From Candidatus Omnitrophota bacterium (GTDB taxonomy: Bacteria; Omnitrophota; Gorgyraeia; Gygaellales; Profunditerraquicolaceae): a DNA stretch of 64,000 nt. The notes beneath the pieces are model-generated. The model did no database searches, was not told where the DNA came from, and saw nothing but the letters and a program-made list of their open reading frames with translations. The number at the start of each line of letters is the position of its first letter. Positions within the stretch are counted from its first letter, which is position 1. The stretch is from positions 554,041 to 618,040 of the forward strand of contig JAKLGJ010000001.1 in NCBI GenBank assembly GCA_022710715.1, given 5' to 3'. This document shows positions 1 through 64,000 of this stretch, piece after piece. The position numbers and the translations under genes are program-made.

Positions 1-1013
1 TTTTCCAGTTCCTCGATCGCCTTGCGCACGCGCGGCTCGTCCTTGTGACCTTCCAGGTCGACGAAAAAGTAGTATTCCCAGGCTTTTTTCTTGAACGGCC
101 GGGATTCGATCTTGCTCAAGTTAACGTGGTGTTTCTTGAAAGGAACGAGCATATCGTGCAGCGCGCCCACCTTATCTCTGATCGAGAATAACAGCGACGT
201 TTTGTCCTTTCCGGTCCGGCCGGCCACGGTTTTGCCGATCACCAGGAACCGGGTGATATTATGCGGCGAATCCTCGATGCTGCGGGCAACCACGCGCAGA
301 TGATAGAGCTTCGCCGCGAGCAGCGAAGCGATCGCGGCGGATTTCTGTTGTCTGGCGGCGATCTGGGCGGCGCGGCTGGTGCTGGAAACCTCGATTAATT
401 CGACCGACGGCATATTCCGCTGCAGCCAGAGGCGGCACTGGCCGAATACCTGGGGCATGGAATAAATCGTGCGGATCGCGTTCTTGTCGTGCCGCGAAAG
501 TAAATTCTGCGAAATATCGAGGACGACCTGCGCGCAGATATTGAGGTCCGAATCCACGAACATGTCCAGGGTGTGATTGACCGCTCCTTCGATGGAATTT
601 TCTATCGGCACGACGCCGTAATCGGCGTTGTTCTTTTCCACTTCGGTAAAAATATCGGTTATGTTATCGCAGGGCAGATACCGTACCTGCGATCCGAATC
701 GTTTTAATGCCGCCTGATGCGTGAATGTGGATTCCGGGCCGAGATAAGCGATCTGGAGCGGTTTTTCCAGCGCCAGGCTGGAAGACATGATCTCGCGGTA
801 AATAGCCTGTAACGCTTCTGCCGGCAGCGGACCGCCGTTGACCGCGGCGATCTTTTCCAGGACCTGTCGCTCTCTCTCCGGGACATAGATGCTTTTCCCC
901 GAGCGAAGCTTCTGATGCGCTACTTTAAGAATAATGTTAGCGCGCTGATTCAACAGACGTACGATCCGGGTATCGGTCAGATCAACTTGTTTGCGTAGTT
1001 TCTCCAGTGACAT
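1..1013 (-). CDS. pheA: bifunctional chorismate mutase / prephenate dehydratase (P-protein); C-terminal end runs off the window
   Basis: Minus-strand translation from the ATG at 1013-1011 gives MSLEKLRKQVDLTDTRIVRLLNQRANI... (chorismate mutase N-domain). It ends in an ACT domain ...VGALHDMLVPFKKHHVNLSKIESRPFKKKAWEYYFFVDLEGH... with no stop before position 1. It is absent from the ORF track because it is open at the edge. Confidence 0.85.
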   Translation of the reverse strand, partial: MSLEKLRKQVDLTDTRIVRLLNQRANIILKVAHQKLRSGKSIYVPERERQVLEKIAAVNGGPLPAEALQAIYREIMSSSLALEKPLQIAYLGPESTFTHQAALKRFGSQVRYLPCDNITDIFTEVEKNNADYGVVPIENSIEGAVNHTLDMFVDSDLNICAQVVLDISQNLLSRHDKNAIRTIYSMPQVFGQCRLWLQRNMPSVELIEVSSTSRAAQIAARQQKSAAIASLLAAKLYHLRVVARSIEDSPHNITRFLVIGKTVAGRTGKDKTSLLFSIRDKVGALHDMLVPFKKHHVNLSKIESRPFKKKAWEYYFFVDLEGHKDEPRVRKAIEELE

Positions 1014-1614
1014 GATGTTCCTCTTGGGTTTCCGCGGGTTCCTCGATCTTTTCGATCAGGGCGTCCTGCGTGCTGATTTCCGCTCCGGCCGGAACCGGAA
1101 AATTCTCGATCTTGGGAAGTTCTTCCAGCGATTTGAGGCCGAAATATTCCAGGAATTGCCGGCTCGTTCCGTATACTTTCGGCCGGCCCGGCGCTTTCTT
1201 CCTGCCCACCACCCGGATCACGTTACGTTCCAGCAGGGTATGCATTACCCCGTCGACATTCACTTTGCGCAGAGATTCGATATCCAGCTTCGAGAGCGGC
1301 TGCTTATAGGCGATAATGGCCAGTGTTTCCAGCGCGGATCTGGACATCTTGTCCGAATGCTGCGGTCCGCGGAACAATTTTTTCAAAAAAGTGGCGAAAT
1401 GCGGGCAGGCGATCATCTGGAATCCGCCTGCGACTTCGTAGATGCGGATGCCCCGGTTGTAGCGCTCATAATCCGCTTTGAGTTCCTCCAGCACGGCGCG
1501 GATCTTATCGGCTTCGAGGTTGTCCAGCACCCGGCGGATCTGTTCGATCAGTAACGGTTTTTCGCTGGCGAAAAGAAGCGCTTCAATGACTGCTTTGAGG
1601 TTGTCCGATTCCAT
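982..1614 (-). CDS. scpB: segregation and condensation protein B
   Basis: 210-aa ORF with the ScpB winged-helix signature (MESDNLKAVIEALLFASEKPL...GGFQMIACPHFATFLKKL...). ATG confirmed at 1614. It overlaps the pheA start by 32 nt. Confidence 0.85.
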   Translation of the reverse strand: MESDNLKAVIEALLFASEKPLLIEQIRRVLDNLEADKIRAVLEELKADYERYNRGIRIYEVAGGFQMIACPHFATFLKKLFRGPQHSDKMSRSALETLAIIAYKQPLSKLDIESLRKVNVDGVMHTLLERNVIRVVGRKKAPGRPKVYGTSRQFLEYFGLKSLEELPKIENFPVPAGAEISTQDALIEKIEEPAETQEEHHVTGETTQTS

Positions 1615-2237
1615 CAGATCGTCTTCCTTTGTTTGTATACTTCGTTCAAGAGTTCTTCAGTGCTGGTGATGGCAGGATTCAGTTCCTGCGCTTTCTTCAT
1701 CATGGCTGCCGCTTCGTTCTTCTTGTATCCCAGCTGCATCAATACCGCCAGCGCTTCATCGGTGTAATCGGGAGCGCTGGGCAAAGCGCCTGCCCGGGTA
1801 TCGCGCATCAAACCGAATTTACCGACCTTGTTCTGCAATTTAGCGATGATCTCCTTGGCGCGCTGCTGGCCTATGCCGGGTAATGATCTTAAAAAAGCCG
1901 CGTCGCCTTCATCGATGGCTTTGGCGATCTGCGAGATCGGCTGGTTCAGGGCGCGCACCGCTGCGCGGGGGCCGATGCCCGAAACCGTGATGAACGCTTC
2001 GAAGAATTCTTTCTCAATATCGTTCAAGAATCCGATCAAAACCGGGAAACTGCGCGAAGGCTCGACCTGGTAATAATGAAAGGTAACCAGCTCTATCGTG
2101 CCGTCAGGCCGGATATGATCCGGTAACCGCTGCATGCTGGAAGCGGGCAGCAGGACCTGATACGTCAGGCCGCTGTTCTCGATGAGCAGGTAGTTTTGTC
2201 TCTGTTCCACTATTTTGCCGCCGATGCGCGCGATCAT
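1614..2237 (-). CDS. ruvA: Holliday junction DNA helicase RuvA
   Basis: 207 aa, MIARIGGKIVEQ...ITVSGIGPRAAVRAL... RuvA domains. Sits in the conserved yebC-ruvC-ruvA arrangement. Confidence 0.9.
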   Translation of the reverse strand: MIARIGGKIVEQRQNYLLIENSGLTYQVLLPASSMQRLPDHIRPDGTIELVTFHYYQVEPSRSFPVLIGFLNDIEKEFFEAFITVSGIGPRAAVRALNQPISQIAKAIDEGDAAFLRSLPGIGQQRAKEIIAKLQNKVGKFGLMRDTRAGALPSAPDYTDEALAVLMQLGYKKNEAAAMMKKAQELNPAITSTEELLNEVYKQRKTI

Positions 2238-2716
2238 ACTGTTTTTCTGCTCTGATAATGAAAGGTAATGGCTAGCGCGAGAGCGTCGGTGACATCGTTA
2301 TACCGCGGCACCGCCGGTAATCCCAGTAACGAGACCACCATGCGCTGTATCTGGGCTTTGGAAGCTTGTCCGCTGCCGATTACCGCTTTTTTTACCTGGG
2401 TAGCGGCGTATTCGACTAAAGGTTTGTTTGCCTGCGCGCAGGCCAGACAGATGCTGCCGCGGGCCTGTCCGAGCACAAAAGCGGTTGCGGGATGCTGTGC
2501 GTGCACGAACAGTTTTTCCAGGACAACCGCGTCCGGCTGGTAGGTGCGCATGAGCCGCAGCGTTTCTTCGTAAATGGTCAGCAGTCGCCTGGGGATGCTG
2601 TGTTTCTCCGATGTCCGGATTACCCCGGACGTTACCAGACAGCATTGTTTCCGGCTGCAATCGATGATCCCTATGCCGGTCACGCGTAATGCAGGGTCAA
2701 TACCCAGTATGCGCAT
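2234..2716 (-). CDS. ruvC: crossover junction endodeoxyribonuclease RuvC
   Basis: 160 aa, MRILGIDPALRVTGIGIID... RNase H-fold resolvase with catalytic acidic residues. 4-nt overlap with ruvA. Confidence 0.9.
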   Translation of the reverse strand: MRILGIDPALRVTGIGIIDCSRKQCCLVTSGVIRTSEKHSIPRRLLTIYEETLRLMRTYQPDAVVLEKLFVHAQHPATAFVLGQARGSICLACAQANKPLVEYAATQVKKAVIGSGQASKAQIQRMVVSLLGLPAVPRYNDVTDALALAITFHYQSRKTV

Positions 2717-2718
2717 GG

Positions 2719-3477
2719 TTATTCCGCTTCGGCTTCAGCCTCGATCTTAGCCAGGATCTCGCCGGGAATATCAGAATTGTCATAGACATTCTGGACGTCG
2801 TCATGCTCTTCCAGCGCTTCGGTCAGGGTCAGCAAAGAGCGTGAATCGGATTCGTTCAGGGTGATGGTCGATGAAGGGACCTGCGTCACTTCCGCGGTCT
2901 CCCAGGCGATGTTCTTAGCCTGCAATGCGGCTTTCACCTGCTCGAGGTTCTGCGGGATGGAATAAATCTCATAGACGTCGCCTTCCGACCGCATGTCTTC
3001 CGCTCCGGCATCCAGGACGATATTCATCAGCTCATCTTCGCCGATCTTCGATTTGTCAACGGCAATATACCCTTTCATGCTGAACATCCAGCTGACGGAA
3101 CCGCCGAGCGAACCGTTCTTTTTGGAAAGGATATTGCGGATTTCCGCGGTCGTGCGGTTTTTGTTGTCCGTGATCGCCTCGATCATTACCGCGACGCCGC
3201 CGGGGCCGAAGCCTTCGTACATGACCGTCTCGTACACGACGCCCGGCAATTCTCCGGTGCCGCGTTTGACCGCCATCTTGACGTTATCCTGCGGCATGTT
3301 ATTTTCGCGTGCGCGGGCGATCGCCGTGCGCAACTTGGCGTTGGTGTCGGGATTCCCGCCGCTCTCGCGCGCGGCAACGGTAATCTCCTTGATCAGCTTG
3401 GTGAATATTGCTCCCCTCTTTGCGTCCGCGACGGACTTCTTGCCTTTATTCGTCTTCCATTTAGAATGACCTGACAT
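2719..3477 (-). CDS. YebC/PmpR family DNA-binding transcriptional regulator
   Basis: 252 aa, MSGHSKWKTNKGKKSVADAKRGAIFTKL... is the canonical YebC N-terminus. Confidence 0.9.
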   Translation of the reverse strand: MSGHSKWKTNKGKKSVADAKRGAIFTKLIKEITVAARESGGNPDTNAKLRTAIARARENNMPQDNVKMAVKRGTGELPGVVYETVMYEGFGPGGVAVMIEAITDNKNRTTAEIRNILSKKNGSLGGSVSWMFSMKGYIAVDKSKIGEDELMNIVLDAGAEDMRSEGDVYEIYSIPQNLEQVKAALQAKNIAWETAEVTQVPSSTITLNESDSRSLLTLTEALEEHDDVQNVYDNSDIPGEILAKIEAEAEAE

Positions 3478-3523
3478 GTGCCTCCTCCTTACGATAGGTA
3501 ACTGGTTAGTGAATGAAGAAATG

Positions 3524-3890
3524 CTCTCAAGGCAAGTAGCGTAAGCCGAGTTCTGTCTGGAGTGGTTATTCCTCTCGACCCCGGGGTTACCCGCCGGGGC
3601 TTTAGCAGCCTACCCGAAACTGATAACGGGACGAGCCATCCCATCGTTTCCTATTCGGCCTTGCTCCGCGTAGAGATTGCGACGTTTCACTTCGGCCGGG
3701 GACGTTCCCCAAGGTACCACCCCTGGTACAGGGGTGGTACCTTGGGGAACGTCCCCGACTTATTCGTCTCTGTAGCTCTGATCCTCGCAGAAAACTCTGC
3801 GGGCAGGATGTTATCCGCTACGCTGCTCTCTGGAGCTCGGACTTTCCTCCCCGTTCGCACGGGGCAACCACTGCTACTTACCTTTGAGAA
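3524..3890 (-). ncRNA. rnpB: RNase P RNA, bacterial type A
   Basis: Reverse complement contains GGAGGAAAGUCCGAGCUCC (P4 5' strand), GGAGCAAGGCCGAAUAGG, GGGUAGGCUGCU and ACAGAACUCGGCUUA (P4 3' strand). These match the E. coli M1 RNA conserved blocks in the same order. P1 is formed by GGUAAGUAGC / GCUACUUGCC. Ends are approximate to a few nt. Confidence 0.8.
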
Positions 3891-4285
3891 CGTTCTGTGA
3901 CTGCGCGCGTTGCCAGTTTATCCGCTCCGGCGTTCTCTTCCCGGGGGATATGGCAAACCGAAACATGTTTGAAGCCGGATATCAGCCGCGTTGCCTGCTC
4001 GAAGAGTCCGCGTATATGCTCGCTTTTGACCTTGTACTGGCGGTTGAGCTGCCGGCAGAGCAATTCGCTGTCGCTCTTGATGGTCAGCTGTTCAGCCTTG
4101 AGCAGCAGACTTTCCTCCAGCGCGGCGATTAATGCCGAATATTCGGCGATATTGTTCGTGGCGGTGCCGATGTACCGTGAGATCGTGCGTATCGATTGGC
4201 CGTCTTTAAGAATTATCACGCCTATACCGCTGGGCCCGGGATTTCCTTTCGAGGCTCCATCGATATAAATGTCGAGCTTATTCAT
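3878..4285 (-). CDS. rnhA: ribonuclease HI
   Basis: 135 aa, MNKLDIYIDGASKGNPGPSGIGVII...NNIAEYSALIAALE... RNase H fold. The last ~4 codons overlap the rnpB P1 5' strand. Confidence 0.8.
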   Translation of the reverse strand: MNKLDIYIDGASKGNPGPSGIGVIILKDGQSIRTISRYIGTATNNIAEYSALIAALEESLLLKAEQLTIKSDSELLCRQLNRQYKVKSEHIRGLFEQATRLISGFKHVSVCHIPREENAGADKLATRAVTERSQR

Positions 4286-5000
4286 GCGGGATAAAGAGAA
4301 TGCGGTTGCAGACTTCGCAGGTAATGATCCGTTCGTACATCTGGATCATGTTGATCACCTGCGGAGGCACCAGCATGTTGCAGCCTGAGCAGGTGTTGTT
4401 CTTCACGGCGACAATGGCCAGCCCTTCGCGGTTTTTCAGGATGCGCTCGTACTGGCTGATGATCGTTTTGTCTATGTCGGGCAGAATCTCTTTGCGCTGC
4501 ACGCCCAGCCGGGCGAGCTGGTCATCTATCTCTTTGATCCGTTGCTCGATCTTCTGTTTCTGCGCGTTAAAGACCCCCTCTTCCGCCTGCAGTTTCTTTT
4601 TCTCTTCCTCTACGGACGACCTGGAGCGTTCGATCTTATCCATGCTTTCCAGGATGCGGTCCTCGATGGTCGAGGCGTCGGCTTTGGCGTCGTTGATCTG
4701 GCCGAGCATGGCCGAATATTCTTTGTTCGTCTTAAGCTGGTATAACTGGGTTTGCAGCTTTTTGACGTTCTCTTCCTGGGTTTGCAGCTCGAGTTCCCGG
4801 TCTTTTTTCTCTTTCTGCGCGTCCAGGTAGCCTTTTTCCTGCGCGGCCAGGTTTTTTTTCTTTTCTTCGAAGGCGTTCTTCAGCGCTTCGATCTCGAGCG
4901 GTTGCGCCCTTTTCTCTTCAGTGAGATCGTATATCTGGCTGTCCACTTCCTGCAAGCGGACCAGCGTTTCCAGCTGCGATTTGAGATTAAGCTGTGCCAC
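4278..5000 (-). CDS. C4 zinc-ribbon / coiled-coil protein (DUF164/COG1579-like)
   Basis: Long coiled-coil followed by a CxxC...CxxC zinc ribbon at the C-terminus (TCSGCNMLVPPQ...CEVCNRIL). The track ORF (start 5069) overlaps tRNA-Val. I moved the start to the in-frame GTG at 5000-4998, which is preceded by AAAGGAAAG. Confidence 0.6.
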   Translation of the reverse strand: MAQLNLKSQLETLVRLQEVDSQIYDLTEEKRAQPLEIEALKNAFEEKKKNLAAQEKGYLDAQKEKKDRELELQTQEENVKKLQTQLYQLKTNKEYSAMLGQINDAKADASTIEDRILESMDKIERSRSSVEEEKKKLQAEEGVFNAQKQKIEQRIKEIDDQLARLGVQRKEILPDIDKTIISQYERILKNREGLAIVAVKNNTCSGCNMLVPPQVINMIQMYERIITCEVCNRILFIPHE

Positions 5001-5032
5001 AGTCTTTCCTTTCGGTAGATGCTGCGTACAAA

Positions 5033-5109
5033 TGGTGGGCGCAATAGGACTTGAACCTATGACCTCCACAATGTGAATGTGGCGCTCTAACCAACTGAGC
5101 CATGCGCCC
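5033..5109 (-). tRNA. tRNA-Val (anticodon CAC), CCA encoded
   Basis: Reverse complement GGGCGCAUGGCUCAGUUGGUUAGAGCGCCACAUUCACAUUGUGGAGGUCAUAGGUUCAAGUCCUAUUGCGCCCACCA folds as a cloverleaf. Anticodon loop is UUCACAU. Confidence 0.85.
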
Positions 5110-5173
5110 GAATCTATTCAACCTCTATATGCCGAGGGCGAAATCAATCGCCGGACCCGCCATGTTCTTCTCT

Positions 5174-5245
5174 TGGGCCCAGGAGGGTTCGAACCTTCGA
5201 CCAAGAGATTATGAGTCTCCTGCTCTTCCGCTGAGCTATGGGCCC
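5174..5245 (-). tRNA. tRNA-Met (anticodon CAU; elongator Met or Ile2-lysidine type), no CCA encoded
   Basis: Reverse complement GGGCCCAUAGCUCAGCGGAAGAGCAGGAGACUCAUAAUCUCUUGGUCGAAGGUUCGAACCCUCCUGGGCCCA. The 1-72 pair is G-C, so it is not an initiator. One A.C mismatch in the T-stem as I read it. Confidence 0.75.
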
Positions 5246-5340
5246 CAAAAGCCGCTCTAACCCTATATGTTCCAGTTATATTTTAGAGTGAAATGCAGGA
5301 TAAAATTATACTATCTTTGGAGGGATTTTGCAAGATAAAA

Positions 5341-5371
5341 AATCAAAAAAGGGTGGCGCGGCAGTCGCCAC
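5341..5371 (-). terminator. putative intrinsic terminator of the 400-aa secreted-protein gene
   Basis: Minus-strand RNA has stem GUGGCG/CGCCAC (loop ACUGCCG) followed by CCCUUUUUUGAUUUUUU, about 75 nt after the stop at 5449. Confidence 0.45.
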
Positions 5372-5448
5372 GCCTATCATGCTGCGATTGCTTGAGTTAA
5401 CGAGTGGACACCCGCGTTCAGATAAAGAAGACTTCGAAAACGATTTTC

Positions 5449-6651
5449 CTAACTTTTATTGAATAATGGATTTTCGGTGATTAAAGGCTGTGAACGGATC
5501 TCGAGAAACTTCTCTGCCAGATCTGCATTGTGCGCTTTCTTTTCTTGTGCCGGATCATCCGGCAGTATGGTTTCTTCTCTCGTCAAAGGTTTACCGAATC
5601 CGGTCGATAGGTAACGGCCGTTGTCGGGGTTATCAGGGTTCAAGGGATCGTGTATATCTATGGTAACTCCTTTATCCCAGCAGCTGGAAGATTTGTACAT
5701 ATTGTATGTGGTTATGTTTCCATAAAGCAGCCGGGTATCTGCTGGTTTCGCAGTTTCGGCCCGATTATCTGCTTGAGACGGCTTGGGTGCTGAAATATCA
5801 GGATAAAAATTATAGGATTGAGCGCTGGCTTCTGTTTTCTGGTCGACGTCGGGCGAGTATGCGGTTGTGCTCTCTGATGCATGTGTCCTGATATACCAGT
5901 TCACTTCTTCCCGGGTGGGAGTATGGTGTATGCTTTCCCAGTATTTCTTTTGAGCGTCAAAAGACTCTTGTATACCATTGCTGGATTGGGCCTGCTGCTG
6001 ATCGGCGGCATATTCCACCAGAGCCTGGGGCTTGCCGTAAGCTCGCCGCTCTTTTCTCAACACCATGTGGGCCCAGTAGGCGTCTTCTGTCATCGTGCCA
6101 TCGGGATTCCTGGCATTTAACAATGCGATGGCTTCGTCCGTAAGTCCTCCGGCAGAAGTCCTGGGAAGCATTTGCCGGGCGCGCTCCATCTTAGCGACCA
6201 CTCCAGCGCTTGTAAGCGTCCCGTCCGGTTTACGGGAAGCTACCAATGCCAGTTGTCCTTGCGAATCCCTTCCGGGGACCTGATCCGGTATGTCGGGAAA
6301 TGGGGATGTTCTCTTGCTTTGCGCAGAAGGCGTTGTTTCGTGCGCGGACTTATCAGATGGCACGATTGGGCTTGTAACCGGATTTCCTTTGCGGTATTCA
6401 GCCAGGATGGCTTCGTCAGTTCTGATCGGGACATTGACCGGGTTGTCCTGATTATATTTGTCCAGCAGTTCATCGTCGGTGTAAACAACAGCTTTTGCGG
6501 GAGGCTCAAATGAACCCGCGCCGGCAGCCATGCACTCGGGATTTATCGGGAATTCGTTCGGGACATCGACTTGAGCCCATGCACTGGCTAAAGCGGCGTT
6601 AAACAACAGGATCAATGCCTGAGATAGAATTTTCATCCTTGCACTGCGCAT
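5449..6651 (-). CDS. secreted hypothetical protein with internal RKPDGTLTSAG / RNPDGTMTED repeats
   Basis: 400 aa. N-terminal signal peptide MKILSQALILLFNAALASAWA. RBS AAGGAGGAG upstream. No recognisable catalytic domain. Monocistronic, with its own promoter, long leader and terminator. Confidence 0.6.
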   Translation of the reverse strand: MRSARMKILSQALILLFNAALASAWAQVDVPNEFPINPECMAAGAGSFEPPAKAVVYTDDELLDKYNQDNPVNVPIRTDEAILAEYRKGNPVTSPIVPSDKSAHETTPSAQSKRTSPFPDIPDQVPGRDSQGQLALVASRKPDGTLTSAGVVAKMERARQMLPRTSAGGLTDEAIALLNARNPDGTMTEDAYWAHMVLRKERRAYGKPQALVEYAADQQQAQSSNGIQESFDAQKKYWESIHHTPTREEVNWYIRTHASESTTAYSPDVDQKTEASAQSYNFYPDISAPKPSQADNRAETAKPADTRLLYGNITTYNMYKSSSCWDKGVTIDIHDPLNPDNPDNGRYLSTGFGKPLTREETILPDDPAQEKKAHNADLAEKFLEIRSQPLITENPLFNKS

Positions 6652-6679
6652 CGACTCCTCCTTGGTTTACGGGAACCGT

Positions 6680-6722
6680 AAAATAAAAAAACCGGATCGC
6701 CTTTTCTTTTTCGGCAACCCGG
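6680..6722 (-). terminator. terminator-like hairpin plus U-tract inside the 5' leader, 28 nt upstream of the 400-aa gene ATG (attenuator candidate)
   Basis: Minus-strand RNA CCGGGUUGCC-GAAAAAGAAAAG-GCGAUCCGG (8/10-bp stem) followed by UUUUUUUAUUUU. It lies downstream of the predicted promoter and directly before the RBS. Confidence 0.4.
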
Positions 6723-6863
6723 ATATAGTTCGGAATTCAAAACTATTTTACCGTGGCTTTCCTGGCCTCACCCCTTCGGTCCGTCTTTATCGATGCCTCT
6801 CCCCCCAAGGTTCGGCTTTATCGATAAGAATCGAGTATTACTGATTTAAATATGTGTGATTTA

Positions 6864-6892
6864 AGTTTACCCTGCGCGGCTGTTGTTTTCAA
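6864..6892 (-). promoter_or_regulatory. predicted sigma70 promoter for the 400-aa secreted-protein gene (TTGAAA-17-TAAACT)
   Basis: Minus strand reads TTGAAAacaacagccgcgcagggTAAACT, 55-80 nt after the stop of the upstream gene. This gives a ~215-nt leader. The leader also contains a 10-bp perfect palindrome TTATCGATAA (6819-6828) and a second CTTTATCGAT copy (6785-6795). Confidence 0.3.
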
Positions 6893-6945
6893 GGGCGTAG
6901 CGGATGGAATCTGTAAACGTTTTCTTGGGCTTGAAGGATGCAAGA

Positions 6946-7287
6946 CTATTGGAAGGAAGGAAGCTCTACTTTGATCTTACCTTGTTCTTCGGGGTTGGAA
7001 ACGACATAGCTGATACTGGAATTCAAATAGGATGACCATTTGTCATTTCGCCCCCTGCGCAGCGGGCCTAACGCGGATTTATCCTGATCGAGACGTTCAT
7101 TCGTTTTGTTGAAAACCATCGAGCGGTAATACACCTGTCCGATAGTCAGGCTGTGCAGGAACGCATTATTCCGGGCGGCAGCCTTAATGTCGTATTCCAG
7201 CAAAGCCGAGACGTTGGTGATAGACATGAAGAATGCCGTGAGCAGCGAAATAATGATGATGAGAGCACTGACTACCAGTCCGAACAT
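6946..7287 (-). CDS. small membrane-anchored protein, last gene of the pseudopilin cluster
   Basis: 113 aa with an N-terminal hydrophobic helix (FGLVVSALIIIISLLTAFF) but no G-F-T-L-I-E prepilin motif. 3-nt gap to the upstream prepilin-like gene. Confidence 0.5.
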   Translation of the reverse strand: MFGLVVSALIIIISLLTAFFMSITNVSALLEYDIKAAARNNAFLHSLTIGQVYYRSMVFNKTNERLDQDKSALGPLRRGRNDKWSSYLNSSISYVVSNPEEQGKIKVELPSFQ

Positions 7288-7290
7288 GGA

Positions 7291-7956
7291 TTACCGCCTT
7301 TTAACGACGTCGATGAACCAGAACCTGACTCCCTGGATCTTTTCCACCGTGGAAGAAACCCCGAACAGATTCTTGCGTTTGCTGTGAGTGGTTACATGCA
7401 CTTTAAAGAAATTCGGGCTCATCGGTTCCTCGGAACTGCCATCGACGGCAGGGGTGAACCGGAAAACGACATCCGCCTGGTATTTTCCTTCGATCAGGAC
7501 TCGTTCGGTGCCGGTATCGACGTTCCGGATCATCAGTGCGCCGCGCAGACCGTCCGGGCATCTCTGGCCTGACGGGCATTTGATGTAATATTCATACCAG
7601 ATATCGTCGCTATTCTCCTCGGGGGTTATGTTGAAGATGTTGCCCTGTCCGCGGAATTTGAAGTTATGCAGCTCTTCCGGTTCGTAACCCGAGAAACTGG
7701 TTTCGTTGTCGATCTCCACCGCGCTGGTGCAACGCAGACTGATGTCCTGCAAGGTGTTGCTGATCTGGGTATGCATGTTAAAACGTTCCATATACAAGCT
7801 TACCTGATGCGCGGTGTGCATGGTCATCCAGTAGATCGCCATGGCGACGGACGGCAGCAGGATCAGCGCGATGAGCATTTCGATCAGACTGAAAGCTTTA
7901 GCCGCTTTTTTACTGCGCGGCCCCGGTTGTGAAAGTCGTTTCTTCTCGTCGATCAT
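7291..7956 (-). CDS. prepilin-type N-terminal cleavage/methylation domain protein (minor pilin / pseudopilin-like)
   Basis: 221 aa. A 21-aa basic leader is followed by AFSLIEMLIALILL, a type IV pilin class III signal with Ala rather than Gly at -1 and Glu at +5. Confidence 0.65.
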   Translation of the reverse strand: MIDEKKRLSQPGPRSKKAAKAFSLIEMLIALILLPSVAMAIYWMTMHTAHQVSLYMERFNMHTQISNTLQDISLRCTSAVEIDNETSFSGYEPEELHNFKFRGQGNIFNITPEENSDDIWYEYYIKCPSGQRCPDGLRGALMIRNVDTGTERVLIEGKYQADVVFRFTPAVDGSSEEPMSPNFFKVHVTTHSKRKNLFGVSSTVEKIQGVRFWFIDVVKRR

Positions 7957-7957
7957 G

Positions 7958-8851
7958 TCAGCGGCTTGCCTCGGTGGCGAAAACGGTCATATCGAGATCC
8001 CGCAGGTAAAAGGTGTTTTTTTCACCGTGCCTGAACCAGCGCAGCTCTATGGTATGCTTCTGTTCCGGCTTGACGTTGGGAATAGTGATCTTCTGGCAGT
8101 TGATGGGCTGCGATTGTATCGGGGCCCATCCGCCGTATTCGGTCAGCCCGTAAGGGACTTCGTCGAACAAAAGCAGCGTATGAATCGCATCCGTGGGAGG
8201 TATGCCCTCCAGCGCTTCCGGATAAACGGAAACGCAATAATACACCTGAATGTCTTTTTCCACCGCGTATTCGACTTCGATCTTGCTGCGGGGAACAACA
8301 TGTTGCCAGCCGGGATGCCGGGGGTACTGGTACTCCGTCATCGGATCATCCGAAGCGGGGTAGTTAGCGACCTTGCAGGCGGCCGAAGGCGGGTACGGAC
8401 AGTGATAACTCTGCCGGCTTAGATGCACTTCAGGATAGGGATACATGGCGGTCAGGCGTAACGCGCGCTGGCCGGGGCTCTGCCCTTCCATGGCAACCCG
8501 GTCGTACCAGGCAGTCACGGTGATATTCTTATAGGGGATCTTGCGAAAATCGGGAGTATTCTTTCCCTGCAGCATCCGGGTCTCTTCGGGTGACACGGAA
8601 ATATTCCAGAAAGTTTTCAACCCGTCGATCCAGGACTGTTCCCCTGTTTCATTGCGCACGTAATCATACCCTCGCGCCAGAGTGCGTTCCATCTGGGTCT
8701 GCGCAACGCTCATGGCCCGGGAATCCAGTTCTTTGTTCTTGAGCATCTGAAAGCCGCCGCTCAAAGATACCACGATGATCCCGGAGATGATCACGGTGAT
8801 CACCACGGTTACCAGGAGTTCCACGTAGGTAAGACCCGTTCTGGTTCGCAT
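7958..8851 (-). CDS. prepilin-type N-terminal cleavage/methylation domain protein (pseudopilin-like, PilW/GspK-sized)
   Basis: 297 aa. MRTRTG|LTYVELLVTVVITVII has Gly at -1, Glu at +5 and a hydrophobic helix. The gene ends 1 nt before the next start. Confidence 0.7.
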   Translation of the reverse strand: MRTRTGLTYVELLVTVVITVIISGIIVVSLSGGFQMLKNKELDSRAMSVAQTQMERTLARGYDYVRNETGEQSWIDGLKTFWNISVSPEETRMLQGKNTPDFRKIPYKNITVTAWYDRVAMEGQSPGQRALRLTAMYPYPEVHLSRQSYHCPYPPSAACKVANYPASDDPMTEYQYPRHPGWQHVVPRSKIEVEYAVEKDIQVYYCVSVYPEALEGIPPTDAIHTLLLFDEVPYGLTEYGGWAPIQSQPINCQKITIPNVKPEQKHTIELRWFRHGEKNTFYLRDLDMTVFATEASR

Positions 8852-8852
8852 A

Positions 8853-9683
8853 TTAGAGTTCTCGGTCCAGCGGCATAAGGGTAATGGTCATCTGCCGGCT
8901 GTTGGCCGGGCTGAAGACCGTCAGCGGCGAATCGTTTTTCCAGTAGATCTCGATAATCAGGCTTGCGGGAAGTTCGCCGTTGTAATCATCGGGCATGATC
9001 AATGCGCTGCCCGTCATTACCGGTTCGCAGGGCGGAGAAGGCGGCGGAGGCGGCGTAGATACATGGGTCCTTTCCTCTCCCGGCGGCATCGAAATCTTGG
9101 CTTCTCCCTTTGGGTTCTTCATATCGGAGTTGACGATACAGCGGGAAATCACCGAATATCCCTCGGGAAAAGCCTGGATCGACGTGCCGTACCAGGCCCC
9201 TTCGCAGAGTTTATTCTCGATCTCCATCGCCGCCGGAGAATTGCCGAATACCTCCATTGTCCAGGTTACGATGACCTTGGCTGTTTTGCGGTATTCTTTA
9301 GGGATAGCAAGCTTATATTTGAATTCTTCCACCGGCACGAAATCCGCTTCCGATTCTTGAGCGGCTTTGCCGGAAAATTTGCTCTTGAGATGGATCGGCG
9401 CAAGGCTCAACCCGTCCGTGGCCGTGCCGTTTTCGACTTTTCCTTCGTGTTTGGCAGCGAGGTATTCCTCGCATTCAGGCTGTGTTCCGGCCTCAAAACT
9501 TTTGAAATGAGGATAACGCGCTTCGTCAAGTTCGATCCGGGATTTACCGGTGATCTCCTTGACCTGCGGGGTAAGATTTGCGGTCATTTGAGCGGTATCC
9601 TTGGCCAGGGCCGTCCCGCTTACGAGCAACCACAACGATAAGAACACACCGACTCCCACTGCGCTTCTGTTCGATTGTTTCAT
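8853..9683 (-). CDS. secreted hypothetical protein (signal peptide; PPPPPSPP linker)
   Basis: 276 aa. Signal peptide MKQSNRSAVGVGVFLSLWLLVSGTALA. No recognisable domain. Tightly linked within the pseudopilin cluster. Confidence 0.55.
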   Translation of the reverse strand: MKQSNRSAVGVGVFLSLWLLVSGTALAKDTAQMTANLTPQVKEITGKSRIELDEARYPHFKSFEAGTQPECEEYLAAKHEGKVENGTATDGLSLAPIHLKSKFSGKAAQESEADFVPVEEFKYKLAIPKEYRKTAKVIVTWTMEVFGNSPAAMEIENKLCEGAWYGTSIQAFPEGYSVISRCIVNSDMKNPKGEAKISMPPGEERTHVSTPPPPPSPPCEPVMTGSALIMPDDYNGELPASLIIEIYWKNDSPLTVFSPANSRQMTITLMPLDREL

Positions 9684-9695
9684 TGTTTCCTCCTT

Positions 9696-11054
9696 TTATT
9701 CCTTGCCGGATGGAGTGACGTCATGCCGCTGGGCACGGTAAATTTTCAATTCGACGCCCTTCAACCATACCGATAATTCGGCTTTCTTCTGGTCATCGTC
9801 GAACATGGGAATGAAATAGCAGAGTTCGACAGTATATGTTTTGAACGGCTCAAGTCCGCCGTTTTCGGGTTTCTCGTCGAAATAAGCCGCAGCTTCGATA
9901 GAGCAGTTGCCCCGGAAGGAACGCTGATGATGCGAGCTGTAAGCCTTGGTCTGGCCGCTGGGATCGATGATCCTGACCATCGAGAAGAATTGCGGCGGGT
10001 CTATGGACGGATTATCTTCGGCATACGTGCTGACCGGGGTGATGGTTTCCACGTTGATCGACCAGATCACGCCGATAGCTTCGTTTTCGCGGGCGCTGAA
10101 CATGAATTTCATGCTTTTACCGGCCGGAAAACCGTCAATATCGTCGATGGGCAGATAGTCTTTATCCGTCAAGCCCAGGATCCACTGGGTGTAGGCTTCT
10201 TCCACAAGCTTGCACTCTTCCGGGCTGGGTGCTGTCCGGCACGGGCTGTTCGCGCTTACCAGTGTATCGCAGGCAGATTCTTTGCAGGGAGGATTGCTGC
10301 CGGTAAACAGCGGTTCCCGGCAGCAGTTATAATCGCGCACGCATTTTTCCCATCCTTTTACGTCGCTGGAGCAGCGCGCGGCGCAGGATTTGAAATCGAC
10401 GGTCGGCACGTATTTGTAGCAGAAGTTCGGAGAGTTGTTGCATTTCGCTCTGTCGGCCTGCTGGGAATCGTCGTAAAATTCGATACTTCTGGAACAACTG
10501 CGGATATCCGGGTTGTTCGGCGTGCAGAACCGCCTGGGGGCGTATCCTCTGCGGTCGCAATACCAGATCGTGGAATCGGAGGGATCGACTTTGCAATCGC
10601 CCTCCGGTTGAAAAGCCGGGCAGCCATCCTCGTAACAGTTGAACTGGCCGCCGCTGCAGGCGGGATTGCAATTATCGTTTACGTCGATAGGCGAACATTC
10701 GCTGGGACGGAAAGGTATCTGTTTGGGCGTGCAGTCAAAAGAGTAACATTTTTTGTGCGGCGTGCCGGCGCTGTCGTATTCCAGGCAGGTGTCTTCCGGA
10801 CACCGGAGGCGCAATTCGTTGCATTTCCTGCAGGCTTTCCTTTTCACGAGTATCTCGGAGCCGGCAAAATCCGAATCCTGCAGCTGTAAATGCAAACCGC
10901 GGGCTACAGCGGAATTGATCGCGAAATCCTTGGGAAGATAATTGATCACGCGTTTGCCGCTATCTTCCGCGGTTCCGGCTAACGGCAAAAAAAAGACCAT
11001 GGCCACAGCAAGGCACATGGTGAAAATAACCGGTTGAGTGCGCAATTGTCCCAT
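9696..11054 (-). CDS. cysteine-rich secreted protein (putative adhesin / filament-tip protein), novel
   Basis: 452 aa. Signal peptide, then a roughly 230-aa region with about 45 Cys in irregular CxC / CxxC / Cx(n)C spacing, then a Cys-poor ~150-aa C-terminal domain. I recognise no catalytic motif. Confidence 0.6.
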   Translation of the reverse strand: MGQLRTQPVIFTMCLAVAMVFFLPLAGTAEDSGKRVINYLPKDFAINSAVARGLHLQLQDSDFAGSEILVKRKACRKCNELRLRCPEDTCLEYDSAGTPHKKCYSFDCTPKQIPFRPSECSPIDVNDNCNPACSGGQFNCYEDGCPAFQPEGDCKVDPSDSTIWYCDRRGYAPRRFCTPNNPDIRSCSRSIEFYDDSQQADRAKCNNSPNFCYKYVPTVDFKSCAARCSSDVKGWEKCVRDYNCCREPLFTGSNPPCKESACDTLVSANSPCRTAPSPEECKLVEEAYTQWILGLTDKDYLPIDDIDGFPAGKSMKFMFSARENEAIGVIWSINVETITPVSTYAEDNPSIDPPQFFSMVRIIDPSGQTKAYSSHHQRSFRGNCSIEAAAYFDEKPENGGLEPFKTYTVELCYFIPMFDDDQKKAELSVWLKGVELKIYRAQRHDVTPSGKE

Positions 11055-11103
11055 ACTGAAAATATAGCATATTTTTCAGTAATTACAACAAAAAGTCGCG
11101 AAA

Positions 11104-11484
11104 TCAATACCCTTTAAGGGTTTCTTTGCGTACGTGATAGTTGATGGTATCGCAGAGATTTTTCCGGTCGCGTTCCTCTATTTCCTGAAATGCCACTCTG
11201 GTTTCATAGATAGAATCCGGAGTGACTTCCTGGCAGGCAAGCACCCTGCCTTTCACAAACACCGGTTGGGCGGTTATGGGAAGACGGATGTGCAAACCGA
11301 AAGCCGTGTCAGGTTCATACGGCCTGCTGGTGGTAAAACGGATCCCGCCCATTCCTATATCCCGGGTCTGGGAAACGTCGGTAATAACGAACTGGGTATT
11401 CTCAACCATTCCGTAGGAAACCAGAAAACGGGCATGGGCGCGGGGAAAGCTGCGTTTATCGGTGTGGGAAGTCTGTTGCTCCAT
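11104..11484 (-). CDS. PilZ-like c-di-GMP receptor domain protein
   Basis: 126 aa. Contains RSFPR (RxxxR) and, about 25 aa later, DIGMGGIRF (a D-x-S/G-x-G-G variant) in the spacing typical of PilZ domains. Confidence 0.55.
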   Translation of the reverse strand: MEQQTSHTDKRSFPRAHARFLVSYGMVENTQFVITDVSQTRDIGMGGIRFTTSRPYEPDTAFGLHIRLPITAQPVFVKGRVLACQEVTPDSIYETRVAFQEIEERDRKNLCDTINYHVRKETLKGY

Positions 11485-11507
11485 TCGGTCCCTCCTTCCG
11501 GGAAAGC

Positions 11508-11990
11508 CTAATTCTGCGAATAATACCTGTTGATGGTTTTGACTATTTCCTTGTTCGTGGCGATAAAAGGCATAACGTTCAGATCGGAAAAATACCGCAA
11601 TTCTTCGAATGCGCGGTGATTGAGAGGATTAGCCGCTGCCACCGTCAGATTCCGGCCGTATACATCGACCGGCATCAGGTGATATTTCCGGCAGAACCAT
11701 TCCGGCACCAGCGCCACAACGTCGGGATTCAGCTGATAATGCTCTAACGGCAGGTACGGAACGCTGTACTGCGCGGTAAACGCCTGGATAATATCTTCTT
11801 CACTGGCCAGTTCAAGGCTCAACAGGATCTCGCCGAAAAAGTTATGGCCGTTCTGCGACAGTTCACCGCTGATCGCCAGGACCTTCTCCAGCTGAACCTC
11901 GTTGAGGATCCCCCGTTCCAGCAGGATCTCGCCCATGCGTTTCGCGGTAAGACGTTTCTTGAGATGGATCGGATGATCGGGTTTAACCAT
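11508..11990 (-). CDS. stand-alone GspE/MshE N-terminal (MshEN-like) domain protein with c-di-GMP-binding motifs
   Basis: 160 aa after moving the start to MVKPDHP... (ATG at 11990, RBS GAGGAG). RMGEILLERGILNEVQLEKVLAISGELSQ fits the MshEN motif R(L/M)GxxLLxxGxLxxxQLxxAL..Q. A second degenerate copy is FFGEILLSLELASEEDIIQAFTAQ. There is no ATPase domain. Confidence 0.65.
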   Translation of the reverse strand: MVKPDHPIHLKKRLTAKRMGEILLERGILNEVQLEKVLAISGELSQNGHNFFGEILLSLELASEEDIIQAFTAQYSVPYLPLEHYQLNPDVVALVPEWFCRKYHLMPVDVYGRNLTVAAANPLNHRAFEELRYFSDLNVMPFIATNKEIVKTINRYYSQN

Positions 11991-12003
11991 GAGTCTCCTC
12001 TCA

Positions 12004-12056
12004 ACAAAAAAACCACGGTCTCTTAAAAACCGGTTACCCGGTTCAAGATTCCGTGG
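12004..12056 (-). terminator. terminator-like hairpin plus U7, 14 nt upstream of the MshEN-like gene ATG (UvrD terminator and/or leader attenuator)
   Basis: Minus-strand RNA CCACGG...CCGGGUAACCGG...CCGUGG followed by UUUUUUUGUUG. It lies between a predicted promoter and the RBS. Confidence 0.4.
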
Positions 12057-12071
12057 CTGTAGGTTGTAAGA

Positions 12072-12100
12072 ACTATAGCATACGAACGCGCACATTTCAA
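12072..12100 (-). promoter_or_regulatory. predicted sigma70 promoter of the pseudopilin/c-di-GMP receptor cluster (TTGAAA-17-TATAGT)
   Basis: Minus strand reads TTGAAAtgtgcgcgttcgtatgcTATAGT, immediately after the UvrD stop. Confidence 0.3.
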
Positions 12101-12118
12101 GCCGGAGAGAAAATTTTT

Positions 12119-14065
12119 TCAGATCACGTCGTAATCGAGCCGGACTTCCTGATCGAGCTTGGAAAGGACCTGGTGGGAATCGAGGAAACGCGAAACTTTG
12201 TTGAACTGGCTTAAGCCCATGCCGGTATTCTCATGATGCACGGATAGAAAAAGCCTGGTTTTCGCCCGGGTGAGCGCCACGTAAAAAAGCCGCTGTTCCT
12301 CTTCTATACTGGAGTCGTCATTCAAAGCAAAGCTGACCGGCAGCACTCCGTCGATCAGTCCGATCAGGAACACGCATTCCCATTCCAGCCCCTTGGCGGA
12401 ATGAATCGTCGACAAGGTCACGGGTTTTTCTTCATCGGGCAGGCTTGCCTGCGCCTGCGCCACTCCCCGGTCCGGAGGCTCCAGGGCGAAGTCGGCCAGG
12501 AAATCGCCGAGCGAGTCGTAACGCTGGGCGATTTGTTTGATCGCCTCGAAATCGTTGATGCGCTGGTTCCAGTCGTCGAATTTGTTCTTGAGTATCGGCA
12601 GATAATAGTCGATCAGCGTTTCCAGCTTGTCCGCGGTCCTGACCTGCGCATCTGAAAGTTTTTCCAGGGTGACGACCAGCCGCGCGATATCGCGGGCGAA
12701 TTTATACTGTCTGGTCTCTTCGGGCAGCACGGAGCTCACCGCCCGGTTCAGATCGCCGGCAGCGTTGATCTTGTCCACGATCTTGCTGGCGGTTTTCGGG
12801 CCGATGCCTTCGATCAACTGCAGCATGCGCGCCCAGGAGAGCTCGTCTTTATAATTGGCGACGATCTTCAAATGCGCCAGAACGTCTTTTACATGAGCGG
12901 TTTCATAGAATTTCATGCCCCCGTACACCTGGAAGGGGATGCTGCGGCGGCTTAATTCCAGTTGTAACGGGATAGACAGGTACGCGGAGCGGAAGAGCAC
13001 CGCCTGATGGGAAAATGCCAGGCCTTCGCTGCGCAGCTGGAGCATCTTGTCCGCGATCCATTCCGCTTCCGAAGAACTGTCCTGAAAAAATGACAACTGG
13101 GGTTTCTCCCCCTCCGTCCCTTTGGCGGAGAAAAGCTCTTTTTTGTACTTTGAGGTCATATTGTTGAGCACGGCATTAGCCACTTCCAGGATCGCCTGGC
13201 TGCTGCGGTAATTAGCCTCCAGCTTGAATACTTTGCATCCGGCGAAACGCTGCGGGAACTCCATGATGTTCTCGTGCGTGGCGCCCCGGAAGCCGTAAAT
13301 GCTCTGCGCGTCGTCACCGACGACCATGCAGTTGCGGAATTTCTGCGCCAGCAGAAAGGTGATATCGGCCTGCAGCCGGTTGGTGTCCTGGTATTCGTCA
13401 ACCATGATGTAACGGAATTTTTCCGACAGCCCCTCGCGGATGTTTTCGTTCCGGGTCAATAACAGCCGCAGGTAGATCAGGAGGTCGTCGTAATCGAAAT
13501 AATTCTTTTCCATCTTGTAGCGCGCGTAGGCCGCCTTGATCTTTTCCATTTCCGGCACATATTCACAAAAATGCGGATATTCCTTCTCCACTACCTGGTC
13601 CAGAGAAAGGCTTTTATTAACCGACATGGAGAGTATCTTGCGCAGGGTGTCTTTGCGCGGGAAACGCTTGCTCTTTTCGTTAAGCCCGAGTTTACCCAGA
13701 CAGAGATGAATGGCGTCTTCGGCGTCCGATTCATCGATGATCATGAAGGAATCGAATCCGATGTGCCGGGAATGCTTCTTGAGCACCTGATAGGCAAACG
13801 AATGGAAGGTCCCTCCTTCCACGTAACTGCAGCGGATGTCGTTGCGCGAAGCCCGGGCGAGCATTTGCTGCGCCGCTTTGCGGGTAAAGGTCAGAAGCAG
13901 TATGGCGTGCGGGGGGATATTCTGCTGGACCATATGCAGCACGCGGTATTCGATCACTCTCGTTTTGCCGGATCCGGCGCCGGCGATAACCAGCACCGGT
14001 CCTTCGATGGTCTGCACTACCTGTAATTGTGACGGGTTAAGTTGTTGCGTTATATCAATGGTCAT
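12119..14065 (-). CDS. ATP-dependent DNA helicase, UvrD/PcrA/Rep (SF1) family
   Basis: 648 aa. Walker A GAGSGKTRV, motif II VDEYQDTN, motif VI VALTRAK. Confidence 0.85.
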   Translation of the reverse strand: MTIDITQQLNPSQLQVVQTIEGPVLVIAGAGSGKTRVIEYRVLHMVQQNIPPHAILLLTFTRKAAQQMLARASRNDIRCSYVEGGTFHSFAYQVLKKHSRHIGFDSFMIIDESDAEDAIHLCLGKLGLNEKSKRFPRKDTLRKILSMSVNKSLSLDQVVEKEYPHFCEYVPEMEKIKAAYARYKMEKNYFDYDDLLIYLRLLLTRNENIREGLSEKFRYIMVDEYQDTNRLQADITFLLAQKFRNCMVVGDDAQSIYGFRGATHENIMEFPQRFAGCKVFKLEANYRSSQAILEVANAVLNNMTSKYKKELFSAKGTEGEKPQLSFFQDSSSEAEWIADKMLQLRSEGLAFSHQAVLFRSAYLSIPLQLELSRRSIPFQVYGGMKFYETAHVKDVLAHLKIVANYKDELSWARMLQLIEGIGPKTASKIVDKINAAGDLNRAVSSVLPEETRQYKFARDIARLVVTLEKLSDAQVRTADKLETLIDYYLPILKNKFDDWNQRINDFEAIKQIAQRYDSLGDFLADFALEPPDRGVAQAQASLPDEEKPVTLSTIHSAKGLEWECVFLIGLIDGVLPVSFALNDDSSIEEEQRLFYVALTRAKTRLFLSVHHENTGMGLSQFNKVSRFLDSHQVLSKLDQEVRLDYDVI

Positions 14066-14499
14066 GGTTTTCCTATGGTTATTTCATCGCCGGACGTCCA
14101 ACCGCTTTCTGCGGCGAAGCCCGCCGGCACTTCCAGAACATACAACCCCGACTGCGAGGGCGTATACACCGGACACTGCGCCTGCGTGCAGGGCGGGACA
14201 TCGGTTTTGATCTCGACAATCCGCAGGTTTGCGTCGATCCAGATCATATCCAGGGAGATGACCGTATTCTTCATCCAGAACGCATGATAGTCCTGGTTTT
14301 CGAATGCGAACAGCATCCCTTTGCCCCGTTCCAGTTTTTTACGGAACATCAAACCCTGGGCGCGGTCGGTAACGCTCGACGCAAGTTCGGCAAGAACACA
14401 GGTGTTTTTACAGCAGACCTCCACTGTTTCCTGCGCGCTGGCAGTCAGGCCGTTCAAGACCATGACTGCGACTACAATGATGAGTTTAATTTTTGACAT
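14062..14499 (-). CDS. DUF192 domain protein (secreted/periplasmic)
   Basis: 145 aa, signal peptide, RAQGLMFR...GMLFAF...FWMKNTVISLDMIWID is characteristic of DUF192 (COG1430). Confidence 0.7.
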   Translation of the reverse strand: MSKIKLIIVVAVMVLNGLTASAQETVEVCCKNTCVLAELASSVTDRAQGLMFRKKLERGKGMLFAFENQDYHAFWMKNTVISLDMIWIDANLRIVEIKTDVPPCTQAQCPVYTPSQSGLYVLEVPAGFAAESGWTSGDEITIGKP

Positions 14500-16162
14500 G
14501 GTGGCCCAGTATACGCACGGATTCGACGATCAGGAAAAAAGCCAGGACCAGCAGCACAATGCCGGTAATGACCATCGGCTCGAAAGTAAAAGTCCCCCGC
14601 AGGAGTACACCCGTCAGCCAGGGTTTGAGCAGCAAAAGCAGCGAGACGATCGCCACCGCCGACATGAAAATCGCCGGCAGCAACGTTACCAGGAATTTCT
14701 TTTTCCCGCGGTAGAGCCAGATGCTCAATCCCAGCAGGGTCATGGCTGCCAGCAACTGGTTGCTCGATCCGAAGACCGTCCAGAAGAGTTTCCAGGCCGG
14801 GATGTTCGCTCCGTCGGGACTGGTCACTTTGCGCATGATGAACAACAGCGGCAAAGCCAGCGTGGCTATGGTGGCTATGGCCGCCCCCGCTCTGCCTTTA
14901 AGGCCGCAGAATTCCTGGAAGATATACCGGCCCAGGCGGGTGGCCACATCGAGGGTATCGAAGACGAAAGTGGCGAATGCCAGCAGCGCGAAATTAAAAG
15001 CGAAATCTTTCGCTATCCCCAGATTGGAAAGAAAAAGCGCGACGCCGTTGGCGAATATGCGATTGGGGTCCTGCAGCGCCTGCGCATCGGCCCGGGAAAG
15101 GATGACCAGAGTGGCCAGAGCGATCAGGGCGACGAAACTTTCCAGCAGCATGCCGCCGTAGCCGACTATCCGAACGTCTTTTTCCCGGGCGATCTGTTTG
15201 GATGTCGTTCCGGATGAAACGATCGAATGGAATCCTGAACAGGCTCCGCAGGCGACGGTGGTAAAGAGTATCGGCAGCAGCGGTAATCCCTGGGGCGTGG
15301 TCCATTGAACAAAAGCCGGATACTGCAGCAGGTACTGCTGGGTGAGTGCGCCGATAACCAGACCGATGAAAGAAACTCCGGCGGTCAGGCTCAAGAAAAA
15401 TCCTCCCAGATAACCGCGCGGCTGCAGAAGCAGCCAGACGGGTATCACCGAAGCGACGAAACAGTAGATCAGCAGCAGGATATCCCAGGAAACGCGGTTG
15501 TCCAGCCCGAAAGCCGGCGGCAGGTGAACTGGAAAATGCGGGCCGAGGAAAATGCAGACCAGCACCAGAGGCATGAAGATCAGCGTGGAGACGACCAGCG
15601 GCAGTTTAAAACGGCGCAGGAATAATCCCATGAGCAAGGCCAGCCCCAGATACATCAGAGACGAAGAAGCCACCTGCGCGCCGTGTTCAGGTTCGATGAA
15701 GGTGCTGGCGGTGATATCGGTGAATGCGGTAACGATATAAACGATCGAGAACCACAGGAACGCCAGAAAGAGCGTGAAGGCTTTCCGGCTCATGTTTTCA
15801 TGGATGATCTCGGCGATGGACTTGCCCTGATGGCGCAGGGAAGCCACCATCGCAGCCATATCGTGTACTCCGCCGATGAAAATGCCGCCCAGGATGATCC
15901 AGAGCGCGGTCGGCAGCCAGCCGAACCAGACGCCGGCCAGAATCGGCCCGACAATCGGTCCGGCAGCGGCAATCGCCGAGAGGTGTTGTCCGAGAAGATA
16001 GAATCTGTTGGTGGGGATGAAATCCTGGTTGTCCCGCAGCCGCACGGCCGGAGTGGCTCTGCGGTTATCCAGCCCGAACAGTTTGCTCAAGTAACGGCCG
16101 TACAGCTTGTAGCCGGCTATGAGTAAAACGATTCCAGAAAGTAGCAGTTGTAAGATAGTCAC
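14486..16162 (-). CDS. cstA: carbon starvation protein A (CstA family peptide transporter)
   Basis: 558 aa polytopic membrane protein alignable with E. coli CstA along its length (TPAVR..D..PT..., AAIAGAGPLVGP, GYGGMLLESFVA). Confidence 0.85.
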   Translation of the reverse strand: MTILQLLLSGIVLLIAGYKLYGRYLSKLFGLDNRRATPAVRLRDNQDFIPTNRFYLLGQHLSAIAAAGPIVGPILAGVWFGWLPTALWIILGGIFIGGVHDMAAMVASLRHQGKSIAEIIHENMSRKAFTLFLAFLWFSIVYIVTAFTDITASTFIEPEHGAQVASSSLMYLGLALLMGLFLRRFKLPLVVSTLIFMPLVLVCIFLGPHFPVHLPPAFGLDNRVSWDILLLIYCFVASVIPVWLLLQPRGYLGGFFLSLTAGVSFIGLVIGALTQQYLLQYPAFVQWTTPQGLPLLPILFTTVACGACSGFHSIVSSGTTSKQIAREKDVRIVGYGGMLLESFVALIALATLVILSRADAQALQDPNRIFANGVALFLSNLGIAKDFAFNFALLAFATFVFDTLDVATRLGRYIFQEFCGLKGRAGAAIATIATLALPLLFIMRKVTSPDGANIPAWKLFWTVFGSSNQLLAAMTLLGLSIWLYRGKKKFLVTLLPAIFMSAVAIVSLLLLLKPWLTGVLLRGTFTFEPMVITGIVLLVLAFFLIVESVRILGHHVKN

Positions 16163-16177
16163 CTGAAATAAACGAGA

Positions 16178-17718
<1,541 letters not shown>

Positions 17719-17722
<4 letters not shown>

Positions 17723-19473
17723 CCCTTCTTTATTAACATATGGAATTCTTCCATCAATAAGTGTAATTTTTTTTCGTCGCCTTCGGTTTGAGCCTCTTTT
17801 ATCTGATCATGCAGACGCTGCTTGCGCTGTTTGAGCCGCGCGTCTTTAATGCGATTCACGCAATCCGTGGCAACCCGTTCTTTTTCGTCCAGAGATGTCT
17901 CCGGCAAGAACGAGGATTCGCAGATGAGCTGTTGCACATCGTCCGCCGCGAAATAATTGATCAGCGAGTTCGGTTCGAACGCTTTTCCCTGCGCCAGCAT
18001 TTCATACATGATCTCGACGATCTTGCCGGTGCGCTGGTCGGAAAAATCCTCGGGCACCAGGTGCCGGTGGATCTGTTCGATCAGCGAAGTCTCGGCAAGC
18101 ATTAACTGGACCAGCAATTTCTCCGTCGGGTTGACCGGAGCCGCCGCCTGTTTGCGCGCGCCGAATTCCGGCGCGTAGGGCGCTGCCTCGCCGAGCTTCT
18201 TTAATTCCTCGTACAGCCTGCTTTCGGAAACAGAGAGCTTCTCCGAAAGCTGTTTAATATACTCGCTGACCAGGATGCTGTTTTTCGTTTTCTTGAGCAT
18301 CGGCAGCATTTCGGAAGCGATCCGCGATTTTCCTTCGGGATCTTTGCTGTTGAACTTCCGGCAGAGCGCCGTTAAACGGAAGTCGAATACGCTCTGCGCC
18401 GCGTCAAGCAGCGCTTCGAAACTGCTTAAGCCGTGCTCGCGCACATATGAATCCGGGTCGTACTGCGCGGGCAGCACCGCGATCCTGGCCTGCACTTCTT
18501 CCTCGACAAATATGTCCAGGCTGCGTAGCGCGGCCATCTGTCCGGCATTATCCCCGTCGTAGACCAGGAAAATATTGCGGGTATAGCGCTTCAACAGACG
18601 GACCTGTTGAGAGGTCAATGCCGTACCCAGCGATGCGACGATAGTGCGTAAACCGTGTTGAAAGGGAATGATGCAGTCGAGATACCCTTCCACCACCACC
18701 ACGCGGTCTTTTTGACGGATCGCGTCTTTCGCACAGTGCAGCCCGAACAGGTGACGTCCCTTGACATAGACCGGTGTTTCGGGCGAATTGATATATTTCG
18801 GCAGCGACGCATCGAGTACGCGGGCGCCGAATCCCAGCACCTGTGATTTAGCATCGAGAATCGGGAACATCAAGCGGTTGCGGAAGCGGTCATACCAGCC
18901 GCCTTCCTGTCGCAAGAGCGCCAGCCCGGCTTTTTCCACCGCCGCGGCGGTGAATCCGTGGCTTCTGGCAAAGAGCAGAAAACGATCCCAGTCGTTGGTC
19001 GAGAAACCCAGTTTGAATTCCCGCGCCGTCGCCGGAGAGATCCCGCGTTTCTTGAGATACATCCGCGGCTGCGTCGCTTTTTCGTCAAAAAGAGCGTCTT
19101 GATAAAAACGCGCCGCAAGTTCGTTGATCCGGTAAATCTGGGTTACCGATTCCTGTCCGGCTGCGGAAATATGTTTTTTTTCCGGCAGCGTGACACCGGC
19201 TTTCCTGGCAAGGGTTTCCACGGCTTCGGGAAATTCCATGCGTTCATGCTGCATCAGGAAATGGAACGCGTTTCCACCCGCCCCGCATCCGAAACAGTGA
19301 AAAATCTGTTTGTCGGCCGAAACCATGAACGATGCGGTTTTTTCATGGTGGAACGGACAACATGCTTTAAAATTCCTGCCCGCCCTTTTCAGCGGGAAAT
19401 ACCCGGAAATAAGTTCGACGATATCGATCCGGGTAAGAATGTCTTCTAGAATGCTATCATCAAAACGCGCCAT
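17719..19473 (-). CDS. dnaG: DNA primase
   Basis: Zinc-binding [11 protein letters not shown]...[15 protein letters not shown] domain EGYLDCI. Start moved to [13 protein letters not shown] (ATG at 19473). The first 26 aa of the track ORF overlap the upstream gene. Confidence 0.9.
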
Positions 19474-19477
19474 ATCA

Positions 19478-20350
19478 TTACGACCGCTCGACCCTGTTGA
19501 AGCCGGAGCAACAGACGATATCCAGCTTCCCGTGCTTTTCCACCCGGTCAAGGATCAGGTTCATTCCCAGGGTATCCGACGAAATATGTCCGGCAATGAT
19601 AACGTTCAAGCCGGCATCAGCGACTTTTTTGAAATGCTCTTCGCTTAAATGCATGCAGACGATCGTTCTGACGCCGCGTGCAGAGAGGTGTTTATAAATG
19701 CCGGGATGGCCTTCCGTCCCGCCGGTCATTTCAACGAGTATCTTGCCTGCCGGCCGCCGGGCGCCGCCCAGGATTATGCGCGGTCCTACCCCGCGCCGGT
19801 CCGCTTGCCGATATTCCGGGATTTTCTCGAGGATCCCGAGAATATCGCCGGTAGTGCGCGGCCGCCGATTGCGCAGCAGCGAGACGATAAAAGCGTAGGC
19901 ATGATTGTCCGCCGGCGTATGGCAGCACAGAAACGGTATGTCCAGTAAACGCGCGGCGTCGACTGCGCGCATATGATTCCCCGGCAGAACCTTGCGCTGC
20001 ACTTCGGACTGACGTTCGGTCAGGAAAGCCTGTCCGACTGAAGTCGCCATGCCTGCGGATTCGAGAACGCGGACCTGCAGTTGCATCACCTGATAGAGGC
20101 AGGCAAGCGCGCTTCCCTGCGGATGATGCGAAAGCACTCCGTCAAGTCCCTCGCGGCGGCGGATATGATCCGCCAGGAGCAATTCCCCGGTATCAATATC
20201 GATGCCCACAAGCAATTTCTTGATTTCGCGGGACTTCTGCCCGTAGAGTATAGCCGAATCTCCGTACCCGCAAATGGTTTTCTTCTCCCGACGAGGATCC
20301 GCTGCCTTGCCATACGCGACCACGCGGGAGTACAGTGTCCCTAATTTCAT
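19478..20350 (-). CDS. Nif3-family dinuclear metal-centre protein (GTP cyclohydrolase 1 type 2 homologue)
   Basis: 290 aa. ...ADLLLADHIRRREGLDGVLSHHP and a C-terminal ...VIIAGHISSDTLG match Nif3/YqfO conserved histidine clusters. Confidence 0.6.
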   Translation of the reverse strand: MKLGTLYSRVVAYGKAADPRREKKTICGYGDSAILYGQKSREIKKLLVGIDIDTGELLLADHIRRREGLDGVLSHHPQGSALACLYQVMQLQVRVLESAGMATSVGQAFLTERQSEVQRKVLPGNHMRAVDAARLLDIPFLCCHTPADNHAYAFIVSLLRNRRPRTTGDILGILEKIPEYRQADRRGVGPRIILGGARRPAGKILVEMTGGTEGHPGIYKHLSARGVRTIVCMHLSEEHFKKVADAGLNVIIAGHISSDTLGMNLILDRVEKHGKLDIVCCSGFNRVERS

Positions 20351-20378
20351 ATCTTTCCAATGCGTATTGCCGGAACGG

Positions 20379-20957
20379 TTACTTTCCGGACAATGTATCT
20401 TTTACCGCTTTATTGATTTTTTCCTGACCCCTGAATTTCGAAAGAATGGCGTTCCAGAACCAGCTGTAGGTGGCCGGGGCAACCCGTACCAGCGCCGGTC
20501 CAGTGAGAGAGCGATGCAGACTCTTTTTGAAGTAGTCACCGTGGACAAGTAGAAGCGCGTAAAGGACGAGACTGATGACCAGCACGCTTCGTAAGAACGA
20601 AAGAGCAAAGCCTCCCCACTTGCTGACGTCCGGTATGACTTCCATGGTAATAAACCGTTTCAGTCCCAGCCGCAGCAACAGAAAGAACACGTAACCCAGC
20701 GCAAACAGCACCCCGAACATGCACAGCGCCACGATCGGCAACGGCACTTTCTGCAGAATTCCGAACTGATGCATAACAGCGGCGGCGCCGCTGTAGTAAT
20801 GCAAACTCAAATACAGGCCGAAGAGCGTGCCCAGTAATTTAAGCAGCTCAAAAGCGATGCCATGAGCCAGCCCCATGAGCACAATACGCACCAGCAAGAC
20901 TCCGACCAGTATATCTATCCAGTTGAATTGTCCAAAAAATGCGAGTATCGCAGACAT
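20379..20957 (-). CDS. CvpA-family membrane protein
   Basis: 192 aa, four predicted TM helices. Size and topology match CvpA (colicin V production) family proteins. Confidence 0.5.
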   Translation of the reverse strand: MSAILAFFGQFNWIDILVGVLLVRIVLMGLAHGIAFELLKLLGTLFGLYLSLHYYSGAAAVMHQFGILQKVPLPIVALCMFGVLFALGYVFFLLLRLGLKRFITMEVIPDVSKWGGFALSFLRSVLVISLVLYALLLVHGDYFKKSLHRSLTGPALVRVAPATYSWFWNAILSKFRGQEKINKAVKDTLSGK

Positions 20958-20995
20958 GATAAACCTTTAAGAGTCAATGACTAGGAATTTTTTAA

Positions 20996-21024
20996 AGTAT
21001 ACCATATAAACCCGGGAATGTCAA
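20996..21024 (-). promoter_or_regulatory. predicted sigma70 promoter of the cvpA-like gene (TTGACA-17-TATACT), bracketed by an imperfect inverted repeat
   Basis: Minus strand reads TTGACAttcccgggtttatatggTATACT. CAATGACTAG (20975-20984) and CTTAGTCATTG (21051-21061) flank it as an inverted repeat. Confidence 0.45.
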
Positions 21025-21094
21025 GAAAGCGCTTTCAAATAAATTTCATTCTTAGTCATTGTAAATAAAAGACTTAAGGCGTAAAACCGCTTTT

Positions 21095-21132
21095 AAAAGA
21101 AAACCCCGGACAGAGCGGTGCTCTGCCCGGGG
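21095..21132 (-). terminator. intrinsic terminator of groEL
   Basis: Minus-strand RNA CCCCGGGCAGAGC-ACC-GCUCUGUCCGGGG followed by UUUUCUUUU, about 30 nt after the groEL stop. Confidence 0.65.
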
Positions 21133-21160
21133 TTTGATAGAGCTGTAAACACTGCGGAAA

Positions 21161-22837
<1,677 letters not shown>

Positions 22838-23128
22838 TTATTTTACGATCGCCAGAATATCTTCTTCCCTCATGATCAACAATTCATCGCCTTCTTTGCT
22901 GGTGATCTCGTTGCCGGAATATTTTCCGTATAATACCTTGTCTCCGACTTTCACTTCCAGCGGCTGCACGGTTCCGTTATCCAGAACTTTGCCTTTGCCT
23001 ACGGCTACGACTTCTCCCTGCTGCGGCTTTTCCTTTGCGGTCTCGGGAAGCACGATGCCTCCTTTGGTCCTGGTTTCAGCCTCGAGGGGTTTGATCACTA
23101 CTCTGTCGCCCAGCGGTTGCATTTTCAT
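22838..23128 (-). CDS. groES: co-chaperonin GroES (Hsp10)
   Basis: 96 aa, [44 protein letters not shown]... Confidence 0.95.
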
Positions 23129-23178
23129 TACGACACCTCCTTATGGTTGAGTATGTGTTTGGGATTGGTTTACCGTGG

Positions 23179-23205
23179 TTAGCAATCTTACCATCAGAGT
23201 GCTAA
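23179..23205. promoter_or_regulatory. CIRCE operator (HrcA binding site)
   Basis: TTAGCAATC-N9-GAGTGCTAA against consensus TTAGCACTC-N9-GAGTGCTAA. It lies between the -10 and the groES start. Confidence 0.8.
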
Positions 23206-23232
23206 TTATAGTGAAATTGCGCGGATTGTCAA
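23205..23232 (-). promoter_or_regulatory. groESL sigma70 promoter (TTGACA-16-TATAAT)
   Basis: Minus strand reads TTGACAatccgcgcaatttcacTATAAT. The -10 abuts the CIRCE left arm. Confidence 0.65.
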
Positions 23233-23245
23233 GCATTTTTTTGGC

Positions 23246-23296
23246 AAAAAAAAGACGGTTCTATTTTTCAAAAATAGAACCGTCCCCTTTTTTGTA
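23246..23296. terminator. bidirectional intrinsic terminator (terminates the tandem-repeat protein gene on the minus strand)
   Basis: Perfect 15-bp inverted repeat GACGGTTCTATTTTT-c-AAAAATAGAACCGTC, flanked by an A8 run on one side and CCCCTTTTTT on the other. Confidence 0.65.
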
Positions 23297-23315
23297 AGCT
23301 GGTAATACGTCGGAA

Positions 23316-23933
23316 TTACTTGTTTTTAAAACCGTTCTCGGGATCCCAGGTATGCCCTTGATCATGATTGCCGAAAGGCGTGCTGGTATCGCCGCAGTCC
23401 GTACAAGAGGTATCCGATCCTCCGGAGCCGCCGCCTTCGGTATTGCCCCCGAATGGACCATAACCACCCCGTGGTTCATCGGTGAACGTGAACGGCCGGG
23501 CAGGCAGTATTGTTGCGCCTGTCGGTCTGGCACTTTCATAGGTCAGGTCCGGGACGTTGCCCGGATTGATGTACGTTGAACGCGTGCCGCGGTCAGGGGT
23601 AACTATTTCGTAGGTTGAATCCGGCACATTGCCCGGATTGCTGTAGGTTGAACGCATGCCGCGGTCAGGGGTAGCTATTTCGTAGGTCGAATCCGGAACG
23701 TTGCCCGGATTGACGGAAGGCCGTATGCCGTTATTCGGGGTGGCCGTTTCATAGGTTGAATCCGGCACATTGCCCGGATTATGGAAACTCCTGCCGGAAA
23801 AAGAGGGCATAGTGTTTGAGTACGGAGAACCTTCGAATGTATCCCTTTCGGCCAGAGCATCGCTGATAACCGTCAGACAACAGGCCAGCGTTGCACTGAC
23901 TGCGATACCCAACCACGCCCGCACTTTGATCAT
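23316..23933 (-). CDS. secreted tandem-repeat protein (4 x NPGNVPDSTYE-type repeats, Gly/Ser/Thr-rich C-terminus)
   Basis: 205 aa after moving the start to MIKVRAWLGIAVSATLACCLTVISDALA (signal peptide; ATG at 23933 preceded by AAAGGAGG). Repeats begin at aa 52, 75, 99 and 123. Confidence 0.6.
   Translation of the reverse strand: MIKVRAWLGIAVSATLACCLTVISDALAERDTFEGSPYSNTMPSFSGRSFHNPGNVPDSTYETATPNNGIRPSVNPGNVPDSTYEIATPDRGMRSTYSNPGNVPDSTYEIVTPDRGTRSTYINPGNVPDLTYESARPTGATILPARPFTFTDEPRGGYGPFGGNTEGGGSGGSDTSCTDCGDTSTPFGNHDQGHTWDPENGFKNK
23500..23780. repeat. four tandem DNA repeats of about 69-72 bp inside the repeat-protein CDS
   Basis: Iterated ...ggcacattgcccggattg(c/a)tgta(g/c)gttgaacgc(g/a)tgccgcggtcaggggta(a/g)ctatttcgtaggt(t/c)gaatcc... 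with a few substitutions per copy. Confidence 0.6.
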
Positions 23934-23958
23934 GGAGACCTCCTTTAAACAGCCGGCT

Positions 23959-24226
23959 AAAAGAAAAAACCCTAAGGACACCATTTCCTTAGGGTTGTAC
24001 TCGATGGTATGCCTTTGGTAGCGCAGCCTTCCACAACACATCCGATCGAGCACCTGGCGCAATCAGAATGTGCGCCAGTGCACTGCGGGTGCAGTGGAAC
24101 TGTCACTTTGCTTCCGGGGCGCTTGCGCGTTACCCGGAAGTCCCGCCTGTTGATCTTGCGTATCTTTTCGCGGGACGTCCCCCGATCACTCGGGGTTTGC
24201 CTTTTTCAACGGGTTTCTACACTGAC
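23959..24226 (-). ncRNA. candidate structured 5' leader or small RNA (about 270 nt) ending in an intrinsic terminator 25 nt before the repeat-protein ATG. Its 5' part resembles a c-di-GMP-I (GEMM) aptamer half
   Basis: Predicted promoter TTGAAT-16-TATACT at 24233-24260 (minus strand). RNA begins ...GUUGAAAAAGGCAAACC-CCGA-GUGA-UCGG-GGGACG (compare Vc2 GGCAAACC-AUUC-GAAA-GAGU-GGGACG). It ends in CCCUAAGG-AAAUGGUGU-CCUUAGGG-UUUUUUCUUUU at 23959-23994. Confidence 0.3.
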
Positions 24227-24312
24227 AAAAAAAGTATAGCACATTTGCGCAAAAATTCAAGTTGTGCAATTGGGCTCTTTGTCAACACAGTGCCGGGGGC
24301 GCGGGCAGGGTA

Positions 24313-24543
24313 TTACTGAATGACTGCAAGCAGGTCTCCGGGCTTGACCGTATCGCCTTCTTTAAAGAAGATCTCGGTCAGGATGCCGGTTGCCGGGCTG
24401 GGCAGGTTGTACGCGGCTTTATCCGTGGTGAGTTCGACCAGGTCCGCTTTCTCCTTCACCTGGGCTCCGGGCTGGAAATACCAGAATGAAAGCGTGGCTT
24501 TTTCGATGGATTCACCGAGCGTCGGAACAATAACTTGTATCAT
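24313..24543 (-). CDS. stand-alone lipoyl/biotinyl attachment domain protein
   Basis: 76 aa. MIQVIVPTLGESIEKATL...LVELTTDKAAYNLPSPATG is the single-hybrid-motif lipoyl domain with the modified Lys in TDKA. Confidence 0.7.
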   Translation of the reverse strand: MIQVIVPTLGESIEKATLSFWYFQPGAQVKEKADLVELTTDKAAYNLPSPATGILTEIFFKEGDTVKPGDLLAVIQ

Positions 24544-25180
24544 GGCTCAATCTCCTGGTGATGAGGTTGACGATTTCAGAAATATCGACGGGATGACCCA
24601 GCACCGTTTCCATGCTGGTCATGCGGATATCCATGCCGCAGGGGCGAATGCAGGCGAATCCCTTCAAATCCGCGGCCGACACATTGATCGCACATCCGTA
24701 ACCGGTGATCCAGTCGTGCACGGAAATACCGATAGAGGCGATTTTTTCTCCGCCGACCCAGACGCCGGTCAGTCCCGGTTTGCGCTCTCCGGTAATGGCT
24801 GACGCCCCCAGAATACCCAGTATGAACGCTTCCAGGCTGCGCAGATAATAATGCAGATCCGCTCTCCTGGTCCGCAGGTCCAGTACAGGGTAAACGCACA
24901 GTTGCCCGGGACCGTGGTAGGTGACATCCCCTCCCCGGCGCACCTGACGGACGGCGATGCCTTTATGCGCCAACTGCTCGGCATTCATCAACAGATTCTG
25001 CGGACTGCTGGAACGGCCGCAGGTGATCACCGGATAGTGGCGGCAAACTATCGCCGTTGCGCCGCTCGCGCGGCTGCGTACCTGCGTCCGGATTTCCTCC
25101 TGCATGCGTTCAAATACGGCATATTCGAGTAAGCCGGCGTCAAGAATCCGGTCGCAGCGGATCGGTTCGGTAAACATCAC
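24512..25180 (-). CDS. lipB: octanoyl-[ACP]:protein N-octanoyltransferase
   Basis: 222 aa. RRGGDVTYHGPGQLCVYPVLDL is the LipB signature. Confidence 0.85.
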   Translation of the reverse strand: MMFTEPIRCDRILDAGLLEYAVFERMQEEIRTQVRSRASGATAIVCRHYPVITCGRSSSPQNLLMNAEQLAHKGIAVRQVRRGGDVTYHGPGQLCVYPVLDLRTRRADLHYYLRSLEAFILGILGASAITGERKPGLTGVWVGGEKIASIGISVHDWITGYGCAINVSAADLKGFACIRPCGMDIRMTSMETVLGHPVDISEIVNLITRRLSHDTSYCSDAR

Positions 25181-26478
25181 GGTCGGTTTTGCAGCATCTC
25201 TACGATGCTTTCGGATAAAGAAGGATGCGCCATAACCGTGGACTGCAGCTGGGAAACGGTTATGCCGTGTTGTACTGCCAGGGTTACTACGGCAATGAGT
25301 TCCCCGGCACGCGGGCCGATAATACTTCCGCCGATAATCTGCCGCGTATCCGGTTCATACACCAGTTTGACGAACCCATCTTTTTCTTCAAGAATACGGG
25401 CCATTCCTGAACCGAGGAAATCGAAAGTAACGGTTTGCGCTTTCCTGCCGTCGGCTGCAGCCTGCTCTTCCGATAAACCCACATAAGCGATCTCGGGATC
25501 GGTAAAAACGCAGGCGGGAATATGCCGTCGGTCCCAGGGCAGCGGTTTCGTCCCGGCGATCACGCTTACCGCGTGCCTGCTCTGGCTGGCTGCGGCATGC
25601 GCGAGCATTACCTGGCCGGTGCAGTCTCCTGCGGCATAGATCGAATGTACGCTGGTGCGCTGGTTTTCATCGACTTCGATCGCTTGTTTTTCCAGGCGCA
25701 CACCTGCCTCTTCGAGGTTTAAGCCGTCGGTTAAGGGGCGCCTGCCGGTGCAGACGAGGATTTTTTCGTACGCGTCGGTTTTCAGCGCGCCGGCGTCAGT
25801 GCCGGTAAGCACGGTAATCCCTTTTTTTCTGAACAGGCTTTCCAGTTTCACCGCGATCGCGCGGTCGACTCCCGGCAATAATCGGGGCAGATATTCCGCC
25901 AGGGTGACGGTCACGCCTAAAGCGGCAAAAAGACCGGCAAACTCGCAGCCGATGGCTCCGCCGCCGACGATCAAAAGCGACTTCGGCAACGCAGGCAGCG
26001 TAAGAACATCGTCGCTGGAGAGTATTCTGTCATGGTCAAAGGGCAACGCCGTCAGTTGCGCCGGAACCGAGCCGGTGCAGATCAACAGCGCGCCGGCGTC
26101 CAGCGTTTGGCCGCCCGCAGACACGGAATGGGCGGAGAGCACCCGCGCGTTGGAACGGATGACGTGCGCGTCTTTGAGCAGATAGTCCATGCCCTGGCGC
26201 AGCTGTGTCACAAGTTTGTCTTTGCGTTCCTGCATCCGGGTAAAATTCGCCCGGGTCTCGCCCGTCAACTCGACGCCGAACATCCCGGCTTTGGAGCATT
26301 GGGCGAGCGTTTTTGCGGACTGGATCAGCGATTTGGTGGGTATACACCCCCGGTTTAAACAGGTCCCTCCGACCTCCGACTGCTCGATAAGGACTGTTTT
26401 CAACCCCAGGCTTCTGGCTTTGAGAAAACCGTTGAAGCCGGCCCAGCCTGCGCCGATGATGATCAGATCGTAGTTCAT
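25177..26478 (-). CDS. lpdA: dihydrolipoyl dehydrogenase (E3)
   Basis: 433 aa. FAD-binding GAGWAG motif and redox-active CLNRGCIPTK disulfide. Confidence 0.9.
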   Translation of the reverse strand: MNYDLIIIGAGWAGFNGFLKARSLGLKTVLIEQSEVGGTCLNRGCIPTKSLIQSAKTLAQCSKAGMFGVELTGETRANFTRMQERKDKLVTQLRQGMDYLLKDAHVIRSNARVLSAHSVSAGGQTLDAGALLICTGSVPAQLTALPFDHDRILSSDDVLTLPALPKSLLIVGGGAIGCEFAGLFAALGVTVTLAEYLPRLLPGVDRAIAVKLESLFRKKGITVLTGTDAGALKTDAYEKILVCTGRRPLTDGLNLEEAGVRLEKQAIEVDENQRTSVHSIYAAGDCTGQVMLAHAAASQSRHAVSVIAGTKPLPWDRRHIPACVFTDPEIAYVGLSEEQAAADGRKAQTVTFDFLGSGMARILEEKDGFVKLVYEPDTRQIIGGSIIGPRAGELIAVVTLAVQHGITVSQLQSTVMAHPSLSESIVEMLQNRP

Positions 26479-26525
26479 AGTATATATGATTGATGGAAAG
26501 GCGGCCGCGGCAACTGCGCTTGACG

Positions 26526-27449
26526 TTAACCGATCAAACCGCCCAGAGCCCGGATAGATTCGCAGGAAGTTTTGAACTGCTGGGCTTCCTGGGTGTTCAA
26601 TGTAAGCTGGATTATTTTACCGATGCCGTTTTTATTGATAAGGCATGGAACGCCTGCGCACACGTCGTTTACGCCGTATTCGCCGCAGAGCAGAGTCGAA
26701 ACACCGATGGTCGCCGACTGGTCGCGGACGATCGCGCGCACGAGTTCGGCGATGGCGGCGGACGGTGCGACAAAAGCGCTCCCCGTTCCCAGGAATGAAA
26801 CGATCTCTTTGCCCCGCTCCACCGTGCGTTTGATCAGCTCGTCGATCTCGGCCTGCGGCAGCAGTTCCGCCAGGGGCTTTCCATTGACCAGGGTAAAACG
26901 CGGCATGGGAAGCATGGCTTCCCCGTGGCTGGCGATGACGCAGGCCTGGATCTGCGTGACCGGCACTCCGGTTTTCAAGCTGATCAGATTGGCGAAGCGG
27001 CTGGCATCGAGGCTGACCCCCATGCCGAAAAGGCGGTTCGGTTTAAAGCCGGTTATGCGTAAAGCGTACCGGGTCATGACATCCAGCGGATTAGTGACGA
27101 TGATCACCACAGCCTGCGGGGCCAGGACCGTTATCTGCTCGCAGATGCCTTTCAATATCTCGGCGTTCTTTTTAAGCAGGTCTTCGCGGGTCATCCCGGG
27201 TTTTCTGGCCAGGCCGGCAGTCACCACGATGATGTCGGAATCCTTAAGGTCGCGGATGTCCGCGCTGCCGGTGATGGAATACGGCGTCTGGACCAGCGCG
27301 CGGGCGTCCTCCAGATCACAGGCTTTGCCGCGGGCCAGGCCGCTCACCACGTCGATGAGCATAATATCGCCGAGATTATCCTGCGCCATGCGCAGCGCGG
27401 CGCAGCCGCCGACATTTCCCGCTCCGATTACGGTTATCTTCTTAGCCAT
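26526..27449 (-). CDS. mdh: malate dehydrogenase (LDH-like family)
   Basis: 307 aa. MAKKITVIGAGNVGG Rossmann motif, substrate Arg residues, IVVTAGLARKPGMTR. Confidence 0.9.
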   Translation of the reverse strand: MAKKITVIGAGNVGGCAALRMAQDNLGDIMLIDVVSGLARGKACDLEDARALVQTPYSITGSADIRDLKDSDIIVVTAGLARKPGMTREDLLKKNAEILKGICEQITVLAPQAVVIIVTNPLDVMTRYALRITGFKPNRLFGMGVSLDASRFANLISLKTGVPVTQIQACVIASHGEAMLPMPRFTLVNGKPLAELLPQAEIDELIKRTVERGKEIVSFLGTGSAFVAPSAAIAELVRAIVRDQSATIGVSTLLCGEYGVNDVCAGVPCLINKNGIGKIIQLTLNTQEAQQFKTSCESIRALGGLIG

Positions 27450-27460
27450 AGGTATGTTGC

Positions 27461-28546
27461 TTATTGTTTGAGTTTCCCGATGATGGCGTCGGCCATCTCT
27501 TTTGTGCCTGCCGCAGACGGATCGTTCCGGTCGGCTTTGAGGTCATAGGTGACATCCGTGCCTTCCTTGAGCACTGCCTGGACCGCCTGTTCCAGCCGCA
27601 GGGCCGCTTTTTCTTCTCCCAGATACCGCAGCATGAGCATCCCGGAAAGGATCATTGCGGTGGGATTGACTTTATTCATGCCGGCATATTTCGGCGCGGA
27701 ACCGTGCACCGCTTCAAAAACCGCCATCCCGTCGCCGATATTGGCGCCTGGAGCCACTCCCAGCCCTCCGACCAGGCCGGCGCACAGGTCCGAAAGGATA
27801 TCGCCGTAAAGGTTAGGCAGTACCAGAACGTCGAACTGATGAGGACGTTGCACCAGCTGCATGGCGGTATTGTCCACCAGGGCTTCTTCGAAAGCGATCC
27901 TGCCCGCGTAGTTTGCGGCAACTTCCCGGCAGACCTTCAGGAACAGTCCGTCGGTGAATTTCATGATGTTGGCCTTAGTTATCGCCGTGACCTTTTTGCG
28001 GTTATTGCGCAGGGCGTACTCGAAAGCGTAGGTAACGATGCGTTGCGTGGCATAGCGGGAAATAGGCTTGATGGAGATGCCGGAATCCTCGCGGATATGC
28101 TTTTTTGACGTTTTGTTTATTTGCGCGATAAGCGCGGCGGTGTCGGGTTTGCCTTGTTCGAATTCGATCCCGGCATAGAGGTCTTCGCTGTTTTCCCTCA
28201 CGACTACCAGGTCGATATCCTTATACCTGCTTTTGACTCCGGCGTACGTTTTGGCCGGCCGCACGCAGGCGTAGAGGTCCAGAGCATGCCGGATGGCTAC
28301 GTTGACCGAACGGAAACCCGTTCCGATCGGCGTCGTCATCGGTCCTTTGAGGGCGACTTTGTTCTTTTTGACCGAATCGATCACGCTCGCGGGAAGTAAC
28401 TCGCCGAATTTTTCCAGAGCGGTTGAGCCGGCGATCGCTTCTTCCCAGCGGATCTGCACGCCGGTGGCTTCAACGCAACGCCTCGCTGCGTCGCTGACTT
28501 CCGGGCCGATTCCGTCGCCGGGAATCAAGGTAACAGTGTGTGCCAT
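27461..28546 (-). CDS. NAD-dependent isocitrate / homoisocitrate dehydrogenase family enzyme (beta-decarboxylating dehydrogenase)
   Basis: 361 aa. GFRSVNVAIRHALDLYACVRP and NLYGDILSDL. Resembles the IDH3/HICDH branch rather than LeuB (LeuB has ...LFSNLRP). Exact substrate not assignable from sequence. Confidence 0.75.
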   Translation of the reverse strand: MAHTVTLIPGDGIGPEVSDAARRCVEATGVQIRWEEAIAGSTALEKFGELLPASVIDSVKKNKVALKGPMTTPIGTGFRSVNVAIRHALDLYACVRPAKTYAGVKSRYKDIDLVVVRENSEDLYAGIEFEQGKPDTAALIAQINKTSKKHIREDSGISIKPISRYATQRIVTYAFEYALRNNRKKVTAITKANIMKFTDGLFLKVCREVAANYAGRIAFEEALVDNTAMQLVQRPHQFDVLVLPNLYGDILSDLCAGLVGGLGVAPGANIGDGMAVFEAVHGSAPKYAGMNKVNPTAMILSGMLMLRYLGEEKAALRLEQAVQAVLKEGTDVTYDLKADRNDPSAAGTKEMADAIIGKLKQ

Positions 28547-28550
28547 AGTT

Positions 28551-29051
28551 CTAAACTTTTAATTCGCCGTGTTTTTTGATGTAATTGACGACCCCGCCGT
28601 CCTTGAGGAATTCCTGCATTACCGGAGGCAGGGGTTTGATGGAAAGTTCGATCCCTTTGGTCCTGTTCTTGACCACCCCGTGGTCGAGGTCAAGTTCCAG
28701 TTCATCCCGGTCGTCGATTTTGGAAGTATCCGTTTCGATAAGGAGCAGCCCGATATTGAAAGCGTTGCGGAAGAATATCCTCGCGAACGACTGTGCCAGG
28801 ACCGCGATGATGCCGGCGCCTTTGATGACCAGCGGCGCCTGTTCGCGCGACGACCCCATGCCGAAATTCTTCCCAGCGACGAGAATTGACTCGCCCGGCG
28901 TGATTTTTTTGTGAAAGTCGGGATCGATATCCTCCATGATGTGCTTGGCCAGCTCATTGATATCGGTAATGGAGAATTTGTAGCGGCCGGAAATGATGAA
29001 ATCGGTATTGATATTGTCGCCGATCTTTATGCTGTTGCCCGTGAGTTTCAC
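28551..29051 (-). CDS. aconitase-superfamily small subunit (LeuD / homoaconitase small subunit, archaeal-type)
   Basis: 166 aa, MKLTGNSIKIGDNINTDFII...GKNFGMGSSREQAP. Confidence 0.8.
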   Translation of the reverse strand: MKLTGNSIKIGDNINTDFIISGRYKFSITDINELAKHIMEDIDPDFHKKITPGESILVAGKNFGMGSSREQAPLVIKGAGIIAVLAQSFARIFFRNAFNIGLLLIETDTSKIDDRDELELDLDHGVVKNRTKGIELSIKPLPPVMQEFLKDGGVVNYIKKHGELKV

Positions 29052-29077
29052 CGCGGCGGTTCCTTTCTCTAACGCTT

Positions 29078-30124
29078 TTACAACTGTTTGAATTCTTCCA
29101 CGTTCTTAGCCTTGGACATGGCCACTTCCAGCGTGATCAATCCCTTATTATATAATTCTTTGAGCGTCTTATCCATGGTCTTCATCCCGTACTGGCTGCC
29201 GGTTTGCATGATCGTGGGGATCTGCTCGATTTCCTGCTCGCGGACAAGGTTGCGGATGGCCGGCGTGGCGACCAGGGTTTCGGTGACCAGACAGCGGCCG
29301 GTTCCCGACTGATGCGGGACCAGGAGTTGCGATACGATGCCCTGCAAACAGTCTGCCAGCTGCAGGCGGACCTGCTGCTGTTGATGAGGCGGAAAAACGT
29401 CGATGATTCTCTCGATGGTCTGCGGCGCATCCGGAGTATGCAGCGTGGCCAGTACGAGATGGCCGGTTTCCGCTGCGGTCAGCGTGGTTGAAATGGTTTC
29501 CAGATCGCGCATTTCCCCTACGATAATGACGTTGGGATCCTGGCGCAGGCAGTGGCGCAGCGCTTCGGAGAATGAATGCGTATCCGCATAGACCTCGCGT
29601 TGCTTGACAATGGCTTTCTTGTTGGTATAAATGAATTCTATAGGGTCTTCGATAGTGATGATCAATCCTTCGCGCTCCTGGTTGATCAGGTTCACTACCG
29701 CGGCCATGGTAGTCGATTTACCCACGCCGGTAGGGCCGGTGATCAGCACCAGACCGTTCGGCCTGCGGGCCAGCTCCATGACTACCGGAGGCAGCCCCAG
29801 GGATTCGATGTCGGGAATTTCGAGCGGGATGCGCCGGAAAGCCCCTTCAACCGATCCTTTCTGCTGATGCAGATTGACGCGGAAGCGGTCCAGGCAGGGC
29901 AAGGCCAGGGAAAAGTCGAGCTCCAGGTCGCGTTCGAACATTTCTTTTTGCGTGTCGGTCAACACGCTGTAAATCATCTTCTTAAGCACATCGCGGGTCA
30001 ACTTGGCCAGGTCGGTGCGCAGCAGGCGGCCGTCGATACGCAACAACGGCGGTTCGTTCTCGGTGAGATGCAGGTCGGACGCTCTTTTCTTGACGCAGAG
30101 TATCAATAGCTCATTAATATCCAT
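29078..30124 (-). CDS. pilT: type IV pilus retraction ATPase PilT
   Basis: 348 aa. Walker A GPTGVGKST, Asp box, Walker B, His box. PilT-specific AIRNLVRE near the C-terminus. Confidence 0.85.
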   Translation of the reverse strand: MDINELLILCVKKRASDLHLTENEPPLLRIDGRLLRTDLAKLTRDVLKKMIYSVLTDTQKEMFERDLELDFSLALPCLDRFRVNLHQQKGSVEGAFRRIPLEIPDIESLGLPPVVMELARRPNGLVLITGPTGVGKSTTMAAVVNLINQEREGLIITIEDPIEFIYTNKKAIVKQREVYADTHSFSEALRHCLRQDPNVIIVGEMRDLETISTTLTAAETGHLVLATLHTPDAPQTIERIIDVFPPHQQQQVRLQLADCLQGIVSQLLVPHQSGTGRCLVTETLVATPAIRNLVREQEIEQIPTIMQTGSQYGMKTMDKTLKELYNKGLITLEVAMSKAKNVEEFKQL

Positions 30125-30134
30125 GCTGCCTCCC

Positions 30135-31391
30135 TTATCCTAGAAACTTTGTAGGGTCGGTGATCTTTCCGGTGATCGCTGATGCTGCCACTGTTGCCGG
30201 TGAAGCCAGATAGATGAACGCGCTGGGATTTCCCATCCTGCCTTTGAAATTCCGGTTTGCCGTGGAGATGACCACTTCCCCGTCCGAAGGAACGCCGTTA
30301 TGCGTTCCCACGCAGGGGCCGCAACCCGGGACCACAACCGCGGCGCCGCTCTTGACGAACGTATCGATATAGCCCAGGCGCAACGCTTCAAGATAGATTG
30401 CCCGGGAAGCCGCAGCGACGATACAGCGCACGTTGGCGGCTACTTTTCTGTTCTTGAGCACCGCAGCCGCGACCTTCAGATCGGCGAGCCGCCCGTTGGT
30501 GCAGGTGCCGATAAAAGCTTCGTTTATCGTTACTGCTTTAACGTCGTCCGCATCCGAGACCGTATCCACATTATGAGGGACAGCGACCTGGGGTTTTAGT
30601 TTAGAGACGTCGAACTCCAGGACGTCCTGGTACACTGCGTCTTTGTCGGCGCAGACCGTAACGATCTTCTTGTTCGACGGAATATGCTGTTTGAACCAGG
30701 CCAGGGTTTTAGCGTCCTGCGGCATGAATCCCGCCTTGGCGCCCATCTCCACCACCATATTGCACATGGTCATCCTGCCGTCAATGTCCATGGCGTCGAT
30801 TACCGGTCCGCAAAACTCTATTGCTTTATAGGTGGCGCCGTTAGCGCCCACTTTTCCGATGATGTGCAGAATGATATCCTTGGCGTAAATGCCTTTCGGC
30901 AGTTTACCTTTGACCACTATCTTGATCGTTTCGGGAACCTTGAACCAGTTCTTCCCGGTAGTCAGCGCCACTGCGAGGTCCGTCGAGCCCACGCCGGTCG
31001 AAAATACGCCCAGCGCGCCGTAGGTGCAGGTGTGCGAATCCGCCCCCAGAACCAGGTTGCCCGGGAGAATCGCTCCGGATTCAGGAATTACCTGATGGCA
31101 TACGCCGCAGCCGATGTCGAACAACCCGACGTTATATTCCTGGCTGAACTGGCGCATCTTTTTGTGCACGCGCGAGACGCCCTCGTTGGGCGAAGGCGCG
31201 CTGTGGTCGATGACCATGCAGAATGCAGCGTTGAGCTTTTTGGCGCCGAGCTCTTTGACCCGGTCTATGATTATGGACGAGGTGCCGTCCTGCCCGAAGG
31301 TAAAATCAACGGCGCAAATGGCGAATTCGCCGGCACTGACCGGTTTTCCGGCGTGAGCGCTCAAAATTTTTTCGGCAATTGTTTTTCCCAT
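30135..31391 (-). CDS. aconitase-superfamily large subunit (LeuC / homoaconitase large subunit, archaeal-type)
   Basis: 418 aa. MGKTIAEKILSAHAGK..., Fe-S Cys ligands (...CGPCVG...), short archaeal-type length. Confidence 0.85.
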   Translation of the reverse strand: MGKTIAEKILSAHAGKPVSAGEFAICAVDFTFGQDGTSSIIIDRVKELGAKKLNAAFCMVIDHSAPSPNEGVSRVHKKMRQFSQEYNVGLFDIGCGVCHQVIPESGAILPGNLVLGADSHTCTYGALGVFSTGVGSTDLAVALTTGKNWFKVPETIKIVVKGKLPKGIYAKDIILHIIGKVGANGATYKAIEFCGPVIDAMDIDGRMTMCNMVVEMGAKAGFMPQDAKTLAWFKQHIPSNKKIVTVCADKDAVYQDVLEFDVSKLKPQVAVPHNVDTVSDADDVKAVTINEAFIGTCTNGRLADLKVAAAVLKNRKVAANVRCIVAAASRAIYLEALRLGYIDTFVKSGAAVVVPGCGPCVGTHNGVPSDGEVVISTANRNFKGRMGNPSAFIYLASPATVAASAITGKITDPTKFLG

Positions 31392-31397
31392 GGGAAT

Positions 31398-32573
31398 TTA
31401 CAGTTTTTTAAGGAACTCGTCCAACCGGTTCATGCCTTTTTCGATCTGCTGCATGCCGGTGGCGAAACTGATGCGGATGCAGGTATCGGCGCCGAATGAC
31501 TGGCCCGGGATGACCGCGACCAGCATTTCGTCGAGCAGGCGCTGCGCGAACGTAAACGAATCAAGTTTGGTTTTGGCGATGGAACAGAAAATATAAAAAG
31601 CTCCCTGCGGCTTCACGTAGGAGATCTTTTTCATTTTGTCCAGTCGGGAGGCGATGTAATTCCTGCGTTTTTCGAATTCAGCGCACATCGTCTGCGAGAA
31701 CGCGTCCGGCATCTGCAGAGCAGCCAGCGCGGCTTTTTGAGCGATCGAAGTGGGGTTCGAGGTGGAATGATCCTGAAGTTTCCCGATCGCCTCAACGATG
31801 TCAGCCGGTCCGCCGAGGTACCCGATACGCCAGCCGGTCATGGAATGGCTCTTGGAAAGGCCGTTGACGGTAATGGTCAGATCGTAGATCTCTTTACCCA
31901 GCGAGCCGATGGAGACGTGTTTTTGACCGTCGAATATGATCTTCTCGTAAATCTCGTCGCTGACCACGAATATCTTTTGACTGACGCAGATCGCCGCGAT
32001 AGCCTGCAGCTCCTCTTTGCTGTAAACGCAGCCGGTAGGATTGGACGGGCTGTTGAGGATCAGCAGTTTGGTTTTGGCATGGATATGCCTTTCCAGTTCG
32101 GCGGGAGTGATCTTGAAATTGTTCTCGGGGGTCGTCTTGATGAATTTTACCCCGGCCTCGCACAGATGGGCCATTTCCGGGTAGCTGACCCAGAAAGGCG
32201 CGGGGATGATCGCTTCCTCGGAACGGTTGAGCAGCACGAACAGGGTATTGAAGATGCTGTGTTTTGCCCCGCAGGAAACCACGATCTGCGACGTCTCGTA
32301 CGCCAGGCCGTTATCCCTCTTGAATTTCTCGGCAATGGCCTTCTTGAGGTCGGGTATACCTGTGGTGGGAGTATATTTGGTAAAACCCGAGTGAATCGCG
32401 GCTATAGCGGCTTCTTTTACGACATCCGGCGTATCGACATCCGGCTCGCCGGCGGCAAAACTGACCACATCTTTCCCCTCGGCTTTAAGCTTATTTGCCT
32501 TGGAGGTGATGGCCAGAGTCGCTGAAGGATTGATTTTTTTGATACGTTCAGAAAGCCTGGTATCTATACGCAT
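31398..32573 (-). CDS. PLP-dependent class I aminotransferase (aspartate / alpha-aminoadipate aminotransferase-like)
   Basis: 391 aa after moving the start to MRIDTRLSERIKKI (ATG at 32573). The upstream 100 aa of the track ORF overlap rplQ. PLP-Lys context ...NGLSKSHSMTGWRIGY. Confidence 0.8.
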   Translation of the reverse strand: MRIDTRLSERIKKINPSATLAITSKANKLKAEGKDVVSFAAGEPDVDTPDVVKEAAIAAIHSGFTKYTPTTGIPDLKKAIAEKFKRDNGLAYETSQIVVSCGAKHSIFNTLFVLLNRSEEAIIPAPFWVSYPEMAHLCEAGVKFIKTTPENNFKITPAELERHIHAKTKLLILNSPSNPTGCVYSKEELQAIAAICVSQKIFVVSDEIYEKIIFDGQKHVSIGSLGKEIYDLTITVNGLSKSHSMTGWRIGYLGGPADIVEAIGKLQDHSTSNPTSIAQKAALAALQMPDAFSQTMCAEFEKRRNYIASRLDKMKKISYVKPQGAFYIFCSIAKTKLDSFTFAQRLLDEMLVAVIPGQSFGADTCIRISFATGMQQIEKGMNRLDEFLKKL

Positions 32574-32578
32574 CGGCG

Positions 32579-33151
32579 TTAGAGCGAATCCCGTTCTTTC
32601 TTGAAGATGTTCCGTATTCCGCCCAGGAATTTCTTTGAAGGTTTCTTGGGCGCATCTTTGGTCTTCTCGGTTTTCTGCGGATGCTTTTCCTCGGCAGCGG
32701 GTTTCTCCGTCGCGGGAGGTTGAGTAGCCGACGGTTCTTTTCCTTCTTTGATTTCTTTGGCTTCTTTGACCTGCTTGACCTTCTTTTCCTTTTTCTTGAG
32801 CTCGGTGAGCTGCAAGAGCACCATTTCCGCGTTGTCGCCGCGCCGTTTGCCGACCTTGAGAATTCTGGTGCATCCGCTCGGAACGTTCTTGAAACGCGGG
32901 CAGATTTCAGCGAACAGCCGGTTCACCAGCGCATGGTCCTGGAGCAGATCGAACGCGCGACGTTTATGCGTGAGCGAATCTTCCTTGCCTAACGTAATCA
33001 GCTTCTCCACCAGCGGCTGTATCGCCTTTGCCCGGATCTCCGTCGTCTTGATGCTTTCATAGGTCAAGAGATTGCGCACGAGGCTTTTAACGGTGGCTTC
33101 CCGCCAGCTGGTGAATCTGTTGAGTTGATATTTTGTCTTACCGTGTCTCAT
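32579..33151 (-). CDS. rplQ: 50S ribosomal protein bL17 with a ~65-aa Lys/Glu-rich C-terminal extension
   Basis: MRHGKTKYQLNRFTSWREATVKSL...; core ~125 aa plus a KKEKKVKQVKEAKEIKEGKE... tail. Confidence 0.9.
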   Translation of the reverse strand: MRHGKTKYQLNRFTSWREATVKSLVRNLLTYESIKTTEIRAKAIQPLVEKLITLGKEDSLTHKRRAFDLLQDHALVNRLFAEICPRFKNVPSGCTRILKVGKRRGDNAEMVLLQLTELKKKEKKVKQVKEAKEIKEGKEPSATQPPATEKPAAEEKHPQKTEKTKDAPKKPSKKFLGGIRNIFKKERDSL

Positions 33152-33163
33152 CTGTAGTCACCT

Positions 33164-34153
33164 TTATGATTTCTTGAGTTTCTTCGGATCGATCTGCATG
33201 CCCAGGTTCAACCCCATGCCGACAAGCAGTTGTTTGATTTCACTTAAGGACTTCTTGCCGAAATTCTTGAAGCTCAACATTTCCTCTTCGCTTTTCCGTA
33301 CCAGATCGGCGATAGTCTTGATATTGGCTTCACGCAGACAGTTCGAACTGCGCACTGAAAGCTCGAGTTCGGAAATCGGCAGGCGAAGTTTCTCGTAAAG
33401 AACCGCCTCTTCCTGGGTCATTTCCGGTTCCTGCTCTTCTTCTTCCGGCAGCTGCCCGAAATTGACGAAGATATCCAGATGGCGCTGCAGGATGTTGGAA
33501 GCGTACAGGAGCGCGTCTTTGGGGGAAATGGACCCGTTGGTCCAGATCTCCAGGATCAGCTTATCGTAATCGGTACGCTGTCCGACGCGGGTGTTCTCGA
33601 CGTAAAAGTTGATCTTCTTGACCGGGCCGAAGATCGCGTCGATGGGAATGGTGCCGATGGCATGGTCCTCTTTCTTGTTGAGATCCTGCGGAACGTAGCC
33701 TCTGCCCCGTGAAACCTCCATTTCCATCGAGAACTTCGTTTCCTTGGTCAGGGTGCAGATGTGCAGGTCAGGATTGACCACTTCGATCGTCTCATCGGTT
33801 TCGATATCCTTGGCTTTGATCTCGCCCTTGGTGTTCTTTTTGATGGTGATGGTCTTGGGCACCTTGGAATGCGAGCGCAGGATGAGATTCTTCACATTGA
33901 GTATGATTTCGGTCACATCCTCGAGAACGCCCGGGATAGCGGTGAACTCGTGCTGCGCATTGGAGAATTTGATCGAGGTGACCGCGCTGCCTTCGATCGA
34001 TGAAAGCAGGACCCTGCGCAATGAATTGCCCAGCGTGATCCCGTAACCGCGTTCGAACGGCGCAGCGGCGAATTTTCCGTACGTATTGGTATAGCTCGCC
34101 TCATCGCATTCTAATTTTTTAGGTAGTTGAAAATCTCTCCATTTTACTCCCAT
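33164..34153 (-). CDS. rpoA: DNA-directed RNA polymerase subunit alpha
   Basis: Start moved to MGVKWRDFQLP (ATG at 34153, RBS AAGGAGG). ...FERGYGITLGNSLRRVLLSSIEG, alpha-CTD at the end. Confidence 0.9.
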   Translation of the reverse strand: MGVKWRDFQLPKKLECDEASYTNTYGKFAAAPFERGYGITLGNSLRRVLLSSIEGSAVTSIKFSNAQHEFTAIPGVLEDVTEIILNVKNLILRSHSKVPKTITIKKNTKGEIKAKDIETDETIEVVNPDLHICTLTKETKFSMEMEVSRGRGYVPQDLNKKEDHAIGTIPIDAIFGPVKKINFYVENTRVGQRTDYDKLILEIWTNGSISPKDALLYASNILQRHLDIFVNFGQLPEEEEQEPEMTQEEAVLYEKLRLPISELELSVRSSNCLREANIKTIADLVRKSEEEMLSFKNFGKKSLSEIKQLLVGMGLNLGMQIDPKKLKKS

Positions 34154-34196
34154 CGACTGCCTCCTTAAAGACCCGCCCTCTGGGCGGGGATTTAAT

Positions 34197-34292
34197 CCCG
34201 ACATCTTTGATTTGCCGGAGGCAAATCAGTCGGGATAAAACATCCTGTAGAGCGCCGACATTTTTGATTTGCCGAAGACAAATCAGTCGGGG
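34197..34292 (-). repeat. two tandem ~38-nt hairpin-forming direct repeats plus a third GC hairpin in the rpsD-rpoA intergenic region
   Basis: Copies CCCGACAUCUUUGAUUUGCCGGAGGCAAAUCAGUCGGG (34197-34234) and CCGACAUUUUUGAUUUGCCGAAGACAAAUCAGUCGGGG (34255-34292). Each has inner stem GAUUUGCC/GGCAAAUC with a UUCG or UCCG loop. The third hairpin CCCGCCC/GGGCGGG lies at 34173-34189 just before the rpoA RBS. Confidence 0.5.
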
Positions 34293-34308
34293 TTTATCTC
34301 CATTACAT

Positions 34309-34941
34309 TTACTTCGAATACAATTCGACGATCAATTGTTCTTCGATCGTTTGCTGAATATCCGTTTTTTCCGGCAGACGCAGAACTTTGGCTTTCATTT
34401 CAGCCGAATTGAATTCCAGCCAGGTGGGCACGGTGCGATCCTTGGAAATATCCAGGTTTTCGCGCAGCCCTTTTTTGGACTTCTCTTTGGCGCGGATCTC
34501 TATAGCGTCGCCGGTTTTGATCGAGAACGACGGGATATTGACCCTGCGGCCGTTCACTGCAACGAAATTATGCCGTACCAGCTGGCGGCTTTCCGCGCGG
34601 GAAAGTCCGACACCCATCCTGAAGATAACGTTGTCCAGCCTGCGTTCGAGTAACTGCAGAAGGACTTTGCCGGTAACGCCCTTCGATTTCGAAGCGATGG
34701 CGAAATAGCGGCGAAACTGCTTTTCCATGACGCCGTAGATCCTCTTCACCTTCTGTTTTTCCCGCAACTGGACGCCGTAGTTGGAAAGCTTGATCCTCGT
34801 TTTAGTCGGGCCATGCTGTCCGGGCGCGTAATTGCGTTTGGATAACGGGCATTTATCGGTGGTACATTTCGTCCCTTTCAAAAACAGCTTATCCTGCTGT
34901 CTTCTGCATAATCTACAGACTGCTTGCGTGTATCGTGCCAT
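34309..34941 (-). CDS. rpsD: 30S ribosomal protein uS4
   Basis: MARYTQAVCRLCRRQQDKLFLKGTKC... Confidence 0.95.
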   Translation of the reverse strand: MARYTQAVCRLCRRQQDKLFLKGTKCTTDKCPLSKRNYAPGQHGPTKTRIKLSNYGVQLREKQKVKRIYGVMEKQFRRYFAIASKSKGVTGKVLLQLLERRLDNVIFRMGVGLSRAESRQLVRHNFVAVNGRRVNIPSFSIKTGDAIEIRAKEKSKKGLRENLDISKDRTVPTWLEFNSAEMKAKVLRLPEKTDIQQTIEEQLIVELYSK

Positions 34942-34964
34942 AGTGTTTTACTCCATCTCCGGGA

Positions 34965-35354
34965 TTATACTCTTCTCTTTTTCTTTGGCCTGCATCCGTT
35001 ATGCGGAATAGGCGTAATATCCTTGATCGACGTGACCGTCAGCCCGCCTGCCTGTAACGCGCGTATCGCCGATTCTCTGCCGGGGCCGGGACCTTTGACC
35101 AGAACATCGACGGATTTAAGTCCCATGTCTTTGGCTTTTTTTGCCGCATCGGTAGCGGCCATCTGCGCCGCGAACGGGGTTGATTTTCTCGAGCCGCCAT
35201 ACCCGACGATCCCCGGGGTCGACCATGCCAGGGTGTTGCCCTGCTTGTCGGAAATCGTCACGATGGTATTATTGAAGCTGGCCAGTACATGCGCGATACC
35301 AGCGGTAATACCTTTAAGGACTTTCTTTTTCTTCGGTGTCTTTTCTGTAGACAT
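34965..35354 (-). CDS. rpsK: 30S ribosomal protein uS11
   Basis: ...[22 protein letters not shown]... Confidence 0.95.
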
Positions 35355-35377
35355 TGACTTTTACTCCTTGCGTTTTA

Positions 35378-35758
35378 TTACTCTGCTTTCTTAACGATAG
35401 CGGAAGCGCCTTTCTTCGGGCCTTTGCGCGTGCGTGCGTTGGTGCGGGTGCGCTGACCCCGTGCCGGCAAACCTTTTTTGTGACGCATGCCGCGGTAGGT
35501 GCCGATATCCATCAGGCGTTTTATATTCTGCGAAATATCCCTGCGCAGGTCGCCCTCGACCTTATACGTGCCTTTCTGCAGCGTGGTAGTGATGTGCGAA
35601 ACTTCTTCCTCGGTCAGATCCTTGGCGCGTTTTTCCGGCGGGATACCGACATCCTTCAAGATGAGCTTGGACATATGCGGTCCAACTCCGTACAAATACG
35701 TCAGTGCGACGTCAATCCGTTTTCCCTTGGGTAAATCTACACCTAAGATTCTTGGCAC
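35378..35758 (-). CDS. rpsM: 30S ribosomal protein uS13
   Basis: [26 protein letters not shown]... Confidence 0.95.
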
Positions 35759-35789
35759 GTGTACTCCTCCTGATTAACTTCTTAAATGG

Positions 35790-35903
35790 TTAACCCTGTC
35801 TTTGTTTATGTTTGAGATTCTTGCAGATAACGCGTACAACCCCGCGCCGTTTGATAATCTTGCAGTTGTCGCAGATTTTTTTTACCGAAGCTTTTACTTT
35901 CAC
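35790..35903 (-). CDS. rpmJ: 50S ribosomal protein bL36 (GTG start; missing from the ORF track because <60 aa)
   Basis: Reverse complement reads GTG AAA GTA AAA GCT TCG GTA AAA AAA ATC TGC GAC AAC TGC AAG ATT ATC AAA CGG CGC GGG GTT GTA CGC GTT ATC TGC AAG AAT CTC AAA CAT AAA CAA AGA CAG GGT TAA = (M)[36 protein letters not shown]. Lies between infA and rpsM as expected. Confidence 0.85.
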
Positions 35904-35915
35904 GTTTTTCCTCGC

Positions 35916-36134
35916 TTATTTTACTCTGAAGGTAATACGCCCCCGCGTAAGATCGTACGGGGACAATTCCAGTTTCACTTTATCTCCGGGCAGGATGCGG
36001 ATGAAATGCATGCGCATCTTTCCCGAAACATGAGCCAGGACAAAATGTCCGTTTTCCAGCTCGACTTTAAAGACGGCGTTCGGCAACGCTTCAACTACCG
36101 TCCCTTCGGTTTCGATATGTTCTTCTTTTGGCAT
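35916..36134 (-). CDS. infA: translation initiation factor IF-1
   Basis: 72 aa, ...[18 protein letters not shown]... Confidence 0.95.
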
Positions 36135-36136
36135 AG

Positions 36137-36883
36137 TTAGTACGCAGTAAGTAATTGCGGACCGGAGTCCGTTAAAGCCACCGTATGTTCAAAATGCGCC
36201 GAATGTTGCCTGTCCAGCGTGACCGCGGTCCATCCGTCTTCCAGAATTTCACATTCCCAGGTTCCCAGGTTGACCATGGGCTCTATCGCAAAAACCATGC
36301 CCGGTTTCAACAGCGGGCCCCGGTGCGGTTTTCCGAAATTGGGAATCTCCGGTTCTTCGTGCATAGCGCGTCCGATGCCATGACCGACGAACTGGCGGAC
36401 CACCGAAAAACCGTTTCTTTCTACGCAGCTTTGCACGGCAGCGGCGATATCGGTGAGCCGATTATCCACCTGCATCTGCCGGATACCTTCGTTCAAAGCC
36501 TGTCTGGTTATATCAATGAGCTTCTTGATTTTGGCAGAGATTTTTCCCACACCGACCGTTACTGCGGCATCGGAAAAAACCCCCTGATGAATTATTCCCG
36601 CATCCAGACTGATCAGGTCGCCTTCCAGGAGCTTGCGCTCTCCGGGAATCCCGTGCACGACAACTTCATTGACCGATGTGCAAATGGATGCCGGATAGCC
36701 GCGGTACCCTTTGAAAGCGGCCAGTACCCGTTCCGTACGCATCAATTCTTCAGCGTACTCGTTGATCTGTGCGGTGGTGATACCCGGTTTGACGTATTCC
36801 TGCAGCTTGACCATGATGCGTGCCAGTATTGCCCCTGCCTGACGCATCAGTTCCAGATCGCTCGCGTTCTTGATGGGTATCAT
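36137..36883 (-). CDS. map: type I methionine aminopeptidase
   Basis: 248 aa with metal-ligand Asp/His/Glu positions conserved. Confidence 0.9.
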
Positions 36884-36891
36884 TGCACTGC

Positions 36892-37539
36892 TTATTGTGG
36901 TGAAATCAGCCGCACGATCGCCTGCAGCACCTGCTCCACGCTTTTATCCGCAGAAACGGTGCGCAGTTTCTTTTGCGTCTGATAATACTCTAATAACGCG
37001 GCGACTTCGTTCTTGTACACCGTCAGCCGTTTTTTAATCGTTTCTTCTTTGTCATCCGCGCGCTGGTACAGTTCTCCGCCGCACACATCGCAGATACCTT
37101 CCCGCTTGGGCGGCATATTCACGCGATGAAAGTTTGCGCCGCATGTGCGGCAAACCAGGCGGCCGGAAAGCCGCTGGATGACTGTTTCGTCGCTCACTTC
37201 GAGATTGAGCGCGTAATCGATGGTCATTGTAAATCCGGCGAGTATCCGGTCGAGTGTTTTCGCCTGATTGATCGTCCGGGGATATCCGTCGAGGATAAAG
37301 CCTTTTTGCACATCCGGCTGCTTGAAGCGCTCGGTGAGCATCTTGGTTACCAGCTCATCCGGCACAAGCAGTCCTTTGGTCATGTACCCCTGCGCTTCCT
37401 GACCGAGCGGCGTGTTGTTCGCGACGTTGGACCGCAGCAGGTCGCCGGTGGAAACATGCGGCAGCTTCAGCTCTTTGGAGAGCATTTTGGCATGCGTCCC
37501 TTTGCCTGCCCCCGGAGCGCCTAACAAAACCAGTCTCAT
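36892..37539 (-). CDS. adk: adenylate kinase (zinc-lid type)
   Basis: 215 aa, MRLVLLGAPGAGKGT, lid CRTCG...CDVCG. Confidence 0.9.
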   Translation of the reverse strand: MRLVLLGAPGAGKGTHAKMLSKELKLPHVSTGDLLRSNVANNTPLGQEAQGYMTKGLLVPDELVTKMLTERFKQPDVQKGFILDGYPRTINQAKTLDRILAGFTMTIDYALNLEVSDETVIQRLSGRLVCRTCGANFHRVNMPPKREGICDVCGGELYQRADDKEETIKKRLTVYKNEVAALLEYYQTQKKLRTVSADKSVEQVLQAIVRLISPQ

Positions 37540-38885
37540 ACGCGGCGTCCTTTGATCCGGGCTCCCTTGATGAAACCCTCATAATGATGCATCACCAGGT
37601 GAGATTCGATCTGTCTGATGGTATCGAGCATGACGCCGACAATGATCAGGATACCGGTGCCGCCGAAGAATGAAGCGACCAGGTACGGAACTTTAAGCCA
37701 GGCCATAATGAAATCCGGGAATATGGCGATAATTGCGATGAAGATCGCGCCGGCGAGCGTGATCCTGTTCATCACGAAATACAGGTATTCGGCAGTCGGT
37801 TTGCCGGGTCTGATCCCGGGAATGAATCCGCCGTATTTGCGCATATTCTCGGAAATATCGATCGGGTTGAAAACGATTGCATTATAGAAATAGCAGAAAA
37901 ATATGATCAAAAGCGCATAGATAAACGAATACACCCAGTGGCCGCGGGTCAAACCGGCGGCCCAGCCCTGAAAAGCGGCGTTGGGAATGAACGAAGCGAT
38001 GGTCGCGGGGAACAAGAGCAGCGATTGCGCGAAAATGATCGCGATAACTCCCGACGTATCCACTTTCAGGGGGATAAATGTCGATTGTCCCCCGTAAATC
38101 TTCCTGCCCACTATTCTGCGGGCATACTGTACCGGGATCTTGCGGTATCCCTGGGTGATCATGATGACCGAGAAAACCACCGCTACCAGGAAAAACGCCA
38201 TGATCAGCATTGTCGCCGGCTGGATCTGACGCAGCGACGGCCTGCCGGGAGACATCAGTATATACAACTGTCCGAACGCCGCCGGGATACGGGAAATGAT
38301 ACCTGCGGTGATCACCAGCGAAATCCCGTTACCGATGCCGCGTTCCTGTATCTGTTCGCCCAGCCACATGATGAAGATGGTGCCGGTGGTCAGGGTGAGC
38401 ATGGTCAAAATGCGGAATCCCCAGCCCGGGAACATGACGATGCGTAATCCGTCGAAACGGGCGGGATTTTCCAGCCAGAGCGCGATGAAGAACGACTGGA
38501 TCAGAGAAAGCACCACGGTGCCGTACCGGGTATATTGATTGATCACCTCGTAGCCGGCTTTACCCTCTTTGGAAAGCTTCTCAAAGTAAGGAATGACCGC
38601 GGTCAACAATTGCATGATGATGGACGAGGAAATATACGGCATGATCCCCAGGGCAAAAATGGTCAAACGTTCCATTGCGCCGCCGGAAAACATGTTGATA
38701 ATGCCAAAGAGCGTTCCGCCCTGGCTCTGGGCCATGCGGGTAAAAAATTCCGCCAGTGCCGCCCCGTCAATGCCGGGCGTGGGAATAAAACAGCCGATTC
38801 TATAAACGATGAACAGTGCTGCGGTTATCAATAATCTTTTCTTCAGATCGGGAATCTTAAATGCATTTGTCAATGCACTAAGCAT
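37536..38885 (-). CDS. secY: preprotein translocase subunit SecY
   Basis: 449 aa, 10 TM helices, typical SecY. Confidence 0.95.
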   Translation of the reverse strand: MLSALTNAFKIPDLKKRLLITAALFIVYRIGCFIPTPGIDGAALAEFFTRMAQSQGGTLFGIINMFSGGAMERLTIFALGIMPYISSSIIMQLLTAVIPYFEKLSKEGKAGYEVINQYTRYGTVVLSLIQSFFIALWLENPARFDGLRIVMFPGWGFRILTMLTLTTGTIFIMWLGEQIQERGIGNGISLVITAGIISRIPAAFGQLYILMSPGRPSLRQIQPATMLIMAFFLVAVVFSVIMITQGYRKIPVQYARRIVGRKIYGGQSTFIPLKVDTSGVIAIIFAQSLLLFPATIASFIPNAAFQGWAAGLTRGHWVYSFIYALLIIFFCYFYNAIVFNPIDISENMRKYGGFIPGIRPGKPTAEYLYFVMNRITLAGAIFIAIIAIFPDFIMAWLKVPYLVASFFGGTGILIIVGVMLDTIRQIESHLVMHHYEGFIKGARIKGRRV

Positions 38886-39339
38886 GTATCACCTCGATAG
38901 TTCCTCCGGCTTTTTTGATCTTCTCTTCGGCGGACTTGGAAAACGCATGCGCTTTGATACTGCAAGCCGATGTGAGCTCTCCCTCGCCGAGAATCTTGAC
39001 CAGCTTGGATCTGCTCTTGACCACGCCTTTTTCCCAGAGCACTGCGGGAGTTATCTCTTTGATTTTCATGCCGGCCAGAGTAGCAAGATTGACGATCTGG
39101 TACACCGTGGGAAATTTGCTGGTGAACCCGCGCTTGGCAAACCTGCGGATCAAGGGGCTCTGTCCGCCTTCGAAACCGGGATAGGTGGCGCGTCCTGACC
39201 GGGACGTCTGCCCTTTGCTTCCGCGTGTGGACGTCTTACCGTGTCCTGAACTCGAACCGCGTCCCAGAAGCTTTTTTTTCTTGCGCGAACCCAACGGTCT
39301 TTTGAGCGAATGAATGCCTAATACTGCTTTCTTTTCCAT
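38878..39339 (-). CDS. rplO: 50S ribosomal protein uL15
   Basis: 153 aa, Gly/Arg/Lys-rich N-terminus. Confidence 0.9.
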   Translation of the reverse strand: MEKKAVLGIHSLKRPLGSRKKKKLLGRGSSSGHGKTSTRGSKGQTSRSGRATYPGFEGGQSPLIRRFAKRGFTSKFPTVYQIVNLATLAGMKIKEITPAVLWEKGVVKSRSKLVKILGEGELTSACSIKAHAFSKSAEEKIKKAGGTIEVIHA

Positions 39340-39343
39340 GGTG

Positions 39344-39802
39344 TTATTCCTTGAGATTTTTCAATCCACCAATGGTCGCTTTGATGACATTGATGGGATT
39401 ATTGGATTTCAGACATTTGGTTAAAATATCCTTTATGCCGGCGGCTTCGCAAATTGCGCGCACCGGGCCGGAAGCGATGATGCCGGTTCCTTCGGATGCG
39501 GGCTTGAGAAGCACTTTGGCAGCGCCGAATACGCCGACGATTTCATGCGGAATGCTCGATCCGTCCATCGGGACGGTCATCATTTCCCGTTTGGCTTTGT
39601 TGAGTCCCTTACGGATGGCATCGGCGACTTCATTAGCTTTGCCCAGAGAAAATCCCACATGTCCCTTGCGGTCGCCCACCACCACCAGAGCGCTGAAAGA
39701 CATCTTTTTGCCGCCCTTGGTGACCTTGGTGACCCTGTTGATGGAAACTATCTTTTCGAGTATTTCCTGGTTGTGCTCAATTTTCATTTCGCGCATGGTC
39801 AA
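39344..39802 (-). CDS. rpsE: 30S ribosomal protein uS5 (directly adjacent to rplO; no rpmD/L30 gene between them)
   Basis: 152 aa, ...[21 protein letters not shown]... Confidence 0.95.
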
Positions 39803-39821
39803 AACCTTTCAGATTGGTACG

Positions 39822-40184
39822 TTAAAATTGCAGGCCGCCTTTGCGCAGGCTGTCCGCAAAGGCTTTGATTCTGCCGTGATACAAATATCCCGCCCGGTCG
39901 AAAACGATTTTCGTTACGCCTTTGTCCTTGGCTTTACGGGCGAACACCTCGCCGAAATGCGCGGCGACCTTAAGATTACCGCCGGAGGCAAACTGTTTCT
40001 TGATCTCTTTGTCCAGCGTGGACAGGGACATGATAGTCACGTTTTTGATATCGTCGATCAGCTGGGCGGAAAGGTTATTTAAACTGCGATGTACCGCCAG
40101 CCGCGGTTTTTCTGCGGTGCCGAAAAGGGTTTTTCGTATATGCTTCTGCCGCTTGATCCTTAAAAATTCTTTTCTGTTTTCCAT
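39822..40184 (-). CDS. rplR: 50S ribosomal protein uL18
   Basis: 120 aa. Confidence 0.9.
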   Translation of the reverse strand: MENRKEFLRIKRQKHIRKTLFGTAEKPRLAVHRSLNNLSAQLIDDIKNVTIMSLSTLDKEIKKQFASGGNLKVAAHFGEVFARKAKDKGVTKIVFDRAGYLYHGRIKAFADSLRKGGLQF

Positions 40185-40200
40185 AGAGTCGATTCCTTAA

Positions 40201-40746
40201 TTATTTAGTCGTCGCCTGGGCCTTACCGACCTTCTTGCGCACCTGTTCTCCAGAGTAACGGACGCCTTTGCCTTTATACGGTTCCGGCGGATAAACGGAG
40301 CGGATTTCCGCGGCGATTTCACCGACTTTTTCCTTATCGATACCGGTAATGACTACAAAGGTCGGTTTCGGCGCTTCGATCTTGATGCCTTCAGGGGCGT
40401 TGAACACTACCTGGTGGGAGAAACCCAGATTCATGGTCAGTTTTGTGCCCTGTACCTGCGCTTTGAAACCCACGCCGACGATTTCCAGTTCTTTCTTGTA
40501 TCCTTCGACGACGCCTTTAACCATATTGGCGATCACCGCCCGCATCAGGCCGTGAAGCGCTCTGTCTGTGGAGATGTTGGACTGACGGCTGACGGTGACT
40601 TTCCCGTCGGCAACGGCAACCGTGATCCGCGGAGGAACGGTTCTGGAGAGTTTACCCTTGGGGCCTTCGACATTCACCGCGCCGTCGGCTACCGTAACTT
40701 TAACCCCGCCGGGCAGTGCTACCGGTTTGTTTCCAATACGTGACAT
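40201..40746 (-). CDS. rplF: 50S ribosomal protein uL6
   Basis: 181 aa, MSRIGNKPVALPGGVKV... Confidence 0.95.
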   Translation of the reverse strand: MSRIGNKPVALPGGVKVTVADGAVNVEGPKGKLSRTVPPRITVAVADGKVTVSRQSNISTDRALHGLMRAVIANMVKGVVEGYKKELEIVGVGFKAQVQGTKLTMNLGFSHQVVFNAPEGIKIEAPKPTFVVITGIDKEKVGEIAAEIRSVYPPEPYKGKGVRYSGEQVRKKVGKAQATTK

Positions 40747-40778
40747 AGTTATTCTCGCTCGTTAATTGTGGTGAAACG

Positions 40779-41174
40779 TTACCAAATGTATCCGATCACT
40801 TCGCCGCCGACCCGCTTTTCTTTGGCTTCCTTACCGGTCATAATACCCTGCGAAGTGGTGATGATTGCCAGACCTTTTCCGCGCAGCACATTAGGCACCC
40901 TGGCGGCCTGCACATGCTTGCGCAGTCCCGGCCGGGACACCCGCTGTATGTGGCGGATCGCGCTGCGTTTGTTGCTGTATTTAAGGTAAATGCGCAGCAA
41001 TCCCTGTTTCTTATCCTCAATCGGTTTGAAGTTTTCGATATAATTCTCTTTCTTGAGGATATCCATGATCGCAGTATTCATTTTCGAAGCGGGTACATCC
41101 ACGTTCTCCTTGCGCGCCATGGCGGCATTTCGAATCATGGTGAATGTGTCCGCGATCAGATCTGTTCTTGACAT
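40779..41174 (-). CDS. rpsH: 30S ribosomal protein uS8
   Basis: 131 aa, MSRTDLIADTFTMIRNA... Confidence 0.95.
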   Translation of the reverse strand: MSRTDLIADTFTMIRNAAMARKENVDVPASKMNTAIMDILKKENYIENFKPIEDKKQGLLRIYLKYSNKRSAIRHIQRVSRPGLRKHVQAARVPNVLRGKGLAIITTSQGIMTGKEAKEKRVGGEVIGYIW

Positions 41175-41214
41175 GTATACTCCTTTTCCAATGCGTCCGT
41201 ACGATTACGGTAGT

Positions 41215-41400
41215 TTACCAGCTTGCCTTCTTAACCCCGGGAATAAGACCGCGCCACGCCAGTTCGCGGAAACAGATACGGCATAACTGGAACCGTCTCA
41301 AGAATGCGCCGGATCTGCCGCACACGGGACAGCGGCGGACTTTTCTCGTCGAGAATTTCGGGGTTTTCTTTGCTTTATTGATCCAAGATTTCTTTGCCAT
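41215..41400 (-). CDS. rpsZ: 30S ribosomal protein uS14, Z-type (zinc-binding, 61 aa)
   Basis: C-x2-C...C-x2-C ([23 protein letters not shown]). Confidence 0.9.
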
Positions 41401-41422
41401 GAACTATCAAGGCTCCTTGTGG

Positions 41423-41974
41423 TTATTCCTTCTCCTTAAACGGCATCCCGAACAATCGTAGAAGCTCCCTGGATTGTTCCATGCTCTTCGAACCTTTAAT
41501 CACGAACGTAATATCCATGCCCTGGACGCGGGTGATACGATCAAAATCGATCTCGGGAAAGATATGCTGCTCGGTCAATCCCATACTGTAGTTGAACTCT
41601 TTATCGAATGAATCGGTGGGAACGCCTCTGAAGTCCCTGATTCTGGGAAGCGCAATATTGAGGAAACGGTCCATGAATTCGTACATTTTGGTGCGGCGCA
41701 ACGTTACCTTGCAGCCGACCGGATTACCCACCTTGACTTTGAAATTCGAAATAGCCACGCGGGCCCTGCGGATCAACGGTTTCTGCCCGGTGATGGTTGC
41801 CAGTTCCTCGACAGCTTTGTCCAGAATCTTAATATCGGTAAGCGCTTCGCCCACGCCCATATTGACCACGACCTTATCGACGCGGGGAACCGCCATCTTG
41901 TTCTTGAGTTTGAATGTCTCCATCATTTTGGGGACGATTTCCGTTCTGTATTTTTCAAGTAATCTCGGTTTCAT
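41423..41974 (-). CDS. rplE: 50S ribosomal protein uL5
   Basis: 183 aa. Confidence 0.95.
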   Translation of the reverse strand: MKPRLLEKYRTEIVPKMMETFKLKNKMAVPRVDKVVVNMGVGEALTDIKILDKAVEELATITGQKPLIRRARVAISNFKVKVGNPVGCKVTLRRTKMYEFMDRFLNIALPRIRDFRGVPTDSFDKEFNYSMGLTEQHIFPEIDFDRITRVQGMDITFVIKGSKSMEQSRELLRLFGMPFKEKE

Positions 41975-41977
41975 AGG

Positions 41978-42289
41978 TTAGAGTACCCCTTGGCATTTTT
42001 TGCAAAACCGTTCCTTTTTTCCGTCTTTGGCTATCTTTAAGCCTACCCGCGCCGGTTTATTGCAGGATTTACAGACCAGCATGAGATTGGATATGGCGAT
42101 GGGCATTTCGATATTCACGATGCCGCCCTGCTGATCCTGTCTGGTCTGCCGTTTGTGTTTCTTCGCGACGTTAATATTCTCAACAAGGGCTTTGTTGCTG
42201 GCGGCAAAGATGTTGATGATCTTGCCGCGCTTACCGCGATCCTTGCCGCTGATGACAGCTACAATATCGCCTTTCTTAAGCTTGAACAT
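41978..42289 (-). CDS. rplX: 50S ribosomal protein uL24
   Basis: 103 aa, KOW motif. Confidence 0.9.
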   Translation of the reverse strand: MFKLKKGDIVAVISGKDRGKRGKIINIFAASNKALVENINVAKKHKRQTRQDQQGGIVNIEMPIAISNLMLVCKSCNKPARVGLKIAKDGKKERFCKKCQGVL

Positions 42290-42657
42290 TAAAGAACCTC
42301 CGGTGCCAGAGAGATGATCTTGGTGAAGTTCTTTTCTCTCAATTCTTTCGCCACGGGGCCGAATACGCGCGTACCCCGGGGATTGTTTGCCGTATCGATA
42401 AAAACGATGGCATTGCGGTCAAAACGCAGGATGGAACCGTCCGGCCTGCGGATGCCGGCCTTGGTGCGGACCACCACCGCTTTGCCTTTTTCCCCTTTTT
42501 TGACTACCGCGTCCGGGGACGACTCTTTAACATTTACATTGATCACGTCGCCGACTTCGGCAATCATGCCGTCTTTTTTGCCCAGAACGCCGATCATCGA
42601 AACCCGCTTTGCCCCGGTATTGTCTGCTACGTCTAGGATTGTGCGTAATTGGATCAT
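42289..42657 (-). CDS. rplN: 50S ribosomal protein uL14
   Basis: 122 aa, [17 protein letters not shown]... Confidence 0.95.
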
Positions 42658-42935
42658 TTTATCCCGTCCTCGATTTCATGGGAAGACAGTTGAGCTTTTT
42701 TGACGATGCCCGAGATCCGGAACGTTTTTTCTTTCGACAGAGGACGAGATTGCACGATGCGGACTTCGTCGCCCATCCTGGCCTCATTCTTTTCGTCATG
42801 AGCCTTGAACGTTTTGTAGGCCTTGGTGATGCGGTCGTACTTCGGATGCTTGACCTTTCTCACCACCCTGACCACGCGGGTCTTGTTCATCTTATCACTC
42901 ACTACTGTCCCGATAAGTTCTCTCTGCTTAGCCAT
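42654..42935 (-). CDS. rpsQ: 30S ribosomal protein uS17
   Basis: 93 aa. Confidence 0.9.
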
Positions 42936-43128
42936 TTTTCTTCTCTTTCTTGTCCTGCAGGATAGTCAGAACGCGCGCAATATCTTTCTTCACTGCGGAA
43001 AACAAATGCGGTTTTTCGACGTTACCGCCGTAACGCTGCAATGTCAGTTTATACTGTTCTTCTTTCAAAGACTTCAGTTTTGCCTGAAGTTCTTCGGTAC
43101 TCATATTTCTTAGTTCGTTGGCTTTCAT
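42928..43128 (-). CDS. rpmC: 50S ribosomal protein uL29
   Basis: 66 aa, MKANELRNMSTEELQAKL... Confidence 0.9.
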   Translation of the reverse strand: MKANELRNMSTEELQAKLKSLKEEQYKLTLQRYGGNVEKPHLFSAVKKDIARVLTILQDKKEKKNG

Positions 43129-43131
43129 GGT

Positions 43132-43554
43132 TTATCCGTTTTCGCTTGTTCTCGATACGAATTTGGTTTTCAAAGGGAGTTTATACGCGATCAACCTGAA
43201 GCAGATGCGCGCATATTCCTCCGGAACGCCGCCGAGTTCGAACAGAACGCGCCCGCGCTTGACCACAACCACCCAGTGGTCGATATCGCCCTTCCCTTTG
43301 CCCATGCGGACTTCCGCAGGCTTCTTGGTGATCGATTTGTCGGGGAAGATCCTGATCCAGAGCTTTCCGCCTTTGTGCAACTGGCGTGCAAGCACGACGC
43401 GACAGGCTTCGATCTGATTGTTCTTGATCCAGCCGTTTTCCAGGACTTTTAGACCGAATTCGCCGAACACCAGCCGGCTGCCGCGGGACGCGATGCCTCT
43501 GCGGCTTCCTTTGAGCAACTTTCGATATTTGACTCTTTTAGGTATCAATACCAT
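43132..43554 (-). CDS. rplP: 50S ribosomal protein uL16
   Basis: 140 aa. Confidence 0.95.
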
Positions 43555-43566
43555 ACGTTCGCTCGC

Positions 43567-44271
43567 TTATTTTTTGACGGTTTCTTTGGTCTCTTCTTTT
43601 TTTACATCCATAGCCGCAACCGCGCTCTTCTGCGGGGCTGCAGGCGCATACACATCACCCTTGTAGATCCAAACCTTGATGCCGATCAATCCGTACGTGG
43701 TCAGACTCTCTACCTGGCCGTAATCAATATCCGCCCTGAATGTCGAAAGCGGAAGCTTCCCCTGCTTGTAGGTCTCTACGCGGCACATTTCGGCGCCGTC
43801 AAGACGTCCGGCTGCGGTGATCTTCACGCCTTTGGCTCCCGCGGTCATCGACTGTTCGATGGCGCGCTTTACCGCTCTGCGGAAAGAAACGCGTTTCTCG
43901 ATCTGTTGCGCGATGTTGAACGCGACCAGGGTAGCGTCCAGTGCGGGGTTTTTGATCTCTTCGATATCTATGGAAACTTCTTTCTTGCACATTCCGTTGA
44001 GCTCTTCGCGCAGGCGCTCGATATCCGCGCCGTGCCGTCCGATTATGATGCCGGGTTTTGCGGAATAAATACGCAGTTTGATCTTTTCAGTGACGCGCTC
44101 GATTATGATTTTTGCTATCGCGGCCAGCTTGAATTTAGCGTTGATGATCTTTCTGATCCGGTAATCCTCTTCGATAAACCGGGCGAATTCGCCGTGTTTG
44201 GCGAACCAGCGGCTGTTCCAGGATTTGTTGATTCCGATTCTCTGTAATAACGGATGAACTTTTCTTCCCAT
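43567..44271 (-). CDS. rpsC: 30S ribosomal protein uS3
   Basis: 234 aa, KH domain. Confidence 0.95.
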   Translation of the reverse strand: MGRKVHPLLQRIGINKSWNSRWFAKHGEFARFIEEDYRIRKIINAKFKLAAIAKIIIERVTEKIKLRIYSAKPGIIIGRHGADIERLREELNGMCKKEVSIDIEEIKNPALDATLVAFNIAQQIEKRVSFRRAVKRAIEQSMTAGAKGVKITAAGRLDGAEMCRVETYKQGKLPLSTFRADIDYGQVESLTTYGLIGIKVWIYKGDVYAPAAPQKSAVAAMDVKKEETKETVKK

Positions 44272-44279
44272 ACTTCTCC

Positions 44280-44615
44280 TTAAAGTGATTTTACATCAAG
44301 CTCGATCTTGATATGGGCGGTTCTCCTTACTATAGGAGTCGCTCGCCCGAAAGCAGCGGCTTTGAACCGTTTCCACATCGGCCCGACATTGCATACCGCC
44401 TTGCTCACATACAGTTGTTCCGGATTGAATCCTTTGACTTTCGCGTTGGCGACAGCTGACGCGAGAACTTTGATCAGGTATTCTTTTGCGCGCTTATCGA
44501 CTGTTTTCAAAACAGCCTGAGCGACAGATACATCTTTATGCCGTATCAGGTCGATTACCTGCCTGACCTTGGTCGGCGACATGCGAACGTGTTTGACTTC
44601 AGCTTTTGAGATCAT
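44280..44615 (-). CDS. rplV: 50S ribosomal protein uL22
   Basis: Start moved to MISKAEVKHVRMSPTKVRQV (codon 34 of the track ORF). The track ORF begins at an upstream TTG inside rpsS. Coordinate by codon arithmetic. Confidence 0.85.
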   Translation of the reverse strand: MISKAEVKHVRMSPTKVRQVIDLIRHKDVSVAQAVLKTVDKRAKEYLIKVLASAVANAKVKGFNPEQLYVSKAVCNVGPMWKRFKAAAFGRATPIVRRTAHIKIELDVKSL

Positions 44616-44625
44616 TCCTTTATCC

Positions 44626-44913
44626 TTATGTCTTCTCGGCAGCTTTCTTGGCTTTGACGCCGCCGTGCTTTCTGAAAATGCGCGAAGGCGCGAATTCCCC
44701 GAGTTTATGACCAACCATGTTTTCGGTTACAAAGACCGGCACATGCTTTTTCCCGTCGTGTACCGCGAAACTGAATCCTACGAAATCCGGCGTTACGGTC
44801 GAACGGCGTGACCAGGTTTTGATGGCTACCCGGCTGTTGGAACGGCGCGCGCGGTCGATCTTTTCCAGAAGTTTTTCATCTACGAACGGACCTTTTTTGA
44901 CGGAACGAGGCAT
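44626..44913 (-). CDS. rpsS: 30S ribosomal protein uS19
   Basis: 95 aa, [16 protein letters not shown]... Confidence 0.95.
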
Positions 44914-44916
44914 GAC

Positions 44917-45750
44917 TTATGTTCTCCTTTTCACGATGAATTTATCCGAATATCTCAACCCTCTTCTCGTCCTGTAGCCTTTTGTCGGCTGGCCCCACGG
45001 GCTGACCGGATGAGGGTTACCCTGTCCGGATTTCCCTTCGCCGCCGCCGTGCGGATGGTCGACCGGGTTCATCGCCGAACCGCGGGACTGCGGCCTGCGG
45101 CCAAGCCGGCGGGATTTGCCGGCTTTACCGAGACGAACTGCGTCATGGTCGACATTGCCGACCTGTCCGATACTGGCAATGCAATCAAGATGGATCAGCC
45201 TGATCTCGCCCGAAGGCAGGCGCACGTGCGCGAAATCGCCCTCTTTGGCCATGATCTGCGCGGAGGCGCCGGCGGTCCTGACGATCTGCCCGCCCGAACC
45301 GCGGTTGAGCTCGAGGTTATGGATCATCGTGCCCTGCGGGATGTTGCGCAGGATCAGGCAGTTGCCGGCTTTGATTTCAGCGTTCTTATCTTTCGATGAC
45401 ACCACTTCGTCGCCCACCTGCAGTCCTACCGGGGCGAGGATATAGCGTCTTACCTTATCGGGATACTCAACCAGCGCGATGCGCGACGAACGGTTGGGGT
45501 CGTATTCGATGGCGATGATTTTGCCGGCGACGTCGATCAAATCGCGCTTAAAATCGATCAAACGGTACATACGCTTATGACCGCCGCCGCGATGCCGGAC
45601 GGTGATCCTGCCGTAACAGTTCCTGCCCGCGCTCTTCTTAAGCGGGGAAAGCAGGGCTTTTTCCGGTGAATCCTTGGTTATTTCCTTGAAATCCGGCCCC
45701 ACCATATGGCGCCGGGAAGGTGTTGTTGGTCTGAATTTTCTGATTCCCAT
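44917..45750 (-). CDS. rplB: 50S ribosomal protein uL2
   Basis: 277 aa. Confidence 0.95.
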
Positions 45751-45774
45751 AGCGTTTACCTGTTCTTGATAGCG

Positions 45775-46053
45775 TTATGCGGTTTCTATTTTGTGACCTT
45801 CCTGTAATGTCACCAAAGCCTTTTTAAAATCAGGCGTTTTACCGATTTGATATCGCACGCGCTTGGGTTTTCCGCGCACGATGGTAGTGTTCACCGACTT
45901 GACTTTCACCTTATACAGTTTCTCAACCGCCATCTTTATCTCGGTTTTATTGCTTTCGTCCCGGACAAGGAACATATACTTGTTCAACGCTTCGAAACCG
46001 GTCGATTTTTCTGTTTTAAGGAAACCTTTAATGATTTCGTAGGGTGTTTTCAT
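45775..46053 (-). CDS. rplW: 50S ribosomal protein uL23
   Basis: 92 aa. Confidence 0.9.
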   Translation of the reverse strand: MKTPYEIIKGFLKTEKSTGFEALNKYMFLVRDESNKTEIKMAVEKLYKVKVKSVNTTIVRGKPKRVRYQIGKTPDFKKALVTLQEGHKIETA

Positions 46054-46057
46054 AGGC

Positions 46058-46693
46058 TTATTTCTTTAACCGTTTAACCAGCGCGTTCAATCCGTCGTTG
46101 GTAGCCAGGACCGCATCGCTGGTCAGAACTGCGTACGTGTTGATTTGCGCCGCGGGCGCTATATTCAAGAACCCCAGGTTCCTGCCTGCGCGGGATAGTT
46201 CGTTCTCCATCTTCGCGACCACCAGCAGAACTGTGCGCGTGCCGTCGCCGATCTTCAGGTTGCCCAGCATCCGTTTGAGCTCTTTGGTCTTGCTCGCCGC
46301 GATGCTGACCTCGTCGACGATCAACAGGTTGTTTTCCGCGGCTTTCGCGGACAGCGCCTGTTTTAACGCGACTGTTTTGATTTTCTTCGGGATCGAATAG
46401 GAGAAATCCCTCGGGTGCGGCCCGAATACGACGCCGCCGTGTCTCCAGAGCGGAGAACGAGTGGAACCGACGCGAGCGCGTCCCGTTCCTTTCTGTCTCC
46501 AGGGTTTCTTGCCGCCGCCGGAGACCTCGCCCCGGGTTTTCGTCGATGCGAGCCCTTTGCGCTGGGCTGCCCGATACTGCGCGATCACCTGATAAACCGG
46601 AGAAGTTTTAATTTTATCACTAAAAATTTTCTCGTCAAGTGTTATCTTATTTATTTCTTTGCCGTTAGAATCAAATACTGGTAACGTAAACAT
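46058..46693 (-). CDS. rplD: 50S ribosomal protein uL4
   Basis: 211 aa. Confidence 0.95.
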   Translation of the reverse strand: MFTLPVFDSNGKEINKITLDEKIFSDKIKTSPVYQVIAQYRAAQRKGLASTKTRGEVSGGGKKPWRQKGTGRARVGSTRSPLWRHGGVVFGPHPRDFSYSIPKKIKTVALKQALSAKAAENNLLIVDEVSIAASKTKELKRMLGNLKIGDGTRTVLLVVAKMENELSRAGRNLGFLNIAPAAQINTYAVLTSDAVLATNDGLNALVKRLKK

Positions 46694-46696
46694 GTT

Positions 46697-47314
46697 TTAT
46701 TGCGCTTTCTTTTTCTTCGCCTTCTTGATTATCACATAGGAGTTGTTATGTCCGGGAACAGCTCCTTTGATCACGAGCAGATTGTTCTCCACGTCAACTT
46801 TCACTACCCGCAGGTTCTGGGTGGTCACCTGAACGTTGCCCATATGTCCGGGCATATGATGCCCCTTCCATACTCTGCCGGGCGTAGTGGTCGAACCGAT
46901 CGAACCCACGCGACGGTGAGTCGTGTGGCCGTGAGTCGCGGGGCCGCCATGCCAGTGCCAGCGTTTCATACCGCCCTGGAACCCTTTGCCTTTTGAGATT
47001 CCGGTCACATCGACAAAGTCGCCTACTTTGAACACGTCCGCTTTGAGCTCTTCGCCGACCTTGTATTCCCTGGCGGCTTCCTTGAGCACTTCGGCGACGA
47101 GTTTCCGGGGAGCGACATTGATTTTCTTGAAAAGCCCGAGTTCGGATTTACGCAACGCGTTTTCTTTCGCCACGTCGAATCCGACCTGTATGTTCCTGGC
47201 TTTTACCGCGAGTACCGGGCACGGACCCGCTTCAATGACGGAAACGCTCACCTTCTGGCCGTCTTCCGTGAACAGCTGTGTCATTCCGATCTTTTTTCCA
47301 AGTAATGCAGTCAT
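46697..47314 (-). CDS. rplC: 50S ribosomal protein uL3
   Basis: 205 aa, MTALLGKKIGMTQLFTEDG... Confidence 0.95.
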   Translation of the reverse strand: MTALLGKKIGMTQLFTEDGQKVSVSVIEAGPCPVLAVKARNIQVGFDVAKENALRKSELGLFKKINVAPRKLVAEVLKEAAREYKVGEELKADVFKVGDFVDVTGISKGKGFQGGMKRWHWHGGPATHGHTTHRRVGSIGSTTTPGRVWKGHHMPGHMGNVQVTTQNLRVVKVDVENNLLVIKGAVPGHNNSYVIIKKAKKKKAQ

Positions 47315-47418
47315 TTGTTAACCGTCGCATCCTTTATCTTCGGTTGCTTTCAGCGCATGTATCACTTTCGTGATTCAACGAGCGGATGAGCAACGTGGTA
47401 AAAAGGAATGCTACGCCT

Positions 47419-47718
47419 TTACTTTATTTCTACGTCAACACCAGCGGGTAGATTGAGCTTTCTCAAAGCATCAATCGTTTTCGCGGTGGGTTCGAGGATC
47501 TCTATCAACCGTTTGTGCGTCGCCAATTCGAACTGCTCGCGCGATTTCTTGTCGATGACAGGCGAGCGCAACACGGTATAGATTTCCTTTTTAGTCGGAA
47601 GAGGCAAAGGACCGGCAATCTTAGCGCCCGTGCGCTTTGCCGCTTCCACTATCTCACCGGAGGCCTGATCTAACAGGCGATGATCGTAGGCTTTGAGTTT
47701 TATTCTGATTTTTTGCAT
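47419..47718 (-). CDS. rpsJ: 30S ribosomal protein uS10
   Basis: 99 aa, [18 protein letters not shown].... An unusually long 104-nt spacer separates it from rplC. Confidence 0.95.
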
Positions 47719-47736
47719 AGTTGTCTGTTTACCCGA

Positions 47737-48939
47737 TTAAGCGATAATTTCTGTTACTACTCCTGCGCCTACCGTATGGCCGCCCTCGCGAATGGCAAAA
47801 CGGGATTCTTTTTCCATGGCGATAGGAGTGATCAATTCAATTTCCAGGGTGACGTTGTCGCCGGGCATAACCATTTCAACGCCCGTCGGCAGAGTCGCCG
47901 CACCTGTGACGTCCGTCGTTCTGAAATAGAACTGCGGCCGGTACCCTTTGAAGAACGGAGTGTGACGTCCGCCTTCCTCCTTGGTCAGGATGTACACCTG
48001 CGCCTTGAATTTGGTATGGGGAGTGATCGACTTGGGCGCAGCGATAACCATACCTCTTTCGATATCGTCCTTGTTGATACCTCTCAAGAGCAAGCCGACG
48101 TTATCTCCGGCCTGTCCTTCGTCAAGGAGCTTTCTGAACATTTCGATGCCGGTTACGACGGTTTTGGTCGGTTCCGGTTTCAAACCCACGATTTCGACTT
48201 CGTCGTTGAGCTTGACTTTACCGCGCTCGATCCTGCCGGTGCCTACGGTACCGCGGCCTTCAATCGAGAAAACGTCTTCGACTGCCATGAGCAGCGGCTT
48301 ATCCATTTCTCTTGTAGGCATCGGGATGAAATCGTCGCAGGCCTTGACCAGTTCGAGTATGCATTTCGCGTCGGGGCCGTTGGGATCGGGATTCTGCATG
48401 GCTTTGAGCGAGCTTCCTTTGACGATCGGAGTCTTGTCTCCGGGATAGCCGTATTTGGTCAGGAGATCCCTGATCTCCATCTCGACGAGTTCCAGGAGCT
48501 CTTTATCGGTCACCAGGTCGACTTTGTTCAAGAATACGACCATGGACGGAACGTTGACCTGACGCGCCAGGAGGATGTGCTCGCGGGTTTGCGGCATGGG
48601 ACCGTCGGCAGCCGAGACGACCAGGATCGCGCCGTCCATCTGGGCGGCACCGGTGATCATGTTCTTGATGTAATCGGCGTGGCCGGGGCAGTCGATGTGA
48701 GCGTAATGACGGGAGTCGCTTTCATACTCAACGTGCGATACCGAGATGGTAACGATCTTTGAATCGTCTCTGACGGTTCCGCCTTTGGCGATATCGGCAT
48801 ACTCTCTGACGGTAGCTCTACCCAGTTTACTCAATACTGTCGTAATAGCTGCAGTCAAAGTGGTCTTACCGTGATCGATGTGGCCGATAGTTCCGATGTT
48901 GACGTGCGGTTTTGAGCGTACAAACTTTTCCTTAGCCAT
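47737..48939 (-). CDS. tuf: elongation factor Tu
   Basis: 400 aa, [27 protein letters not shown]. Confidence 0.97.
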
Positions 48940-48963
48940 TACCTCACCTCCTATGAGTTGTGT

Positions 48964-51054
48964 TTAGCTGCGTTTAGCGCTTGGTGTATATCCAGAAGTA
49001 ATTTTCTCTACTATATGTGAAGGCACCTCGGCGTAAAACGAGGGCTCCATTGTATAGGATGCGCGCCCCTGGGTCAGCGAACGCATCACCGTCGCGTAGT
49101 TGAAGATTTCCGCGAGCGGGATGTCGGCCCGGATTGCGCGAACGTTCGCGCGGGGATTGATCGAAACGATTTTTGCCCGGCGGGAACTCAAATCCCCGAT
49201 TACCGCTCCCATGAATTCCTCCGGGGTGGTCACTTCCATATCCATGATCGGCTCGAGCAGGATGGATTTCGCTTTGCGCAACGCATCGCTCAATCCCAGC
49301 CCGGCCGCCATTTTAAAGGCCATTTCCGACGAATCCACGTCATGGTACGAGCCGTCGACCAGAGTGACTTTGATATCGGTGACCGGATAACCCGCCAGCA
49401 CGCCGCTCTTTGCGCCCTCGAAAACACCCTGCTTGACCGCCGGAATGTATTCCTGCGGGATGGCGCCGCCTTTAATCTTGTTTTCAAAAGTGATGCCGGT
49501 ACCGGGAGTCTCCTGCGGTTCGACTTCGAAAACAACGTGGCCGTACTGCCCGCGTCCGCCGGACTGCTGGATGAATTTACCGGAGACATTGACTTTCCTG
49601 GTGATGGTCTCTCGATAGGCGACTTCCGGAAAACCCACCTGGCACTCGACGTTGAATTCGCGCTGGATCCTGTCCACGATGATCTCAAGATGCAGCTGTC
49701 CCATGCCGGACATGATCGTCTGCCCGGTCTCGTGGTTATAGGTGACCCTGAACGAAGGATCTTCATCGAGCATCTTGTGCAATGCCAGCCCCAGTTTTTC
49801 CTGGTCGTTCTTGACCTTCGGCTCTACCGCCTGCTGGATAACCGGTTCGGGGAAGCGCATCGCTTCGATCAGGATGTGATTGCCTTCGTCGCAGATGGTA
49901 TCGCCGGTTTTTGTTTCTTTCAATCCCACCGCAGCCACGATATCGCCGGTAAAAGCCTGTTCGATGATCTCCTGGTGGTTGGCGTGCATCCGCACCAGTT
50001 TGGTTATGCGTTCCCGGGTGCGTTTCGTAGCGTTGTAAATGTATTTTCCGGAAGAGATCGATCCGGAATAAAGACGGATATAATTAATTTTACCTACGAA
50101 CGGGTCGGTGGCGACTTTAAAGCACAGAGCGCAGAACGGCGCTTTTTCAGACGGATTGATCTCTTCGAACTCCGCTGATTCCGGATTGGTGCCTTTGACC
50201 GGAGGCAGATCCAGCGGGGACGGCAGATAATCCACGACCGCGTTGAGCAAAAGCTGTATGCCTTTGTTCCGGAACGCCGATCCGCAGAATACGGGAGTGA
50301 ATTTATTGGCGATCACCGACCTGCGGATGCCCGCTTTGAGCTCCTGCGCGGTTACGGGCTTGCCGTCGATAAATTTCTCCATGATGACGTCGTCGGCTTC
50401 CGCGACCCGCTCCACCAGGATGTTGTAGTATTCTTCGACTTTTTGTTTCATATCTTCGGGGATCTCGACGAGCTCGATATCTTTTCCCATATCGTCTTTA
50501 AAGGAAGACATCTTTTTTTCGATCAGGTCGATGATACCCTTGAAATTCTCTTCTTCCCCGTACGGTAACTGCACTGCGGCGGCATTTGCGCCCAGCTTTT
50601 CGTGTATCTGCTTTATCGCTTCATAAAAGTTAGCCGCGGTGCGGTCCATCTTGTTCACGAAAGCCAGTCGCGGCACTCCGTAGCGGTCGGCCTGGCGCCA
50701 GACGGTTTCGGACTGGGGTTCGACCCCGCCGACCCCGCAAAAGACCACCACGGCTCCGTCGAGAACCTTCAGCGAGCGTTCGACTTCGACCGTAAAATCC
50801 ACGTGGCCGGGAGTATCGATCAGGTTGAAGGTGCAATCCTTCCAGTGACAGGTTGTCGCGGCGGCGGTGATCGTGATGCCGCGTTCCTGCTCCTGGACCA
50901 TCCAGTCCATGGTCGCGGCGCCGTCATGCACTTCGCCGATCTTATAGTTTTTCCCGGTGTAGAACAGGATGCGCTCCGACGTGGTAGTTTTACCGGCGTC
51001 GATGTGCGCGATGATCCCGATGTTCCGTAGTTTTTCAAGTTCGATTTTTTTCAT
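48964..51054 (-). CDS. fusA: elongation factor G
   Basis: 696 aa, [15 protein letters not shown]... Confidence 0.97.
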
Positions 51055-51081
51055 GGTTCCTTATACGCTAGCGCCGGCTGT

Positions 51082-51552
51082 TTACCAGCGGAAATGAGCA
51101 AATGCCTTGTTTGATTCCGCCATCTTGTGCGTGTCGTCGCGCTTCTTGATCGCCGAACCTTCGCCTTTATACGCCGCGATCATCTCATCGGCCAGCTTGT
51201 CGACCATGGATTTGCCTTTTTTGGCGTTGGCGAAATCCCTGATCCAGCGCAAAGCGATCGAAACTCCGCGCTCCTGCTTCACTTCGATCGGCACCTGATA
51301 TGTGGCGCCGCCGACCCTGCGCGGTTTGACTTCCAGACGGGGACGGACATTATCGATGGCCTTGTGAAAGATCTTGAGCACGTCGGGTTCGTTGAGCTGG
51401 GTCTTGACCTTCTCGAACGCGTCATACAGGATCTTTTCGGCGACGGCTTTCTTGCCTTCCTTCATGATCATATTCACGAATTTGCCGACAATCTTACTGT
51501 TGAACTTCGGATCCGGAACAGCTTCTTTTCTTATAACATGTCTTCTTCTCAT
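51082..51552 (-). CDS. rpsG: 30S ribosomal protein uS7
   Basis: 156 aa. Confidence 0.95.
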   Translation of the reverse strand: MRRRHVIRKEAVPDPKFNSKIVGKFVNMIMKEGKKAVAEKILYDAFEKVKTQLNEPDVLKIFHKAIDNVRPRLEVKPRRVGGATYQVPIEVKQERGVSIALRWIRDFANAKKGKSMVDKLADEMIAAYKGEGSAIKKRDDTHKMAESNKAFAHFRW

Positions 51553-51581
51553 GGAATCCCCTATGCCTATTTAAGCTTGGA

Positions 51582-51977
51582 TTACTTCTTAGCCGGAGCC
51601 GCGCCTTCCTTCGGCCTCTTTGCTCCGTATTTTGAACGCGATCTGCGGCGTGCGTTGACGCCCGCGGAATCCAGCGTTCCCCTGACAATATGATATCGCA
51701 CACCCGGCAAATCCTTCACGCGGCCTCCTCTGACCAGCACGATGGAGTGCTCCTGCAGATTATGGCCTTCGCCCGGGATATACGCGGTAACTTCGATTCC
51801 GGTAGTCAGACGGACCCTGGCGATCTTACGCAACGCCGAGTTGGGTTTCTTGGGGGTCATCGTCCTGACTTGAAGGCACACGCCCCTGCGCTGCGGGCAG
51901 GCTTTCAAGGCCGGGGATTTGGTGTTCTTCTTTTTCGCGAATCTTCCCAGTCGGATCAGTTGAGTGATTGTCGGCAT
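51582..51977 (-). CDS. rpsL: 30S ribosomal protein uS12
   Basis: Start moved to [12 protein letters not shown] (ATG confirmed at 51977). The track ORF has a 22-codon upstream extension overlapping rpoC. ...[10 protein letters not shown]... core conserved. Confidence 0.9.
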
Positions 51978-51981
51978 ACGT

Positions 51982-56033
<4,052 letters not shown>

Positions 56034-56034
<1 letters not shown>

Positions 56035-59000
56035 TATTTTACCTTCTCCATACGGATATCCAGCCCTAATCCCTGCAACTCTTTCACCAGAACGTTAAAG
56101 GATTCGGGGGTTCCGTGAGTTAATCTCTGTTCGCCCTTGACGATCGCTTCATAGATGCGGGTTCTACCGGAGACATCATCGCTCTTTACGGTCAGCATTT
56201 CCTGCAGCGTAAAAGCGGCACCGTACGCTTCCAGAGCCCAGACTTCCATTTCTCCCAGGCGCTGGCCGCCGAACTGCGCTTTGCCGCCCAGCGGCTGTTG
56301 CGTAACCAGCGAATACGGTCCGATAGAACGGGCGTGAATTTTTTCGTCCGCCAGATGGATCAGCTTCATCATATAGATGTAGCCGACGGTTACCTTCTGG
56401 TCGAACTGAAGACCGGTGTGGCCGTCGGTAAGAGTGATCTTGCCGTCCTCGGGTAAACCGGCGGTCTTGAGCATGGCTTTGATCTCGCTTTCCTGCGCGC
56501 CATCGAATACCGGAGTCATCACGTGCAGCCCGAGCGATTTTGCCGCCCAGCCGAGCGTGGTTTCGAGAATCTGTCCGATGTTCATACGCGAAGGAACGCC
56601 CAGCGGGTTGAGCACGATGTCCACGGGAGTGCCGTCCGGCAAATAAGGCATATCTTCTTCAGGAAGGATACGCGCCACAACGCCTTTGTTACCGTGCCGT
56701 CCGGAAAGTTTGTCTCCGACCGAGAGCTTACGCTTGGTGGCGATGTAGATCACCACGCGCTTGAGAACTCCGGGAGGAAGTTCGTCTCCCCGCTTGACCT
56801 TTTCGATCTCCTGTATTTCCTCGTTGAGTAATTCCTGAATCTGTTCGTCGAAGGAAGCGGCGAGCATTTTGGCTTCTTCATTGGTTGAAAGATTGACCCG
56901 CTCCACCCTGGATTTATCCACGCCCAGCAGATCGCTCAAACGGCTGATCTTCTCGGTCTGGACAAATTCGACTTCCTGTTTGTAATACGCTTTGAGTTCC
57001 TTGATCTTGGCGAGTTCGCGCGACTTTTCTTCCTTGGATTTGCGGCCGCGCTCTTTACGCTGGAAAAGATGAACGTCCACGATATATCCTTCGACTCCCG
57101 GCGGTACGCGCAAGCTTGTATCGCGCACGTCCGAAGCTTTTTCTCCGAAGATCGCGCGCAGGAGGCGCTCTTCCGGGGACAGTTCGGATTCGGTTTTCGG
57201 AGTTACCTTGCCGACCAGAATATCGTTCGGTCCGACTTCTGCGCCGATGCGGACGATGCCGTTGGTGTCGAGATTGCGCAGGGTCTCTTCGGAAACATTC
57301 GGGATATCCCGGGTGATTTCCTCGTTACCCAGACGGGTTTCGATGGCTTCTATCTCGAATTCCTTTACATGCACGGAGGTGAAAATGTCTTCGCGCACCA
57401 GTTTTTCATTGATCAGGATGGCGTCCTCGAAGTTGTAACCTCTCCAGGGCATGAATGCGACCATCAGATTTTTGCCCAGGGCCAGCTCTCCCTGCTTGGT
57501 GCACATGCCGTCGGCGATGACCTGGCCTTTTTCAACGTGCTCGCCCAGCTTGACGATGGGGCGCTGGTTCAGACAGGTATCGGCGTTGGTACGGATGAAT
57601 TTCTTGAGTTCGTAGGTGCGTTTGCCCACGGTAATGCTCGCAGAATCGACGGCATTCACTTTGCCGGACTCTTCCGCGACCACGACCGCACCGGAGTCAT
57701 AAGCGACTTTACCTTCCATGCCGGTCCCGACTATCGGAGCCTCGGTGATCATCAGCGGCACGCCCTGGCGCTGCATGTTGGAACCCATCAGCGCGCGGTT
57801 GGCGTCGTCATGCTCCAGAAACGGGATCATGGAAGCCGCGACCGAAACGAGCTGGCGCGGGGAAACGTCCATGAATTCCACCTGTTTCGGCGGAACTTTG
57901 GGGAAATCGTCCTTGTAGCGGCACATGACGTCTTTTTCCGCGAAGGTTCCGTCGGATTCCAGCAGGACGTTCGCCTGCGCAATGGTTTTTCCCTCATCCT
58001 TGTCCGCGGTCAAATACTCGATCTTCTTGGTCACTTTGCCGTCTTCGGCTTTACGGTAGGGAGTCTCGATGAACCCGAGATTGTTCACCCTGGCGTAGGT
58101 GCTCAATGAAGCGATCAAACCGATGTTCGGACCTTCCGGCGTTTCAATGGGACAGATCCTGCCGTAATGCGATGAATGGATATCGCGCACTTCGAAGCCG
58201 GCGCGTTCGCGCGAAAGTCCGCCGGGCCCGACAGCGCTTAAACGCCGTTTATGGGTCATCTCTGCCAGAGGATTGACCTGATCCATAAACTGGGAAAGCT
58301 GGCTGCGGGCAAAGAAATCATGGATCTGCGTGGAAAAAAGCTTGGAGTTGATCAGCGAATGAATATTGAGGTTCTCCAGATCGCCCAGAATGCTCAAGCG
58401 TTCCCGGATGGACCGTTCAACGCGGCTGATACCGATGCGGATCTGATTCTGGACGAGTTCGCCGACCGTCTTGATGCGGCGGTTGCCGAGATGGTCGATA
58501 TCGTCGATCTTTCCCGCGCCGTCTTTGAGCCGGATAAGGTATTCGATGACCCGGATAACCGTTTCCGAATCAAGGATGCGCTTCTCGATAGAAACATCCA
58601 TATCGAGTTTGCGGTTCAGGATAAATCTGCCGGCGCGTTCCAGGTCGTAGCGGGTGGGATCGAAGAAAAGACGGAAGAACAGCGTTTCCGCCCCCTCTTT
58701 GGTAACCGGTTCAGAGGGGCGCATCTTGCGGTAGAAATCCAGGTACGCGTCTTCCTTGCTTTTAGTGTTGTCTTTTTTAAGGGTATTGCGAATCTCGGGG
58801 AAATCTTTGGAAAATGCTTTGATGATATCGTCATCGGAGGAAAAGCCCATGATGCGCAGGATCTGGGTCGCGGGAAAATTCTTGCGCCGGTCCACGTATG
58901 CCAGGATATTCTCGGTCAGGTCGTATTTGAACTCCAGCCATGCGCCGCGGTACGGGATAATCCTGCCGTAGAAAATCTTCTTGCCGGTGGGATGCGCTTC

Positions 59001-59438
59001 CTCTTCGAACGAAACGCCGGGAGACCGGTGCAACTGGCTGACCACTACCCGTTCGTCGCCGTTAATGATGAAACTGCCGGTTTCCGTCATCAGCGGGATC
59101 TCGCCGAAGTACGCATCCTGTTCTTTGATATCGTGCGGCGTGGTGAGCCTGAACTTGACTTTAAGAGGAGAGGCGTAGCTCAACGACCGCTTTTTCGATT
59201 CCGCGATATCATACTTGGGTTTGCCCAGGGCGTAGCTGACGAAATCAAGCCGCACCGACCGATCGGGGCTTTCAATCGGGAATATCTCGGAAAACACTTC
59301 CTGCAATCCCTGATTTTTACGCTCATCGGCCGGGACGTCGATCTGCAGGAATTCCTTGTAGGAAGCCGTCTGCAGTTCGAGCAAATCGGGCATATCGTAA
59401 ACGTCTTTGAATTTGGCGAAACTTTTTCTTTTTATCAT
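56034..59438 (-). CDS. rpoB: DNA-directed RNA polymerase subunit beta
   Basis: Start moved to [23 protein letters not shown] (ATG confirmed at 59438). 1134 aa. Confidence 0.95.
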
Positions 59439-59520
59439 GACGCGCTCAATTCCGATTGTACGCGAAGAACACATGGCGGGACGCCTGATGAACTTCGTGT
59501 AAGATCAGATCCTCTGCCAA

Positions 59521-59913
59521 CTATTTAAGCTCGACCTTTGCACCCGCAGCTTCGAGCTTCTTCTTCATATCTTCAGCTTCTTCCTTGGGAACTCCGTCTT
59601 TGATCGGCTTGGGAGCAGCATCAACGAGGTCTTTCGCTTCTTTCAGCCCGAGGCTGGTCATGGTTCTGACTTCTTTGATCACGGCGATCTTGTTGGCGCC
59701 GGCGCTTGCCAGGACCACGCTAAACGTTGTTTTCTCTTCGGCGGCGGGAGCTGCTGCCGCGGCACCTGCTCCACCAGCTGCAGGCATCGCCATCATCGGC
59801 ATCGCGCCGCTGACTCCGAATTTGTCTTCCAGTGCTTTGACCAGCTCTGCCAGTTCAAGCACCGACATCTCTTCGATCGATTTGATCATTGTTTCCAGTT
59901 TTTCACTAGCCAT
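59521..59913 (-). CDS. rplL: 50S ribosomal protein bL12 (L7/L12)
   Basis: 130 aa with Ala-rich hinge. Confidence 0.95.
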
Positions 59914-59933
59914 CTTCCTCTCCTCCTCTTTTT

Positions 59934-60461
59934 CTAATTAGCTTTTTTGGTTTTGATTTGTTCAAGACAGCAGACAAGCGCCCGCATATTTCCCTTTAAC
60001 GTCATCACCAGGCGGGTAATCGGTGATTTTAAGGTGAAAACGACCTGGGCGCGCAGAACGTCTTTCGTGGGCAGTTTCGATAATGCCTCGAGTTCCTTGG
60101 TGGTAACCATGCGTTCCTGCAGGAAACCGCCTTCGATCTTCAGCTTTTCGTTATCTTTCAGGAAAGTGAAGAGCGCTTTTGAAGCGCCGACCGGATCGTC
60201 CTTGTAAAAAATTATCCCTGCGGGGCCGTCGATAAGTTTAAGCACGTCTTCGCCGACTTTGTCCTTGAGCGCTTTCCTGGCTACGGTATTCTTGACCACG
60301 AAGAGTTCGGCGTTGGCGCCGCGCAGAGCGATACGCAGCGTACTCATTGCAGGGCTGGAGAGTCCGCTGTACTTGATGATAAAGAAGCTGTTGTTGCCCG
60401 CAATGCCCTGATGAATGCGGGTGGTCGACGTTTCCTTTACTAGAACGCTGATCTTTTTCAT
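59934..60461 (-). CDS. rplJ: 50S ribosomal protein uL10
   Basis: 175 aa. Confidence 0.9.
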
Positions 60462-60463
60462 AA

Positions 60464-61144
60464 TTATATCTCGACTTTCAGGCCCGGATTCATTGAGGAA
60501 GACACGAAGAGGCTTTCCACGAACTTCCCTTTGACGGTTGCGGGTCTGGCTTCGGTAATCGCATGGATGACCGATGAGGCGTTTTCATAGAGCGCGTCTT
60601 CGCTGAACGACGTCTTGCCCACCGCCAGGTGCATGCCGCCCTGTTTGTCCACGCGGAATTCGACCTTTCCCTTTTTGACATCCTCAATGGCCTTGGCGAT
60701 ATCGTTGGTAACGGTTCCGGTTTTAGGGCTCGGCATCAAACCGCGCGGCCCAAGGACTTTTCCCAGCTTGCTCAAATCTTTCATCATTTCCGGCGTGGCG
60801 ATAACGCAATCGAAATCCAGGAATCCGCCGGCGACTTTATCGATCAATTCATTCGCTCCGACCAGCTCGGCCCCGGACGCCTTGGCGATTTTTTCATGCT
60901 CGCCGCGGCAGAACACGGCAACCCGGATCTTCTTGCCGGTCCCGTGCGGAAGCACGACGGTCCCGCGGACCATCTGCTCGGATTTCTTGGGATCTACATT
61001 CAGTTTGAAATGCAGATCGAACGAAGCGTCAAATTTCGGCTGCTGTAAACCTTTCAAAACCGAAACCGCCTCTTTAAGCGTGTATACTTTTTCCTTATCG
61101 ACGTTCTTTTCCGATGCACTATAGCGCTTGCTTCTGTTTTTCAT
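60464..61144 (-). CDS. rplA: 50S ribosomal protein uL1
   Basis: 226 aa. Confidence 0.95.
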   Translation of the reverse strand: MKNRSKRYSASEKNVDKEKVYTLKEAVSVLKGLQQPKFDASFDLHFKLNVDPKKSEQMVRGTVVLPHGTGKKIRVAVFCRGEHEKIAKASGAELVGANELIDKVAGGFLDFDCVIATPEMMKDLSKLGKVLGPRGLMPSPKTGTVTNDIAKAIEDVKKGKVEFRVDKQGGMHLAVGKTSFSEDALYENASSVIHAITEARPATVKGKFVESLFVSSSMNPGLKVEI

Positions 61145-61149
61145 ATGAT

Positions 61150-61575
61150 TTATCCTTCGACTGCAATGCCCATGCTTTTCGCGGTTCCCACCACTGTTTT
61201 GACTGCCTGGGTCATATCTGCGGTATTTAAATCCTTGGCTTTCTGCTTGGCTATTTCCTCGATCTGTTTCATGGTCACCGTGCCGATGACTTCCTTGCCG
61301 CTTGAGCCCGAGGCTTTGGCCAGATTGGCCGCGCGTTTGAGCAGAACCGAAGTCGGCGGACTTTTAATGATAAAAGAGAACGTTCTGTCCTCATAGACGC
61401 TGATGACGACCGGCAGGATCAGGCCGTCCCTGGTCTTGGTCTGGTCGTTGAATTGTTTGCAGAACATCATGATATTGACGCCGTGCTGGCCGAGCGCGGG
61501 GCCGACGGGCGGCGCCGGATTTGCCTGGCCGGCGGCGACGTGCAGTTTAATCTGTGCGGTAATTTTCTTTGCCAT
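61150..61575 (-). CDS. rplK: 50S ribosomal protein uL11
   Basis: Start moved to [34 protein letters not shown] (codon 9 of the track ORF). Confidence 0.9.
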
Positions 61576-61577
61576 GG

Positions 61578-62105
61578 TTACACTTTCTCCACTTGCCAAT
61601 ACTCTAATTCGACCGGAGTCGATCGGCCGAATATCGAGATATTAACTTTGATCTTGCCTTTATCCGGATACACGTCATCAATGGTACCGTTAAAATTCAT
61701 GAACGGTCCCTCTTTTACCCGTATGGCTTCGCCCTTTTCGAAAATTATCTTCGGGCTGGGCTTGGCTTTGGTCTCCTCTGTCCTCTTGAGAATGGAATCG
61801 ACTTCGTTCGGAGGCAGCGGGGTCGGTTTCTTGCCGGAGCCGATAAAACCGGTTACGCCGGGAATACCCTTTATGAAAGAATACGCCTGATCGTTCATCT
61901 CCATTTCAACCAGAATATACCCGGGGAAAAAACGCCGTTCGGTAACTCTCTTTTTCCCGGAGCGCACTTCGGAAATCTGTTCGGTAGGAATGACGACTTT
62001 ACTGATATGCTCGGCAAATCCGCTGGCCGAGATCTTGGACTGAAGTATCGTTTTGACCCTGTCTTCAAATCCTGTTTGTGTATGAACGACGTACCAGTTT
62101 TTCAT
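61578..62105 (-). CDS. nusG: transcription termination/antitermination factor NusG
   Basis: 175 aa, [18 protein letters not shown]..., KOW domain at the C-terminus. Confidence 0.95.
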
Positions 62106-62109
62106 TGTT

Positions 62110-62292
62110 TTATTTGAAAATGACGCTCAAAACCTTGGAGAGCGCCAGATCCACCACTCCTATATATACGGTCATCAACGCCGTGAACACGAATACGACC
62201 GCTGTCGCCGCCAGCAACTCTTCGCGGGTGGACCAGCTGACTTTACTTAGTTCGACTTTGACTTCGCTTAAGAACGTTACTATCGGTTTCAT
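62110..62292 (-). CDS. secE: preprotein translocase subunit SecE
   Basis: 60 aa, single TM helix, ...KVSWSTREELLAATAVVFVF... Confidence 0.85.
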   Translation of the reverse strand: MKPIVTFLSEVKVELSKVSWSTREELLAATAVVFVFTALMTVYIGVVDLALSKVLSVIFK

Positions 62293-62324
62293 AGGCGCTT
62301 CCCTCTAGGCTTTGCCTGGATTTA

Positions 62325-62397
62325 CAGGGGCGGAGGGACTTGAACCCCCAGGACGGGATTTGGAGTCTCGCCGTTTAGCCAATTAACGGACGCCCCT
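62325..62397 (-). tRNA. tRNA-Trp (anticodon CCA)
   Basis: Reverse complement AGGGGCGUCCGUUAAUUGGCUAAACGGCGAGACUCCAAAUCCCGUCCUGGGGGUUCAAGUCCCUCCGCCCCUG; anticodon loop CUCCAAA. Canonical position upstream of secE. Confidence 0.8.
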
Positions 62398-62404
62398 AAA
62401 AGAG

Positions 62405-62554
62405 TTATTTGATCTCTTTATGTCCCGTGTGTTTGCGGCAAAACTTACAGAACTTATTGATTTCCAGCTTATCCGGATGCAGTTTTTTGTTCTTCATCGT
62501 AGTGTAATTACGATGTTTGCACACCGTGCATTCTAATGTGATCTGTTCTCTCAT
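62405..62554 (-). CDS. rpmG: 50S ribosomal protein bL33 (49 aa; below the ORF-track size cut-off)
   Basis: Reverse complement translates to [49 protein letters not shown]. Confidence 0.85.
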
Positions 62555-62583
62555 GCCCGCCGAACCTCATTAAGTGAAATTTA

Positions 62584-62656
62584 AGCTGGAACAGGGAATT
62601 GAACCCTGGACCCCGTCCTTACCAAGGACGTGCTCTACCAACTGAGCTATTCCAGC
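62584..62656 (-). tRNA. tRNA-Thr (anticodon GGU)
   Basis: Reverse complement GCUGGAAUAGCUCAGUUGGUAGAGCACGUCCUUGGUAAGGACGGGGUCCAGGGUUCAAUUCCCUGUUCCAGCU. Confidence 0.85.
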
Positions 62657-62815
62657 ACGAATCGTTTTCCTGCTGTTTGAATAGGCTAGCTCCTTGCCTT
62701 GCATAAAGGTAAAAAAATCCCTACCAAGAATTTCTACAATTCTTGCTGCTTTTTGTTTAGCGCCTCTGAAGTGATTTTCCGACGATAGGCACCTGCAGAA
62801 TTGGCAGAGGTTATA

Positions 62816-62844
62816 AATATACACTAATTCCGGTATTTTGTCAA
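62816..62844 (-). promoter_or_regulatory. predicted sigma70 promoter of the tRNA-Thr-rpmG-tRNA-Trp-secE-nusG... transcription unit (TTGACA-17-TATATT)
   Basis: Minus strand reads TTGACAaaataccggaattagtgTATATT. It overlaps the stop codon of the upstream gene. Confidence 0.5.
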
Positions 62845-64000
62845 ATCTTTTTTTTGTTTATTTTAAATAAAATCAGCTGCGCGCAGCTGCCGACGCGCAC
62901 TATCCCGGCCAAAAGCAGCGTCGCATGCAATCCCAGGGCGGGCAAGAGTATCGCTCCTGCGAGTATGCCGGCGAGCCAGCCCCCAGCCACGTCTGCGGCG
63001 AATAATTCGCCGGCAACCAGGCTTACGTTCGAGCGGCGCGCGGAAAGCGCCGCGCCGAGCGGAAAGATCAGGCCGAGCAAAAAACCGGCGCCCGCAAAGA
63101 ACGCAATGAATATCCAGTACGGATACGCCGCCAGAGAAATCGTCCGGGCGAGGACGAAGGTGATCAGCGCGCAGAACAGCTCTATCGCTATCAGCAGGTT
63201 CAATAGCGCGGCGCGCGTTCGGCCGCTGGTAAGCCGCATCGCGGCAAATCCTCCCAGAGCGACTCCGGACATGAATACCGCGATGGTCAAGCCGATAGCC
63301 TGATAGAGCGTTCCATAGACGTTCTGGAACCGGAAGAGCAATACCAGGTTTATCACCATCGCCCAGAATCCGCTCTGTCCCAGCGCATACGCGAGCACGA
63401 TCCGTTTGCGCGCGGACGGGAGTAAGCGCGCTCCCTGATACGCGATCCCCCATACCAGGAGCGCAGCCGCTATCCACACCCACAGCGGCAATGCGCCGGT
63501 TGCCGCGTAGCCCGAAGCCACAAGCGGAGAAAACCGGCGATTCCATAAACGCATGGCTTCGAACAATCCCACCGGTTGCGCATCGCGGTTTATCCGCCGG
63601 CTTCCTCCTGCCAGCGCCTCTTGCAGCCAGCGTTCTTTTTCCCGATCCAGCCGCGTCGCAAGATAGTCGGGCGTGAGCAACCCGGTCTCCAGGCCGCGCT
63701 GGCGCAGCCGCCGGGACACCTCTGCGGCCGTCAGATCGCTGATACCTGTATCGGCGCAGGATACTACCAGAAAGTAATCACCGGGAATAATCCGGGTAGC
63801 GGGAAACGCTGCGGCGGCATTGAGCACAACCCGGGTGGCGTCGCGCAACTCGGCGCTGATATAGGCGGGCGCGCCGGGAAGCCAGAAGGCCAGTATTCCG
63901 CCGGCGTTCAAACGACGTTCAAGCAGCGTGAAACTTTCCCGGGTGAACAGCCGGTTCGCGGTCAAATCCGCGCTCTGCCCCGCGCCGATCATGATCAGAT
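62841..64000 (-). CDS. partial CDS (N-terminus beyond the window): spermidine-synthase-like C-terminal segment fused to a C-terminal polytopic membrane domain
   Basis: The reading frame is open upstream of the track's M at 63992. GGILAFWLPGAPAYISAELRDATRVVLNAAAAFPATRIIPGDYFLVVSC resembles the SpeE C-terminal region. It is followed by 6-7 hydrophobic helices. Confidence 0.4.
   Translation of the reverse strand, partial: LIMIGAGQSADLTANRLFTRESFTLLERRLNAGGILAFWLPGAPAYISAELRDATRVVLNAAAAFPATRIIPGDYFLVVSCADTGISDLTAAEVSRRLRQRGLETGLLTPDYLATRLDREKERWLQEALAGGSRRINRDAQPVGLFEAMRLWNRRFSPLVASGYAATGALPLWVWIAAALLVWGIAYQGARLLPSARKRIVLAYALGQSGFWAMVINLVLLFRFQNVYGTLYQAIGLTIAVFMSGVALGGFAAMRLTSGRTRAALLNLLIAIELFCALITFVLARTISLAAYPYWIFIAFFAGAGFLLGLIFPLGAALSARRSNVSLVAGELFAADVAGGWLAGILAGAILLPALGLHATLLLAGIVRVGSCAQLILFKINKKKI

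Follow-up and report, generated by a model that had tools for sequence, protein, structure and literature searches.

The described systems nearest to the leader considered here are (i) the GEMM-I riboswitch Vc2 of Vibrio cholerae, (ii) the c-di-GMP-I-GGC family (Rfam RF03167, clan CL00126), (iii) the c-AMP-GMP (GEMM-Ib) riboswitches of Geobacter, and (iv) leaders with tandem aptamers, such as those for glycine and the tandem c-di-GMP-I type. Vc2 is built on a three-helix junction with the core words AAAGCC and GGGUU(R)CCG and is associated with motility, pilus, and secreted-protein genes. Its ligand contacts are G20, A47, and C92 in the numbering of the Vc2 structure; these positions are G, A, and C in c-di-GMP-I and G, G, and C in the RF03167 consensus. 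In GEMM-I RNAs, a GNRA tetraloop on P2 is thought to dock into the distal P3 module. We know of no experiment that establishes the ligand of the GGC-type subgroup, including its members with a C21-G46 pair and A47. The GEMM-Ib riboswitches use the same scaffold, in which small changes to the core re-tune cyclic-dinucleotide specificity; they carry A at position 20, where the leader keeps G. The GGC variant was reportedly defined by Weinberg et al. in PNAS in 2017.

The leader belongs to a metagenome-assembled genome (MAG) of Candidatus Omnitrophota that is found in several digester-type metagenomes, with contigs in samples related to JGI 3300025715, JGI 3300009838, and SRR4244739. The stretch of this genome that was analyzed, 64,000 nucleotides in length, is referred to as the window. 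The leader lies on the minus strand throughout, between a 113-aa gene of a pseudopilin cluster (7287-6946) and a 400-aa ORF (6651-5449), and runs from a promoter-like site to the ATG of the latter (Table 1). The original prediction placed a promoter of the form TTGAAA-17-TAAACT about 215 nt upstream of this ATG. The site is present, with 213 nt between its -10 element and the start codon, and similar TTGAA(A/T) ... TA.A.T sites occur in two other leaders of the window. However, a consensus scan over 2.7 kb returns three sites of 9/12 quality versus 2.6 expected from shuffles, so the promoter-like match alone is not above chance.

The same prediction described a conditional terminator just 5′ of the ribosome binding site, in the manner of a riboswitch or attenuator, and this core reading is supported. 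The hairpin has a stem of ten pairs, including two G-U pairs, formed by CCGGGUUGCC (6722-6713) and GGCGAUCCGG (6701-6692) around the loop GAAAAAGAAAA (6712-6702), with a ΔG of −17.0 kcal/mol in our own hairpin scan. U7AU4 (6691-6680) follows directly and ends 28 nt from the ATG, the distance originally given. The hairpin is present in the minimum-free-energy fold of the full leader and has the composition of a Rho-independent terminator, a G+C-rich stem-loop followed by a U-tract. Its 11-nt loop is above the typical size, and a stock terminator scan missed it because that scan permits loops of only 3-8 nt. A promoter between the hairpin and the ribosome binding site, which would have spoken against conditional termination, is absent. 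The interval from the U-tract to the ribosome binding site is too short to hold one, and expression of the 400-aa gene consequently needs read-through. The 400-aa protein has an N-terminus (MRSARMKILSQALILLFNAALASAWAQ) with the look of a signal peptide, as judged by eye; it has no Pfam family, and its only homologue among 5.8 billion clusters is itself.

Attenuation through a leader peptide, that is, through a short translated ORF overlapping alternative hairpins, does not fit the layout. The minus-strand ORF list contains no leader-peptide ORF 3′ of the promoter-like site. The sole minus-strand ORF in the leader (6943-6818) has a TTG start, begins 5′ of that site, and lacks a ribosome binding site.

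Table 1. Features of the leader and of the gene that follows it; positions are those of the window.
Feature	Positions	Strand	Description	Basis
Promoter-like site	6864..6892	-	TTGAAA 6892-6887, 17-nt spacer, TAAACT 6869-6864	consensus match 9/12
GEMM-I-like aptamer region	6704..6829	-	P1, J1/2, P2, J2/3, P3, J3/1 in usual order	RF03167, R1, core words common to at least 120 members
Repeat unit 1	6795..6825	-	P1 5′ CG 6823-6822; J1/2 AUAAAG (g6816 = G20 equivalent); P2 5′ CC-GAA-CCUU 6815-6807	
Repeat unit 2	6765..6794	-	diverged tandem copy, AUCGAUAAAG-ACGGACC...	direct repeat and R1
J2/3 and P3 5′ strand	6751..6760	-	J2/3 AAA (a6760 = A47 equivalent), then AGCC-A-CGG	RF03167 and R1 alignments
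Distal P3 hairpin	6725..6746	-	AUAGUU-UUGAAUUCCG-AACUAU, in place of family GGGUCC...GGGAUAG	folds and A2 comparison
Switching sequence	6712..6722	-	CCGGGUUGCCG, also terminator 5′ arm	RF03167 and R1 alignments
Intrinsic terminator	6680..6722	-	10-bp stem, 11-nt A-rich loop, U7AU4	ΔG and full-leader fold
Ribosome binding site and start codon	6649..6663	-	AAGGAGGAG 6663-6655; ATG 6651-6649	sequence
Regulated gene	5449..6651	-	400-aa orphan protein, signal-peptide-like N-terminus	ORF; own terminator 5374-5355

No known riboswitch class had been recognized in the leader. At the Rfam gathering score this holds: a scan of the window does not report the leader, and only RNase P and tRNAs reach gathering. 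Below that score, however, c-di-GMP-I-GGC (RF03167) aligns to 6825-6709 with 24.4 bits (E=0.0016 for a 501-nt stretch; gathering score 59 bits), covering the whole model (positions 1-80 of 80) and placing 37 inserted nucleotides in the loop of P2. This match is visible only in a local scan at an E-value threshold, as filtering becomes more stringent for long input, and a whole-window scan at an E-value threshold did not pick up the leader for that reason. With this end-to-end alignment and the core words that it shares with the family, the leader is a diverged relative of GEMM-I/c-di-GMP-I-GGC. A separate sub-gathering Rfam hit, to Plastid-ycf2 (5035-5109 and 5173-5245, plus strand, and in the loci L005-L010), is an artefact of tRNA-like structure, lying exactly antisense to tRNA genes.

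A search pattern drawn from the leader core, AAAGHCNNACC N{4,34} GGNNNGDAAAGCCNC N{15,45} GGGTTNCCG, retrieves at least 120 metagenome loci with at least 112 distinct aptamer sequences. Its H and D codes shut out the canonical G21-C46 pair, and its first gap (4-34 nt) excludes the leader itself, in which that gap is 41 nt. RF03167 scores above gathering in all 20 family loci tested (61-76 bits). The sequences are strikingly uniform, reading ccGAUAAAG-CC-AAA-CCacgaG.AAucguGG-GAC-GG-AAA-GCC-A-CGGGUCC...GGGAUAGCCGGGUUGCCGAAG, and represent an environmental subgroup of RF03167 (L024-L143); instead of the G21-C46 pair and G47 of the RF03167 consensus, this subgroup carries the flipped pair C21-G46 together with A47. 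Members lie 5′ of GspH/FimT-like pilins, response regulators of the CheY type, and secreted proteins. They are also found 5′ of small Cys-rich proteins (C.FYRDS...G.G.GYCD.DG...CDGD..FCEKPD) and small ELMQWIEQFGRWNVQEF proteins, and two loci (L115 and L073) hold three copies each. The closest named host of a pilin gene from the subgroup is a Thermodesulfobacteriota MAG, and the subgroup hosts are related to the Geobacter hosts of GEMM-Ib. A looser pattern run on viral contigs gave 12 loci, ten of them near-identical and none GEMM-I-like.

The GEMM-I structure was imposed on the family alignment and then checked by pair counts. On alignment A2 (118 family sequences) this topology pairs 95.3% of cells, versus 23-49% when the partners are slid, and upper P2 and the P1 extension show changes on both sides of their pairs. 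Left to itself, RNAalifold did not return the GEMM-I topology for this family but joined CGG to CCG over the junction. Under R1, a covariance model of the family, the leader reaches 25.8 bits (E of about 8e-5 over the window) with positions 1-83 of 83 aligned; the best unrelated match in 128 kb reaches 12.5 bits. True members score 66-105 bits under R1, with no intermediate scores in 380 kb of family loci. R1 is partly circular, being built from sequences retrieved with a leader-derived pattern; the RF03167 match and the positions that the pattern does not force are independent of this circularity.

The leader keeps the junction core of the family (CGAUAAAG-CC, GG-AAA-GCC-A-CGG, and CCGGGUUGCCGAA), with P1, P2, and P3 in order and matched end to end by the model. 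Segment 6751-6760 is identical to the invariant GGAAAGCCACGG of the family, and repeat unit 1 departs from the consensus CGAUAAAGCCAAACC by a single mismatch. Lower P3 (AGCC-A-CGG/CCGGGUU) retains its bulged A and is followed by J3/1 and P1 as GCCG, all equal to the invariant columns. The switching sequence comprises the P3 3′ strand (6722-6716), J3/1 GC (c6714 = C92 equivalent), and the P1 3′ strand CG (6713-6712). The equivalents of the ligand contacts, g6816 (or g6785 in unit 2), a6760, and c6714, are G, A, and C, in agreement with the environmental subgroup. Among A2 positions unforced by the pattern, the leader equals the consensus at C5, G6, A7, C13, A16, G38, A45 (bulged), G47, and G48 and further at C82, C83, G89, A93, and A94. 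With the environmental subgroup it also shares the longer form of the first core word (CGAUAAAG-CC.AACC), the flipped C21-G46 pair, a terminator made from the aptamer 3′ strand, and the company of pilin or pseudopilin and secreted-protein genes.

The losses lie outside this core. The P2 internal loop is GAA/CCA, compared to AAA/G(A/G)C in RF03167 and an invariant AAA/GAC in the environmental subgroup, and three A2 columns of this loop (15, 34, and 36) that are invariant in the 118 sequences and unforced by the pattern are changed. The near-invariant GNRA tetraloop on P2 is absent, P2 being capped by 37 inserted nucleotides in the pairing with unit 1 and by a loop of 10 nt in the pairing with unit 2, and the conserved distal P3 module has been replaced. 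Unlike Vc2, the leader has no tetraloop-receptor docking, a flipped pair next to the ligand pocket, and a score below the family threshold. It likewise differs from the environmental subgroup in its low RF03167 score, P2 loop, missing GNRA loop, new distal P3, 31-nt duplication, and host, as the one nameable subgroup host is a thermodesulfobacterium (Thermodesulfobacteriota) and the leader host an omnitrophotan (Omnitrophota). Taken with what is retained, the leader is very probably homologous to the GEMM-I/c-di-GMP-I-GGC family, and it is best described as a real regulatory leader and a diverged variant of a known riboswitch family, not as a new class.

A perfect palindrome with a second half-site 31 nt away had also been noted, and both elements are there: the palindrome TTATCGATAA at 6827-6818 and, 31 nt apart, two copies of ATCGATAAAG (CTTTATCGAT on the plus strand) at 6825-6816 and 6794-6785. 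The direct repeat extends to 24 nt with 79% identity at the same spacing. Tandem Repeats Finder lists no rows for the 31-nt duplication, as two diverged copies score too low. ATCGATAAAG is present twice because 31 nt of the aptamer 5′ part (P1-5′, J1/2, and P2-5′) are tandemly duplicated. A third exact copy, at 60835, is inside the gene for ribosomal protein L1 and is irrelevant here. RF03167 selects unit 1 as the 5′ half, while R1 selects unit 2 (alignment start 6796); unit 1 is nearer the consensus (AAAGCCGAACC versus AAAGCCAAACC) and pairs better with the single P2 3′ strand, which is the 3′ end of unit 2, GAGG-CCA-GG (6769-6761). The self-complementarity of AUCGAU allows one copy to pair with the other as UUAUCGAU/AUCGAUAA, and the minimum-free-energy fold contains this hairpin, which sequesters both P1-5′/J1-2 copies. 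The leader resembles tandem aptamers in containing some aptamer sequence more than once; in contrast to them, only the 5′ third is repeated rather than a complete aptamer, and the copies compete for one 3′ half and can pair together.

The family employs two types of expression platform: (i) a separate terminator containing CCGUGG, the complement of the P3 strand CCACGG, and (ii) direct overlap, in which the aptamer 3′ strand serves as terminator 5′ arm, as in L140, L081, L115, and L112. The L140 terminator, for example, reads AGCCGGGUUGCC-GAAACUUAA-GGUAACCCGGCU-U7. The leader platform is of the direct-overlap type, with CCGGGUUGCC acting as both the P3-3′/J3-1/P1-3′ strand and the terminator 5′ arm. 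As long as the terminator 3′ arm has yet to be made, the most stable predicted fold of the growing transcript includes P3, and nearest-neighbour energies of the terminator and P3 states are nearly equal (−43.7 and −41.3 kcal/mol, respectively), which makes a good toggle. The full aptamer fold reaches −25.7 kcal/mol if it uses unit 1 and −30.9 kcal/mol if it uses unit 2, 13-18 kcal/mol above the terminator state; they are less stable because the hairpin between the units must open.

A separate inverted repeat, ACGGUAAAAUA (6744-6754) and UAUUUUACGGU (6675-6685), is complementary at 10 of 11 positions and could pair the P3 5′ strand with sequence overlapping and just past the U-tract. It recalls the CCGUGG anti-P3 of the family, but is A/U-rich and may be due to chance.

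As a whole, the locus is best explained, at somewhat better than even confidence, by a leader that derives from a GEMM-I-type cyclic-dinucleotide riboswitch of the RF03167 subgroup and works as an ON switch, the hairpin being its direct-overlap platform. Transcription would start near 6857, judging from the promoter-like site, or would read in from the pseudopilin genes. In the proposed junction, P1 would pair c6823/g6822 with g6712/c6713, P2 would pair 6815-6807 with 6769-6761, and P3 would pair 6758-6751 with 6722-6716. A ligand bound in the junction would contact g6816, a6760, and c6714, and P3 and P1 would then hold CCGGGUUGCCG, blocking the terminator and letting polymerase read into the 400-aa secreted-protein gene. 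When ligand is absent, the same strand would pair with GGCGAUCCGG, and transcription would stop in the U-tract. The overlap of the terminator with the aptamer 3′ strand predicts this ON polarity. Among possible ligands, c-di-GMP or another cyclic dinucleotide related to it is the most likely. PilZ and MshEN are c-di-GMP receptor domains, and a ligand of this kind, c-di-GMP or a close relative, would suit both the PilZ and MshEN-domain neighbours and the family's control of pilin genes. The energetic penalty of the aptamer fold and the lost P2 loop and tetraloop make ligand sensing uncertain, and the chances that the leader responds to a ligand today appear evenly balanced. Sensing may have been weakened or lost through the duplication and through replacement of the P2 loop, the GNRA loop, and distal P3.

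Upstream of the leader, the gene for UvrD is followed by those for one MshEN-domain protein, one PilZ protein, two secreted orphans, and three pseudopilin-like proteins. The pseudopilin assignment, made originally from sequence, stands: a 221-aa upstream protein has a weak N_methyl match and an NCBI name of prepilin-type protein, and among 5.8 billion clusters it finds only itself. A block at about 5449-16162, carrying genes for CstA-like, UvrD, MshEN, PilZ, secreted orphan, and pseudopilin proteins and for the 400-aa orphan, is located between rpoD and two tRNA genes. Six Omnitrophota-like MAGs (55-62% identity on the CdsZ-like protein) keep the order tRNA-tRNA-CdsZ-RNase P and lack this leader-bearing block of about 11 kb; in two loci (L007 and L009), rpoD lies directly 5′ of the tRNAs. 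From this gene order, the block looks like a species-specific insertion. The leader itself is 100% identical in five copies, namely the window and four of the 11 contigs with the gene.

Other elements in the window recall parts of the leader. A second leader of about 290 nt (23959-24250, minus strand) has the same layout, with a TTGAAT-16-TATACT site and a terminator (CCCUAAGGA..UCCUUAGGG+U6, 23994-23959) just 5′ of the ribosome binding site of a secreted repeat/orphan protein (ATG 23933). Its aptamer-like part (24164-24212) has GEMM-I-like P1-5′/J1-2, a perfect P2, an AAA/GAC loop, and a GUGA tetraloop but no recognizable J2/3 or P3, and keeps exactly what the first leader lost; it scores 25.9 bits with RF03167 (24210-24153) and 29.4 bits with R1. 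At 12003-12056 (minus strand), the hairpin CCACGG..AACCGG-GUAA-CCGGUU..CCGUGG with U7 (ΔG −24.4 kcal/mol) adjoins the ribosome binding site of the MshEN-domain gene and starts about 10 nt after a promoter-like TTGAAA-17-TATAGT. Its words CCACGG and CCGUGG equal the P3 strand and anti-P3 of the family, which could be a remnant or coincidence. A perfect bidirectional terminator at 23246-23293, GACGGUUCUAUUUUU-GAAAAAUAGAACCGUC with T-runs on both strands, lies 3′ of the secreted repeat-protein gene that follows the second leader.

The alternative that survives best, less probable than a working switch but deserving serious weight, is a decayed riboswitch of the same origin whose aptamer no longer binds ligand. 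The hairpin would then be a constitutive, somewhat leaky terminator: the pseudopilin transcript would end there, and read-through into the 400-aa gene would stay low and constant. Such decay would account for the loss of the invariant P2 internal loop, GNRA loop, and distal P3, the insertion of a 31-nt duplication into P2, and a competing hairpin that puts the aptamer fold at a disadvantage of 13-18 kcal/mol relative to the terminator state. It also agrees with a score 40-80 bits under every true member, with no intermediates in the 380 kb of family loci, with the setting in a species-specific island of orphan genes, and with the second, P3-less leader, which suggests that family fragments persist in this genome. 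On the other hand, the leader retains all junction-core positions as well as the overlap of P3 with the terminator, and little energy separates the P3 and terminator states. What has been lost belongs to the peripheral docking module only, for which as few as two replacement events could suffice. GEMM-I RNAs of type 2 occur naturally without a tetraloop/receptor, which also counts against decay. Finally, the strong ribosome binding site, intact ORF, and lack of another promoter indicate that read-through matters.

A further reading, and an improbable one, is a reduced GEMM-I variant that senses a cyclic dinucleotide without the tetraloop-receptor and the conserved P2 loop, with the two diverged 5′ halves, able also to pair together, competing for the single 3′ half in a three-state switch. 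If this were true, its threshold or ligand preference could differ from that of the parent family, and the leader would be the first described Omnitrophota member of the GEMM-I family.

It is very unlikely that TTATCGATAA and the half-site are DNA operators for a dimeric transcription factor that acts without regard to RNA structure, either on the promoter or as a block to elongation. The perfect 10-bp palindrome and the 31-bp spacing of the repeat, three helical turns, are what such sites might offer; however, an independent operator-like role of the palindromic sites is not supported, as the repeated word is the conserved P1-5′/J1-2 segment CGAUAAAG(CC) found in 118 of 118 aligned riboswitches, and its second copy is explained by a tandem duplication that reaches far past the palindrome (24 nt). 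Moreover, the sites do not cover the promoter, being located 37-70 nt 3′ of its -10 element, and within the window the exact word recurs only in the L1 ribosomal protein gene.

Slightly less likely again is an ordinary terminator of the pseudopilin operon with a chance resemblance to GEMM-I. The hairpin is the sole terminator between the pseudopilin stop codon at 6946 and the next gene, and the arrangement of terminator followed by ribosome binding site recurs at the MshEN-domain gene about 10 nt after a promoter-like site, without a long leader. Yet the hairpin stands 225 nt beyond the upstream stop codon and is preceded by three family-specific sequence blocks in the correct order, a pattern from which gave only true riboswitches (20 of 20 loci tested), and it takes its arm from the aptamer 3′ strand in the way that true members of the family do. 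Termination of pseudopilin transcripts may nevertheless be a second role of the same hairpin. Least credible of all is the new riboswitch or attenuator class originally suggested: although the leader scores below gathering for every Rfam family, the conserved words, helices, and platform are all explained by a known family, and no leader-peptide ORF follows the promoter-like site.

The leader illustrates that a riboswitch-derived region can be identified about 35 bits under the curated Rfam threshold by means of its junction core and expression platform. It has also brought to light a very abundant environmental subgroup (C21-G46, A47, at least 120 loci) that controls GspH/FimT-like pilins. 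If the GEMM-I-derived leader is functional, it would tie second-messenger sensing to an island of pilus-like and secreted-protein genes with PilZ and MshEN in an uncultivated omnitrophotan, and would define the dispensable share of the GEMM-I periphery. If it is a relic, it would represent a clean case of riboswitch decay through internal duplication.

Follow-up and report, generated by a model that had tools for sequence, protein, structure and literature searches.

A candidate type IVa pilus priming/tip cassette in Omnitrophota, preceded in one lineage by genes for stand-alone MshEN and PilZ proteins

Seven open reading frames, g1 to g7, lie on the minus strand at positions 6946-12095 of a 64-kb window (the whole stretch of DNA analysed) from an uncultured Omnitrophota bacterium (Candidatus Omnitrophota MAG). 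The intergenic gaps are 23, 49, 12, 1, 1 and 3 nt, in agreement with the tightly packed co-directional operon (gaps 1-50 nt) proposed in the initial annotation. The statement that the cluster encodes no ATPase, secretin or major pilin was also confirmed. Among the window ORFs scanned with Pfam, which were most of those at about 1-34 kb, the sole T2SSE-family ATPase is encoded at 29078-30124, 17 kb away, as initially described; it is a true PilT/PilU (TIGR01420, 461.8 bits, cutoff 319.1). A prepilin-type motif search of the whole window found no major pilin within 64 kb, and in this genome the cluster does not adjoin pilMNOPQ. The first strong terminator downstream is at 5353-5374, 3' of an additional gene, g8.

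The first two genes encode receptor-type proteins, and the MshEN and PilZ assignments made initially hold, as both score above the Pfam thresholds. The product of g1 (11508..11990, minus strand, 160 aa) is a stand-alone MshEN protein of the PilB N-terminal ND0/ND1 type (72.9 bits, 2.2e-20, cutoff 23.1). Its best NCBIfam match is PilB (1.9e-17), and it aligns at full length with the N-domains of PilB, PilF and MshE (6f8l, 5tsg, 5htl, 7lko; 1.2e-13 for 5HTL). The true start is most likely ATG 11990, since it is preceded by a GAGGAG ribosome-binding site and a promoter-like TTGAAA-17-TATAGT overlaps the longer ORF; the length of 195 aa given initially is thus replaced by 160 aa. The product of g2 (11104..11484, minus strand, 126 aa) is a single-domain PilZ protein (34.4 bits, 2.8e-8, cutoff 22.5), for which a sequence search of the PDB gave no match.

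Judging by sequence, each of the two proteins has one degenerate c-di-GMP-binding motif. MshE, with its MshEN domain, is the c-di-GMP receptor of the Vibrio MSHA pilus (PMC5013675). The g1 protein belongs to the same domain family and its motif I matches the published relaxed motif at 11 of 11 positions (PMC5013675). Unlike MshE, it agrees with motif II at 9 of 11 positions, with Phe for Arg and Glu for Gly, has a spacer of 9 rather than 5 residues, and lacks the ATPase domain. In g2, RxxxR is kept (RSFPR), and DIGMGG stands in place of DxSxxG. In gene content the pair also resembles the PilB-PilZ-FimX regulatory complex of Xanthomonas citri (PMC8389850; review PMC11656802): g1 matches the PilB ND0/ND1 fragment that binds PilZ (7LKO/7LKM, where 7LKO is the PilB N-domain fragment crystallised with PilZ, PMC8389850), and beside it lies a gene for a PilZ protein of about 120 aa. 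However, the g1 N-domain is free-standing, without an ATPase, and the window ORFs that were scanned included no FimX-like GGDEF-EAL protein.

A candidate sigma-70-like promoter, identified by consensus match alone, was found upstream of g1 (12072..12100, minus strand; TTGAAA-17-TATAGT with an extended -10 TG, 10 of 12 consensus matches), just past the UvrD stop codon (12119). A second promoter-like site (11061..11088, minus strand; TTGTAA-16-TATATT with TG) ends 6 nt before the g3 ATG, and the sequence before g3 contains no Shine-Dalgarno box. The g3 transcript would be leaderless, and g3-g7 may have a separate promoter.

The g3 gene (9696..11054, minus strand) encodes a secreted protein of 452 aa with a Cys-rich N-terminal and middle region. 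We counted 29 cysteines (6.4%), 26 of them in residues 75-281, rather than the approximately 45 reported initially. By sequence, the protein is a member of a rare uncharacterised family, of which 26 distant cluster representatives were found among 1.84 billion, including a paralog from the same genome; 28 Cys columns are conserved. In the AlphaFold2 model (pLDDT 81.4) approximately residues 310-445 are predicted to form a TNF/C1q-like jelly roll similar to receptor-binding heads at fibre tips; the structural match spans about 115-150 of the 452 residues, and the fold is widespread, viral capsids included. The modelled head can be likened to those of BclA, the F-ENA tip, Chlamydia Pgp3, Bdellovibrio Bd2734, phage tail needle knobs and the Photorhabdus TNF-like lectin. 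However, identity to such heads is 5-14%, a collagen-like or coiled-coil stalk is lacking, and the predicted head is preceded by the Cys-rich module, which has no structural match.

The g4 gene (8853..9683, minus strand) encodes a second secreted protein, of 276 aa, from a family of unknown fold; a PDB search gave no match. Both g3 and g4 start with a hydrophobic signal-peptide-like segment followed by an AxA-type site (read directly from the sequence, without a SignalP run), consistent with the initial description of two secreted proteins. Neither matched any Pfam or NCBIfam family, PilY1/PilC included. The g3 protein is not PilY1.

The next two genes encode pilin-like proteins, in accordance with the prepilin signals noted initially, and contain the only prepilin-type motifs in the whole window. 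The g5 protein (7958..8851, minus strand, 297 aa; MRTRTG/LTYVE, the slash marking the predicted cleavage site) has an N-terminus similar to PilV/GspI, followed by a large C-terminal extension. Aligned with solved type IV pilins, the profile of its family matches their mature residue 1 in register; six of the nine members match TIGR02523 PilV (best 5.5e-6), two match XpsI/GspI, and some have weak GspH matches as well. The g6 protein (7291..7956, minus strand, 221 aa; KAAKA/FSLIE), in a ComGF/GspJ-like position, matches TIGR02532 (20.9 bits, cutoff 16.3) and, weakly, ComGF and GspJ. In both families the profile matches are exclusively to type IV pilins, in register. All members of the g5 family have Glu+5, as do 8 of 9 in the g6 family (the ninth has Asp), and the families share the pattern F/L-T/S-L-I-E. 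The amino acid that precedes the predicted cleavage site is not constant (G, A, S or T). The g7 protein (6946..7287, minus strand, 113 aa), in the PilX/GspK position, is indeed a small membrane protein with an N-terminal hydrophobic helix from Met1. It has neither a leader nor Glu+5, and no match was found to the PilX, GspK or ComGG models or in the PDB; a pilin-like role is suggested by gene position alone. The globular parts of g4-g7 matched no known pilin structure by sequence.

Homologs of g3, g4, g5 and g6 retain identical order and strand in all seven related genome loci (L006-L012; tblastn E 1e-15 to 1e-48), and four metagenome loci (L013-L016) contain parts of the cassette as far as the contigs reach. 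The cassette-bearing relatives are mostly labelled Omnitrophota. In 7 of 7 genome loci the g4 homolog (27-37% identity, E 1e-22 to 1e-48) directly follows that of g3; in L011 it is duplicated. Homologs of g7 were found by tblastn in L007, L009, L010, L012, L014 and a paralogous copy, and the remaining loci of L006-L012 have an ORF at the same position that aligns with them. The paralogous cassette is about 25 kb away on this 1.62-Mb contig; its g4 copy is encoded on the opposite strand.

In L022 and in the five genome loci whose sequence extends upstream of the cassette (L006-L010), a pilin ORF of 122-138 aa lies directly before the g3 start or overlaps it. Four of these ORFs were scanned, yielding N_methyl/ComP_DUS matches in L006-L008 and TIGR02532 (32.2 bits) with PilA/GspG N-terminal matches in L022. 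Downstream of the cassette in L007, after lipA, there are genes for PilM (TIGR01175, 1.3e-11; Pfam PilM_2, 27.6 bits), a weak PilO and a PilQ-type secretin (TIGR02515, 4.5e-43; also 1.4e-38 against GspD). L008-L010 have matching ORFs there, assigned by position, which makes four loci with pilM/pilO/pilQ-type genes after the cassette. No MshEN or PilZ gene was observed in any other cassette-bearing locus examined, including the paralogous copy. Thus g1-g2 is a lineage-specific add-on and not a defining part of the cassette.

The cluster is followed, after a 294-nt gap, by g8 (5449..6651, minus strand), the last gene before the strong terminator. It encodes a secreted protein of 400 aa with no known family in Pfam or NCBIfam, and it is not conserved with the cassette, having no homologs in any related locus. 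Its leader contains a weak c-di-GMP-I-like aptamer candidate (6709..6825, minus strand), intergenic and on the correct strand. The scores are below threshold: 24.4 bits with RF03167 (gathering score 59; E 0.023 in a 7.4-kb search) and 21.1 bits with RF01051 (gathering score 35), the latter for the 3' half alone. An intrinsic terminator read from the sequence (6685..6722, minus strand; 10-bp stem CCGGGUUGCC/GGCGAUCCGG, 11-nt loop, U7) has as its 5' arm the 3' strand of the aptamer candidate. It is present in the minimum-free-energy fold, and was missed by the terminator scan because its loop exceeds 8 nt. A bona fide c-di-GMP-I riboswitch (RF01051, 63.1 bits, gathering score 35) was found beside the paralogous cassette, about 660 nt upstream of the g4 paralog and on the same strand as the latter. 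This is analogous to c-di-GMP-I (GEMM-I) riboswitches upstream of pilin and adhesin genes. The g8 leader resembles them in part, having a coupled terminator, but it has sub-gathering scores and a 37-nt insertion at the expected site of the first hairpin.

We interpret g3-g7 as a type IVa pilus priming/tip cassette with a PilY1-like tip role for g3 and g4, joined in this lineage by g1 and g2 as a probable c-di-GMP-responsive pair, and give this reading a probability of roughly 60%. In Pseudomonas (fimU-pilV-pilW-pilX-pilY1-pilE) and in the minor-pilin/PilY1 clusters of Myxococcus, PilY1 is carried to the pilus tip with the minor-pilin complex. Like these operons, the cassette is compact, combines several prepilin-type proteins with large non-pilin secreted proteins, contains a weakly PilV-like g5, and in relatives is linked to pilMNOPQ. 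Unlike them, it has no PilY1/PilC beta-propeller homolog, g3 and g4 being new families; its non-pilin genes precede the I/J/K-like pilins instead of following them; and g7 lacks the PilX signature. Thus it shares the logic of a standard fimU-pilVWXY1E operon and not the PilY1/PilC membership of the secreted proteins, and the undescribed filament type suggested initially gives way to an Omnitrophota counterpart of the minor-pilin/tip-protein operon (fimU-pilVWXY1 logic).

In such a cassette, g5 (PilV/GspI-like), g6 (ComGF/GspJ-like) and g7 would form a complex that primes pilus assembly and caps the fibre. The g3 and g4 proteins would be exported by Sec, join the minor-pilin complex in the periplasm and then be carried to the pilus tip, where g3 would bind a surface or host through its disulfide-rich module and C-terminal TNF/C1q-like head. 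The fixed synteny, the neighbouring pilM/pilO/secretin genes in relatives and the predicted fibre-head fold support the earlier proposal of secreted proteins on a minor-pilin scaffold. Minor pilins that have extra C-terminal domains, secreted partners and a place at the tip are known from type IVb pili (CofB/CofJ, TcpB/TcpF), and Thermus ComZ is a tip protein. Similarly, the enlarged g5 is encoded together with Sec-exported partners and a tip role is proposed; however, there is no sequence similarity, and the machinery beside the cassette is of type IVa.

It is possible, at a clearly lower probability, that g1 and g2 are unrelated neighbours, that is, a small operon of their own that acts as a global regulator of the pilus motor or of another process and was placed here by local rearrangement, the cassette not being specifically c-di-GMP-gated. 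Their absence upstream of all other cassettes and the paralogous copy would be expected in that case, as would the promoter-like site of g1, the one directly before the g3 ATG with no Shine-Dalgarno box, and the imperfect ligand motif in both proteins. On the other hand, g2 and g3 lie on the same strand 49 nt apart, and the spacer contains a weak 5-bp hairpin alone and no U-run; MshEN derives from a type IV pilus ATPase; and the genome has an independent c-di-GMP riboswitch next to the paralogous cassette. Of the initial claim of c-di-GMP gating, the receptor domains stand and the gating is weakened: the receptors are lineage-specific, their motifs imperfect, and, as g3-g7 may have their own promoter, co-regulation by c-di-GMP is something that we infer.

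A more doubtful possibility is that the cassette encodes a short pseudopilus, a piston as in type II secretion, with g3 and g4 as secreted cargo and not tip-resident adhesins; the model here would be TcpF and CofJ, which are secreted by type IVb pili. The weak GspI/XpsI and GspH matches in the g5 family, the weak GspJ match of g6, the Sec signals of g3 and g4 without pilin features, and the good GspD score (1.4e-38) of the relatives' secretin are consistent with this. However, the best matches of the neighbouring machinery are PilM and PilQ, not GspL and GspD, and PilT, encoded in the window, is a retraction ATPase of the kind usual in type IVa pili; g3 and g4 are co-inherited strictly 1:1 with the pilins, which suits structural partners as well as cargo.

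It is very improbable that g5-g7 are mere membrane-anchored proteins of a complex in the envelope or periplasm that has no relation to type IV filaments, e.g. a disulfide-rich surface layer or host-interaction complex. In favour of this, the putative cleavage site often follows a residue other than Gly, a pilin signature is absent from g7, and the globular parts of g4-g7 are unlike known pilin structures by sequence. Against it stand the conserved Glu+5, the pattern common to the g5 and g6 families, their exclusive in-register matches to type IV pilins, and the canonical pilin upstream and pilM/pilO/secretin genes downstream in relatives.

As g3-g7 are present in every related locus examined, and c-di-GMP-receptor-type genes precede them only in this lineage, the type IVa priming/tip cassette does not represent a new kind of machine; it is a lineage-specific cassette whose non-pilin partners are novel. 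The small pilin with which such a cassette usually opens is missing in this lineage, and the cytoplasmic g1 and g2 occupy its place. By analogy with the Xanthomonas PilB-N/PilZ complex, they are a probable c-di-GMP-responsive pair that would tune the pilus motor or the assembly platform upon expression of the cassette. A lineage-specific control of the cassette by c-di-GMP is plausible.

The minus strand of the window carries seven packed open reading frames at 12095-6946, with gaps of 23, 49, 12, 1, 1 and 3 nt. The initial annotation had described a tightly packed co-directional cluster of seven genes, and with gaps of 1-49 nt this description is borne out. The products are, in order, an MshEN-domain protein (g1), a PilZ-domain protein (g2), a cysteine-rich secreted protein (g3, 452 aa), a second secreted protein (g4, 276 aa), two prepilin-type proteins (g5, 297 aa, and g6, 221 aa) and a small membrane protein (g7, 113 aa). 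The gene following g7, g8 (5449-6651, minus strand), encodes another secreted protein of 400 aa. No family match in Pfam or NCBIfam was found for g3, g4, g7 or g8. The cluster is surrounded by housekeeping genes, with rpoD, dnaG, cstA and uvrD/pcrA upstream and tRNAs, RNase H, ruvC and ruvA downstream. The locus is carried by a 1.62-Mb contig of a MAG labelled 'Candidatus Omnitrophota bacterium' by NCBI, and identical proteins are present in metagenomes from anaerobic systems.

Word-indexed homolog searches with g1, g3 and g5 returned proteins of the same species only. An exhaustive HMMER search of 1.84 billion cluster representatives produced 26 distant relatives of g3 (25-33% identity, 430-475 aa), one of which, P0004, is a paralog from the same genome and the closest relative, with 31% identity. 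The g3 family is rare and has so far been observed almost only in genomes labelled as Omnitrophota. Using a four-sequence subset of the family as the query, we analysed g3-family loci from seven GTDB genomes (five with an Omnitrophota label) and four metagenome contigs. Comparison of gene neighbourhoods confirmed conservation of the gene order: homologs of g3, g4, g5 and g6 are consecutive, in the same order and on the same strand, in all seven genome loci (tblastn E 1e-15 to 1e-48). A tblastn match to g7 was found in four of the seven, and the other loci have an ORF at the same position that aligns to g7. No MshEN or PilZ genes were observed near the cassette in any related locus. The core g3-g7 is a conserved five-gene cassette with two prepilin-type proteins, to which the c-di-GMP genes do not belong. 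In one Omnitrophota locus (L011:9303-15184) g4 is present in two tandem copies, and g7 is directly followed by three more pilin-like ORFs (285, 349 and 134 aa), which suggest a second minor-pilin set.

In the relatives, that is, the other loci carrying the cassette, a canonical pilin stands ahead of this unit and type IVa assembly genes are found beside it. All loci with an available upstream region have a pilin ORF of 122-138 aa directly before, or overlapping, the start of the g3 homolog. The four upstream ORFs that were scanned all match pilin models (N_methyl, TIGR02532, PilA/GspG N-terminal). No homolog of this small pilin was found elsewhere in the window. The overlap of g3 with the preceding pilin gene in relatives suggests translational coupling. 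In the window, a promoter-like site TTGTAA-16-TATATT (TG) at 11054-11088 ends 6 nt ahead of the g3 ATG, and there is no Shine-Dalgarno box; this suggests that the g3 transcript may be leaderless. Given the proximity of the genes, g3 is likely co-transcribed with g1-g2, its own promoter-like site notwithstanding.

The cassette lies between lplA (which follows gcvT-H-PA-PB) and lipA in L007-L010, L012 and L020, with putative pilM/O/Q-type genes immediately behind lipA, and in several relatives pilus genes are interleaved with lipoylation and glycine-cleavage genes. After lipA, locus L007 contains genes for PilM (TIGR01175 1.3e-11; PilM_2 27.6 bits), a weak PilO, and a PilQ-type secretin (TIGR02515 4.5e-43). 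Matching ORFs of L008-L010 are known by their positions only. Linkage to type IVa assembly genes is a feature of the relatives, whereas the window itself has only PilT, 17 kb distant. The latter (29078-30124) is a true PilT/PilU and, as the initial annotation had it, the sole pilus ATPase of the T2SSE family among the window ORFs scanned. Its gene is wedged between two aconitase-family subunit genes, an unusual site for a pilus retraction ATPase; the row of TCA-cycle genes at 28551-31391 comprises aconitase, isocitrate dehydrogenase, malate dehydrogenase, lipoamide dehydrogenase and lplA.

The N-termini of g5 (MRTRTG/LTYVE, the slash marking the predicted cleavage site) and g6 (KAAKA/FSLIE) are of the prepilin type, and no other such motif occurs in any of the six frames of the 64-kb window. 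Both proteins have the class III prepilin signal (short basic leader, G/A at -1, hydrophobic residue at +1, Glu at +5), in agreement with the earlier assignment. The +5 Glu never varies in the g5 family, and eight of nine members of the g6 family have it, the remaining one having Asp; position -1 is variable in both families (G, A, S or T). The PDB matches of the g5 family profile are type IV pilins only, with mature residue 1 aligned to the F/L following the predicted cleavage site. The g6 protein scores above the TIGR02532 cutoff. More specific matches are weak and below curated cutoffs: PilV (TIGR02523) for six of nine g5-family members (best 5.5e-6), XpsI/GspI for two, and ComGF and GspJ for g6 and its relatives (E 6e-3 to 3.5e-2). 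The signal is absent from g7, whose N-terminal hydrophobic helix begins at Met1. It shows no similarity to PilX, GspK or ComGG, and these identities are unsupported in Pfam or PDB; the putative role of g7 as a pilin cap is assigned by position only.

The g3 protein contains 29 cysteines, and the earlier figure of about 45 was wrong; 26 of the 29 are located in residues 75-281. The family alignment contains a signal peptide, a YLPRD-like motif and about 150 conserved residues in one C-terminal block. Cysteine reaches at least 60% in 28 alignment columns, and the window protein retains 24 of these. The idea of a cytochrome or another heme protein was rejected, as CxxCH occurs in none of the 20 full-length family members. 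The AlphaFold2 prediction from the single sequence was unusable (pLDDT 38), and a usable model was obtained only from the alignment of 27 sequences. In this model g3 carries a domain resembling fibre heads, predicted to be a ten-strand jelly roll superposable on TNF/C1q heads. The structural matches are the Photorhabdus TNF-like lectin (9ib6, score 10.5), the C-domain of Chlamydia Pgp3 (9.9), BclA (9.0), the F-ENA tip (8.7) and the fibre head of Bdellovibrio Bd2734 (7.9), together with phage tail-needle knobs, receptor-binding proteins and viral collagen-like fibre heads. No structural match was found for the cysteine-rich part. The g4 protein has no match of any kind in Pfam, NCBIfam or PDB. 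The C-termini of g3, g4 and g5 look alike by eye; at the sequence level a shared domain was rejected (BLASTP E at least 0.22, hhalign probabilities below 5%).

Among known systems, the cassette is best described as a variant of the minor-pilin/tip-protein operon fimU-pilVWXY1. The logic is the same, but there is no adhesin of the PilY1/PilC family: neither g3 nor g4 has a Pfam or NCBIfam match to it at E<=1, and g3 is predicted to fold as a jelly roll rather than a beta-propeller. Nor did g3 and g4 match ordinary known adhesin families in Pfam and NCBIfam. It is because of the missing PilY1 and of pilin homologies below curated thresholds that the cassette is ranked as a variant. The earlier claim of an undescribed filament family was too strong. 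In comparison with the tip of the type II secretion pseudopilus (GspH-I-J-K, with GspK lacking Glu+5 and the genes beside gspC-M), the cassette has weak GspI, GspH and GspJ matches. The genes next to it in relatives have better scores for PilM and PilQ than for GspL and GspD, and PilT is present in the window. As for the Verru_Chthon cassette of PVC bacteria (TIGR02596-02600), none of g3-g7 match its proteins A-D at E<=1, and protein D is matched only by the small pilins upstream or nearby, via the N-terminal helix.

The MshEN and PilZ assignments of the first two genes are supported by Pfam, with g1 scoring 72.9 bits against MshEN (PF05157, cutoff 23.1) and g2 scoring 34.4 bits against PilZ (PF07238, cutoff 22.5), the PilZ beta-barrel domain being present. 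Among PDB sequences, g1 aligns over its full length with the N-terminal domains of Geobacter PilB (7.6e-19), Thermus PilF and MshE (5HTL). Another match is the PilB fragment of Xanthomonas that was crystallised together with PilZ (7LKO/7LKM; PMC8389850). The best NCBIfam family for g1 is PilB, not GspE. The MshEN motif consists of two tandem 24-residue repeats RLGxx(L/V/I)2xxG(L/V/I)2xxxxLxxxLxxQ (Wang et al., PMC5013675). By this definition, motif I of g1 satisfies all 11 positions of the relaxed motif, and motif II satisfies nine of 11, with Phe at position 1 instead of the Arg of MshE, and with Glu instead of the turn Gly at position 10; the spacer between the motifs is 9 residues. The score against the NCBIfam c-di-GMP_motif model is 37.3 bits (cutoff 38). 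In g2 the ligand motif RxxxR is kept as RSFPR, and (D/N)xSxxG is replaced by DIGMGG, with Gly instead of Ser. As the ligand motifs are imperfect in both proteins, their sequences make c-di-GMP binding plausible for both and assured for neither. Together g1 and g2 mirror the Xanthomonas PilB-N/PilZ complex, but as separate genes. A limited full-text search of the type IV pilus literature found no description of a free-standing PilB N-domain (MshEN) beside PilZ.

The start codon of g1 is most likely the ATG at 11990 (160 aa), because it is preceded by a GAGGAG site, a promoter-like TTGAAA-17-TATAGT overlaps the longer ORF, and the gene callers agree, having picked this codon in five independent assemblies. 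In the short leader, the stretch from the promoter-like site to the ribosome-binding site contains a hairpin followed by a U-run (12016-12032, minus strand; CGGTTTTTAAGAGACCG TGGTTTTTTT) that may be an attenuator. The hairpin has no Rfam match. A c-di-GMP riboswitch was sought in this leader and none was detected.

A candidate c-di-GMP-I-like aptamer was observed in the 294-nt spacer between g7 and g8 (6709-6825, minus strand). It is below the Rfam gathering scores, with 24.4 bits vs 59 for RF03167 and 21.1 bits vs 35 for RF01051, the latter matching the 3' half alone. The three ligand-contacting nucleotides of the published Vc2 structure appear to have equivalents in this element. Its 3' strand is at the same time the 5' arm of a 10-bp terminator with U7 just upstream of g8 (6685-6722), a putative ON-switch layout. 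We regard a functional aptamer as possible, with the odds somewhat against it. The 5' segment of the candidate is tandemly duplicated, AUCGAUAAAG being present twice, and a promoter-like TTGAAA-17-TAAACT is located nearby at 6864-6892.

The P0004 paralog belongs to a second cassette (L017:8001-12199), about 14.5 kb before the window start on the same contig. Here g3' is followed by g5', g6' and g7', and g4' is on the opposite strand (convergent). A GspG/PilA-like pilin is encoded 5 kb away, and the cassette is flanked by proteins of 1006 and 1080 aa without a known family. It adjoins a c-di-GMP-I riboswitch (L017:12860-12943; 63.1 bits vs the gathering score of 35) with its own promoter-like site and terminator. 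The riboswitch is upstream of an 88-aa ORF and, at a distance of about 660 nt and with the same orientation, of g4'. Immediately ahead of the g4' ribosome-binding site there is a short and weak terminator-like hairpin (GAGCCA...TGGCTC, then T5), and therefore co-transcription of the ORF and g4' is uncertain. The motif CACCAGCCACGGT is present twice in the 267-nt spacer between them (L017:12230-12440, minus strand). A near-perfect palindromic hairpin of 57-58 nt (GGGACGTTCCCCAAGGTACCACCCCTG and its reverse complement) is located in the window at 3699-3755, within the gene called as RNase P RNA (3525-3884), and a copy with 98% identity stands shortly before the riboswitch promoter (L017:13028-13085). 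This element may be a REP/MITE-like repeat.

The best-supported explanation, with a probability of about 0.6, is that g3 and g4 are tip proteins on a minor-pilin scaffold, as the initial annotation had proposed. The g5, g6 and g7 proteins would make up a complex that primes and caps a type IVa pilus, and g3 and g4 would be exported by Sec, dock on this complex and be displayed at the tip as a binding device. The c-di-GMP gating included in the same proposal is plausible and would be specific to this lineage, the free-standing PilB N-domain and the PilZ protein linking deployment to c-di-GMP. This link might work through binding of the two to each other and through competition with, or bridging of, the contacts that PilB, PilM or PilZ make at the motor. 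A further, rather unlikely reading is that Omnitrophota replaced the PilY1-type tip adhesin by a two-protein head, with g3 combining a module of ~14 disulfides with a TNF/C1q-like receptor-binding domain and g4 as its partner. This head would be mounted on an enlarged PilV-like g5, under layered c-di-GMP control in this lineage (the PilB N-domain as a decoy or adaptor, PilZ, and riboswitches by both copies), and would serve as the phylum's device for host recognition.

Omnitrophota are nanobacteria suspected to live attached to, or prey on, other cells, and to our knowledge none has been isolated so far. Type IVa pili, regarded as a symbiosis-related trait, are among the main features cited for the proposed attached, predatory or parasitic lifestyle of these bacteria (PMC10066038). 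The cassette is not a new kind of system, but it is of use for the biology of Omnitrophota and for insight into the function of the PilB N-domain. Without a tip or adhesin role, it would be no more than a set of ordinary lineage-specific hypothetical genes beside two common signalling domains. If the role holds, pilus biology would gain a way of building the tip complex without PilY1. Encoded as a separate protein beside PilZ, the PilB N-terminal (MshEN) domain is a natural example that could help to clarify the role of this domain at the motor. For the attachment idea, the cassette supplies candidate tip or adhesin molecules, namely the g3 family with a predicted receptor-binding head, its fixed partner g4 and three pilin-like proteins, which can be expressed, localised and used in the search for host ligands.

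Follow-up and report, generated by a model that had tools for sequence, protein, structure and literature searches.

[quoted passage not shown] As the genes of the family always stand with pilin-like genes, the protein is most likely a new kind of attachment protein of the pilus tip. In its more definite form, in which the protein, like PilY1 or MshQ not itself a pilin, is an adhesin that sits at the tip of a type IV filament or primes it, we consider this reading to have an even chance of being correct. The tip location, the adhesion, the mode of docking and a control by c-di-GMP are all features that we infer.

Results

The coordinates that the initial annotation gave for the gene proved to be exact (minus strand, 452 aa; Table 1), and the four motifs that it quoted are all found in the protein: CRKCNELRLRC at residues 75-85, CYSFDC at 103-108, CNPACSGGQFNC at 129-140 and CYEDGC at 140-145. 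An identical 452-aa protein is also called on 12 metagenome contigs, whose source samples are anaerobic-digester-type metagenomes. The signal peptide that had been claimed reads as a Sec/SPI type, with MGQLRTQ as the n-region, a hydrophobic core at about residues 8-25 and a cleavage region GTA↓ED, and without a lipobox, a twin-arginine motif or a prepilin GFxxxE motif. A helix at residues 10-22 of the AF2 model agrees with this reading, and in the alignment a comparable hydrophobic segment stands at the N-terminus of each of the 20 full-length relatives. The protein also lacks the class III signal peptide (G/A↓F-x-x-x-E) with the hydrophobic alpha-1 helix of type IV pilins and pseudopilins, a type of signal that is present in the neighbours at 7958-8851 and 7291-7956. 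Taken together, the signal peptide and the gene context suggest an extracellular location. Directly behind the signal peptide stands the motif VINYLPKD, which in the family alignment (A1) follows the pattern [IVL]x[YF][LIF]Px[DN]; residues 27-40 stay under a pLDDT of 50 when modelled by AF2, and the motif may be a docking peptide.

Table 1. Position of the cysteine-rich protein gene, its parts and its neighbours in the window
Feature	Position	Strand	Basis
Cys-rich secreted protein gene, 452 aa	9696..11054	-	ORF list; stop codon 9696-9698
Sec-type signal peptide, ~residues 1-28	10971..11054	-	sequence reading, AF2 helix, relatives' N-termini
VINYLPKD motif, directly after signal peptide	10926..10949	-	family alignment
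Cys-rich domain, residues 75-281, 26 Cys, non-repetitive	10212..10832	-	Cys positions, conservation
Predicted C-terminal beta-sandwich (jelly-roll), ~residues 300-442	9729..10157	-	AF2 strands, Foldseek
Partner, 276-aa secreted orphan protein	8853..9683	-	adjoins family members; no Pfam match
Pilin-like, 297 aa, prepilin-type N-terminus G↓LTYVELLV	7958..8851	-	motif scan, PDB profile
Pilin-like, 221 aa, KA↓FSLIEMLIAL	7291..7956	-	Pfam N_methyl, TIGR02532, motif scan
113-aa protein, N-terminal hydrophobic helix	6946..7287	-	alignment A6; last conserved cassette gene
400-aa secreted low-complexity protein	5449..6651	-	ORF; no homologue in other loci
PilZ-domain protein (c-di-GMP receptor type)	11104..11484	-	Pfam PilZ E 2.8e-8
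Stand-alone MshEN-domain protein	11508..11990	-	Pfam MshEN E 2.2e-20

Exhaustive scanning of 1.84 billion representatives with HMMER recovered the family, in 27 members only; they align over their full length, and all those that are named belong to Candidatus Omnitrophota. A word-indexed search was insufficient for this purpose, as in 5.8 billion proteins it found only a variant of 95% identity and, with a profile, one further protein. Divergence within the family is fast (23-31% identity even among paralogues of one genome). The target had no match by tblastn in phages and plasmids and is accordingly not a gene of a mobile element, and a scan of the contigs of GTDB-representative genomes gave no match to it.

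The structure prediction that had been proposed as a check yielded an alignment-based AF2 model with a pLDDT of 80.3 and a pTM of 0.64, while a single-sequence model (pLDDT 38) was unusable. The model gives the Cys-rich domain a non-repetitive helix/strand fold and bears out the beta-rich C-terminal domain that had been read from the sequence, with about nine strands in residues 316-442 at a pLDDT of mostly 82-94. The verdict of no recognisable domain stands as regards sequence families, none of which is matched, but not as regards the fold, where the modelled C-terminal domain resembles a TNF/C1q-like jelly-roll. The Foldseek matches are the TNF-like lectin PLTL, the lambda gpJ tip, phage receptor-binding proteins and C1q-like heads; they are weak (E 1e-4 to 1e-6, TM 0.35-0.54 versus the targets, 8-14% identity) and listed without residue ranges. 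The C-terminal beta-sandwich of about 140 residues is thus, in the model, like TNF/C1q-like heads such as those of Photorhabdus PLTL, Bacillus ExsFA/BclA and phage tail-tip or receptor-binding proteins. Its resemblance to the TNF/C1q-like superfamily, which is ten-stranded and trimer-forming, is one of fold only and of low TM, as none of the 27 members matches the TNF or C1q profiles (PF00229, PF00386) in Pfam. Jelly-roll domains of the TNF/C1q-like kind usually bind cell-surface ligands. The most conserved motifs of the family sit in this domain, and most members end exactly at its last strand (...R-x-R-E), which in the monomer model is folded into the domain; the 10-residue C-terminal tail of the target is its own and is not conserved.

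The placing of the gene in a pilus cluster was well founded, with two prepilin-type reading frames directly downstream and MshEN and PilZ genes upstream, the latter at a distance of 49 bp. MshEN is the c-di-GMP-binding domain of MshE/PilB-type ATPases, and the presence of these two genes suggests that this copy of the cassette is controlled by c-di-GMP. The longest reading frame of the MshEN gene reaches 12095 (the public gene call is 160 aa), and a promoter-like site lies beside it at 12100-12072. At the other end, a terminator-like hairpin at 5374-5355 follows the gene of the 400-aa low-complexity protein, which is probably the last of the operon and is not conserved in other cassettes.

About ten distinct cassettes were found with a common gene order: a pilin of 132-171 aa, the Cys-rich protein (431-475 aa), the partner gene in one or two copies, a pilin-like protein of 272-363 aa, a second of 182-221 aa and a membrane-anchored protein of 101-113 aa. 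The target cassette is without the small upstream pilin that most of the others have. Three paralogous cassettes are present in one MAG (GCA_035453765.1, locus tags beginning with P5110_). Homologues of the partner lie directly downstream of the Cys-rich members in every locus with enough DNA, and in the loci retrieved through the partner alone a Cys-rich member lies directly upstream in 8/8 with enough DNA (about three lineages). Orthologues of the 297-aa and 221-aa pilin-like proteins occur in every cassette long enough to include their positions, and those of the 113-aa protein (101-113 aa), which has no prepilin cleavage motif and no PDB match, in seven further loci. The pilin nature of the neighbours is seen in N_methyl/TIGR02532 matches, GFTLIE-type motifs and PDB matches to the pilin alpha-1 helix; the profile of the 297-aa family matches the N-terminal helices of type IV pilins in the PDB at E 1e-4. 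Cys-rich members adjoin two to four such prepilin-like genes, whose globular parts have no PilI/J/K match.

Three further assignments were tried and rejected. The pilin-like neighbours are not recognisable as GspH/I/J/K or PilV/W/X, as only their N-terminal helices match known pilins; the 1006-, 1080- and 937-aa neighbours of a paralogous cassette are without the Neisseria_PilC domain of a PilY1; and the partner is not a diverged copy of the C-terminal domain of the target (hhalign probability 0.4%).

It is conceivable that such a cassette forms a type II secretion-like pseudopilus, with the Cys-rich protein and its partner as secreted cargo (a toxin, lectin or lytic factor acting on host or prey) and not as structural components of a tip. 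In favour of this, the Sec signals of both proteins are plain, the small pilins resemble GspG/PilA (one nearby pilin matches T2SSG at E 1.7e-4), a docking plug is not evident, and there are known cases, among them CofJ and TcpF, of secreted proteins carried on type IV filaments. However, it is rare for genes of secreted cargo to keep a strict place between those of pseudopilins across distant lineages, a small genome with three separate sets of pilins, each having a cargo of its own, would be unusual for type II secretion, and no enzymatic or toxin domain was detected with Pfam or NCBIfam; we therefore regard a role as cargo as unlikely, although it merits some weight. The strict co-encoding with pilin-like genes and the Sec signal would also suit a periplasmic or outer-membrane-associated factor for assembly, alignment or gating, needed for pilus biogenesis and not displayed as an adhesin; PilY1 itself acts in priming as well as in adhesion (PMC7541494, PMC13533445). 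An identity of 23-31% between paralogues and their duplication together with the pilins fit surface recognition better than machine parts, and the jelly-roll resembles receptor-binding heads, which makes a pure assembly factor distinctly improbable in our judgement.

With regard to the cysteines, about 45 had been claimed for a stretch of about 230 aa, followed by a Cys-free C-terminal domain. The actual count is 29, of which 26 lie within residues 75-281 (207 aa, 12.6%); the others are C14 in the signal peptide and C384 and C412 in the C-terminal domain, which is thus Cys-poor. Cysteine makes up 1.25% of the 68 reading frames of the window, against which the binomial probability of at least 26 in 207 aa is about 3e-18, and the target is the most Cys-rich among them. 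A check of Cys parity gave a divided result: the mature protein has 28, an even number, but the number is even in only 7/20 full-length relatives and odd in the other 13. Even parity as a proof of disulfides, though true of the target, thus fails family-wide, and not every cysteine can be in an intramolecular disulfide. No periodicity, which was also to be looked for, was found; when thirds of the domain were compared with one another by hhalign, the probabilities were 0.1-0.4%, and an origin of the region from internal repeats was rejected.

Twenty Cys columns are invariant across the 20 full-length relatives, and the variable ones come and go in pairs. Columns 88/513 are both occupied in 17 sequences and both empty in 3, columns 127/412 in 18 and 2, columns 495/510 in 11 and 9, and columns 221/421 in 4 and 16, with no discordant sequence in any of these four perfect pairs; a fifth pair co-varies almost perfectly. 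In the variant of 95% identity, none of the 21 substitutions is at a cysteine. The strict paired gain and loss of variable columns is a disulfide-type pattern, which supports disulfides and leads us to infer that they form in the Cys-rich domain. In the DNA examined, no oxidase of the Dsb type was detected, and the habitat of the organism is anaerobic digesters; that an anaerobe exports a protein so rich in cysteine raises the question of its oxidation.

The cysteines might instead bind metal (Zn, Fe or Fe-S) and serve redox reactions or electron transfer, or metal capture, in conjunction with conductive pili. The anaerobic habitat (anaerobic-digester-type metagenomes), the CxxC and CPDCC motifs in the family, the odd Cys counts of 13/20 members and the conductive pilins predicted in some Omnitrophota (PMC10066038) are in line with this, but Cys columns are lost in twos and not in fours, CxxCH haem motifs are absent, the signal is of the Sec and not the Tat type, by which a cofactor-loaded fold would not be exported, and in Pfam none of the 27 members has a match to a family of ferredoxins, cytochromes or Zn ribbons. 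We accord metal binding a slight probability.

The initial annotation saw no fit to EGF, TNFR or thrombospondin repeats, and this was confirmed for the target and its 26 relatives, which at a Pfam E<=1 match neither these families nor VWA; nothing meaningful from any other family was found by Pfam in any of the 27. The target has no match in NCBIfam, and PHROG gave none for the target, the partner and three relatives. The check by remote homology, a PDB search with the single sequence and with the family profile, also gave no match. EGF, laminin-EGF, TNFR and TSP1 modules of 30-60 residues with a fixed spacing of 6-8 Cys are absent by the Pfam result and the lack of repeats, and so is a VWA fold with MIDAS, for which there is no Pfam, NCBIfam or PDB match and no Rossmann-like alpha/beta domain in the model. 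The idea that the protein is a strongly diverged but ordinary case of one of the known families of Cys-rich repeats or adhesins (EGF/laminin-EGF, TNFR, TSP1, VWA), for which a high Cys density is the sole support, deserves next to no credence in view of these searches, which for NCBIfam included nine neighbouring proteins, of the missing internal repeats, and of the long model helices 66-84, 219-245 and 278-293, which are unlike such repeats.

Discussion

If the Cys-rich protein is a tip or priming adhesin, it would be exported by Sec and serve, without being a pilin, as a subunit of a type IV filament module that is specific to the Omnitrophota. After export, its Cys-rich domain of about 200 residues would be locked by many disulfides and would bear the C-terminal TNF/C1q-like jelly-roll. 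Together with its obligatory partner of the 276-aa family, it would join the co-encoded pilin-like proteins (297, 221 and 113 aa) to form a priming or tip complex of the pilus, whose adhesive head it would be in the manner of PilY1/PilC or MshQ in type IVa/MSHA pili. The three divergent whole cassettes in one small genome would then give alternative tips, and the tip protein may serve attachment to host or prey.

There are several parallels with PilC/PilY1. It has a Sec/SPI signal peptide (bioRxiv 10.64898/2026.09.18.752573), as the sequence and the family alignment indicate for the target, which is likewise a non-pilin without a prepilin motif. It is built of two domains, as is the target, and encoded with minor pilins, where the target family is encoded with a pilin-like set in a different gene order. 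Several paralogous sets of adhesin and minor pilins per genome, comparable to the cassettes described here, are found in Myxococcus (PMC7541494, PMC8833165). Nevertheless, the target is unrelated to PilY1 in sequence and fold: the beta-propeller with a Ca-binding loop (IPR008707/PF05567) is absent, as there is no Pfam or NCBIfam match and the model has a jelly-roll whose Foldseek matches are of the TNF/C1q kind and not propellers, and with 452 aa the protein has less than half of the approximately 1000-1500 aa of PilC/PilY1. Unlike PilC/PilY1, it is Cys-rich, needs a second orphan partner gene and is encoded before the pilin-like genes and not after them. The disordered C-terminal plug of PilC/PilY1 (about 10-12 residues, added as a beta-strand to PilK) is also absent, the family ending in a last strand of high pLDDT.

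Beta-strand addition places large non-pilin proteins encoded beside pilIJK homologues, such as PilY1 and, as modelling suggests, MshQ, at the tip (PMC13533445). In the Vibrio MSHA pilus, MshQ is unrelated to PilY1, and its role as a tip subunit is a proposal based on modelling (PMC13533445), which sets a precedent for non-homologous tip proteins. With about 1200 residues and a predicted docking by its extreme C-terminus, MshQ differs from the target, to which no homology was detected. CofJ and TcpF are small, Sec-exported and encoded in pilus operons, and bind the CofB/TcpB tip through a short N-terminal peptide. This peptide may be compared with the conserved N-terminal motif of the target family, which is unstructured in the model; CofJ and TcpF belong to type IVb pili, a different pilus class, and have no sequence similarity to the target.

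Some observations do not fit the tip reading well. The gene order is unlike the usual pilI-J-K-Y1 synteny in that the non-pilin genes precede the others, a free and disordered plug is missing at the C-terminus of the family, and the odd Cys counts in 13/20 relatives are a misfit with disulfides that are all intramolecular. Moreover, the fold matches are weak, the target cassette is without the small upstream pilin, and the globular parts of the pilin-like proteins have no PilI/J/K match. The anaerobic habitat, with no Dsb-type oxidase in the DNA examined, also counts against the reading.

Genes for type IVa pili are common in the Omnitrophota, whose members are regarded as predators or parasites attached to a host (PMC10066038). 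It is possible, although we offer it tentatively and with some doubt, that these ultrasmall bacteria replaced PilY1 with a two-protein tip of their own, a disulfide-stapled protein with a TNF/C1q-like head plus its partner, possibly hetero-oligomeric, and that several interchangeable and fast-diverging cassettes per genome, the present copy being controlled by c-di-GMP through the MshEN and PilZ proteins, set the choice of host, prey or surface.

The Omnitrophota are uncultured apart from one enrichment, and the candidates so far for the means by which these nanobacteria recognise their partners or prey are generic type IV pili and giant ORFs (PMC10066038). The present family offers candidates for recognition that are small and tractable, and one genome has three variants of them. 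The tip anchoring of PilY1/PilC has only recently been worked out, and a tip protein that is unrelated to PilY1 and has no plug would, if the reading is true, be a second solution.

Results

The open reading frame of the Cys-rich protein lies where the initial annotation placed it and encodes 452 aa. The gene is real: gene calls with exactly this product exist on 12 public metagenome contigs, including one of 1.6 Mb, and a 95%-identical variant is known (21 substitutions, none at a Cys). Its N-terminus (MGQLRTQ, a hydrophobic core, then GTA/ED) is a plain Sec signal, in line with the signal peptide first noted, and the sequence, the family alignment and a motif scan gave no lipobox, twin-arginine motif or prepilin motif there. 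A promoter-like element precedes the ATG closely; shuffled sequence yields promoter consensus matches at least as often as the region around the start, and no Shine-Dalgarno is visible before the ATG. The transcript may have a very short leader or be leaderless.

The Cys-containing motifs cited in the initial annotation are all present, but instead of about 45 Cys we counted 29. Of these, 26 fall between residues 75 and 281, where they make up 12.6% of 207 aa; C14 belongs to the signal peptide, and the remaining two, C384 and C412, to the C-terminal domain, which is therefore Cys-poor rather than Cys-free. The protein ranks first in Cys content among the ORFs of the window. The remaining 67 long ORFs contain 1.25% Cys on average, against which the Cys-rich region far exceeds chance expectation (binomial P ~3e-18 of 26 or more Cys in 207 aa).

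Sequence searches of Pfam, NCBIfam, PHROG and PDB gave no match, and no internal repeats were detected in the Cys-rich region, so the alleged misfit to EGF, TNFR and thrombospondin repeats stands. The lack of tblastn matches to phage and plasmid sequences excludes an origin there. Scanning 1.84 billion cluster representatives exhaustively with HMMER recovered a family of 27 proteins at E<=1e-3 (9 at E<=1e-10), most of them 420-475 aa and aligned over their full length at 23-31% identity; all named members are Omnitrophota, Pfam gave nothing meaningful for any of the 27, and the family profile matched nothing in the PDB. Conserved across the family are [IVL]x[YF][LIF]Px[DN] directly after the signal peptide, CxxC...CPDCC close to the beginning of the Cys-rich region, the C-terminal domain (Y.FVARS.E, WQI, FYTMVK, HQKSF, LYYF.P) and, in most members, an end that is exactly ...R-x-R-E.

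Twenty alignment columns are Cys in 20/20 full-length members, and the variable ones are gained and lost pairwise, in a co-occurrence inflated by the kinship of members: columns 88/513 are both Cys in 17 and neither in 3, 127/412 in 18 and 2, 495/510 in 11 and 9, 221/421 in 4 and 16, each with no discordant member, and 320/384 in 15 and 4 with one discordant. Unrelated members have independently lost at least two of these five pairs, and three are absent from the present protein, whose mature form has 28 Cys. The mature number is odd in 13/20 members; therefore some Cys are free, intermolecular or otherwise used.

An AlphaFold2 model built with the 27-sequence alignment (mean pLDDT 80.3, pTM 0.64) agrees with the beta-rich C-terminal domain noted earlier; residues 27-40, where the conserved N-terminal motif falls, are of low confidence. 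Foldseek searches of PDB and BFVD matched the model exclusively to beta-sandwich, jelly-roll proteins, including the TNF-like lectin PLTL, lambda gpJ tail tip, ExsFA, staphylococcal and lactococcal phage receptor-binding proteins, collagen-like giant-virus proteins and a C1q-domain phage protein.

From 12095 to 5449 every gene is encoded on the minus strand, and neighbours are 0-49 bp apart except for ~295 bp before the last gene; two prepilin-like genes among them bear out the pilus-cluster setting. The pilin-like families resemble known type IV pilins in the N-terminal helix only; no match was obtained for their globular parts or for the small protein, and no neighbour tested has a PilY1-type domain. 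The 400-aa protein has no counterpart in the other cassettes examined. The window is ordinary chromosome (rpoB/C, ribosomal-protein operon, EF-Tu, EF-G, rpoD, dnaG, groEL, TCA-cycle genes, RNase P RNA, tRNAs), and its RpoB shares 75-82% identity with that of Candidatus Omnitrophota MAGs, with nothing closer among GTDB representatives.

Features of the window, of the Cys-rich protein and of related loci (L numbers, retrieved loci with their own coordinates)
Feature	Location	Strand	Remarks
PilT-like T2SSE ATPase, 348 aa	29078-30124	minus	18 kb from cassette; among aconitase, isocitrate and malate dehydrogenases (TCA cycle)
MshEN-domain protein	11508-11990	minus	
PilZ-domain protein	11104-11484	minus	
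Promoter-like TTGTAA-16-TATATT	11061-11088	minus	ends 7 nt upstream of ATG
Cys-rich protein	9696-11054	minus	
Partner, 276-aa secreted orphan	8853-9683	minus	Pro-rich insert
297-aa prepilin-like protein	7958-8851	minus	G/LTYVELLV
221-aa prepilin-like protein	7291-7956	minus	A/FSLIEMLI; N_methyl/TIGR02532
113-aa protein	6946-7287	minus	N-terminal hydrophobic helix
400-aa secreted low-complexity protein	5449-6651	minus	operon end
Strong terminator-like hairpin	5374-5355		after 400-aa gene
112-aa ORF	3562-3900	plus	spurious; overlaps RNase P RNA
RNase P RNA, class A	3525-3884	minus	170 bits
Long strand (AlphaFold2)	residues 44-59		
Helix (AlphaFold2)	residues 66-84		followed by Cys-rich stretch with short strands
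Helices (AlphaFold2)	residues 219-245, 259-266, 278-293		
~9 strands (AlphaFold2)	residues 316-442		
Paralogous cassettes	L008 10001-14124; L095 6573-12322		
Partner paralogue	L008 13273-14124		Pro-rich insert; BclA_C (C1q/TNF-like), weak, E 0.26
P0002	residues ~190-215		Pro-rich insert
1006-aa orphan	L008 6718-9738		Phage_T4_Gp30_7, E 2e-8
937-aa orphan	L008 3588-6401		TPR
1080-aa orphan	L008 15092-18334		no match
52-54-aa lipoprotein-like ORF	L011 1346-1504; L095 6258-6422		...KKADAWLQ(D/E)NLW
GAF-HD-GYP or GGDEF response regulator	L007 1467-2759; L095 15047-15428; L096 8882-8953		near cassettes

The best family match, P0002, is a paralogue on the same contig at a distance of ~25 kb, beside homologues of the partner, both pilin-like proteins and the small protein (BLASTP E 3e-14 to 4e-37); a third paralogue in the same MAG, P0041, has the same neighbours and two small canonical pilins. 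The three cassettes are diverged copies in one Omnitrophota genome, and NCBI lists the neighbouring protein and two paralogues under 'Candidatus Omnitrophota bacterium' (locus tags beginning P5110_). The partner gene of L008 is inverted and comes after the cassette. The order recurs on other Omnitrophota contigs, where the Cys-rich gene follows that of a 132-171-aa pilin and precedes one or two partner genes, after which come the genes of pilin-like proteins of 272-363 and then 182-221 aa and, last, of a 101-113-aa protein. As an independent test, loci were retrieved through the partner protein alone, and a Cys-rich family gene stood directly upstream of the partner in 8/8 loci with enough upstream DNA, representing ~3 lineages.

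Pro-rich inserts (PPPPPSPP, PPPPPPDPKDPPPAKP) occur only in partner proteins of the window's genome and in P0002, and are absent from relatives in other genomes. Large orphan proteins flank the paralogous cassette of L008, and a short, conserved lipoprotein-like ORF occupies the gltX-cassette interval in two lineages. A jelly-roll fold is possible for the partner too, but a profile comparison with the C-terminal domain of the Cys-rich protein gave no homology (0.4%).

Discussion

The gene neighbourhood is the strongest evidence on the Cys-rich protein, and our reading is that of a probable type IV filament-associated protein other than a pilin; the initial annotation was broadly right, with its numbers corrected here. 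PilC/PilY1 were shown in recent work to be non-pilin proteins exported by Sec; their last 10-12 residues, added to PilK as a beta-strand, anchor them to the minor-pilin tip complex. In that work the unrelated MshQ is predicted to dock likewise, and modelling may uncover more tip subunits (PMC13533445; bioRxiv 10.64898/2026.09.18.752573). Several minor-pilin/PilY1 sets are present in Myxococcus (PMC7541494, PMC8833165). Strict synteny with genes of pilin-like proteins, the Sec signal, a receptor-binding-type head and the three diverged cassettes of a single genome point to a PilY1-like functional analogue. Membership of the PilY1 family itself was rejected, as there is no propeller and no sequence similarity; moreover, the gene order differs from that of PilY1 and the disordered C-terminal plug is missing.

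We consider it unlikely that the protein is cargo of a T2SS-like pseudopilus, and a little less likely still that it is a periplasmic assembly factor. A metal-binding or redox function appears improbable: Sec export and the lack of CxxCH motifs and Fe-S family matches speak against a cofactor protein, and the pairwise loss of Cys is the pattern predicted by disulfides, unlike four-ligand metal sites. Because two of the five column pairs join residues ~200-240 positions apart and repeats are lacking, the Cys-rich region is predicted to be a single integrated domain and not an EGF- or TNFR-like string of modules; that it is a diverged member of a known repeat family is very hard to credit.

As regards regulation of the cassette, genes of stand-alone MshEN and PilZ proteins hold the small-pilin position in the window, and three other cassettes have a GGDEF or HD-GYP gene nearby. 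This recurrent link weakly hints at control by c-di-GMP.

If the protein is a PilY1-like analogue, its docking element could, speculatively, be its conserved, unstructured N-terminal motif or the conserved C-terminal strand of the partner. The family is unannotated and phylum-restricted, and its conserved pilin cassette is equally unannotated. Type IVa pili are encoded by nearly all Omnitrophota, which are regarded as probable predators or parasites that attach to larger cells (PMC10066038). As such an analogue, the Cys-rich protein would be a disulfide-stabilised pilus tip or priming adhesin acting together with its partner.

Follow-up and report, generated by a model that had tools for sequence, protein, structure and literature searches.

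A free-standing MshEN-domain protein encoded beside a PilZ gene in an uncultured Omnitrophota bacterium, and its relatives near type IV pilus genes

The window analyzed here, a 64-kb stretch of DNA (64,000 nucleotides) from an uncultured Candidatus Omnitrophota bacterium, carries on its minus strand a gene for a 160-aa protein that consists of an MshEN domain and nothing else. The MshEN domain normally forms the c-di-GMP-sensing front end of the motor ATPases of pilus and secretion systems. The open reading frame (ORF) begins with an ATG at 11990, 4 nt downstream of a Shine-Dalgarno sequence, and ends with a TAG codon at 11510-11508; this and the other features of the locus are listed in Table 1. 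A 195-aa version beginning at an upstream ATG can also be read, but it would overlap a terminator-like hairpin and lacks a ribosome-binding site; the 160-aa form was the one picked by gene callers on all five public contigs (5/5). The protein is identical to NCBI entries HOW42939.1 and HRZ15083.1, both annotated as hypothetical protein of Candidatus Omnitrophota bacterium, and 13 contigs carry the identical intact ORF; they come from several JGI, ENA and Logan samples and reach 1.62 Mb in length.

Table 1. Features of the MshEN locus and of the MshEN protein (positions are those of the window)
Feature	Positions	Strand	Basis or remark
Sigma-70-like promoter match (TTGAAA, 17 nt, TGcTATAGT)	12072..12100	-	Possibly chance
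Terminator-like hairpin (CCACGG...CCGTGG + T7)	12006..12056	-	Terminator scan; sequence; RNA fold z = -3.05
Shine-Dalgarno GAGGAG	11995..12000	-	Seen in sequence
Stand-alone MshEN protein CDS, 160 aa	11508..11990	-	ORF list, sequence
Motif I, residues 18-41, RMGEILLERGILNEVQLEKVLAIS	11868..11939	-	Equivalent to VcMshE R9-Q32; alignment to 5HTL
Motif II, residues 51-74, FFGEILLSLELASEEDIIQAFTAQ	11769..11840	-	Equivalent to VcMshE R38-Q61; alignment to 5HTL
MshEN_C / T2SSE_N1 subdomain, residues 75-159	11514..11768	-	Pfam PF05157 stretch; AF2 alpha/beta elements
PilZ-domain protein, 126 aa	11104..11484	-	Pfam PilZ E 2.8e-8, 34.4 bits vs 22.5
Cys-rich protein, 452 aa, N-terminal hydrophobic signal-like segment	9696..11054	-	No family match
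Protein of 276 aa, signal-peptide-like N-terminus	8853..9683	-	No family match
Pilin-like protein, 297 aa, N-terminus TG/LTYVELLVTVVI	7958..8851	-	Sequence; weak ComGE/XpsI N-terminal matches
Prepilin-type protein, 221 aa (KA/FSLIEMLIAL)	7291..7956	-	TIGR02532 20.9 bits vs cut-off 16.3
Protein of 113 aa, N-terminal hydrophobic helix (membrane-anchored)	6946..7287	-	No family match
Protein of 400 aa, signal-peptide-like N-terminus	5449..6651	-	No family match
Terminator-like hairpin after the 400-aa protein gene	5355-5374		Terminator scan
PilT/PilU-family ATPase, 348 aa	29078..30124	-	tblastn; Pfam T2SSE; TIGR01420 461.8 bits

Read along the minus strand, the order is a UvrD-like helicase gene, the first hairpin, the MshEN gene, the PilZ gene and then the genes for the 452-, 276-, 297-, 221-, 113- and 400-aa proteins. 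An earlier note on this sequence had mentioned a PilZ partner and the pseudopilus, and a PilZ gene and pilin-like genes are indeed present downstream on the same strand. The MshEN stop codon and the start of the PilZ gene are 23 nt apart, and the PilZ gene has a ribosome-binding site of its own, GGAAGGAGGG. The 297-aa protein begins like a prepilin leader that has Glu at +5, and the 221-aa protein also gave a weak match to the Pfam N_methyl family. The gene for the 452-aa Cys-rich protein probably belongs to the same operon, and MshEN is the first gene of this probable operon, followed by PilZ and by genes for two secreted and two pilin-like proteins and another two that are small or secreted. 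The boundaries of the transcription unit are uncertain because of the terminator-like hairpin between the UvrD-like and MshEN genes and the unconvincing promoter match upstream of it; a promoter scan of the region gave 8 sites when 8.1 were expected by chance. An Rfam search of positions 10900-12300 at E<=1 returned no riboswitch or leader RNA, which rules out a known c-di-GMP riboswitch upstream of the MshEN gene, and a repeat search of positions 5000-12200 yielded short, chance-level repeats only. PADLOC found no defense-system match among the operon proteins. The UvrD-like neighbor matched GajB models generically, and there was no GajA-like partner among the operon proteins or the DUF192 neighbor.

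The assignment of the 160-aa protein to the MshEN family is supported by several comparisons, with matches much stronger than chance would give. It matched Pfam PF05157 (MshEN) with an E-value of 1.2e-20 and 73.7 bits (cut-off 23.1), the match being given as residues 75-159. In phmmer searches against the PDB, the N-domains of Geobacter PilB matched residues 13-159 (E 8e-19) and V. cholerae MshEN (5HTL) matched residues 16-157 (E 1.2e-13), the motif-bearing helices included, and the GSPII domains of T. thermophilus PilF aligned as well. The NCBIfam model NF053729, which describes the 53-residue c-di-GMP motif, matched residues 18-74 over model positions 1-53 (E 6.7e-10), although its score of 38.6 bits is a borderline pass, 0.6 bits above the curated cut-off of 38. 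An AF2 model built on an alignment of 41 stand-alone relatives had a mean pLDDT of 93.5; its helices span residues 19-25, 31-47, 52-58 and 64-75, and an alpha/beta subdomain comes after them. The closest Foldseek match of this model was the c-di-GMP-bound V. cholerae MshEN structure 5HTL (E 2.8e-10, TM 0.74/0.84, rmsd 2.3 A, 30% identity); second was the X. citri PilB(N)-PilZ complex (7LKM/7LKO), and the PilF GSPII domains followed. The protein therefore is a full MshEN domain, composed of the four-helix bundle MshEN_N and the T2SSE_N1 subdomain, and the earlier description of a stand-alone MshEN-like domain is confirmed, with exact coordinates.

The same note had placed the stop after about 160 residues, which is exactly where it lies, and had suggested that the sensor domain appeared to be uncoupled from the secretion ATPase. 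The C-terminal T2SSE domain (PF00437) with its Walker motifs is absent, and TIGR02538 covers only model positions 2-138 of 564, with 64 bits against a cut-off of 675. One alternative is that the ORF is a pseudogene or part of a split gene, left over from the 5' end of a pilB or gspE gene that was disrupted. True remnants do occur, as illustrated by a relative described below, and partial GspE fragments are common in MAG protein sets. We looked for a frameshifted ATPase remnant by tblastn, using 33 PilB-type proteins (540-900 aa) against the window. The only matches were the MshEN ORF itself and positions 29093-30118, which correspond to a PilT gene 17 kb away; matches end at about 11430 and resume at 29093, and no ATPase-like sequence was seen downstream of MshEN in any frame. 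Instead, the PilZ gene, with a ribosome-binding site of its own, opens 23 nt past the stop codon. In addition, the 13 contigs with the identical intact ORF come from independent samples, and the closest relatives have the same length and end a few residues beyond the domain. The pseudogene reading is thus effectively refuted, and we consider it extremely improbable. No T2SSE ATPase other than this PilT/PilU-family protein is encoded in the window, and it lacks an N-terminal MshEN domain. It is flanked by aconitase-family (leuC/leuD-like) genes and is not in an operon with MshEN, yet it is a candidate partner on which the MshEN protein might act in trans.

The relatives of the protein show that uncoupling was not a one-off event at this locus. 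Word-indexed homologue searches with the MshEN and PilZ proteins found nothing but the queries, and a single-protein search of genome contigs with the MshEN protein found no relative. A HMMER scan of 1.84 billion representative proteins with the MshEN protein gave 11,634 matches at E<=1e-3. Among the best 150 of these, 56 were no longer than 200 aa, and the 11 closest by per-domain score were all stand-alone proteins of 147-178 aa with 37-44% identity. The median best-domain score was 96 bits for proteins of up to 200 aa versus 55 bits for longer ones. When aligned, the short relatives start with a basic N-terminus that leads into motif I and end within about 10 residues of the domain; these shared starts and ends indicate that they are complete proteins rather than truncations. 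Our protein has the length (within 147-180 aa), the basic N-terminus and the motif I of this group and is nearest to its members. The stand-alone MshEN proteins are a widespread, uncharacterized clade of 147-180 aa proteins, and their genes mostly lie within or beside type IV pilus (T4P) or type II secretion (T2SS) gene sets. The absence of the ATPase noted earlier therefore stands, and what it reflects is a widespread clade.

We examined the gene neighborhoods of clade members at ten other sampled loci, counting the paired entries L006/L007, L009/L010 and L012/L013 as one locus each. Motor or platform genes (T2SSE or T2SSF) were adjacent to the MshEN gene in 6 of the 10. One of these regions encodes GGDEF, MshEN, two PilB proteins, REC-HD-GYP and PilC (L006/L007), and another encodes MshEN, two PilB proteins, a second MshEN, PilC, pilin and PilMNOPQ (L009/L010). 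A third has MshEN followed by an MshEN-T2SSE-PilZ ATPase, PilC and pseudopilins (L012/L013). Shorter strings comprise MshEN and PilB (L016), a PilT-like ATPase and MshEN (L017), and MshEN, PilC and pilin (L018). A linkage between MshEN and PilZ was seen at three of the ten loci. Besides L012/L013, these include an MshEN, PilZ gene pair (L008) and a single MshEN-PilZ fusion protein, P0166 (L011), which is colinear with the gene order of our locus. Of the remaining loci, one has an orphan stand-alone MshEN gene with no pilus genes nearby (L014), and in the other (L015) a DDE transposase gene comes directly after a 195-aa MshEN ORF that lies next to a prepilin peptidase gene; that ORF probably is a real truncation. 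These sampled relatives indicate that the free MshEN form is common and strongly associated with pilus-motor, GGDEF/HD-GYP and PilZ genes.

To evaluate whether the protein may sense c-di-GMP, we compared it with characterized MshEN domains by means of the tandem 24-residue motif, (R/K/L)LGxxhhxxGhhxxxxLxxxLxxQ, which occurs twice; residue equivalences were taken from the phmmer alignment to 5HTL and are given in V. cholerae MshE (VcMshE) numbering. In motif I, R9, L10, G11 and G18 correspond to R18, M19, G20 and G27, and L25, L29 and Q32 to L34, L38 and S41. In motif II, R38, L39, G40 and G47 are represented by F51, F52, G53 and E60, and L54, L58 and Q61 by I67, F71 and Q74. The ligand-site residues R18, G20, G27, L34, L38, G53 and Q74 are therefore kept. 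Motif I, nearly canonical apart from the S in its last position, conforms to the relaxed pattern that Wang et al. 2016 used (PMC5013675). Motif II fails this pattern at position 1 (F51 for R/K/P/N) and position 10 (E60 for G/A/S), and it keeps the Gly at position 3, the hydrophobic positions and the Gln at position 24. The segment RMGEILLERGILNEVQLEKVLAISGELSQ, which had been proposed to fit the motif in full, does contain motif I within residues 18-46, but the Gln counted in it, Q46, lies five residues past S41. Q46 was accordingly rejected as the canonical motif I Gln, since the 24-residue motif ends at S41; HMMER aligns Q46 with VcMshE Q32 across a 4-residue gap, and a compensating role for it is possible because the modeled helix extends to residue 47. 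The second, degenerate copy that had also been pointed out is motif II. The spacer between the two motifs is 9 residues, versus 5 in VcMshE. This is a weak criterion, since spacer length varies among clade sequences (5 in n=17, 7 in n=15, 9 in n=3) and is 7 in Geobacter PilB and PilF GSPII-C.

The known systems differ in what they suggest about such deviations. V. cholerae MshEN (5HTL; PMC5013675) has the same two-subdomain fold and tandem 24-residue motif layout, and the equivalents of its R9, G11, G18, L25, L29, G40 and Q61 are retained in the Omnitrophota protein, which differs in the absence of a T2SSE ATPase, in the Q32 to S, R38 to F and G47 to E replacements and in the longer spacer. 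The GSPII-B domain of T. thermophilus PilF (8PDK; PMC11731258) is similar in having a hydrophobic residue at position 1 of motif II, namely L196, where our protein has F51 and most of the clade is likewise hydrophobic. In GSPII-B this Leu stacks on the guanine and the domain binds c-di-GMP with a KD of 6 nM; the L196R mutant binds more weakly, and the K167L mutant in motif I has a KD of 2 nM (PMC11731258). With one Gln changed to Glu, GSPII-B continues to bind at 0.5-1 uM, and binding is lost only when both are changed; PilF GSPII-C binds with Pro at position 1 of motif II (PMC11731258). [quoted passage not shown]

PilF GSPII-A and the XpsE N-domain (PMC12002112, PMC5013675) also share the fold and have a degenerate motif II, and neither binds the nucleotide, which shows that motif decay can abolish c-di-GMP binding. 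In GSPII-A the motif I Gln is replaced with His; its motif II begins with Ser, the position 3 Gly is Ala, two of the Leu are Ile and the last Gln is Arg, and a return to the consensus failed to bring binding back (PMC12002112). Of these motif II residues, the Omnitrophota protein keeps the position 3 Gly and the last Gln. The XpsE N-domain, in which c-di-GMP binding was lost (PMC5013675), has many more replacements. As these precedents point both ways, we regard c-di-GMP binding by our protein, judged from its motifs, as plausible, with chances that appear about even. The loss of the motif I Gln, the deviations in motif II, the 9-residue spacer and the marginal NF053729 score were all counted against it.

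The pattern of conservation across the clade bears on the same question. In 41 stand-alone relatives, position 1 of motif II was Leu in 19, Phe in 7, Pro in 4 and Arg in 2. The motif II Gln was kept in 39 of the 41 and the motif I Gln in 28, and the Gly at position 3 of both motifs was essentially invariant. With the motif II Gln and both Gly residues conserved and position 1 usually Leu or Phe, the clade sequences suggest that the ligand site is maintained and has a hydrophobic cap like that of GSPII-B. On the other hand, two regex-perfect motifs were present in only 4-13 of the 56 stand-alone relatives.

The PilZ protein adds a second potential receptor. It keeps the RxxxR motif (R11..R15, within KRSFPR), but aligning it with three canonical PilZ domains shows a second motif of DIGMGG in place of (D/N)xSxxG, with Ser replaced by Gly. 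Because of this degenerate motif, whether the PilZ partner would bind c-di-GMP is uncertain. A phmmer search of the PDB with this protein gave nothing relevant, and its single-sequence AF2 model had a pLDDT of 32. A structural counterpart of the gene pair is found in X. citri, where the N-domain of PilB, which has the MshEN fold, is bound to a small PilZ protein (7LKM/7LKN/7LKO; PMC8389850). In the Omnitrophota locus, unlike in X. citri, RxxxR is present in the PilZ protein, and the MshEN domain is encoded on its own. The X. citri PilB N1 domain binds PilZ, and it is assumed that N1 domains make contact with the stator or platform (PMC11656802).

Taken together, these observations make it probable, in our view, that the MshEN protein is a trans-acting T4P regulatory adaptor of the c-di-GMP-receptor type that is paired with PilZ. 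The pairing itself is observed as a genomic association, in the form of the adjacent PilZ gene with its parallels in L008, P0166 and L012; c-di-GMP binding, a physical interaction with PilZ and a pilus target are what we infer. In such a mechanism, the MshEN protein would act in trans as a small cytoplasmic adaptor alongside the adjacent PilZ protein, and its four-helix bundle would sense c-di-GMP. Its T2SSE_N1 half would dock on a PilB/PilT-type ATPase or on the platform and thereby tune how the pilus or pseudopilus bearing the pilin-like and secreted proteins of the locus is assembled. An action in trans on PilZ or the pilus, which the earlier note had raised, is strengthened by the L008 gene pair, the P0166 fusion, the MshEN-T2SSE-PilZ protein of L012 and the relatives in pilB/pilC clusters. 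The window itself contains no PilB, PilC, PilM, GGDEF or HD-GYP gene that would point to the target: tblastn over the 64 kb gave no match to GGDEF, REC-HD-GYP, PilC, PilM/N/O/Q, pilin or prepilin peptidase queries, and no PilB gene was present.

It is possible, although we consider it rather unlikely, that the protein is an adaptor or decoy blind to c-di-GMP, which would bind PilZ and/or compete for the platform with the N1 domain of the ATPase itself; nucleotide input, if any, would reach the system via PilZ or another protein. The S41, F51 and E60 deviations together with the 9-residue spacer, the borderline NF053729 score and the scarcity of regex-perfect motif pairs among the relatives would be compatible with this, and XpsE (PMC5013675), GSPII-A and X. 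citri PilB-N are precedents for MshEN domains that do not bind. The second structural match of our model is to the X. citri PilB(N)-PilZ complex, and in X. citri it is the EAL domain of FimX that binds c-di-GMP, whereas PilZ itself does not. However, the retention of the motif II Gln (Q74 in our protein), the invariant Gly and the conserved Leu would be hard to explain without a ligand, and a hydrophobic residue at position 1 of motif II fits nanomolar binding (PMC11731258). In addition, GGDEF and HD-GYP genes adjoin some of the relatives, and the modeled alpha1 starts at residue 19 and does not appear elongated into the binding site as in GSPII-A (PMC12002112).

The output of such a receptor or adaptor might also lie outside the pilus, for example in control, by a different route, of how the Cys-rich and secreted proteins of the locus are secreted or adhere, or at an unrelated cytoplasmic target. 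MshEN domains are found fused to glycosyltransferase, REC, CheA/CheX and kinase domains (PMC5013675, supplementary Table 4), one relative is the orphan of L014, and no pilus motor or platform gene adjoins the Omnitrophota MshEN gene. Yet two pilin-type genes lie in its own gene string and T2SSE or T2SSF genes are adjacent at 6 of the 10 other loci, so that a non-pilus output appears improbable, and the T4P adaptor described above is preferred. A wider version of the T4P proposal can be put forward only tentatively and is, in our estimate, doubtful: stand-alone MshEN proteins may represent a general, hitherto unstudied class of detachable, c-di-GMP-loaded N1 subunits for T4P and T2SS motors that dock in trans on PilB/PilT-type ATPases or the platform, and in this Omnitrophota lineage MshEN and PilZ may form a two-receptor module that switches on a specialized pilus tipped by the Cys-rich and secreted proteins.

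MshEN and PilZ have been called the only two c-di-GMP receptor domains that are broadly distributed across bacterial phyla, ComFB having recently been proposed as a third (PMC12448109). MshEN proteins that lack an ATPase are already known. P. aeruginosa PA3740 is listed as an experimentally tested c-di-GMP binder and is linked to swarming (PMC5013675 supplementary Table 4) and, from its description, resembles our protein in having an ATPase-less MshEN-xT2SSE_N1 arrangement; it differs in that its C-terminal half is a highly diverged T2SSE_N1, and no PilZ pairing is reported for it. NfrB (GT2-MshEN) and MshEN-REC are further examples (PMC5013675). Neither the MshEN family nor ATPase-less receptors such as PA3740 and NfrB are thus novel, and we do not claim a new kind of system. 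What the analysis adds is the recognition of a sizeable stand-alone MshEN clade and of its MshEN-PilZ linkage. The architecture table of Wang et al. 2016 (PMC5013675) has no plain 'MshEN only' row, a search of the available literature found no description of stand-alone MshEN proteins or of an MshEN+PilZ operon, and the experimental MshEN literature that was found concerns domains fused to ATPases or glycosyltransferases.

If stand-alone MshEN proteins bind c-di-GMP and act in trans, they would provide an extra layer of pilus regulation. For the Omnitrophota, an uncultured phylum, the 160-aa protein offers a clonable candidate that might tie surface-appendage genes to second-messenger signaling. 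Members of the clade carry the PF05157 annotation in public databases, yet annotation pipelines now call them 'hypothetical' or mislabel them, with some appearing under the name 'PilB' at JGI.

The order of genes in L017, one of the sampled loci elsewhere that carry relatives of the MshEN protein, hints at a possible pairing in trans between such proteins and motors without an N-domain: 4 nt separate the PilT-like ATPase gene from the stand-alone MshEN gene downstream. The MshEN ORF of L015 provides a useful contrast to intact stand-alone genes. It adjoins a prepilin peptidase gene and is directly followed by a DDE transposase, and is probably a pilB gene cut off by an insertion sequence. In some relatives of at least 1,300 aa (e.g., P0005, P0009 and P0028, from the HMMER scan), tandem MshEN-like stretches number five or six, whereas the maximum in the architecture table of Wang et al. 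(PMC5013675) is four.

MshEN and PilZ, which are separate partners in the window, are joined naturally in two fusions (L011 and L012), and the PilZ parts of both have the canonical RxxxR and NxSxxG motifs. In L012, a stand-alone MshEN gene precedes that of the fused ATPase.

Features in the window and in sampled loci
Feature	Location	Strand	Basis
400-aa protein, N-terminal hydrophobic or signal-like segment	Window 5449-6651	-	Sequence
113-aa protein, N-terminal hydrophobic or signal-like segment	Window 6946-7287	-	Sequence
276-aa protein, N-terminal hydrophobic or signal-like segment	Window 8853-9683	-	Sequence
452-aa protein, signal-like N-terminus, Cys-rich	Window 9696-11054	-	Sequence
Intergenic folded region with terminator-like hairpin and T7	Window 12006-12118	-	Terminator scan, sequence and RNA folding
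UvrD-like helicase gene, upstream of MshEN	Window 12119-14065	-	PADLOC GajB models, E 2.6e-94
PilT/PilU-family ATPase gene	Window 29078-30124	-	TIGR01420, 461.8 bits
MshEN-PilZ fusion P0166, 296 aa	L011 1741-2631		
MshEN-T2SSE-PilZ ATPase, 708 aa	L012 6057-8183		
195-aa MshEN ORF, then DDE transposase	L015 8001-10259		
354-aa T2SSE-only (PilT-like) ATPase gene, then 159-aa stand-alone MshEN gene	L017 2641-4189		

Within the gene string, the 452-aa protein, a candidate for an adhesin at the pilus tip or for a secreted cargo, is encoded directly between PilZ and the genes for the pilin-like proteins. Its cysteines are very numerous, with CxxC-like spacing throughout, and searches of Pfam, NCBIfam and PADLOC gave no match. 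None of the libraries searched assigned the 400-, 113- and 276-aa proteins, encoded in the same string, to a family.

The 128-nt region between the UvrD-like helicase and MshEN genes folds strongly (-42.4 kcal/mol, z = -3.05). Its terminator-like hairpin lies directly 5' of the MshEN ribosome-binding site and downstream of a promoter-like TTGAAA/TGcTATAGT match, and in the predicted fold the Shine-Dalgarno region pairs with a U/C-rich stretch at the 5' end of the region. An Rfam search of this region found no match. The hairpin may terminate transcription of the helicase gene or act as a leader/attenuator. The strong match of the helicase to GajB models probably reflects generic UvrD similarity and not a Gabija system, since its upstream neighbor is a DUF192 protein and the products of the operon include no GajA-like partner.

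The PilT/PilU-family ATPase gene is flanked by genes for the large (30135-31391) and small (28551-29051) subunits of an aconitase-family (leuC/leuD-like) enzyme, an unusual setting for a pilus retraction motor, and an isocitrate/isopropylmalate dehydrogenase gene adjoins this cluster.

Follow-up and report, generated by a model that had tools for sequence, protein, structure and literature searches.

An operon for a putative c-di-GMP receptor and pseudopilin-like proteins in a bacterium of the candidate phylum Omnitrophota begins immediately behind a predicted transcription terminator, which ends only 18 nt ahead of the start codon of its first gene, so that every transcript entering the operon must read through. 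This arrangement raises the question of whether the terminator simply closes the preceding gene cluster or acts as a gate on the operon behind it, and where such a gate might have come from. The locus belongs to a metagenome-assembled genome (MAG) of Candidatus Omnitrophota and was analyzed within a stretch of 64,000 nt (hereafter, the window, in which all positions are counted unless another locus is named). An earlier examination, the sequence-only reading, had proposed that the leader at 12.0 kb and two others, at 6.7 and 24.0 kb, each carry a terminator-like structure between promoter and ribosome-binding site (RBS), that none of the housekeeping operons of the window does so, and that a common logic of conditional termination underlies the three leaders.

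The genes upstream of the 12.0 kb spacer form a unit consisting of dnaG, rpoD, cstA, a DUF192 gene and uvrD, with uvrD in the last position. The first protein encoded downstream contains an MshEN domain (Pfam PF05157; NCBIfam NF053729, 38.6 bits against a cut-off of 38), and its start codon, ATG 11990, is the one used by three independent gene calls. The intergenic gaps of the MshEN operon range from 1 to 49 nt. Among the products of the remaining genes (Table 1), the 221-aa protein contains a prepilin-type N-terminal domain that scores above the cut-off and the 297-aa protein has an N-terminus similar to the prepilin type, its sole matches being far below the cut-off; for the two secreted proteins of 452 and 276 aa, no family match was found.

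Table 1. Features on the minus strand at and around the 12.0 kb spacer, in the direction of transcription (R1 and R2 are models of the conserved RNA element described in the text).
Feature	Position	Strand	Remarks
UvrD/Rep-type helicase gene	12119..14065	-	TGA stop 12121-12119; Pfam UvrD-helicase and UvrD_C
A/U-rich stretch AAAAAUUUUCUC	12107..12118	-	aligns to the A/U-rich 5' flank of the conserved element (models R1, R2)
Segment #1, UCCGGC	12101..12106	-	counterpart of the element's invariant UCCGGU (R2 alignment); pairing with the GCCACGGA box possible, with an AC bulge
Sigma-70-type promoter-like site	12072..12100	-	TTGAAA 12100-12095, 17-nt spacer, TGc 12080-12078, TATAGT 12077-12072
42-nt stretch in place of the element's P2 hairpin	12058..12099	-	no GGAGG loop, non-conserved; insertion in the R2 alignment
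Full nested terminator hairpin	12011..12058	-	19 bp, two internal loops
GCCACGGA box	12050..12057	-	here the 5' strand of the terminator basal stem
Segments #2, AACCGG, and #3, CCGGUU, around a GUAA loop	12028..12043	-	inner mini-hairpin; R1 and pairwise alignment to the TPR leader
3' extension AAGAGACCGUGG	12013..12024	-	pairs back onto UCUU and the box (fold); specific to the 12.0 kb copy, missing from the ten family sequences
U7 tract of the terminator	12006..12012	-	
Shine-Dalgarno sequence GAGGAG	11995..12000	-	
First operon gene, MshEN-domain protein	11508..11990	-	160 aa; ATG 11990; stand-alone, carries the c-di-GMP binding motif
Remainder of the operon	6946..11484	-	PilZ protein (11104-11484), secreted 452- and 276-aa proteins, 297- and 221-aa proteins, 113-aa protein

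On the minus strand, the 128-nt spacer between uvrD and the MshEN gene reads AAAAAUUUUCUC, UCCGGC, the promoter-like site, 15 nt, the nested hairpin, U7, GUUGA, GAGGAG, ACUC and AUG. All the parts that the sequence-only reading had listed, namely, the promoter-like TTGAAA-17-TATAGT, the nested hairpin, U7, GAGGAG and ATG 11990, are present on this strand; the distance between the -10 hexamer and CCACGG, given there as 20 nt, amounts to 15 nt (TCTTACAACCTACAG). The hairpin consists of a basal stem (AGCCACGG/CCGUGGUU), a 2x2 internal loop, an upper stem (UCUUGAACCGG/CCGGU..UUAAGA) and the GUAA loop. Its energy is about -24 to -27.6 kcal/mol, with a basal pair probability of 0.9998, and the 86-nt leader as a whole folds at -33 kcal/mol (z-score -5.3), a value that none of 200 shuffled sequences reached. 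The combination of a stable GC-rich hairpin with an immediately adjacent U tract is that of an intrinsic (Rho-independent) terminator, and the terminator score d of 30.9, obtained with a d'Aubenton-Carafa-type formula, is the highest among the terminators of the window. The hairpin at 12058-12011 together with U7 is thus a predicted strong intrinsic terminator. On the plus strand, there is no T run beyond the hairpin such as a bidirectional terminator would have. No other terminator was found between the uvrD stop codon and ATG 11990, and the hairpin is also the sole terminator of the upstream dnaG-rpoD-cstA-DUF192-uvrD unit.

The promoter-like site at 12100-12072 matches the consensus at 10 of 12 positions and has the features of a sigma-70-type promoter, namely, hexamers 17 nt apart, within the usual 16-18 nt, and an extended -10 TG; its function is predicted only from sequence. 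When the 60 nt that separate the stop codon from the hairpin are shuffled, an equally good match turns up in 0.6% of cases, or in 0.04% if the TG has to be matched as well; across the whole window, 3 sites with at least 10 of 12 matches and TG were observed compared to 0.38 in shuffled sequences. A promoter upstream of the terminator is therefore probable, with transcription predicted to start near A12065. The sequence-only reading had itself named the arrangement that would speak against it, a promoter of the downstream operon located after the hairpin; one could not fit into the 18 nt that separate U7 from the ATG.

The order of promoter-like site, terminator-like hairpin and RBS was recovered, as had been claimed, at 6.7, 12.0 and 24.0 kb. 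By contrast, a stop codon is followed by terminator, promoter and gene, in this succession, at 5.37, 21.1, 23.25 and 62.87 kb; the promoters of these four units, two tRNA clusters, groES-groEL and a gene of the colicin V production family, follow the terminator, in agreement with the difference that had been noted. The promoter-terminator-RBS order is accordingly unusual within the window. The common logic attributed to the three leaders did not survive comparison: local alignments between them are not above shuffles, and the model of the conserved element described below matches the 12.0 kb region and not the other two. The candidate shared motifs CCGGGTAAC and AGCCACGG are each common to pairs of leaders only, and CCGGGT is frequent in coding sequence, so a motif shared by all three was discarded. 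The leaders at 24.0 and 6.7 kb are long (about 290 and 205 nt, respectively) and weakly resemble c-di-GMP-I-GGC riboswitches, with sub-threshold matches of 25.9 bits at 24.0 kb and 24.4 bits at 6.7 kb against a gathering score of 59. As judged from their sequences, the three leaders of the window are not one family.

A relative of the 12.0 kb leader was detected outside the window. We extended the contig sequence from the same genome beyond the window, covering about 80 kb of the genome, and found a fourth leader with promoter, terminator and RBS in front of a gene for a 937-aa TPR protein (L084:20177-20373), the full element described below occupying L084:20212-20308. This TPR leader and the 12.0 kb leader have in common GCCACGGAA, followed by N5-6 and AACCGG ... 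GGGU(C)AACCGGUUUUU. The motif was first spotted by eye; independent support comes from the search with model R2 and from the conservation, in foreign sequences, of exactly the shared positions. The pattern derived from this similarity occurs at 47 places in metagenome contigs, of which 5 carry a larger motif, and 4 of these 5 directly follow a gene for a homologue of p114, a 114-aa protein whose gene likewise stands before the TPR leader in this genome. Searching for homologues of p114 yielded 115 protein clusters; the few that are taxon-labelled are almost all from Omnitrophota. The gene order lepA-lepB-pgsA-plsY-p114-element is retained, and further p114 loci provided four more copies of the element; more distant relatives lack it. 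Altogether, the element is represented by ten sequences, the TPR copy in this genome and nine from foreign contigs, and comparison of the family with Rfam 15 gave no family at gathering score or at E up to 5. Signal-peptide proteins are encoded downstream of the element: the TPR protein, one of 1217 aa, or members of a conserved family of about 460 aa. In at least three relatives (L095, L135, L137), the element has its own promoter (10-11 of 12 consensus positions) and a second promoter (10-12 of 12) for the next gene after the terminator; there, it resembles a self-contained gene for a small RNA, which would be about 115 nt long, more than a leader; at the TPR copy of this genome and at two other loci (L092, L136), there is no second promoter and an RBS comes next after the element. 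A relative with a bona fide c-di-GMP-I-GGC riboswitch was also found.

The protein p114 was considered as a recognizable RNA-binding regulator and set aside: its AlphaFold model, a confident one (pLDDT 86) with one helix and five long strands, resembles no fold in the PDB (TM at most 0.26), and its only sequence match is a faint one to DUF7181. A leader peptide in the element family was likewise rejected, given that reading frames and stop codons are not conserved on inspection by eye.

The anatomy of the element was defined from alignments A6 and A10 and models R1 and R2. In the direction of transcription, it comprises a promoter, TTGAC(A/T)-17-TATACT, located 11-45 nt upstream of UCCGGU; an A/U-rich stretch and then UCCGGU itself; the P2 hairpin of 6-11 bp, variable in sequence with the pairing retained, which in most members has an (A/U)GGAGG loop; the GCCACGGA box, in which GCCACGG is invariant in all ten sequences and the next A nearly so; and, after a linker of about 8 nt, AACCGGA-UUGAC ... 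GGGUCAAU-CCGGUUUUUU, an intrinsic terminator built on AACCGG...CCGGUUUU. The RNAalifold consensus pairs UCCGGU with GCC(AC)GGA, leaving an AC bulge. Changes on both sides affect 7 pairs of the model-based alignment, and no more than 3 of 500 shuffles contain as many; the variable hairpin shows covariation in each of the four pairs at its base; the helix between UCCGGU and the box is invariant across the family, so that covariation gives it no proof.

To what extent, then, is the 12.0 kb spacer a copy of this element? Model R2 was built from the nine foreign sequences only and spans the region from the 5' flank to AACCGGA, without the terminator; the E-values are rough owing to a shortened calibration. 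With filters off, the best match of R2 in the window is 12116-12037 on the minus strand (19.1 bits, E about 0.003), which ranks first in the 128 kb searched; the second match in the window (50037-50067, plus strand) reaches 11.2 bits, the TPR leader of this genome (L084:20223-20278) 14.9 bits, and, in 864 kb of other loci, the highest-scoring non-member (L138:2083-2117, minus strand) 16.6 bits. With the full model R1, the spacer again ranks first, at 26.6 bits; ordinary terminators attain 18-22 bits with this model, so the terminator part adds little specificity. Aligned pairwise to the members one by one, the spacer scores better than shuffles in every case (p between 0 and 0.04).

The positions retained at 12.0 kb are UCCGG, GCCACGGA, AACCGG and CCGGUUUUU. 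The UCCGGC segment is paired with the box in the alignment, and the unconstrained minimum free energy (MFE) structure of the isolated 12106-12050 RNA forms the family-type helix of UCCGG with GCC(AC)GGA. Box, linker and AACCGG follow one another as GCCACGGA-AUCUUG-AACCGG (12057-12038), and the terminator core is recognizable as AACCGG-GUAA-CCGGUUUUU, with the loop deleted and a CCGUGG-U7 extension added. This extension, AAGAGACCGUGG-U7, pairs onto the box and thereby makes a 19-bp hairpin from a short terminator. What is missing is the most distinctive part of the family, the covarying P2 hairpin with its (A/U)GGAGG loop, as well as the promoter that the family carries 11-45 nt ahead of UCCGGU: 12 nt separate the uvrD stop codon from UCCGGC, and no site with at least 9 of 12 matches was found in the 3' end of uvrD. 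Because the homologous element begins upstream, at UCCGGC, the promoter-like site of the spacer falls inside the degenerated part of the element. Given the loss of P2/GGAGG and the scores of 19-27 bits, compared to 52-92 bits for clear members, we classify the spacer as a degenerate relative and not as a full member. A shared element does exist, then, and it is common to the TPR leader outside the window and to other Omnitrophota, not to the leaders at 6.7 and 24.0 kb. A terminator in a leader is a known kind of feature; what would be new here is its descent from an uncatalogued conserved RNA.

Comparison with other genomes provided no orthologue of the 12.0 kb spacer in any of the collections searched. 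The identical spacer is present in three other assemblies. Among 5.8 billion proteins, the MshEN and 452-aa proteins have no homologues outside the host species, and a metagenome scan with the MshEN protein found nothing. UvrD relatives in genome representatives show at most 60% identity and no synteny, and the regions downstream of uvrD in other Omnitrophota are unrelated. A repeat or mobile element was dismissed because no repeat family covers the site, and a foreign island because the GC content is unremarkable. Operon duplication was dismissed as the source of the copy: in the relatives, the element is followed by a 459-aa secreted family, to which the 452-aa and 400-aa proteins are not homologous.

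We then asked what could make termination at this site conditional. A transcript started at the promoter-like site would have only about 8 nt in front of the hairpin, and folding revealed no cis antiterminator: the best competing fold, a CCACGG:CCGGG helix, reaches -13.0 kcal/mol compared to -27.6 kcal/mol for the terminator, a difference of 14.6 kcal/mol, and 130 nt of additional upstream RNA leave the hairpin unchanged. With so short a 5' leader and no competing fold, nothing in cis would make the termination conditional. A trp-type attenuator is not indicated either, the 75-nt leader having no RBS and no leader ORF in addition to the weakness of the competing fold. A search of 301 nt (11900-12200) against Rfam gave no family at gathering score and none at E up to 10, including the c-di-GMP riboswitches RF01051, RF03167 and RF01786. 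Within the window, we found no genes for antiterminator-type proteins (CAT/PRD, ANTAR, HutP or Q-like) and no specialized NusG paralogue, the only NusG being the housekeeping one (61578-62105), which is encoded next to secE and rplK. The shared trans-acting antiterminator for which the sequence-only reading had suggested searching accordingly has no candidate gene in the window. Conditional read-through at 12.0 kb is an inference.

The interpretation that we favor, to which we assign a probability of roughly 0.45, is that the 128-nt spacer is a diverged paralogue of the conserved hairpin-terminator RNA element that works as a transcriptional gate. Under this scenario, most transcripts, whether arriving from the uvrD side or initiated at the nested promoter, would stop at about 12006, in the latter case yielding an RNA of roughly 60 nt, and expression of the MshEN operon would depend on bypass of the terminator. 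Bypass might be brought about by a putative trans-acting factor that recognizes the GCCACGGA box, following a RAT/BglG-like logic; because the box is the 5' strand of the basal stem, binding of such a factor would stop the hairpin from closing. Alternatively, the factor might modify the polymerase, according to a LoaP/N-like logic. A broader proposition, which we regard as tentative and rather doubtful, is that the GCCACGGA-box element is an undescribed, phylum-specific regulatory RNA of Omnitrophota that gates operons for surface proteins by conditional termination via a dedicated trans factor, or else acts as a small RNA, and that the 12.0 kb leader is a streamlined derivative that has brought the c-di-GMP-receptor/pseudopilin operon under the same control.

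Several simpler explanations have to be weighed against the gate. The hairpin could be a plain terminator of the uvrD operon, with the promoter hexamers and the likeness to the element due to chance and the MshEN operon expressed by leaky read-through or from a promoter type outside our scan. Its location 62 nt past the uvrD stop codon as the sole terminator there, the modest model scores in a range where generic terminators reach 18-22 bits with R1, the missing P2/GGAGG part and the unrelated regions downstream of other Omnitrophota uvrD genes are all compatible with this explanation. It nevertheless appears unlikely, considering that the promoter match has a chance probability of 0.006 (0.0004 with TG), that the terminator-free model R2 places the spacer first in 128 kb and above all background in 864 kb, that the matching positions are exactly the invariant ones of the family, and that four other terminators of the window precede their promoters. 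Alternatively, the promoter might be real and the hairpin a constitutive attenuator or insulator without regulation, where read-through leaves a stabilizing hairpin at the 5' end of the mRNA and the resemblance to the element reflects ancestry only. The retention of the family-invariant box argues against such a relic, and a promoter facing the strongest terminator in the window would be largely wasted; we therefore find this version quite unlikely, even though it agrees with the lack of a cis alternative structure and of a regulator gene nearby, and with the loss of P2/GGAGG, which suggests a degenerating copy.

Two further possibilities assign the function to the RNA itself. A promoter and a terminator 60 nt apart are the anatomy of a small RNA gene, and the self-contained elements at L095, L135 and L137, with a second promoter after the terminator, offer a model for one; the product would be an RNA of about 60 nt, consisting of AACCUACA, the hairpin and the U tail, that acts in trans, with control of the MshEN operon being secondary. 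Such a stand-alone gene seems improbable at 12.0 kb: the seed would be limited to about 8 unpaired nucleotides, U7 lies 18 nt from the start codon of an operon that has no other promoter, and the TPR copy, L092 and L136 are followed by an RBS without a second promoter. A riboswitch that senses c-di-GMP or another small molecule and directly controls the terminator would suit an operon that encodes the c-di-GMP receptors MshEN and PilZ, and is brought to mind by the sub-threshold c-di-GMP-I-GGC matches of the 6.7 and 24.0 kb leaders, by the bona fide member in a relative, by the GCCACGG...CCGGGU motif, which resembles the consensus of one c-di-GMP-I-GGC aptamer helix, and by the terminator-based c-di-GMP-II riboswitch that controls pilA1 in C. 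difficile (PMC6366702). We nonetheless deem a ligand-sensing riboswitch highly improbable, since the 301-nt region has no Rfam match at E up to 10 and the element family no Rfam riboswitch match either, use of the promoter would leave only about 8 nt before the hairpin, and the terminator exceeds the competing CCACGG:CCGGG helix in stability by 14.6 kcal/mol.

Like an ordinary operon-end terminator, the 12.0 kb site has a GC-rich hairpin with U7 62 nt past a stop codon; it differs in that a promoter-like site precedes the hairpin, the next RBS abuts it and the invariant positions of a conserved RNA are carried within it. The putative gate can also be compared with several well-studied systems. 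At PR'-tR' of phage lambda, a promoter is closely followed by a terminator, so that only a short abortive RNA is made unless Q modifies the polymerase, and a long operon lies behind. The 12.0 kb site similarly has a promoter-like site close before a terminator and a long operon behind it, but there is no Q-like gene or convincing -10-like pause element in the first transcribed nucleotides, and the locus is chromosomal, not phage. In RAT/terminator antitermination (BglG/SacY/LicT, HutP), a protein bound to an RNA site that overlaps the 5' strand of the terminator blocks formation of the hairpin. The conserved RNA site at 12.0 kb also overlaps the 5' strand of the terminator, with binding hypothetical, whereas its sequence is unrelated to RAT and no CAT/PRD, ANTAR or HutP gene is located nearby.

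The NusG paralogue LoaP bypasses a terminator located after a small RNA hairpin in the dfn operon of B. velezensis (PMC12691694). The resemblance to a LoaP-type leader lies in the succession of a promoter, a conserved hairpin and an intrinsic terminator before a long accessory operon, and in the Omnitrophota family the hairpin is about 8 nt before the terminator; the differences are that there is no sequence similarity, that the window lacks a NusG paralogue and that the copy at 12.0 kb has a degenerate separate hairpin and carries the conserved box within the terminator stem. In C. difficile, the c-di-GMP-II riboswitch Cdi-2-4 lies upstream of pilA1 (PMC6366702). For control of pilus genes by a terminator within a c-di-GMP regulon, Cdi-2-4 is the nearest functional precedent. 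Cdi-2-4 and the GEMM-I/c-di-GMP-I-GGC type (RF03167) share with the 12.0 kb site a leader terminator of pilus-type genes in a c-di-GMP-related regulon. Unlike these riboswitches, the 12.0 kb leader has no covariance-model match, lacks the other aptamer helix and is too short for a full aptamer.

To our knowledge, no gene regulation has been described for Omnitrophota, which are uncultured bacteria. If the gate is not conditional, the 12.0 kb site is an operon terminator with a nested promoter. The conserved element, with ten sequences, covariation, synteny and no match in Rfam, is a candidate for a new family of cis-regulatory RNAs or small RNAs. If the gate is conditional, it would provide a first handle on how Omnitrophota switch surface, pilus-like and c-di-GMP-responsive functions.

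Beyond the window, a conserved Omnitrophota RNA element is encoded in the same genome on contig L084, and further copies were found on nine foreign contigs (L092, L095, L110, L122, L126, L135, L136, L137 and L140). The element carries its own promoter (TTGACA-17-TATACT), followed in this order by UCCGGU, a covarying hairpin whose loop is GGAGG, then GCCACGGA and AACCGG, and lastly a terminator; Rfam 15 contains no entry for it. It is located 3' of the gene for p114, a conserved 114-aa protein, and 5' of genes for secreted or TPR proteins. The p114 family comprises 115 clusters (P0003-P0117), few of which are taxon-labelled, nearly all of those to Omnitrophota, and shares the invariant N-terminus MRDLLFKNLTS. 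The AlphaFold model of p114 (pLDDT 86) consists of five long strands and one helix and has no match in the PDB (TM at most 0.26), and the sole family match of the protein, a faint one, is to DUF7181.

The p114 gene itself is preceded in this genome by a leader with its own promoter-like site (TTGAAA-16-TATACT) and two hairpins, namely CCGGAAAUAAUGGUUAUUUCCGG and GGGCCAUGG...CAUGGCCC, the second of which includes GCCAUGG, one base off the box of the element. In a more distant Omnitrophota genome (L138 and L139, 2440-2500), a UCCCC/GGGGA hairpin carries GCCACGG in its loop and is followed by a CCGGGUUGCC/GGCAACCCGG hairpin; both are directly upstream of p114, not behind it.

Coordinates of the features discussed in the text
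Feature	Location	Strand	Remark
Conserved Omnitrophota RNA element, same-genome copy	L084:20177-20373		~8 kb past window position 1
p114 gene, same genome	L084:19802-20146		
p114 leader, same genome	L084:19635-19801		promoter-like site and two hairpins
Longer MshEN frame from ATG at 12095	window 11990-12095	-	open reading frame
6.7 kb leader, ~205 nt	window 6652-6857	-	ahead of 400-aa secreted protein
24.0 kb leader, ~290 nt	window 23934-24226	-	ahead of secreted protein with repeats
groES promoter region	window 23178-23232	-	promoter and CIRCE-like repeat

Within the window, at the 12.0 kb degenerate relative of the element, the frame that begins at the upstream ATG contains no stop codon across promoter-like site and hairpin and leads into MshEN, yielding a 195-aa ORF. 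No RBS was found upstream of this ATG, and the gene calls of all three assemblies start at the ATG at 11990.

The 6.7 kb leader, which has a terminator at 6722-6692, contains two direct repeats of 31 nt, AUCGAUAAAG(C/A)CG(A/G)ACC..., as well as an AAAGCCACGG motif; it was not matched by R2, the covariance model of the element. The 24.0 kb leader is strongly structured (z-score -5.4) and is closed by a terminator at 23996-23968. The gene behind it (23316-23933) includes four tandem repeats of ~72 nt (23509-23780) that code for NPGNVPDSTYE-type repeats. Both leaders gave sub-threshold matches to the c-di-GMP-I-GGC riboswitch (gathering score 59), of 24.4 bits at 6.7 kb and 25.9 bits at 24.0 kb (24210-24153). 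A genuine c-di-GMP-I-GGC riboswitch, scoring 64.5 bits, is present in an element-bearing relative (L110:3560-3638, plus strand), and this aptamer class is therefore represented in the lineage.

Several other features were observed. The promoter of groES has perfect hexamers (TTGACA-16-TATAAT) and is overlapped by a CIRCE-like inverted repeat, TTAGCACTC-N9-GATTGCTAA, the first bases of which are the end of the -10 element. A PilT-like T2SSE ATPase gene (29078-30124, minus strand) is flanked by the genes for the large and small subunits of an aconitase-family enzyme. The NCBI MAG contig L085 (DAOOTZ010000001.1) stops ~255 nt 5' of the CT398-like gene, its end adjoining the tRNA genes and the gene for the 400-aa protein; the break in the assembly thus falls at the edge of the accessory cluster and may be a sign of variation between strains.

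In one relative (L137:2873-3154), a PilZ gene is located between p114 and the element. PilZ is thereby linked to the p114-element locus, in a manner similar to that seen in the window, where a PilZ gene is also found behind the copy at 12.0 kb.
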